Source: Deferrisomatales bacterium (GTDB lineage Bacteria > Desulfobacterota > Deferrisomatia > Deferrisomatales > JACRMM01). Taken from it: a DNA stretch of 17,906 bases. How positions within the stretch are numbered: position 1 is the first letter of the stretch; every line of letters begins with the position of its first letter. Position numbers and translations under genes: made by a program. Location: positions 1-17,906 of the forward strand of contig JAWSUI010000069.1 of the NCBI GenBank assembly GCA_033551855.1, given 5' to 3'. Below, in pieces: positions 1-17,906 of the stretch. A model generated the notes under the pieces. The model had not been told where the DNA came from. It was given only the letters and a program-made list of their open reading frames with translations, and did no database searches.

Positions 1-2
1 CC

Positions 3-176
3 GGCCGGAAGCCCGGACGGGGGCCTCAGGAACGCTTCGGGGCTCTCCAGAAACCGCTCCCGGCACCGGGGGTTGCAGAAGTGGACCGTCCGGCCGTCGT
101 GCTCCGCCGAGCCGCCCGGGGGGGCGTCGGGGTCTACCTCCATGCCGCAGACCGGGTCGATGGTTTTGGAACCCAT
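3..176 (-). CDS. 5' part (runs off window) of a YHS-domain protein, probably a heavy-metal/Cu(I) P1B-type ATPase
   Basis: Not in the ORF track. Manual translation from ATG at 176: MGSKTIDPVCGMEVDPDAPPGGSAEHDGRTVHFCNPRCRERFLESPEAFLRPPSGLPA. DPVCGM...FCxxxC is the YHS/TRASH metal-binding signature. AAAGGA lies just upstream. The ATPase identity is inferred from context only. Confidence 0.85.
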   Translation of the reverse strand, partial: MGSKTIDPVCGMEVDPDAPPGGSAEHDGRTVHFCNPRCRERFLESPEAFLRPPSGLPA

Positions 177-252
177 GTCATCCTTTCGCACAGTACCGGG
201 AGGAGCAACGACCCTTGGACGCATTTCCGGCCCCGGCAGTTTCACGCAGCGT

Positions 253-1104
253 TCACTCGTGCTGCTCGTAGAGGCGGAGTCCCACGGTGTGGTCCTCCCG
301 GGAAACCCTGCCCGCCCGGTCCGTCACCGACCACGAGACCTGCAAGCGAAGCCCTTCGCGGAGCGTCACGGGCTGGGACGGGCGAAAGACGACCGCCATG
401 TCGAAGGCGTGCAGATACGCCTGACCGGGCACCGCCGTGCCGTCGTCGAGGCGGAGGCGGAAGGCATCTACCGCCACGGGCCGGTCGAACAGCACGTGGA
501 TGTCCCTGGGCTCCTCTCCCTCGTGGTAGGGGGCCGCCACGTCCAGGAACCGCGGGGGCGGCGGCGGCTCCAGGAGGGTCGCATCGGGCTTCACGGCCGG
601 GCCCCGGGCGCCCCCGTCCACCGCGACGGCCGCCGCCTCCACTCCCGGGAACTGGGCCAAAGTGTGGGCCGCGGCCTGCGCGGCTATGGGACCCAGGACG
701 GTGCCGGCTTCCAGTGCCACGCGAAGGACGGCCGTGGCCCCCTCGCGCTCCACCCCCAGGAACCGGGACCCGGGTGGGAAGACCCGGGGCGGCTCGAAGA
801 AGCGCAGGGAGATCGGGTAGCCCTCCACCAGGACCCCCGCCGCGTGCTCCAAGACCCGGTCCGGGTCGAGGAGGAACAGGGGGAGAGCCGAGAGACGGTC
901 CGCCCCTCCGGAGCGCCCGACGCCCGGAAGGAACACGACGGCCGCGAGGCAGCTCTCCGGCGCCTCGGTGCGGGGAGTCGGTCCGAAGGCTTCCCGATAG
1001 GCCGGAGTGGAGGGCGCGGGCCCTTCCGCGGCCGTCGAAGCCGGGGGAAAGCTCCCCGACGCGGCAAGGATCGAGGCGAGGACCAACAGGGCGCGGCGAA
1101 GCAT
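253..1104 (-). CDS. Exported GerMN-domain-like protein with C-terminal Ig-like segment (283 aa)
   Basis: Signal peptide MLRRALLVLASILAA; GerMN-like stretch FPPGSRFLGV...AAAHTLAQFPGVEAAAVAVDG; Ig-like VLFDRPV segment; GAGGAG RBS upstream. Confidence 0.75.
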   Translation of the reverse strand: MLRRALLVLASILAASGSFPPASTAAEGPAPSTPAYREAFGPTPRTEAPESCLAAVVFLPGVGRSGGADRLSALPLFLLDPDRVLEHAAGVLVEGYPISLRFFEPPRVFPPGSRFLGVEREGATAVLRVALEAGTVLGPIAAQAAAHTLAQFPGVEAAAVAVDGGARGPAVKPDATLLEPPPPPRFLDVAAPYHEGEEPRDIHVLFDRPVAVDAFRLRLDDGTAVPGQAYLHAFDMAVVFRPSQPVTLREGLRLQVSWSVTDRAGRVSREDHTVGLRLYEQHE

Positions 1105-1191
1105 AGGGAAACTCCTCTCGGGAGGGGGGCTCGGAGCATTCTACCGCGAGGCGGCCGCTTGGCGAGGTGCCGGCACGGCGGCAGGCGCTCG

Positions 1192-1305
1192 CGCCAGGAA
1201 GAACGACGGCCGCCAGGCGCCTCTCCGGGGCCTCGGTCCAGGGCGCCGGGCCGAAGGCCTCCCGGTAGGCAGGGTTCGCCGGGGCAGGCCCCTCGGCGGC
1301 GACGG
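1192..1305 (-). pseudogene. Diverged duplicate fragment of the 5' part of the GerMN-like gene (matches about 921-1037)
   Basis: Encodes AAEGPAPANPAYREAFGPAPWTEAPERRLAAVV-LPG versus AAEGPAPSTPAYREAFGPTPRTEAPESCLAAVVFLPG in the intact gene. It has no own start or signal peptide, and similarity stops after LPG. Confidence 0.75.
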
Positions 1306-1693
1306 CGAGGGCGACCGACGATTTGGGACACACGAAGTGTAGCTCATCCGGGGAATGACCGGGTACTCGTCTCCAGGGACGATCGGGTGGGCCCGACCAC
1401 GTAGGCGGACGGCCGCTCGACCGGCACAGCCGCTTCGGGAGTCGCGATGCCGCGAGGATTCCGGACGCGGCGGGGAAGAACACCTACCGTGCAGCCCGGC
1501 CTCGTCTGCCGGAGTGGGAGGGCCCACCCGGTCGTGTACCGGAAGAACCTGAAGTGTCTCCTCGTCCGGTGTGGGGCATCCCTTGAGTCTGCCTCGGGCC
1601 GAGCCGGTAGCGAGGGCCCGGGGCTCGGGTTGGCGGCGCGGGACCCGGGTGCCCCGACGCACCGGCGCCGGTGGGTCCATCGGCCTGTCTGTG

Positions 1694-1718
1694 GGGGGAC
1701 GGGAAGCACCCGTCCCCC
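1694..1718 (-). terminator. Perfect 10-bp GC hairpin just after the small peptide gene (terminator or mRNA stabiliser)
   Basis: GGGGGACGGG-AAGCA-CCCGTCCCCC, 7 nt past the stop at 1726; no clear U-tract. Confidence 0.5.
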
Positions 1719-1725
1719 GGCGGGG

Positions 1726-1890
1726 TTACGGCCCCATCTCCCAGGGAGTGAGGACGTGCCGGTCGTCGGCTACCCGCTCGGCGCAGCTCCTGCAGTTGCC
1801 GCAGGCGTCCTGCGGGGCGGCGGCGAGGGTGGTGCCGGCGGCGGCCAGCGCGAAGGCGGCGGCGAGGGCGATCATCAGGGTCTTGCGCAT
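1726..1890 (-). CDS. Small secreted Cys-rich peptide (54 aa, CxxCxxC)
   Basis: MRKTLMIALAAAFALAAAGTTLAAAPQDACGNCRSCAERVADDRHVLTPWEMGP; AGGAGG RBS before ATG 1890; Sec-pathway signal peptide; own sigma54 promoter and downstream hairpin. Confidence 0.8.
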   Translation of the reverse strand: MRKTLMIALAAAFALAAAGTTLAAAPQDACGNCRSCAERVADDRHVLTPWEMGP

Positions 1891-1948
1891 GGTACACCTC
1901 CTACGGGTTGGGGTGGTTGGGACGGCTTCTCGTTTCGCCCCGGTGAAT

Positions 1949-1965
1949 TGCAGAGGCCGTGCCAA
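1949..1965 (-). promoter_or_regulatory. sigma54 (-24/-12) promoter for the small peptide gene
   Basis: Minus strand TTGGCACGGCCTCTGCA, i.e. TGGCAC with GG-N10-GC spacing. Confidence 0.8.
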
Positions 1966-2052
1966 CCCGGAAGCATGCCACATAACACTTGGCGATCATT
2001 GACAAATATCGCCACGTTCCCCAGGGCGCGTTCCCCCGGCAGCGTTTGTAAT

Positions 2053-2089
2053 TGCTGAATAGTCTCGACCCCTTGTAGACCTCTGTACA
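2053..2089. promoter_or_regulatory. Paired upstream activator sites for the 1949-1965 promoter
   Basis: TGCTGAATAGTCTCGA-N5-TGTAGACCTCTGTACA; the second site is TGT-N10-ACA; 90-126 bp from -24. Confidence 0.55.
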
Positions 2090-2290
2090 CCCGTCGCCCT
2101 CACCCTCGAGGGCGACCGGGCCCCTCCGCGGCGGGAACGTCCGACCCTCGGGCGGCGGCCCGGGGTTGCCCGCGGGCGGGGACGCGGAGCTTCCCATCGG
2201 CGAAGGCAACGGGCGCCGCCGCCTTGCCTCGCCGCCGGTATTCGCTAACCTGGCAAACATTGGGTGTCCACTCTCGGGAGGAAACGCCTC

Positions 2291-2515
2291 GTGCGGGGAG
2301 TAGGGATCGCCGTGTTGGGACTCCTGTGGTCCCTGGCCGGATGCGCGGCCGGACCGGCAGCCGTCGCCTTGCCCCCGGGGCATCCCGCCGACCCGGCGGC
2401 CGAGGAGGCCCCCTTCGTGCGACCGGCCAACCCCTTGGCCGAGTCCTTCCCCACCCCGGCCCCGCCCCCACCGAGGGCGGCCCCTCACCCAGGGCACGGG
2501 GGGCACCCGCCGTGA
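2291..2515 (+). CDS. Small Pro/His-rich lipoprotein (74 aa), first gene of the TolC-MCO operon
   Basis: GTG start after GGGAGG; lipobox LAGC; LPPGHPA and C-terminal HPGHGGH; stop overlaps the TolC start (GTGA). Confidence 0.75.
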   Translation: MRGVGIAVLGLLWSLAGCAAGPAAVALPPGHPADPAAEEAPFVRPANPLAESFPTPAPPPPRAAPHPGHGGHPP

Positions 2516-3990
2516 GGGGTACCGTGGCGGCGCTCGGGTCTGCCTTCCTCGCCGCCTGCGCGGCGTGGGGTTCCGGCTGCGCCCACGTCCCTGCCGAAGC
2601 CGGGTTCGGGGACCTCCAGCGAGAGGTGGGGGAGCGGGTCCCCTACTCCGTCGCCTGGCATCGGAACCCGGCCGAGGCCGAGGTGGCGGCACAAGCGGTG
2701 GACGCCCTCCTGGCGGAGCCCCTCACGGCGGACGCCGCCGCGAGGATCGCCCTCCTCAACGACCCGGCCCTCCAGGCCGCCTACGAGGAGCTCGGGGTCG
2801 CCCAGGCCGACGTGGTGCGGGCCGCGCTGCTCCCCAACCCGACCGTGGCGGCCTCGGTGCGCTTCCCCGACGTGGAGCCCCGTCGGCCCAACTGGGACCT
2901 GGGAGTGAGCCAGAGTTTGCTCGACGTGCTCCTCCTCCCGGCTCGGCGGGCGCTGGCCGAGGAGCAGTTCGAGGGGGTGAAGCTCGAAATCGCGGATCGC
3001 GCGCTCGCCACCGCGGCGGGGGCCAAACGGGCCTATTACGAGGTCCTGGGCGCCGCCCAGGTGGCGGCGAGCCGCGCCCAGGCCGCGGAGGCCGCCTCCC
3101 TCGCCCTGGAGCTCGCCCGGAGGACCCACGGGGCCGGGAACCTGAGCGACCTGGAACTGGCCCGAGAGCGGGATCGTGCCGCGGCAGTGCGGGTCGCCTG
3201 GGTCCGAGCCGAGGGCGAGCTGGCGGGCGCCCGGGAAGCATTGAACCGCCGCCTCGGGCTGTGGGGACGGCAGACCGGGTGGACCCTGCCGGCCGGGTTC
3301 CCCGAGCTGCCCGGGGCGGAGCCTCCCCTCGACCGCCTGGAGTCCGAAGCCGTGGTGTCGCGCCTCGACCTGGCAGCGGCCCGCATAGCCGTGGGGGTCC
3401 GGGCGCGCGCCCTGGGGCTCACCGCCGACTGGCGGTGGCTCGGCTCCCTGGAGCTCGGCGCGGGTGCCGAGCGCGAAACCGGGGGAAGGTGGCTCGTGGG
3501 GCCCAACGCCTCGGTGGAGCTCCCCCTCTTCCACCAGCGCCAGCCCCAGCTGGCGGCGGCCGAGGCCCGGCTCCGCCAGAGCCGGCACCAGCTGGCCGCC
3601 CTGGCGGTGCGCGTTCGCTCCGAGGTGCGAGAGGCCCGGGATCGACTCCTGCGCCTCAGGGACCTCGCCGAGCACTACCGGGACGTGGTCCTGCCGCTGC
3701 GGGAAGAGATCGTGACCCTCACCCAGCAGGAGTACAACTACATGCTCGCGAGCCCCTTCGACCTCCTCGCGGCCCGGCGCTCCGAGCTCGAGGCCCGGGA
3801 GGCCTACGCCGAGTCCCTGGCCGGGTACTGGGGGACCCGGGCCGAGCTGGAACGGGCCGTGGGCCGGGAACTGCCGCTCCTCGCACCTGCGCCGGCCCCC
3901 CGTGAGGAAGAGGATCTGGAGGAGTTCTTCCGGGACCTGGAGCCCTCCCCACCGCGAGCGCCCCACCCCCACCACGGAGGCCGACCATGA
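2512..3990 (+). CDS. TolC/outer-membrane efflux family lipoprotein (492 aa)
   Basis: Probable GTG start at 2512; lipobox-like GSGC; OEP features (ALLNDPALQAAYEELGVAQAD, LLPNP, RLDL, ELPLF, FDLLAAR, LERAVG); His-rich tail; ATGA overlap with the MCO. Confidence 0.92.
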   Translation: MRGTVAALGSAFLAACAAWGSGCAHVPAEAGFGDLQREVGERVPYSVAWHRNPAEAEVAAQAVDALLAEPLTADAAARIALLNDPALQAAYEELGVAQADVVRAALLPNPTVAASVRFPDVEPRRPNWDLGVSQSLLDVLLLPARRALAEEQFEGVKLEIADRALATAAGAKRAYYEVLGAAQVAASRAQAAEAASLALELARRTHGAGNLSDLELARERDRAAAVRVAWVRAEGELAGAREALNRRLGLWGRQTGWTLPAGFPELPGAEPPLDRLESEAVVSRLDLAAARIAVGVRARALGLTADWRWLGSLELGAGAERETGGRWLVGPNASVELPLFHQRQPQLAAAEARLRQSRHQLAALAVRVRSEVREARDRLLRLRDLAEHYRDVVLPLREEIVTLTQQEYNYMLASPFDLLAARRSELEAREAYAESLAGYWGTRAELERAVGRELPLLAPAPAPREEEDLEEFFRDLEPSPPRAPHPHHGGRP

Positions 3991-5252
3991 CTCCAGGGCT
4001 CACCCGCCGCCAGATCCTCGCCTCGGCCGCCCTGCTGGCGGGGGCCCCGGGAGCTGCGGGCCTGCTCCGGGAGGCCGCGGCCTCTCCCTCCCGCCCCGCC
4101 GGGCCTTCCGGGGGGCACCTCCCGGTCGTCACCCCCAACGGCAGCACCCTGCCCTGGGCCATGAAGGACGGGGTCAAGGAGTTCCACCTCGTCGCCGAGC
4201 CCGTGGAACGGGAGTTCGCCCCCGGCATGACCGTCAAGGCCTACGGCTACAACGGCCAGACCCCGGGCCCCACGATCGAGGCCGTGGAGGGCGACCGGGT
4301 CCGAATCCTCGTCACCAACCGCCTGCCGAGCCACACCACCATCCACTGGCATGGCGTGCTCCTGCCCAACGGCATGGACGGGGTGGGGGGGCTCAACCAG
4401 CCCCACATCGGGCCGGGGGAGACCTGGGCCTACGAGTTCACCCTGCGCCAGTCCGGCACGCTCATGTACCACCCCCACGCCGACGAGATGCTCCAGCTCG
4501 CGATGGGCATGATGGGTTTCTTCATCGTCCACCCCAGGGAACCCGCCGAGCCTCCGGTAGACCGGGACTTCGCCCTCATGACCCACGCATGGGCGATCCA
4601 TCCGGGCACCTTCCGGCCCGACCCCTCGGTGATGCTCGACTTCAACCTCTTCACCTTCAACAGCGTGGTCTTTCCGACAACCGAGCCCCTGCTGGCGCGC
4701 ACTGGGGACCGGGTTCGCATCCGCCTCGCCAACCTGAGCATGGACGAGCACCCGATCCACATCCACGGCCACCACTTCTGGGTCACCGGCACCGACGCCG
4801 GGCCCCTTCCCCCCACGGCCCGGTGGTCGGAGACCACGGTGCAGGTGCCCGTGGGGACAACCCGGGACATCGAGTTCGTGGCCGACAACCCCGGCGACTG
4901 GGCCTTCCACTGCCACAAGTCCCACCACGTCATGAACCCCATGGCCCACGGCCTCCCGAGCCTCCTGGGCGTGAGCCAGGAGGGGCTGGAGGAACGAATC
5001 GCCGCCCTCGTCCCCGGCTACATGGCGATGGGCGAGACGGGGATGGCCGGGATGCAGGACATGGCGGCCCACATGCCCGGCCCCCGCAACACCCTGCCCA
5101 TGATGATGGGGGAGGGCCCCTTCGGGAACATCGAGATGGGGGGGATGTTCACCATCATCAAGATCCGGGACGACCTGGAGAGCTACGACCGCGACCCGGG
5201 CTGGTACTCCCAGCCCCCGGGGACCGCGACGTACCGGGTGGACGCCGGCTAA
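3987..5252 (+). CDS. Tat-exported two-domain multicopper oxidase with Met-rich C-terminus (421 aa)
   Basis: TRRQIL twin-arginine signal; Cu motifs HWHG, YHPH, HPIHIHGH, HCHKSHHVM (T1 site in domain 2); Met-rich tail. Confidence 0.95.
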   Translation: MTPGLTRRQILASAALLAGAPGAAGLLREAAASPSRPAGPSGGHLPVVTPNGSTLPWAMKDGVKEFHLVAEPVEREFAPGMTVKAYGYNGQTPGPTIEAVEGDRVRILVTNRLPSHTTIHWHGVLLPNGMDGVGGLNQPHIGPGETWAYEFTLRQSGTLMYHPHADEMLQLAMGMMGFFIVHPREPAEPPVDRDFALMTHAWAIHPGTFRPDPSVMLDFNLFTFNSVVFPTTEPLLARTGDRVRIRLANLSMDEHPIHIHGHHFWVTGTDAGPLPPTARWSETTVQVPVGTTRDIEFVADNPGDWAFHCHKSHHVMNPMAHGLPSLLGVSQEGLEERIAALVPGYMAMGETGMAGMQDMAAHMPGPRNTLPMMMGEGPFGNIEMGGMFTIIKIRDDLESYDRDPGWYSQPPGTATYRVDAG

Positions 5253-5471
5253 GACCGTACGCCCAGGCCGCCGCAGCCTCTGCGCCGACCCGCCGGCGCG
5301 CTCTCGGAAGGCTCTCGAGAAGTGTCCGCGAGCTTCGTCCGGCGACCCCGCTTTCCCCCTTCGCCTGCCCCTCGAGGTTCCTGAGGGCCTTCGGAGCCCT
5401 CCCGGCGAAGCCCTCCGCCGTGACATCCGAAGACCCATTCCCCGGCCCCACGGGAGAGGGTATCCTGCGGG

Positions 5472-5509
5472 TGTCGGATTGTCTCCAGAGGAGTGGAGAC
5501 CCCTCTGCA
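5472..5509. promoter_or_regulatory. Paired upstream activator sites for the 5594-5609 promoter
   Basis: TGTCGGATTGTCTCCA-N6-TGGAGACCCCTCTGCA; 86-123 bp from -24; similar to 2053-2089. Confidence 0.55.
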
Positions 5510-5593
5510 GCTCACCCGCTCCCCCGAACCCTCGGGGCCCTCCGTTTCCGAAGAAGACGCCGGAAAGCCAGCGAAGAAGGAGCCGGGCCGTCA

Positions 5594-5609
5594 CGGCACG
5601 GGAGTTGCT
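5594..5609 (+). promoter_or_regulatory. sigma54 promoter for the 5721-8046 unit
   Basis: CGGCACGGGAGTTGCT, near-consensus GGCAC-N5-TTGC. Confidence 0.85.
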
Positions 5610-5720
5610 CCGCTCGACATCACCGGCCGGCGGCGGACCGTCCGGGACATCCCCCCCGGGGAGCCCGGCGGTCCCGCCGGACCGAACGAGGAACTTCGGC
5701 ACCCAGCAAAGGAGCCACAG

Positions 5721-6248
5721 ATGCGCACCTACCGCGGCCTACTCGCTCTCGGAGCGGCCATAGCATGGGCCGTGACCGGATGTGCAACGGTCAGACCCCC
5801 ATCCGCAGACTTGGCCATGACGGACGAGAACACCGGCGAACCGGTTGGCGAGGCGATCCGCCAGGTGTCGGTCGACGGGCACCGGTTCGAGTACTACCTC
5901 ATGGGCTTGCCGGGCTCGGATGCCAGATGGGGCAGCGCCCGGGCCCCGACCAACCACCTGATGCTCTATCTCGGGGACCAGGATGGGAAGACCGTCGCAG
6001 ACGCGCAGGTCCGCTTCACCGTGGCCGATCCCGGCGGGGCGAGCGCCCGAGTCCACGCCTACTACGTGAAGGGGCGCCGGGTGGTCCGGAGCACTCCGCC
6101 GAGAGCCCGCTCGACCGAGGCGGTCGTGATGGAGGGCGGTTACGGGGCGGATCTGAGCCTCAGGGCCCGGGGCGCCCACCGCATCTCCGCGGAAGTGATC
6201 ATGGGGAGCAAGGTGCTCCGAGACGAGTTTGCCTACACGGTAGAGTAG
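5721..6248 (+). CDS. Lipoprotein, possibly YtkA/FixH-like Ig fold (175 aa)
   Basis: ATG 5721 after AAGGAG; lipobox VTGC; TNHLMLYL...DAQVRFTV...MEGGYGADL pattern; the fold call is tentative. Confidence 0.75.
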   Translation: MRTYRGLLALGAAIAWAVTGCATVRPPSADLAMTDENTGEPVGEAIRQVSVDGHRFEYYLMGLPGSDARWGSARAPTNHLMLYLGDQDGKTVADAQVRFTVADPGGASARVHAYYVKGRRVVRSTPPRARSTEAVVMEGGYGADLSLRARGAHRISAEVIMGSKVLRDEFAYTVE

Positions 6249-6400
6249 GCCGGGCAGGCGCCCCGGGACGCCGGAACAGGCGAGCCCCGGATGAGCCGCC
6301 CGTCTCGCTCACTTCAAGCTCCGGGCCGGGGGCGACGAAGAGAGCGCGGTCGGACGGGCGAATCTGGAGCAGGCTCTTTCCTTCGAGGGGAGAATAGAGT

Positions 6401-7651
6401 TTGTCTATTGGTCGCACCGGCAGACGATCCGGCCGCATTCGGGTTCCCGTGCTCCTCCTGCTCCTCGGGCTTGTCCTCTCCGCCGCACACGTGCTCGCCC
6501 ACAGCGAGGCCCACGAGACCGAGGCGGGCCACTCGGCCGTGGGCTTCGGCTACGTGGGCCTGGAGCCCGAGGGCTTGGTGGATCCCGCCGACCTGGAGGA
6601 GTTCACGGAGCGGGTCACGGGGGAAGCCTACGCCAAGGCCCGGCTGGACGGCGTACGGCTGGTCGCCCTGACCCTCGTCCTGGCCGGGGTGTTCGCGGCC
6701 TACGGCGGGGGGCGAAACGCGAGGCCTCGCTGGGGCCGGGCCCTGGAGTGGGATGCCCTGGGGACCACGTGCGGGATGTTGCTGCTCTTCGCCGTCGTCC
6801 CCTCGGGGGCCGCGATCTCCTTTTTCTACAACCCCTCCCCCTGGCAGACTTATGCGAGCGTGGAGGGCATGGCGGCTCGGCCGATTCTCGCGTTCCTGCG
6901 CAACCTGCACACCTGGTCGAGCGAGCTCCTCCTGGCCCTGATGCTCGTCCACGCGGCCAAGACGGTGTCGTCCAAGGGGTATCTGGGGCGCCGCAAGGTG
7001 ATCTGGCTCACCGGCGCCCTCCTCTTCGTCGTGCTCTGGCTCAATTTCGTGGCCGGGAGCTTCCTTCGCGGGGACCAGGAAGCCCTGGAGGGGTTCCAGC
7101 ACGTCATGTACGCCCTCTCGCTAGTGCCGCTGGGGGAGCACGTGGCGAGGTTCTTCTCCGGCGAGCCGGCCGTCATGAGGCTCTTCTCCTCCCACGTGAC
7201 CCTCACGCTGGCCGCGGGTTTTCTGCTCCTGACACTGCACGTGCTCATGCGTCAGGAGTACGTGCACGTCCAGAAGCACTGGAAGGTGGCTCTAGCATAT
7301 TCAGCCGCCCTCGGAGGGCTGCTCGTCCTCCAGAGCACCCTCCAGGAAGCGCCCCTGGTCCGGGGGCTGGCCGCCGGGCCCGCCGTGACCGGGATCGAGA
7401 TCACCAAGCCCCCGTGGCCGCTCTACTTTCTCGTGGCCGGAGAAAACCTCTTCGGCGCGGCCGCCATGGCAGCGGCACCCGTGGTCGTGTTTCTTCCGTT
7501 CGTGCTGTTCCCATACCTGGTGGAGCGCCTCCCGGGGCGAGGGGCCTCTCGGGCGCGGGTGGGGGAGGCCGCCTTCTACGCGGGCTGTCTCGCGATCCTC
7601 GGTCTTTCGCTTTGGGCCGCGGCGAGCCCCATCGTTCCGCACATCTTCTGA
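6401..7651 (+). CDS. Divergent cytochrome b/b6-family membrane protein with His-rich N-terminal extension (start uncertain)
   Basis: Four heme-ligand His in RNLH-x13-H and SSH-x14-H; WLTG and GSFL motifs; KPPWPLY at the PEWY position; TTG start after GGGGAG. Confidence 0.85.
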   Translation: MSIGRTGRRSGRIRVPVLLLLLGLVLSAAHVLAHSEAHETEAGHSAVGFGYVGLEPEGLVDPADLEEFTERVTGEAYAKARLDGVRLVALTLVLAGVFAAYGGGRNARPRWGRALEWDALGTTCGMLLLFAVVPSGAAISFFYNPSPWQTYASVEGMAARPILAFLRNLHTWSSELLLALMLVHAAKTVSSKGYLGRRKVIWLTGALLFVVLWLNFVAGSFLRGDQEALEGFQHVMYALSLVPLGEHVARFFSGEPAVMRLFSSHVTLTLAAGFLLLTLHVLMRQEYVHVQKHWKVALAYSAALGGLLVLQSTLQEAPLVRGLAAGPAVTGIEITKPPWPLYFLVAGENLFGAAAMAAAPVVVFLPFVLFPYLVERLPGRGASRARVGEAAFYAGCLAILGLSLWAAASPIVPHIF

Positions 7652-7680
7652 GCCGCGAGCGCGCGGAGAAGGGAGCGAAG

Positions 7681-8046
7681 ATGCCCATGCTCGGAAGGAG
7701 GAGAGCCCTCGCGCTCTGGGGAGCCCTGCTCCTGACTCTGGCGCTGGGGGGCCGAGCCTTGGCCCAGGAGCGGATCCGGCTGGGCCCCTACGAAACCTAT
7801 GAGCGGTGCATCGAGCTCAATCCCGGGAACTCCCTTCGCTACTCCTACGAGGCCTCCGCGCCGCTCCGCTTCGACATCCACTTCCACGCCGGAGAGAAGA
7901 CCCAGTACCCCGTCTACCGGGACGGGGCCCTCTCCGGGAGCGGCGTCTTCACGGCGCGCCAGCGAAACGAGTACTGCGTGTACTGGGCTCTGCGCGACGA
8001 GGGCTCCGCGGATCTGACCTTCGAGATCCGCACCCTTCGGCGCTAG
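7681..8046 (+). CDS. Small exported beta-rich protein (121 aa), GOLD-like, with HxH and a Cys pair
   Basis: ATG 7681 after GGGAG; signal peptide ending ALA-QE; YERCIEL...FDIHFH...EYCVYW. Confidence 0.75.
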   Translation: MPMLGRRRALALWGALLLTLALGGRALAQERIRLGPYETYERCIELNPGNSLRYSYEASAPLRFDIHFHAGEKTQYPVYRDGALSGSGVFTARQRNEYCVYWALRDEGSADLTFEIRTLRR

Positions 8047-8141
8047 CTTCGGCCCTGCCTGCCCTGCTTTTCCTACGATCAACGATCCCGGACAGCCCTC
8101 CGGGCAATGGCAGCCGGCCGCTCCGGAAGGTGCGCACGGGG

Positions 8142-8305
8142 ATGGTGCGCGAGGGAATGGGGCGAAAAATGCAGATGGAGCGGGGCATGGGTGGTCAGGA
8201 GATGGTGCCCGGCATGATGCAGGGCGGCAGGGTGCCGATGATGCATCAGACTCAGCCGGACACCAGCCCCACGAAGGACACCACCCGGGGAACAAGGCCG
8301 AGTGA
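8142..8305 (+). pseudogene. Remnant of a Met/His-rich metal-binding protein
   Basis: MVREGMGRKMQMERGMGGQEMVPGMMQGGRVPMMHQ, then in a shifted frame AGHQPHEGHHPGNKAE*; no intact N-terminus. Confidence 0.4.
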
Positions 8306-8365
8306 TTGCCGACGGCGGTCGCAGCCCGCGCCGAGCCTTGCTGGTAGTGGGTTGAGGCCCCGGGG

Positions 8366-8545
8366 ATGGGCAGAGAAGCCGTGGTGTACGTCGTGGAGAA
8401 AGCCAAGGGCAGGGAGAACCCGTTTCCGAGGATCGTGATCCTTCTCCCGACCCGACTCCTGGGGAGCTTCCCCGGCCCGAGGACTTGGGATGAGGCCGGC
8501 GAGGTGGAAAAGGCGGTCGGCTCCATGATCACCGACGCCAGGCAG
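8366..8545 (+). pseudogene. Possible remnant of a DUF302-family C-terminus
   Basis: VVYVVEK...IVILLPTRLLGSFPGP..WDEAGEVEKAVGSMITDAR resembles, from memory, the DUF302 C-terminal pattern; the N-terminal half is missing. Confidence 0.3.
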
Positions 8546-8576
8546 AGCGAGGCCGACCACCGTCACGCACCGCTGG

Positions 8577-8790
8577 ATGAGTTGGGATCACGGCACGGGA
8601 TTGGGAGGCTGCGCTTTCACGATCGCCTCCGGGGCGCCGGCCATCTTGGGCGCGGTCTTCCTGATCCGACTCGCATGGGGGGCAAGGCCCGTTCCGGCAC
8701 AGGGTAGAAGCACCGTAGAATTCCCTCGAAATGTGGGAGAAGCGCTATGCCCGGGAGGAGCACGAGCGGACGAAGAGGGAGGTGGAGTGA
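8577..8790 (+). pseudogene. Frameshifted SHOCT-domain small membrane protein
   Basis: MSWDHGTGLGG...ILGAVFLIRLA (degraded TM), then in another frame SLEMWEKRYAREEHERTKREVE*, matching SHOCT (LEILKxRYARGEIxxEEYERxKxxL) but lacking the GEI segment. Confidence 0.6.
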
Positions 8791-9088
8791 ACACGCACCG
8801 CCCCCTTCGGGACGACCAGAGCCAGGAACCTGAGGCGGCCGCCAACGCAGTGGACGGCAGGGCCTTCTGGGGCCGGTTCCAGGGGACTCCAGGCAGCGCC
8901 TGGGCCGACCCCGGGGGCGAGGAGAGATCGCTGTAACTGATGGGGTTCGGCGGCTCGGACCCCACCGGCGCCGGCGAGGTCGTCCATGGAGCAACGTCAC
9001 TCCCTTCGACGGTAGTTTCAGCGGCATCACCTCGGGCCGTCGGGTCGGGGTGCGCCAACCCGGTCCAAACCTGCGCCTTCCTGGGCGC

Positions 9089-9928
9089 TCAGGCATTGCC
9101 CGGCCCGAGGCGACGGAACGCCTCCCAGTCGGGAGGCGAATACCTCTCGCGCTTCCAGCGAAGCCCGGCGTCGCGGATCGCCCCGGGCCGGTCGGCCTCG
9201 AAGAGGAGCCGAAGAGCGCGGTAGAGAACCGCGAAGTGCTCGTCGCGGTTGCCCGCCCTCCCGAGGGCGTGCCCGAAGGGGAAGCGGATAAAGAGGGCCC
9301 GGGGCGGAGGGGTCTTCTCCGTGATTTCTCGAACGATGGAGAGGGAAACGGTGGCAATCCCTTCGGCCTCGATCGCCCGCGCCACCAGTCCCACGGACCG
9401 GTTGCAGGTGCCTCAGGTGGGGACGAGGAGCGCGTAGTCCACCCCCGCCTGGGCGAGCTTTCGGGCCACGGCCGGTGCGGTCTTCGCCACCAGGGTCGCC
9501 AGATGGGGTCCCGCGATGTGGCCCATGAAGCTAAAGGCCACCGGGTGCAGAGTCCCCAGGGCGCCGGCGCCGGCGATCTCGCGCAGCTCCGCCACCGGCA
9601 GGACCAGGCCGAGGTCCTTCTCCGCGTCCCGGTGGTCGTAGTAGTCATGAGTGATGACGAGGGTTTCCCGGGGAGCGTCTACCGGGATGTCCCGGTAGGT
9701 GGGGTCGCCGTTGGGGTCGCGCATATCGAAGGGCTGCTGGGATCCCAGGTGGACACCGCCGGTCGTCACGACGGCCAGCTCCGCCTCCCGCAGGGGCTTT
9801 CGCGGGCGCGTCCACGGGATGGGCTCCCGGTTGGACTCGAGCCTCCGGGCCCAGTGGGCAGCCAGGCTCGGAAAGGCCGTGAAGACCCTCGCCAGGGCTC
9901 GGTTCTTCCAGCCCAGGAACGACCTCAC
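9089..9928 (-). CDS. PrdB/GrdB-family (glycine/sarcosine/betaine/D-proline reductase selenoprotein B-like) selenoprotein, 279 aa, Sec at residue 172
   Basis: ORF-track pieces 9413-10087 and 9089-9394 are in one frame, separated only by TGA at 9413-9415: ALLVPT-U-GTCNRSVGLVARAIEAEGIAT. Family motifs VTTGGVH, GDPTYR, HDYYD, SFMG, PRAL..FPFGHALG. GTG start at 9928 overlaps the ATPase stop. Confidence 0.9.
9376..9412 (-). promoter_or_regulatory. Bacterial SECIS hairpin downstream of the Sec UGA
   Basis: UGA GGCACCUGCA ACCGGUCC GUG GGACUGGU: 8-bp stem (9402-9384, one G-U pair), apical loop starting with GU, 18 nt between UGA and loop. Confidence 0.75.
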
Positions 9929-11100
9929 GGGGCGGCTCGCTTGAGCAGTTGGGCGTTGACCGCCACGATGACGGTGCTGGCCGACATGGGCACCGCCCCC
10001 ACGGCGGGGGTCAGGACGACGCCCCAGGGGGCGAGGGCGCCCGCGGCGAGGGGGATGGCGAACACGTTGTAGCCGGCCGCCCACCACAGATTCTGGACCA
10101 TCTTCCGATACGTCGCCCGCGAAAGGTCGATGATCTTCGGGATGTCGCGCGGGTCCCAGCGCACCAGCACGATGTGCCCGGCTTCCACCGCCACATCGGT
10201 ACCGGCCCCGAGGGCGACCCCGGTGAGGAACTGGGCCGCCCGGTCGGCCAGGTGCTGGGCCCGGGACTTGGACGCCTGGCCGTCGGCCACCAGCCGCATG
10301 ATCCCGGAGAGCCTGGTTTTCTCCCCTGTGCGGGTGACCAGGACGCGCAGCGATCCCTCACCGTTGATCGTTCCCCCGACAATCTCGTCCCCCTCCCGCT
10401 TCTTCACAGGCCGGGACTCGCCGGTGATCGCCGCCTCGTTGACCTCGCTCTGCCCCCTTTGCACCACCCCGTCCGCGCGCACCCCCTCCCCCGGGCGGAT
10501 GAGGACCACGTCCCCGTCCCGGAGCTCTTCAACCGGCACCCGTTCTTCCCGGTCGCCGGTGACGCGGGTGGCGCTGTCCGGGAGGAGCCTGGCCAGTTCC
10601 TTGAGCGCGCCCCGGGCCTGGTCGATCGACCGCATCTCGATCCAGTGCCCGAGGAGCATGATGGTCACCAGCGTGGACACCTCCCACCACAGGACCCCCG
10701 CCTGGATGAGTCCGATCTGCACGGCCCAGGAGAAGACGAACGCCACCAGGATGGCCAGCGAGATGAGGGTCATCATCCCCGGGAGGCGTCCCCGGAGCTC
10801 CCGCCAAGCCCCCTGGAGGAAGACCCACCCCCCGTAGCCGAACACCGCCGTGCCCAGGAGCGGCGGGATCCAGGCCGACCCCGGGAAGTCGGGTGACCGG
10901 TAGCCCAGCAGCATCTGAACGTGCTCCGACCAGAAGACCACCGGGAGCGTGAGCAGAAGGGAGAGCCAGAACTTGTCTCGAAACATTTCGGGGCGGTGGC
11001 CCGCGTGCTTGTCGTGGCCCGCGTGGGTGCCGCCGTGGTGCGCGTGGGCTGTGGTGGCGACGCCCGCAGGGTGTTGGTGGCGGTGTCTCGCGTCGGCCAT
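9925..11100 (-). pseudogene. copB: CopB-type (P1B-3) copper ATPase with in-frame deletion of the catalytic core
   Basis: His-rich N-terminus, PGMMTLISL, LLGHWIEM, TGES, and C-terminal GYN and MSAST are present. CPH, DKTGT and GDGxND are all absent; the sequence jumps at FLTGVALGAG|TDVAVEAG. Confidence 0.88.
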
Positions 11101-11368
11101 CGGGAATCCTTTTGCTCGGGTCGCGCGGATGGAGTCGGTCCGGGGGAAGGGTACCGCGTGGGCGGGGGATTGTCATGGGCCAAGGGTTTGTCTTCTGCTC
11201 ACTCCCTCGGAGCCGGATTCGCCGGAAACTGGTTTCCTGGTGGATTCCGGCAGGGCAGAGCGCGCCGCGCCGTCCTCGGACGGCTGGGGGACGCCCGGGG
11301 CAGCCAATCCCGGGTGGCTTGGGCGAGCCGGCGCCGACAGCGGCGTCCCGGTGCCCTGTCGGTCGAGC

Positions 11369-11671
11369 TCAGAGTTTCGGTTGGCGAGGAGCGCAGCTCG
11401 TCTTGGTGGTAGCCTGGGGTCGTTCGTCGCCGGAACCGGATGGGCGGAGGCCGCCCGCGGTGTGTGGGGGGGGGGAGTCCTGTCGGATACTCCACAGGAG
11501 CGCCTCGGATCCCCCTCTCCGGGATCCGGACCCCGCCACCAGGGGTGCCCCCTGGCAGATCTTGTGGGCGCCGATCACGACCCGGTACGCCGCCGGAGTC
11601 GCGACCGTCTGCACGCCGAACTTTATAAGAAGGCCCTCCTCCACGACCGAGACCACCTTTGCTTCGCTCAC
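11369..11671 (-). CDS. Hypothetical protein (100 aa) downstream of a sigma54 promoter, possibly truncated
   Basis: GTG start after AGGAAGGTGAA, about 40 nt past the promoter; the first 45 aa look protein-like and the rest is low complexity with a 10-nt homopolymer. Confidence 0.4.
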   Translation of the reverse strand: MSEAKVVSVVEEGLLIKFGVQTVATPAAYRVVIGAHKICQGAPLVAGSGSRRGGSEALLWSIRQDSPPPHTAGGLRPSGSGDERPQATTKTSCAPRQPKL

Positions 11672-11712
11672 ACTTCACCTTCCTGCGTGGAGATTGTGAT
11701 TGGATGGGGCCT

Positions 11713-11729
11713 CGCACGGGCCATGCCAA
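11713..11729 (-). promoter_or_regulatory. sigma54 promoter pointing toward the 100-aa ORF, copB and selenoprotein genes
   Basis: Minus strand TTGGCATGGCCCGTGCG (GG-N10-GC). Confidence 0.7.
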
Positions 11730-11814
11730 CGAGCGGTTCGGGAGAGAGCCTCGTGGGAGCGAAGGGATAGGCGCGAGCAACGAGGGGTCCCGACACCGAG
11801 AGAGAGGAGCAGGA

Positions 11815-11851
11815 TGGCGATAATTCGACACAAGCGGGCGACTACTGCTCA
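11815..11851. promoter_or_regulatory. Paired upstream activator sites for the 11713-11729 promoter
   Basis: TGGCGATAATTCGACA-N5-GGGCGACTACTGCTCA; the first site is 13/16 identical to the reverse complement of 5472-5487; 88-124 bp from -24. Confidence 0.55.
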
Positions 11852-12031
11852 GCGAGCGGCTTCGCAGTCGTGCGTTCGGTGATGGGAAGGCTAGACGTGC
11901 AGGAGGGTCCGTCGAGGCCGGGCCGGCCTGGGAAAATCCGTCTCCAGAGACGGCGGCGCGCCGGACGGAGGGGGTTACGTGATACGGGGCGGGACGGGGA
12001 AAGCCAGGGAGGCTGGCCTCCGGGCCGGTGG

Positions 12032-13051
12032 CTATCGGGTACAAGAGTACGGAGAAGGAGCCCTCCCACTGGCGCTCCGGCGAGAGTCCGGGGGGGATGC
12101 GACCCCGTTCCCTGCTCCTGAGGGAAGCGAAGCCAGGTACTCCCAGAACCCGGCGAGCAACTCACCATCGAGTCTCTTCCCGGCCAACTCGTCCATGGTG
12201 CGGCGAATACGCTCCTCCCGCAACGCCTCCTTGTAGGGGCGAACGTGACGGAGGGCGTCGTAGGTGTCTGCGATGGCCAGGACCCGCGCCGGCAGCGGGA
12301 TCTCGGCGCCTCTCACCCCCTCGGGATAGCCTGTGCCGTCGACGTTCTCGTGATGGGCGGCGACGTAGCGCACCACCTTCTCGAACCCGACGGGGGCGAG
12401 GATCCGTTCGGCGAGGCGGGGGTGGTCCATGATCCTCCGGCGCTCCTCCGGGGTGAGCTTCTCGGGCTTCAGGAGGACGTCGTCCCGGATCCCGATCTTG
12501 CCCACATCGTGCATGATTCCGGCCAGGTAGAGACTGTGGGCCTCGCGGCGCGGCAGCCCGAGAAACGAGGCGAATCCCTCGGAGAGGACCGCCACGCGCC
12601 GGGAGTGCTCGCCGGTCTCGGGGTCACGGACGCTCAGGCTCTCCGCCAGGGCGGCCACGGCCGTTCCGACCCTCTCCCTCTCGGCCCGACGCTCGGACCG
12701 AAGCGCTCGCTGGCGGGCCCGGCGCTCGAGGGTCGAGAGAGCGCCGGCCACCGAGGCCAGGACGAAGAAGCTCACCAGCGCTCCGGCCTGCTCCACGCGC
12801 CACGAGAGCCCGGGGGCACCCTGGAGCCACTGGTGGACCGCGTAGGAGGCAGCCGCAGCCGCAGCCGTGGCCAAGGCGCCGGCGGCGCCGAACCAGACCG
12901 CCGCCGCGACGATGGGCAAGAAGTACAGCTCCCGAAGGAACACGTGTCCGGCGTGAGCCCAGTGGCCGGCCGTCGGGGTCGCAAGGTGGAGCCCCGTAAC
13001 GCCCAGGAACAGGCACGAAACCGCGAGCGCCCGCCGGCGGCCCGGGGTCAC
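12032..13051 (-). CDS. Membrane-anchored HD-GYP phosphodiesterase with His-rich (DUF4118-like) TM sensor domain (339 aa)
   Basis: N-terminal TMs with LHLATPTAGHWAHAGHVFLRELYFLPI; HD-GYP motifs RDPETGEHSRRV, HDVGK, HHENVDGTGYP, IADTYDAL, RPYK. Confidence 0.92.
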   Translation of the reverse strand: MTPGRRRALAVSCLFLGVTGLHLATPTAGHWAHAGHVFLRELYFLPIVAAAVWFGAAGALATAAAAAASYAVHQWLQGAPGLSWRVEQAGALVSFFVLASVAGALSTLERRARQRALRSERRAERERVGTAVAALAESLSVRDPETGEHSRRVAVLSEGFASFLGLPRREAHSLYLAGIMHDVGKIGIRDDVLLKPEKLTPEERRRIMDHPRLAERILAPVGFEKVVRYVAAHHENVDGTGYPEGVRGAEIPLPARVLAIADTYDALRHVRPYKEALREERIRRTMDELAGKRLDGELLAGFWEYLASLPSGAGNGVASPPDSRRSASGRAPSPYSCTR

Positions 13052-13076
13052 CGAGCGAGCTCCGTGCGAAGAGGCG

Positions 13077-13361
13077 TCATAGGAGGAGCACGAGCCCCAT
13101 CATGACGGCCATGGCCGCCCCCATGGCCCAGGCCCACGCGCTTCGGTGGTGCCCCATGGTACCCCCGTGCCCCTCCTGGTGAGATTCCGACGGTGACGGG
13201 TCGGGCCGGTCCGCTTCCCCGGGCACCCGAGCCTCCCCCGGAGGAGGCGGGGCGAGTTGCACGCTCGCCCGCGGTGCCTCCCGGTGATGGTGGAGCGGAG
13301 CACACCCGGCGGCAGCCGTCAGGACCGCGACAAGCGCGAGGGTTCGCACCACAGAGCTCAT
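13077..13361 (-). CDS. His/Met-rich lipoprotein with C-terminal hydrophobic helix (94 aa)
   Basis: ATG 13361 after GGAGGAG, ATGA-coupled to the upstream ORF; lipobox AAGC; HHH, HQEGHGGTMGHH; tail WAWAMGAAMAVMMGLVLLL. Confidence 0.7.
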   Translation of the reverse strand: MSSVVRTLALVAVLTAAAGCAPLHHHREAPRASVQLAPPPPGEARVPGEADRPDPSPSESHQEGHGGTMGHHRSAWAWAMGAAMAVMMGLVLLL

Positions 13362-13621
13362 GGCATCTCCTCCGCAGCGGCGGGGAACCTCCCCCGGCCC
13401 CCGCCACGTGCCCGCACGGCCTCCAACTCGGGTCCCAACCGGGTTACCAGACACTCGGGGCACAGGCCGTGGGTCAGACGGTCCTCCGGGATCCGGCACT
13501 CCGGCGACGCAGGAACCCACACCTCCCGGTCCTCCGCCTCGCCCAGGAAGATCCGGCGGCAGAACATGCAGATGCGCACCAGGGGAGCGCAGGACTCAGA
13601 CATCGGTGGGCATGCTTCCAT
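13358..13621 (-). CDS. Small stand-alone Cys4/His metal-binding protein (87 aa)
   Basis: GGAGG RBS; ICMFCRR...W...THGLCPEC motif; directly downstream of a sigma54 promoter. Confidence 0.75.
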   Translation of the reverse strand: MEACPPMSESCAPLVRICMFCRRIFLGEAEDREVWVPASPECRIPEDRLTHGLCPECLVTRLGPELEAVRARGGGRGRFPAAAEEMP

Positions 13622-13689
13622 GAGACCTCCGCAGGGACGGCAGGGGGCCCGGGCAGAGATACCCCCAGGCTTCTCTTTTCTCTAGGCCC

Positions 13690-13705
13690 TGCATCCGGCG
13701 TGCCG
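13690..13705 (-). promoter_or_regulatory. sigma54 promoter for the 13621-12032 unit
   Basis: Minus strand CGGCACGCCGGATGCA (GG-N10-GC). Confidence 0.7.
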
Positions 13706-14011
13706 CATCCCAGGAGAGACACGTTCCAGGGAGCTCGCCGCCCGCATGATTGACCGCCGGGGCGCCATGGACGCCAAGTTTGATTCGGCGCGCCTCTTCG
13801 ACCCATGGGCCACCGATGCCTTCCCCTGTTGTTGGGTCCAGCGTTCCTCGGAACGCCATGCATACCTTGACGTTCCTGGCGTCTTGGCGGCTGCCTTGTG
13901 AACGATCCCGGCTGGCGTCGGGGCGTGGTGATTCCTCTCCGAACTCCCTGTTCCCGAAGGGTGGTGCCGGGCAAGAGGGGGGCGCGGAGCCTGGGTCTGA
14001 AGGCCGGTCGC

Positions 14012-14189
14012 GGCAACTCCAACGAGAGTTGCCTCAGCGTCGGGCGCGGGGCCTTCCCGGAGAGCGGGCAGGCGGCCTTGGCACGATGCCGGGGGAGCCG
14101 AAGGGCCGTAGTGCCGTTCGAAACCGTCTCGCGAGCTGTCCATCGCGCCGGGATCCTGCCCGCCGGAGGGAAGGTTCCGCGCCCGACGC
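14012..14189. repeat. Long nested inverted repeat (rod hairpin) with an adjacent 8-bp hairpin
   Basis: 14037-14058 pairs with 14168-14189 (20/22 Watson-Crick plus 2 G-U); 14064-14072 with 14155-14163 (9/9); 14077-14088 with 14141-14152; separate stem 14012-14019 with 14026-14033. Confidence 0.8.
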
Positions 14190-14203
14190 ACGCGGAGACC
14201 CGA

Positions 14204-15649
14204 TCACTCGTTGTAGTACTGGTTCGGGCTTTGAGACAGAAGATAGGATCTGCCCGAGCCGTCTTCCTTGTCGTTGAGCAATAGGAGAACCGAGGGCGGC
14301 TCCTCCCCTGTGTCCACCAGGGCAAAGTCCACGATGAAAGCCTCTACGGGCTCGAAGGGCCGCTCCAGGCGCAATGCCTCGCGGTCTCTGACGACCCGCA
14401 CCACCGAGTCCCGGCCGGCGGGCTGTCCGATCAGGGGAAGGCCCTTGGAGCGCCCCCGGTGCACGGTGTACGCCGTGCCGTCGGAGAGAATCGCCAGCCG
14501 TTGGGGCAGGCCGTGGTATTTCTCCGCTACCTGGCCCCCCGTTCCGAAGCCGGTGCGGTACTCGGGGGTCCGAAGCCGCACCGCCACCTCGGGTCCGCGA
14601 AACGGACCCAGCCCACCCAACAGAGACCTGCCCGGCACGGGCCTGCCCGTCTCCACCGAGACGAGGTTGAGTCCGGCCTCTTCTGCCCAGACAAGGGCCT
14701 CGCCGGACCCGAACGGGGTGAGCTCGAAGAGGTTCGCCTGCCCCCACGGGGTCGGCTCGCTGCCCCTTTCGTACTGCCGGCCGGCGAGTTGCAGTCGAAA
14801 TACCGGCCCCCTATAGAGGCTGAACGGCCCCCTCTCCTGGGCGTAGGCGGCAGGGCCGGCGATTCGAAGGTGGGCCGCAAGGTCCCCGCTCACCGGGGCC
14901 AGGGTCTCGTCCGAGGCGGTGAACACCCACGAGTGGAGCTTCGAGTCCACCCCCTGGTCGACGCTGTGGACGTCTTCCGCCCAGAGCGCGGCGACCTCCC
15001 GGACGCCATCCCCATCCAGGTCTGCGGCGTCCACGTGGAGACCTCGGGAGGAGGAGAAGGGAACACGAAAACTGCCGACCGGGGCGATGCCGGAGGGCGA
15101 GAGCTCGGCGAGCTCGAGGCGGTCGTCGTACAGCAATGCGAGCTGCGCCCCTTCGGGGGTCTTCTTCAGCCAAGCGAACCGTCGGAAAGGCTCTTCGAGG
15201 TCCCACACCGCAGTCGTCGGACGGGCGCGCTCCGGCGCGGGAGGAGCGGAAGGCATCGGAGGAGGACGGGTCCCGGGCTCCGGGGAATGCCCGCGCTCAC
15301 CGGACCCGGTCCACCGTTCCAGGGCGACGACGGCGCCGTCGGAGCCCCGGCGCAGGATTAGGACCGCAGAGCTCGCCGATGTCCGAAGGTCCAGTACCAG
15401 AGCCTCTCCCGCGGCGGCATCTGCGGAAGTCGGGACTACCTCGTATCCGCGGGCGAGGAAGAGCTCGAGCACGTCCTGAACGAGAGGAGAGGCGAGGGGA
15501 TCGGCGAGGTCACTTCGCAGCACGGCCCGCCTCGGGCCGTCCCATTGGGCAAGGGCCGCCTCCAGCTTGGGAAAGGACCCTGCCGAGGCCAGGCCCACAA
15601 CGAGAACTGCCACAGCTGCGGCCAACAAGAGACTTTGGGGACGGCGCAT
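14204..15649 (-). CDS. Exported protein with VCBS/FG-GAP-like repeat, probable beta-propeller (481 aa)
   Basis: Signal peptide MRRPQSLLLAAAVAVLVVGLASA; Pro-rich linker; DAADLDGDGVREV Ca-binding-type motif. Confidence 0.75.
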   Translation of the reverse strand: MRRPQSLLLAAAVAVLVVGLASAGSFPKLEAALAQWDGPRRAVLRSDLADPLASPLVQDVLELFLARGYEVVPTSADAAAGEALVLDLRTSASSAVLILRRGSDGAVVALERWTGSGERGHSPEPGTRPPPMPSAPPAPERARPTTAVWDLEEPFRRFAWLKKTPEGAQLALLYDDRLELAELSPSGIAPVGSFRVPFSSSRGLHVDAADLDGDGVREVAALWAEDVHSVDQGVDSKLHSWVFTASDETLAPVSGDLAAHLRIAGPAAYAQERGPFSLYRGPVFRLQLAGRQYERGSEPTPWGQANLFELTPFGSGEALVWAEEAGLNLVSVETGRPVPGRSLLGGLGPFRGPEVAVRLRTPEYRTGFGTGGQVAEKYHGLPQRLAILSDGTAYTVHRGRSKGLPLIGQPAGRDSVVRVVRDREALRLERPFEPVEAFIVDFALVDTGEEPPSVLLLLNDKEDGSGRSYLLSQSPNQYYNE

Positions 15650-15787
15650 GGGTGGGGTACCCCTCTCGTTCGAGCTCCGGACCCTTGTCATCGGTTCCGG
15701 CCAGAGTCCGACAGGCTCCCACGAGCCCTCCGCGAACGTCAAACCGCCGCGGTCGTTCCCGACTCCCGGTTTGCCCTGACTTCCAGA

Positions 15788-15825
15788 TAGAAAGGACTCG
15801 GGAGCCCCGAGGGGGCCCCCGAGTC
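15788..15825 (-). terminator. Intrinsic terminator after the beta-barrel gene
   Basis: Minus strand GACTCGGGGGCCCCCTCGGGGCTCCCGAGTC followed by CTTTCT, 35 nt past the stop. Confidence 0.65.
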
Positions 15826-15859
15826 TGCTTCACAGGACCTCTGAGAGCAAGGCTACGCC

Positions 15860-17284
15860 TCAATATGCCCAGGCGAAGGTGAGGCTGTTGACGTACGCGG
15901 GATCATTGGCATCGACCTGGTCCCGGATCCCGTCCCCCGGCACGAACGTAGAGAAGATGTAGCCCATGGAGAAGTTCTTGGAGAGGGCATACCGGACCTG
16001 AAAGTCGAAGGTCGTCCCGGCATAGTCGTCCACCTTCTTCCCGGGGTTCCGCACGTTCACCAGGTTGTCGGTCTTGTCGTAGAAGATGAAGAAAGCCTGC
16101 GTCTTGTATGAGAGTCCCGGCGCTAGGGCCGAGAGGTCACCGCTCGCCCCGAGGGCGTAGAGGAGCTGGCCCGGGTTGTTGCCGGACCCGGCGTTTCCGA
16201 TGCCCCCGTAAACGTTCCCGCCCACGGCACGCTCCGGCGCGTAGGCGTAGAGGGTCGCGCCGTAAATACTGGCCGGCGCGGCCAGGTGCTCGCCGAGGAT
16301 GTTGCCGTCCATGCCGATCATGGGGGTGAAGCGGGCGATGTCGGTGATGCCCACCCAGCCCTTGACCTTGCTGTCGTCCTGGTCGTCGTCGCCGCTGCTG
16401 AAGCGCAAGGCGGCATACGGGTTGAAGACCTTCGTCACGGGAACCTCTACCCCGGCAAAGGCAGCCCAGGCGCGGATGTCCCGGCTCGTGTCCTTGAACT
16501 CCCCGGTCGCGCCCACGAGCTCGAGGGCCGGTTTTACCGGGCCGACCTGCCCGTAGAGCTCGGCACCGTAGTAATGGATGTTGGCTTGTCTCGCGTCGTT
16601 GTCACTGAAGGCGTAGAAGGGGCTGGCCGTCAGCTTGCCCATCCCCGTGTCCACCGTGGCATTGACCTTGCCCATCCAGACGGTCCAATCATTCTTGTTC
16701 CACCGTTCTCGGACGCCGATCGCGGTGGTGCGGTTCTGGATGGGCATGTAGAGGGCCTCGTAGCCCAGGTCGATCGGGCCCGCCGGCATCTTACCGTAGA
16801 AGCCGATATAGGGGTGGTCGTCGCCATAGAGGAGCCCCCCGGTCCGGATGTCGAGGGCCGTGATCTCCCAGCCGGTCTTGAGCACGAAGGCCGGGTCGAA
16901 GGCGTACTCCAGGCCGAGCCGCTCGATTCCGAACTCGGCCCCTTGGTTGGGCTGGCCGCCCTTTTCCGAGCTCGTGTAGAAGGACCGGTCCACGGTGTCC
17001 TTCTCCATAATCATGTCGGCTTCCAGGAGTATGTTGACGGACCATTTTTCGCCCTTGGCGCGAGCGCCGAGCCGGAACTCGCCCCGCACGTGGGGCCCCT
17101 GGGCCCAGCCTCCCTCGTTCAGGGTGGCGGCATCGCTCTTCGACTTGTCGAAGTCGAAGTTGTTGTACCAGGTGGGGATGACCCTGCTCGTACCGTAGAG
17201 CTCCATGGCGGCAAACGCAGGCGCCGAGAGAGCCAAAGCACCAAAGCAGGCAAGAACTCTGAACCAGGATTTCGTCCTCTCCAT
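15860..17284 (-). CDS. Outer-membrane beta-barrel/porin-like protein (474 aa)
   Basis: ATG 17284 after AGGAG; signal peptide ending AFA; alternating amphipathic strands; FSSGDDD loop (alginate-export-like); aromatic C-terminus LTFAWAY. Confidence 0.88.
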   Translation of the reverse strand: MERTKSWFRVLACFGALALSAPAFAAMELYGTSRVIPTWYNNFDFDKSKSDAATLNEGGWAQGPHVRGEFRLGARAKGEKWSVNILLEADMIMEKDTVDRSFYTSSEKGGQPNQGAEFGIERLGLEYAFDPAFVLKTGWEITALDIRTGGLLYGDDHPYIGFYGKMPAGPIDLGYEALYMPIQNRTTAIGVRERWNKNDWTVWMGKVNATVDTGMGKLTASPFYAFSDNDARQANIHYYGAELYGQVGPVKPALELVGATGEFKDTSRDIRAWAAFAGVEVPVTKVFNPYAALRFSSGDDDQDDSKVKGWVGITDIARFTPMIGMDGNILGEHLAAPASIYGATLYAYAPERAVGGNVYGGIGNAGSGNNPGQLLYALGASGDLSALAPGLSYKTQAFFIFYDKTDNLVNVRNPGKKVDDYAGTTFDFQVRYALSKNFSMGYIFSTFVPGDGIRDQVDANDPAYVNSLTFAWAY

Positions 17285-17394
17285 GTGTTCGCTCCTGTTG
17301 TCAATGCGAGTTGCGGCAAAGAGACCAACAAGCGATCGATGGAATGATCTGCTCCCATTCACCTCCTTTCTACTGGAATACCAAAGGGTCTCCA

Positions 17395-17410
17395 TGCAAA
17401 GTCCAGGCCC
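17395..17410 (-). promoter_or_regulatory. Candidate sigma54 promoter for the porin gene
   Basis: Minus strand GGGCCTGGACTTTGCA: good -12 element (TTTGCA), imperfect -24, correct spacing. Confidence 0.55.
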
Positions 17411-17482
17411 TTTGTTTCCGAAGCTCCTTGGGCGACAAACGTGGAAAGCTCTTCATTGACAGGCTATGTCCTGGCTTGTTGC

Positions 17483-17518
17483 TGTGGGTTATTGGACACA
17501 CATGAAGACTATTCTCCA
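17483..17518. promoter_or_regulatory. Paired upstream activator sites for the porin promoter
   Basis: TGTGGGTTATTGGACA (TGT-N10-ACA)-N4-TGAAGACTATTCTCCA; the second is 12/16 identical to the reverse complement of 2053-2068. Confidence 0.5.
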
Positions 17519-17685
17519 ATCGAGACGGGCGGCATCGCCCGGCAAGTTGGCAGCCATGGGATCCGGGGGCGGGATTTCCCGACTGGGCTGCAGGGGGGGC
17601 TGCGCCGGGCGGAGGAGGAAGATTTCAGGCACACCTCTTGCTGGAGAGGGGGTTGGGAGTTGGCAACCCGGCTCCCATTCCTCCT

Positions 17686-17725
17686 GTAGGGGGAAGGGCC
17701 TGACCCACCCTTCCCCCTACTTCTT
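17686..17725 (+). terminator. Perfect 13-bp hairpin with short T-rich tail
   Basis: GTAGGGGGAAGGG-N9-CCCTTCCCCCTAC followed by TTCTT; no evident gene directly upstream on +. Confidence 0.4.
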
Positions 17726-17906
17726 GCCCGCAGTTCACCTGTCTGCGTAACCCGGACCACCCCGGGGCAAATGGGGTGTCCCCGTCTGTTCAAGCTGGCC
17801 TTCTGCCGTTTCAGATCTCGCCCCCATGCTCTAGAAGATTTCTCTGCCTGAGACCCGACTTTGACAGTTGCACGTACATATTTCACAAATTCACAGGTGT
17901 GTTTTC

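Follow-up and report, generated by a model that had tools for sequence, protein, structure and literature searches.

The window, by which we mean the whole 17,906-nt stretch of DNA analysed here, carries on its minus strand a gene for a stand-alone selenocysteine (Sec) protein of the PrdB/GrdB fold. Judged from sequence and gene context, this protein is on balance probably a cytoplasmic selenol/thiol reductase that serves copper (soft-metal) stress and not amino-acid fermentation. As a representative of a selenoprotein family catalogued since 2005, the gene is unexceptional and not new. Copper genes recur beside its relatives far more often than farther out in the same loci or over the window's genome as a whole, and in the window itself the copper ATPase frame directly upstream has lost its catalytic core (Table 1).

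Table 1. Features of the window that bear on the selenoprotein gene
Feature	Position	Strand	Remarks
OEP (outer-membrane efflux protein) gene	2224..3990	plus	same island
Multicopper oxidase (MCO) gene	3987..5252	plus	77.5% identical to the copy near the closest orthologue (L030, L119)
PrdB-like selenoprotein gene	9089..9928, including stop	minus	279 codons and stop; GTG start; N-terminus agrees with homologues
SECIS hairpin	9384..9402	minus	8-bp stem, 9402-9395 with 9391-9384; loop GUG, 9394-9392
Cys175 codon, second residue of U-x-x-C	9404..9406	minus	invariant in homologue alignment A3
UGA codon 172, U of U-G-T-C	9413..9415	minus	TGA at the matching column in 166/166 related loci
CopB-type P1B ATPase remnant	9925..11100	minus	391 residues; stop overlaps selenoprotein start
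Deletion junction (…AQFLTGVAL/GAGTDVA…)	10216..10236	minus	at a short G-V/I-A-I/L similarity in the intact paralogue; bridged by an independent contig
DUF4118 + HD-GYP gene	12032..13051	minus	same strand, upstream of the selenoprotein gene; the same kind directly follows the selenoprotein gene in L030, L119 and L120

The selenocysteine codon and its hairpin

With TGA read as Sec (U), the frame yields 279 residues and contains a single internal TGA, at codon 172, in the context LLVPT-U-GTCNRS. GC3 stays at 0.84-0.89 across both halves of the gene. The start codon GTG (9928-9926) and the TGA that ends the upstream ATPase frame (9927-9925) overlap as GTGA. The overlap of start and copB stop reported in the initial annotation is real. 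Gene callers split the gene at the TGA, as that annotation had anticipated in predicting two short genes, and most database matches are fragments of ~170 residues that end at this codon; such splitting is a familiar gene-caller artefact.

The TGA is kept throughout the close relatives. It occupies the matching column in all 22 column-covering matches from 31 related genomes, in 80 of 80 genome loci (76 recognized by pattern and 4 by eye) and in 80 of 80 metagenome loci (72 by pattern and 8 by eye). A profile search of 1.84 billion representatives returned 3,618 matches at E <= 0.001. Among the best 150 of these 3,618, 69 end at the Sec column and 78 span it, and the 78 spanning, distant full-length representatives carry C (52), S (10), G (7), W (3) or another residue (6) there, the Cys forms being mostly C-x-x-C. 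Close relatives all use Sec and distant ones mostly Cys. Six full-length JGI proteins have G at the Sec column; none of the loci examined matched the DNA behind these six forms at >=90% identity. Our guess is that the G (7) and W (3) forms represent TGA translated under tables 25 and 4, respectively.

The hairpin begins 10 nt past the UGA. Taken singly it is unremarkable, with z = -1.26 and 19 of 200 shuffles folding equally well. For a covariation test, the same 69 nt were aligned from 82 homologues, which gives 656 cells over 8 pairs. As many as 97.4% of these cells are paired, compared with 6-54% in shifted registers, and the covariation score was matched by none of 500 shuffles. Three of the eight pairs have changed on both sides, in 43 cells: 18-34 (UA 50 / CG 27), 21-31 (GC 71 / AU 11) and 22-30 (UA 68 / AU 5). 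Since pair 18-34 links the synonymous third position of an Asn codon to the first position of a Val/Ile codon, the pairing does not merely reflect conservation of the protein. Bacterial SECIS elements are characterized by a G in the apical loop; the hairpin described here has the loop GUG, follows soon after the UGA and displays compensatory changes.

The genome that contains the window (4.24 Mb in 132 contigs, 100% complete) encodes selB (339 bits), selA (573 bits), selD (367 bits) and tRNA-Sec (70.9 bits), and its selD itself has one in-frame TGA. From these sequences we infer that UGA codon 172 is read by SelB as Sec. Homology on both sides of the TGA and the covarying hairpin bear out the central claim of the initial annotation, a hidden UxxC selenoprotein of the PrdB/GrdB superfamily with a SECIS element. 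Its expectation that selA, selB, selD and tRNA-Sec would be found in the genome has proved correct, as has that of Cys or Sec at residue 172 in homologues (TGA in 166 of 166 loci, Cys in 52 of the 78 distant spanning representatives).

Relation to PrdB and GrdB

The NCBIfam model for PrdB, TIGR04483, matches residues 39-251 across the TGA (E 4.6e-43) with 147.4 bits, which is below its equivalog cut-off of 300 bits. The Pfam family GRDB (PF07355) matches residues 35-171 on model positions 212-347 with 31 bits and passes its gathering cut-off of 22 bits, and the GrdB/GrdF/GrdH-type models TIGR01917, TIGR01918, NF040794 and NF040795 reach 42.9-48.6 bits against cut-offs of 65-800. As in PrdB of the clostridial D-proline reductase, to which homology extends over TIGR04483 model positions 20-227 of 238, Sec takes the matching place in U-x-x-C and the SECIS element lies directly downstream; the selenol/thiol redox pair is likely the working part of both. 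Unlike PrdB, the protein has ~38 additional N-terminal and 29 additional C-terminal residues, and its genome encodes neither a PrdA pyruvoyl partner nor a prd operon, the neighbours of the gene being copper, rhodanese or unrelated genes. Owing to this missing partner and these neighbours, the substrate is not expected to be pyruvoyl-bound proline. With GrdB, GrdF and GrdH the protein has the Pfam superfamily PF07355 in common and gives weaker matches (TIGR01918, 48.6 bits; GrdF and GrdH, E ~1e-12), whereas those proteins comprise ~430 residues with an additional N-terminal half and need GrdA and GrdE, none of which applies here. The relevant passage of a recent review gives their motif as UxxCxxC (PMC13188914).

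Searches for partner subunits returned nothing in the 100%-complete genome, either for PF09338 (GrdE/PrdA) or for PF04723 (GrdA), the latter search being one without a positive control. The same PF09338 search matched 4 of 151 genomes of the phylum with up to 574 bits, which provides its positive control, and gave no match in G000 (the window's genome), G005, G010, G012, G025 and G028, each of them a carrier of the selenoprotein gene. Two further paralogues with one TGA each are encoded in the window's genome (C9, 37% identity; C3, 35% identity), and no prd/grd domain was detected among the 168 neighbour proteins scanned. By these sequence comparisons the selenoprotein is not a Stickland reductase subunit. 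Its description in the initial annotation as a stand-alone protein, with no PrdA or Grd partner, agrees with the unmatched PF09338 and PF04723. The accompanying prediction that homologues would not always be tied to prdA/grd operons is supported by the 168 neighbours and by copper genes at 26 of 166 loci.

Instead, the gene belongs with the environmental family named 'Proline reductase PrdB' by Zhang, Fomenko and Gladyshev, which combines PF07355, UxxC and a SECIS element in non-Stickland organisms, all of which is found here. In the text passages concerned, 42 such genes are reported from the Sargasso Sea (Zhang, Fomenko and Gladyshev 2005, PMC1088965), 235 'PrdB' selenoproteins together with 110 Cys homologues are counted in GOS (Zhang and Gladyshev 2008, PMC2398784), and the family is listed for Anaeromyxobacter dehalogenans and Geobacter uraniumreducens (Zhang et al. 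2006, PMC1794560). Database relatives bear the name 'D-proline reductase (dithiol) PrdB', and two recent reviews, in their passages on the family, still class it under D-proline reductase (PMC13188914, PMC9312934). The passages concerned in PMC1088965, PMC1794560 and PMC2398784 do not discuss the absence of partners or a copper or rhodanese context. Nor did the literature searched, with passages of PMC13188914 and PMC9312934 included, tie the family to copper.

Copper and rhodanese genes around the family

The ATPase frame upstream of the selenoprotein gene keeps the His-rich N-terminus of a CopB-type enzyme together with its A domain and last helices, and lacks ~297 residues that comprise the CPH of TM4, DKTGT, the N domain and GDGxND. 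It leaps from …LADRAAQFLTGVAL directly to GAGTDVAVEAGHIVL… and on into the last helices. None of the elements by which a P1B copper ATPase is recognized (CPx, DKTGT, the nucleotide-binding domain and GDGxND) is present in the 391-residue frame, and TIGR01511 scores it at 303 bits versus a cut-off of 397. An intact paralogue on contig C20 of the same genome, with 74% and 84% identity in the two kept parts, has CPH, DKTGT and GDGVND within the ~297 residues that are missing from the window's copy. A public run, assembled independently, yielded a contig of 12,560 nt that spans the same junction and differs from the window over 8800-11400 by 12 substitutions and an in-frame indel of 18 nt. Since this contig bridges the junction, the deletion is not an artefact of a single assembly, albeit the run may be the source sample itself. 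Strain differences between the two amount to 5 non-synonymous and 1 synonymous in the ATPase remnant and to 2 and 1 in the selenoprotein gene, counts that are too few to test. The remnant looks unconstrained, as if the local operon were decaying.

With its catalytic core missing, the remnant cannot pump, and the locus is not a working copper-ATPase operon. Of the copper ATPase operon proposed in the initial annotation, the frame overlap therefore stands and the functional ATPase does not, as ~297 residues including CPH, DKTGT and GDGxND are lost. Because the upstream ATPase is dead, the selenoprotein gene now depends on any promoter that still drives the remnant. A promoter scan of 8300-13300 found 0 promoter-like sites; the same region contains 4 terminator-like sites versus 1.7 expected, none of them sensibly placed. 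The upstream regions of the remnant and the intact paralogue have no operator-like motif in common, and a scan of the whole window gave no Rfam match. Approximately 1 kb downstream of the selenoprotein gene and ~930 nt upstream of the remnant are devoid of coding signal, and tblastx of syntenic loci against the window recognized no gene remnants in either stretch.

The selenoprotein gene lies in a copper island together with the OEP, MCO and HD-GYP genes and the CopB remnant. On the protein tree described below, the relative closest to the window's protein is that of L030, a Geobacter MAG, and the two loci have the MCO (77.5%), OEP and HD-GYP genes in common, which points to block transfer of the island. 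Judging by these sequences, MCO, OEP and the selenoprotein gene seem to have moved as a block.

The comparison covered 166 loci encoding 160 distinct proteins; besides the window, 80 of them stem from genomes, 5 from related genomes and 80 from metagenomes. The isolates among them are Geomonas limicola and G. silvestris (L031, L032), Geothermobacter hydrogeniphilus (L093), Chloroflexus islandicus (L084) and Oscillochloris sp. (L044), and all copper-linked loci observed are from sources other than isolates. With the window's ATPase as query, relatives were found in only 2 of 80 loci; a reading of the ATPase tie as a one-off on this count was overturned by a wider copper panel and by the metagenome loci. 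The panel, drawn from neighbours of the gene that were annotated with Pfam in the clade of the window, consists of three ATPases, two multicopper oxidases, two HMA proteins, one FtrD-like and one YHS protein. A panel gene is present in 26 of the 166 loci, within 3 kb in 24 and within 1 kb in 19. Normalized for available flank, copper genes reach a density of 6.8 per 100 kb within the first kb and of 2.3-2.4 in the next two; at 3-8 kb there are 7 in 790.7 kb, an approximately eightfold drop past 3 kb. The panel matches 8 regions of the window's genome, and bases no farther than 3 kb from such a region make up 1.7% of it; in this comparison the panel was assembled from genes of the very loci compared, and a single genome supplies the background. 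On a quick tree of the 166 proteins (FastTree; 24 positive, 111 negative and 31 too short to score) the copper label requires at least 17 changes, or 15 if only ATPase, MCO and HMA genes are counted and 12 if only ATPase and MCO genes within 1.5 kb are.

The arrangements of copper genes vary between clades, and those in L106, L109, L167, L186 and L152 are on the same strand and nearly touching. CopA precedes the selenoprotein gene with an 18-nt gap in L106, and an overlapping multicopper oxidase gene follows it in L109. Further orders are Metal_resist-SHOCT-YHS-selenoprotein gene-CopA (L167), selenoprotein gene-DUF2914-CopA (L186), CopA-x-selenoprotein gene (L150), CopA-cytochrome c-methyltransferase-selenoprotein gene (L163 and L149) and OEP-MCO-cyclase-selenoprotein gene-DsbD-like (L152; DsbD_TM-thioredoxin), and a divergent HMA-FtrD-FtsX-ABC cluster accompanies the gene in L030, L040, L116, L119, L131 and L132. 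The ATPases at other loci are of the CopA type (CPC; YHS, HMBD or HMA domains) and ~37% identical to the CopB-type remnant of the window. Of the 135 loci whose flanks reach 3 kb or more, 111 lack a copper gene within 3 kb, and none was found within this distance in the Chloroflexi clade (31 rows) or in the Desulfuromonadales rhodanese clade (34 rows). As most loci and two whole clades are without a copper gene at this distance, copper cannot be the sole context of the family.

In 23 of the 166 loci, a two-domain rhodanese gene precedes the selenoprotein gene on the same strand at a distance of 56-802 nt. These comprise 21 of the 34 rows of the Desulfuromonadales clade (79-802 nt upstream) as well as L034 and L039 of the window's own clade. 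In L108, sulfite-reductase-like, TusA and ThiF genes follow the selenoprotein gene. The other neighbours are mixed and include genes for tRNA synthetases, RNase D, HSP20, PAPS reductase, methyltransferases and radical SAM proteins; in L035, an integrase gene is located near the selenoprotein gene.

A proposed role and its alternatives

The AF2 model of the protein is an alpha/beta structure with a pLDDT of 92.4. About 40 invariant residues are distributed along the chain, including THDYYDHxDAExD, MGH and PFGHxLG, and the N-terminus does not resemble a signal peptide. Searched against PDB sequences, neither the protein nor a 37-sequence profile gave a match below E 0.29, and Foldseek of the model against the PDB gave nothing at E <= 0.001. 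VIA-align returned generic Rossmann-like three-layer alpha/beta matches only (Z <= 8.7), with no functional lead.

In the mechanism that we propose, SelB would decode UGA 172 as Sec, and Sec172 and Cys175 would alternate between the selenol/thiol and the selenenyl-sulfide form, as suggested by the motif and by analogy to PrdB. The gene contexts, copper and rhodanese, point to a cytoplasmic sulfur- or metal-thiolate species. The substrate would hence not be proline on a pyruvoyl partner; it may be such a species that accumulates under Cu(I) stress, our best guesses being a rhodanese-delivered persulfide or a Cu(I)-thiolate adduct. Re-reduction of the selenoprotein might then fall to a thioredoxin-type donor. 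Scs proteins and DsbD-type reductases are C-x-x-C redox proteins that are encoded with copper-tolerance genes, and the relative in L152 is followed by a DsbD_TM-thioredoxin gene. The resemblance is a works-like analogy only, as the folds are unrelated and those proteins are periplasmic, whereas the protein described here uses Sec and has no signal peptide-like N-terminus. The selenoprotein likely helps cells to bear copper stress, as far as can be told from the genes that surround it and its relatives. The putative role in metal stress suggested in the initial annotation gains from comparison with relatives, beside which copper genes recur; the Se/S metal ligand and the thiol repair enzyme that it named would be candidate forms of such a role.

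Adjacency to copper genes might also arise through mobile or stress islands, or through sampling, around a general cytoplasmic redox selenoenzyme with no metal role. We regard this explanation as unlikely, though it carries real weight: a copper gene within 3 kb is lacking at 111 of the 135 evaluable loci, the remaining neighbours are very mixed, the window's island looks block-transferred (its MCO is 77.5% identical to that of the Geobacter MAG) and an integrase gene lies near the gene in L035. It is harder to reconcile with copper genes that peak in the first kb and are about eightfold rarer past 3 kb of the same loci. The tie also turns up at no fewer than 15 separate points of the tree, where the ATPases are non-orthologous and the gene orders differ, in several cases with overlapping or near-touching genes. 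The main mechanistic rival to a reductase serving copper stress is a binder of Cu(I) or another soft metal, a buffer or chaperone with Sec172 and Cys175 as ligands, similar to the C-x-x-C of CopZ/HMA proteins. Such a role was proposed in the initial annotation, and both the copZ-like position directly before or after CopA-type genes (L106, L144, L150, L167 and L186) and the retention of Sec in 166 of 166 loci would suit it. We nevertheless consider it improbable, since a 279-residue alpha/beta protein with ~40 scattered invariant residues looks like one with an enzyme pocket, its homology runs along the length of PrdB, which is a catalytic subunit, and at many loci a rhodanese gene is the neighbour or metal genes are absent.

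Two further alternatives concern the identity of the gene. It is very improbable that the gene encodes a genuine B subunit of a D-proline or glycine-type reductase with partner genes located at another place or overlooked. TIGR04483 is the best family match (E 4.6e-43), and relatives as well as the pertinent passages of reviews carry the PrdB name; on the other hand, the score of 147.4 bits remains far from the cut-off of 300, neither PF09338 nor PF04723 has a match in a 100%-complete genome although PF09338 is detectable elsewhere in the phylum, and three paralogues face zero partners, with no prd/grd gene among the scanned neighbours. That the TGA is a real stop, separating two genes or breaking one, we hold to be scarcely credible: gene callers do report two pieces, but all 166 loci retain the TGA, homology extends to either side of it, the hairpin covaries, the Sec machinery is complete and GC3 is 0.84-0.89 throughout.

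Beyond the window, we tentatively suggest, as a possibility somewhat short of probable, that stand-alone 'PrdB' selenoproteins are Sec-dependent cytoplasmic reductases, not amino-acid reductases, which have been recruited repeatedly to copper-export/oxidase loci and, in other clades, to rhodanese loci. Within the literature searched, the association of the family with copper and rhodanese has not appeared in print. What may matter is the context, as a recurrent, clade-independent placement beside genes for CopA-type ATPases, multicopper oxidases and HMA proteins, together with rhodanese elsewhere, provides a concrete hypothesis for the role, outside Stickland fermenters, of proteins that are among the most abundant environmental selenoprotein families. 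If it is correct, selenium use would be tied to the detoxification of soft metals and sulfane sulfur, and the window would represent a copper island caught with its ATPase decaying and its selenoprotein gene intact. A selenium requirement would then be added to the copper tolerance of anaerobes such as the relatives of Geobacter.

The CopB-type remnant and its flanks

The CopB-type P1B ATPase frame upstream of the selenoprotein gene has lost ~297 residues in-frame, and with them CPH, DKTGT, the N domain and GDGxND. What is left of the reading frame stays open, with a GC3 of ~0.9, and an intact paralogue is encoded elsewhere in the same genome (C20:2629-4698). The same deletion junction is present on an independent contig, where the copy of the frame also has an in-frame indel of 18 nt within the part encoding the His-rich N-terminus. 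Between strains, the frame shows five non-synonymous differences versus one synonymous. The stretches on either side of the remnant-selenoprotein pair display no frame-specific GC3 signal and no family match, and tblastx of both against the syntenic loci recognised nothing. They may represent decayed genes or long leaders.

Features of the window and of the compared loci
Feature	Locus	Coordinates	Strand	Remark
Outer-membrane efflux protein (OEP)	window	2224-3990	+
Multicopper oxidase (MCO)	window	3987-5252	+
Lipoprotein-like frame	window	within 5493-6248	+	without family
Cytochrome b-like membrane protein	window	6401-7651	+
No coding signal	window	~8050-9089		~1000 nt
CopB-type ATPase frame	window	9925-11100	-	deletion junction near 10216-10236
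No coding signal	window	11100-12030		~930 nt
DUF4118 + HD-GYP	window	12032-13051	-	c-di-GMP phosphodiesterase-like
DUF4118 + HD-GYP	L030	8919-9956
DUF4118 + HD-GYP	L119	8843-9910
DUF4118 + HD-GYP	L120	1564-2448
PrdB-like paralogue	L114	G000:C9:85712-86404		37% identity; one in-frame TGA
PrdB-like paralogue	L115	G000:C3:2845-3546		35% identity; one in-frame TGA
selD	L010	G000:C50:3310-4233		one in-frame TGA
Large secreted MCO	L109 (G007:C2)	7194-10324		after selenoprotein gene; gene ends overlap
SAM methyltransferase (Methyltransf_25/11/31)	L163	2043-2627
SAM methyltransferase (Methyltransf_25/11/31)	L149	500-1084
SAM methyltransferase (Methyltransf_25/11/31)	L029	9536-10246

Copper genes and the HD-GYP neighbour

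From 2224 to 7651, the OEP, MCO, lipoprotein-like and cytochrome b-like frames follow one another on a single strand. Compared with genes near the closest orthologue (Geobacter MAGs L030 and L119), the MCO is 77.5% and the OEP 50% identical, whereas GC is 69% in the window and 56% in those loci. This run looks like a transferred copper island. A DUF4118 + HD-GYP gene recurs beside the selenoprotein gene in the window, L030, L119 and L120, and in L119 its start is overlapped by the selenoprotein stop; as the window's own genome carries ~11 such genes, the adjacency may nonetheless be due to chance.

Paralogues, SelD and the Sec column

Because selD contains an in-frame TGA, SelD of this genome is probably a selenoprotein as well. 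The window's genome (G000) also holds two further PrdB-like genes, of which the C3 paralogue adjoins a 722-residue NADH:flavin oxidoreductase (Oxidored_FMN). A GH15-DUF547 protein is found near the C9 paralogue, and in six Chloroflexus loci DUF547 lies immediately upstream of the PrdB-like gene. Several full-length database homologues, among them P0004-P0010, P0123 and P0124, carry G, W or S at the expected TGA position; the G and W forms would be consistent with genes called using genetic codes 25 and 4.

Neighbours in other loci

The C-terminal part of the L109 MCO runs several hundred residues past the oxidase domains, and this extension may be a fused outer-membrane partner. In L163, L149 and L029 the SAM methyltransferase immediately adjoins the PrdB-like gene, before or after it, and in the former two it overlaps the PrdB-like start. 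An ArsR-type regulator is located close by in L029. The methyltransferase and regulator genes hint at a metalloid-methylation context.
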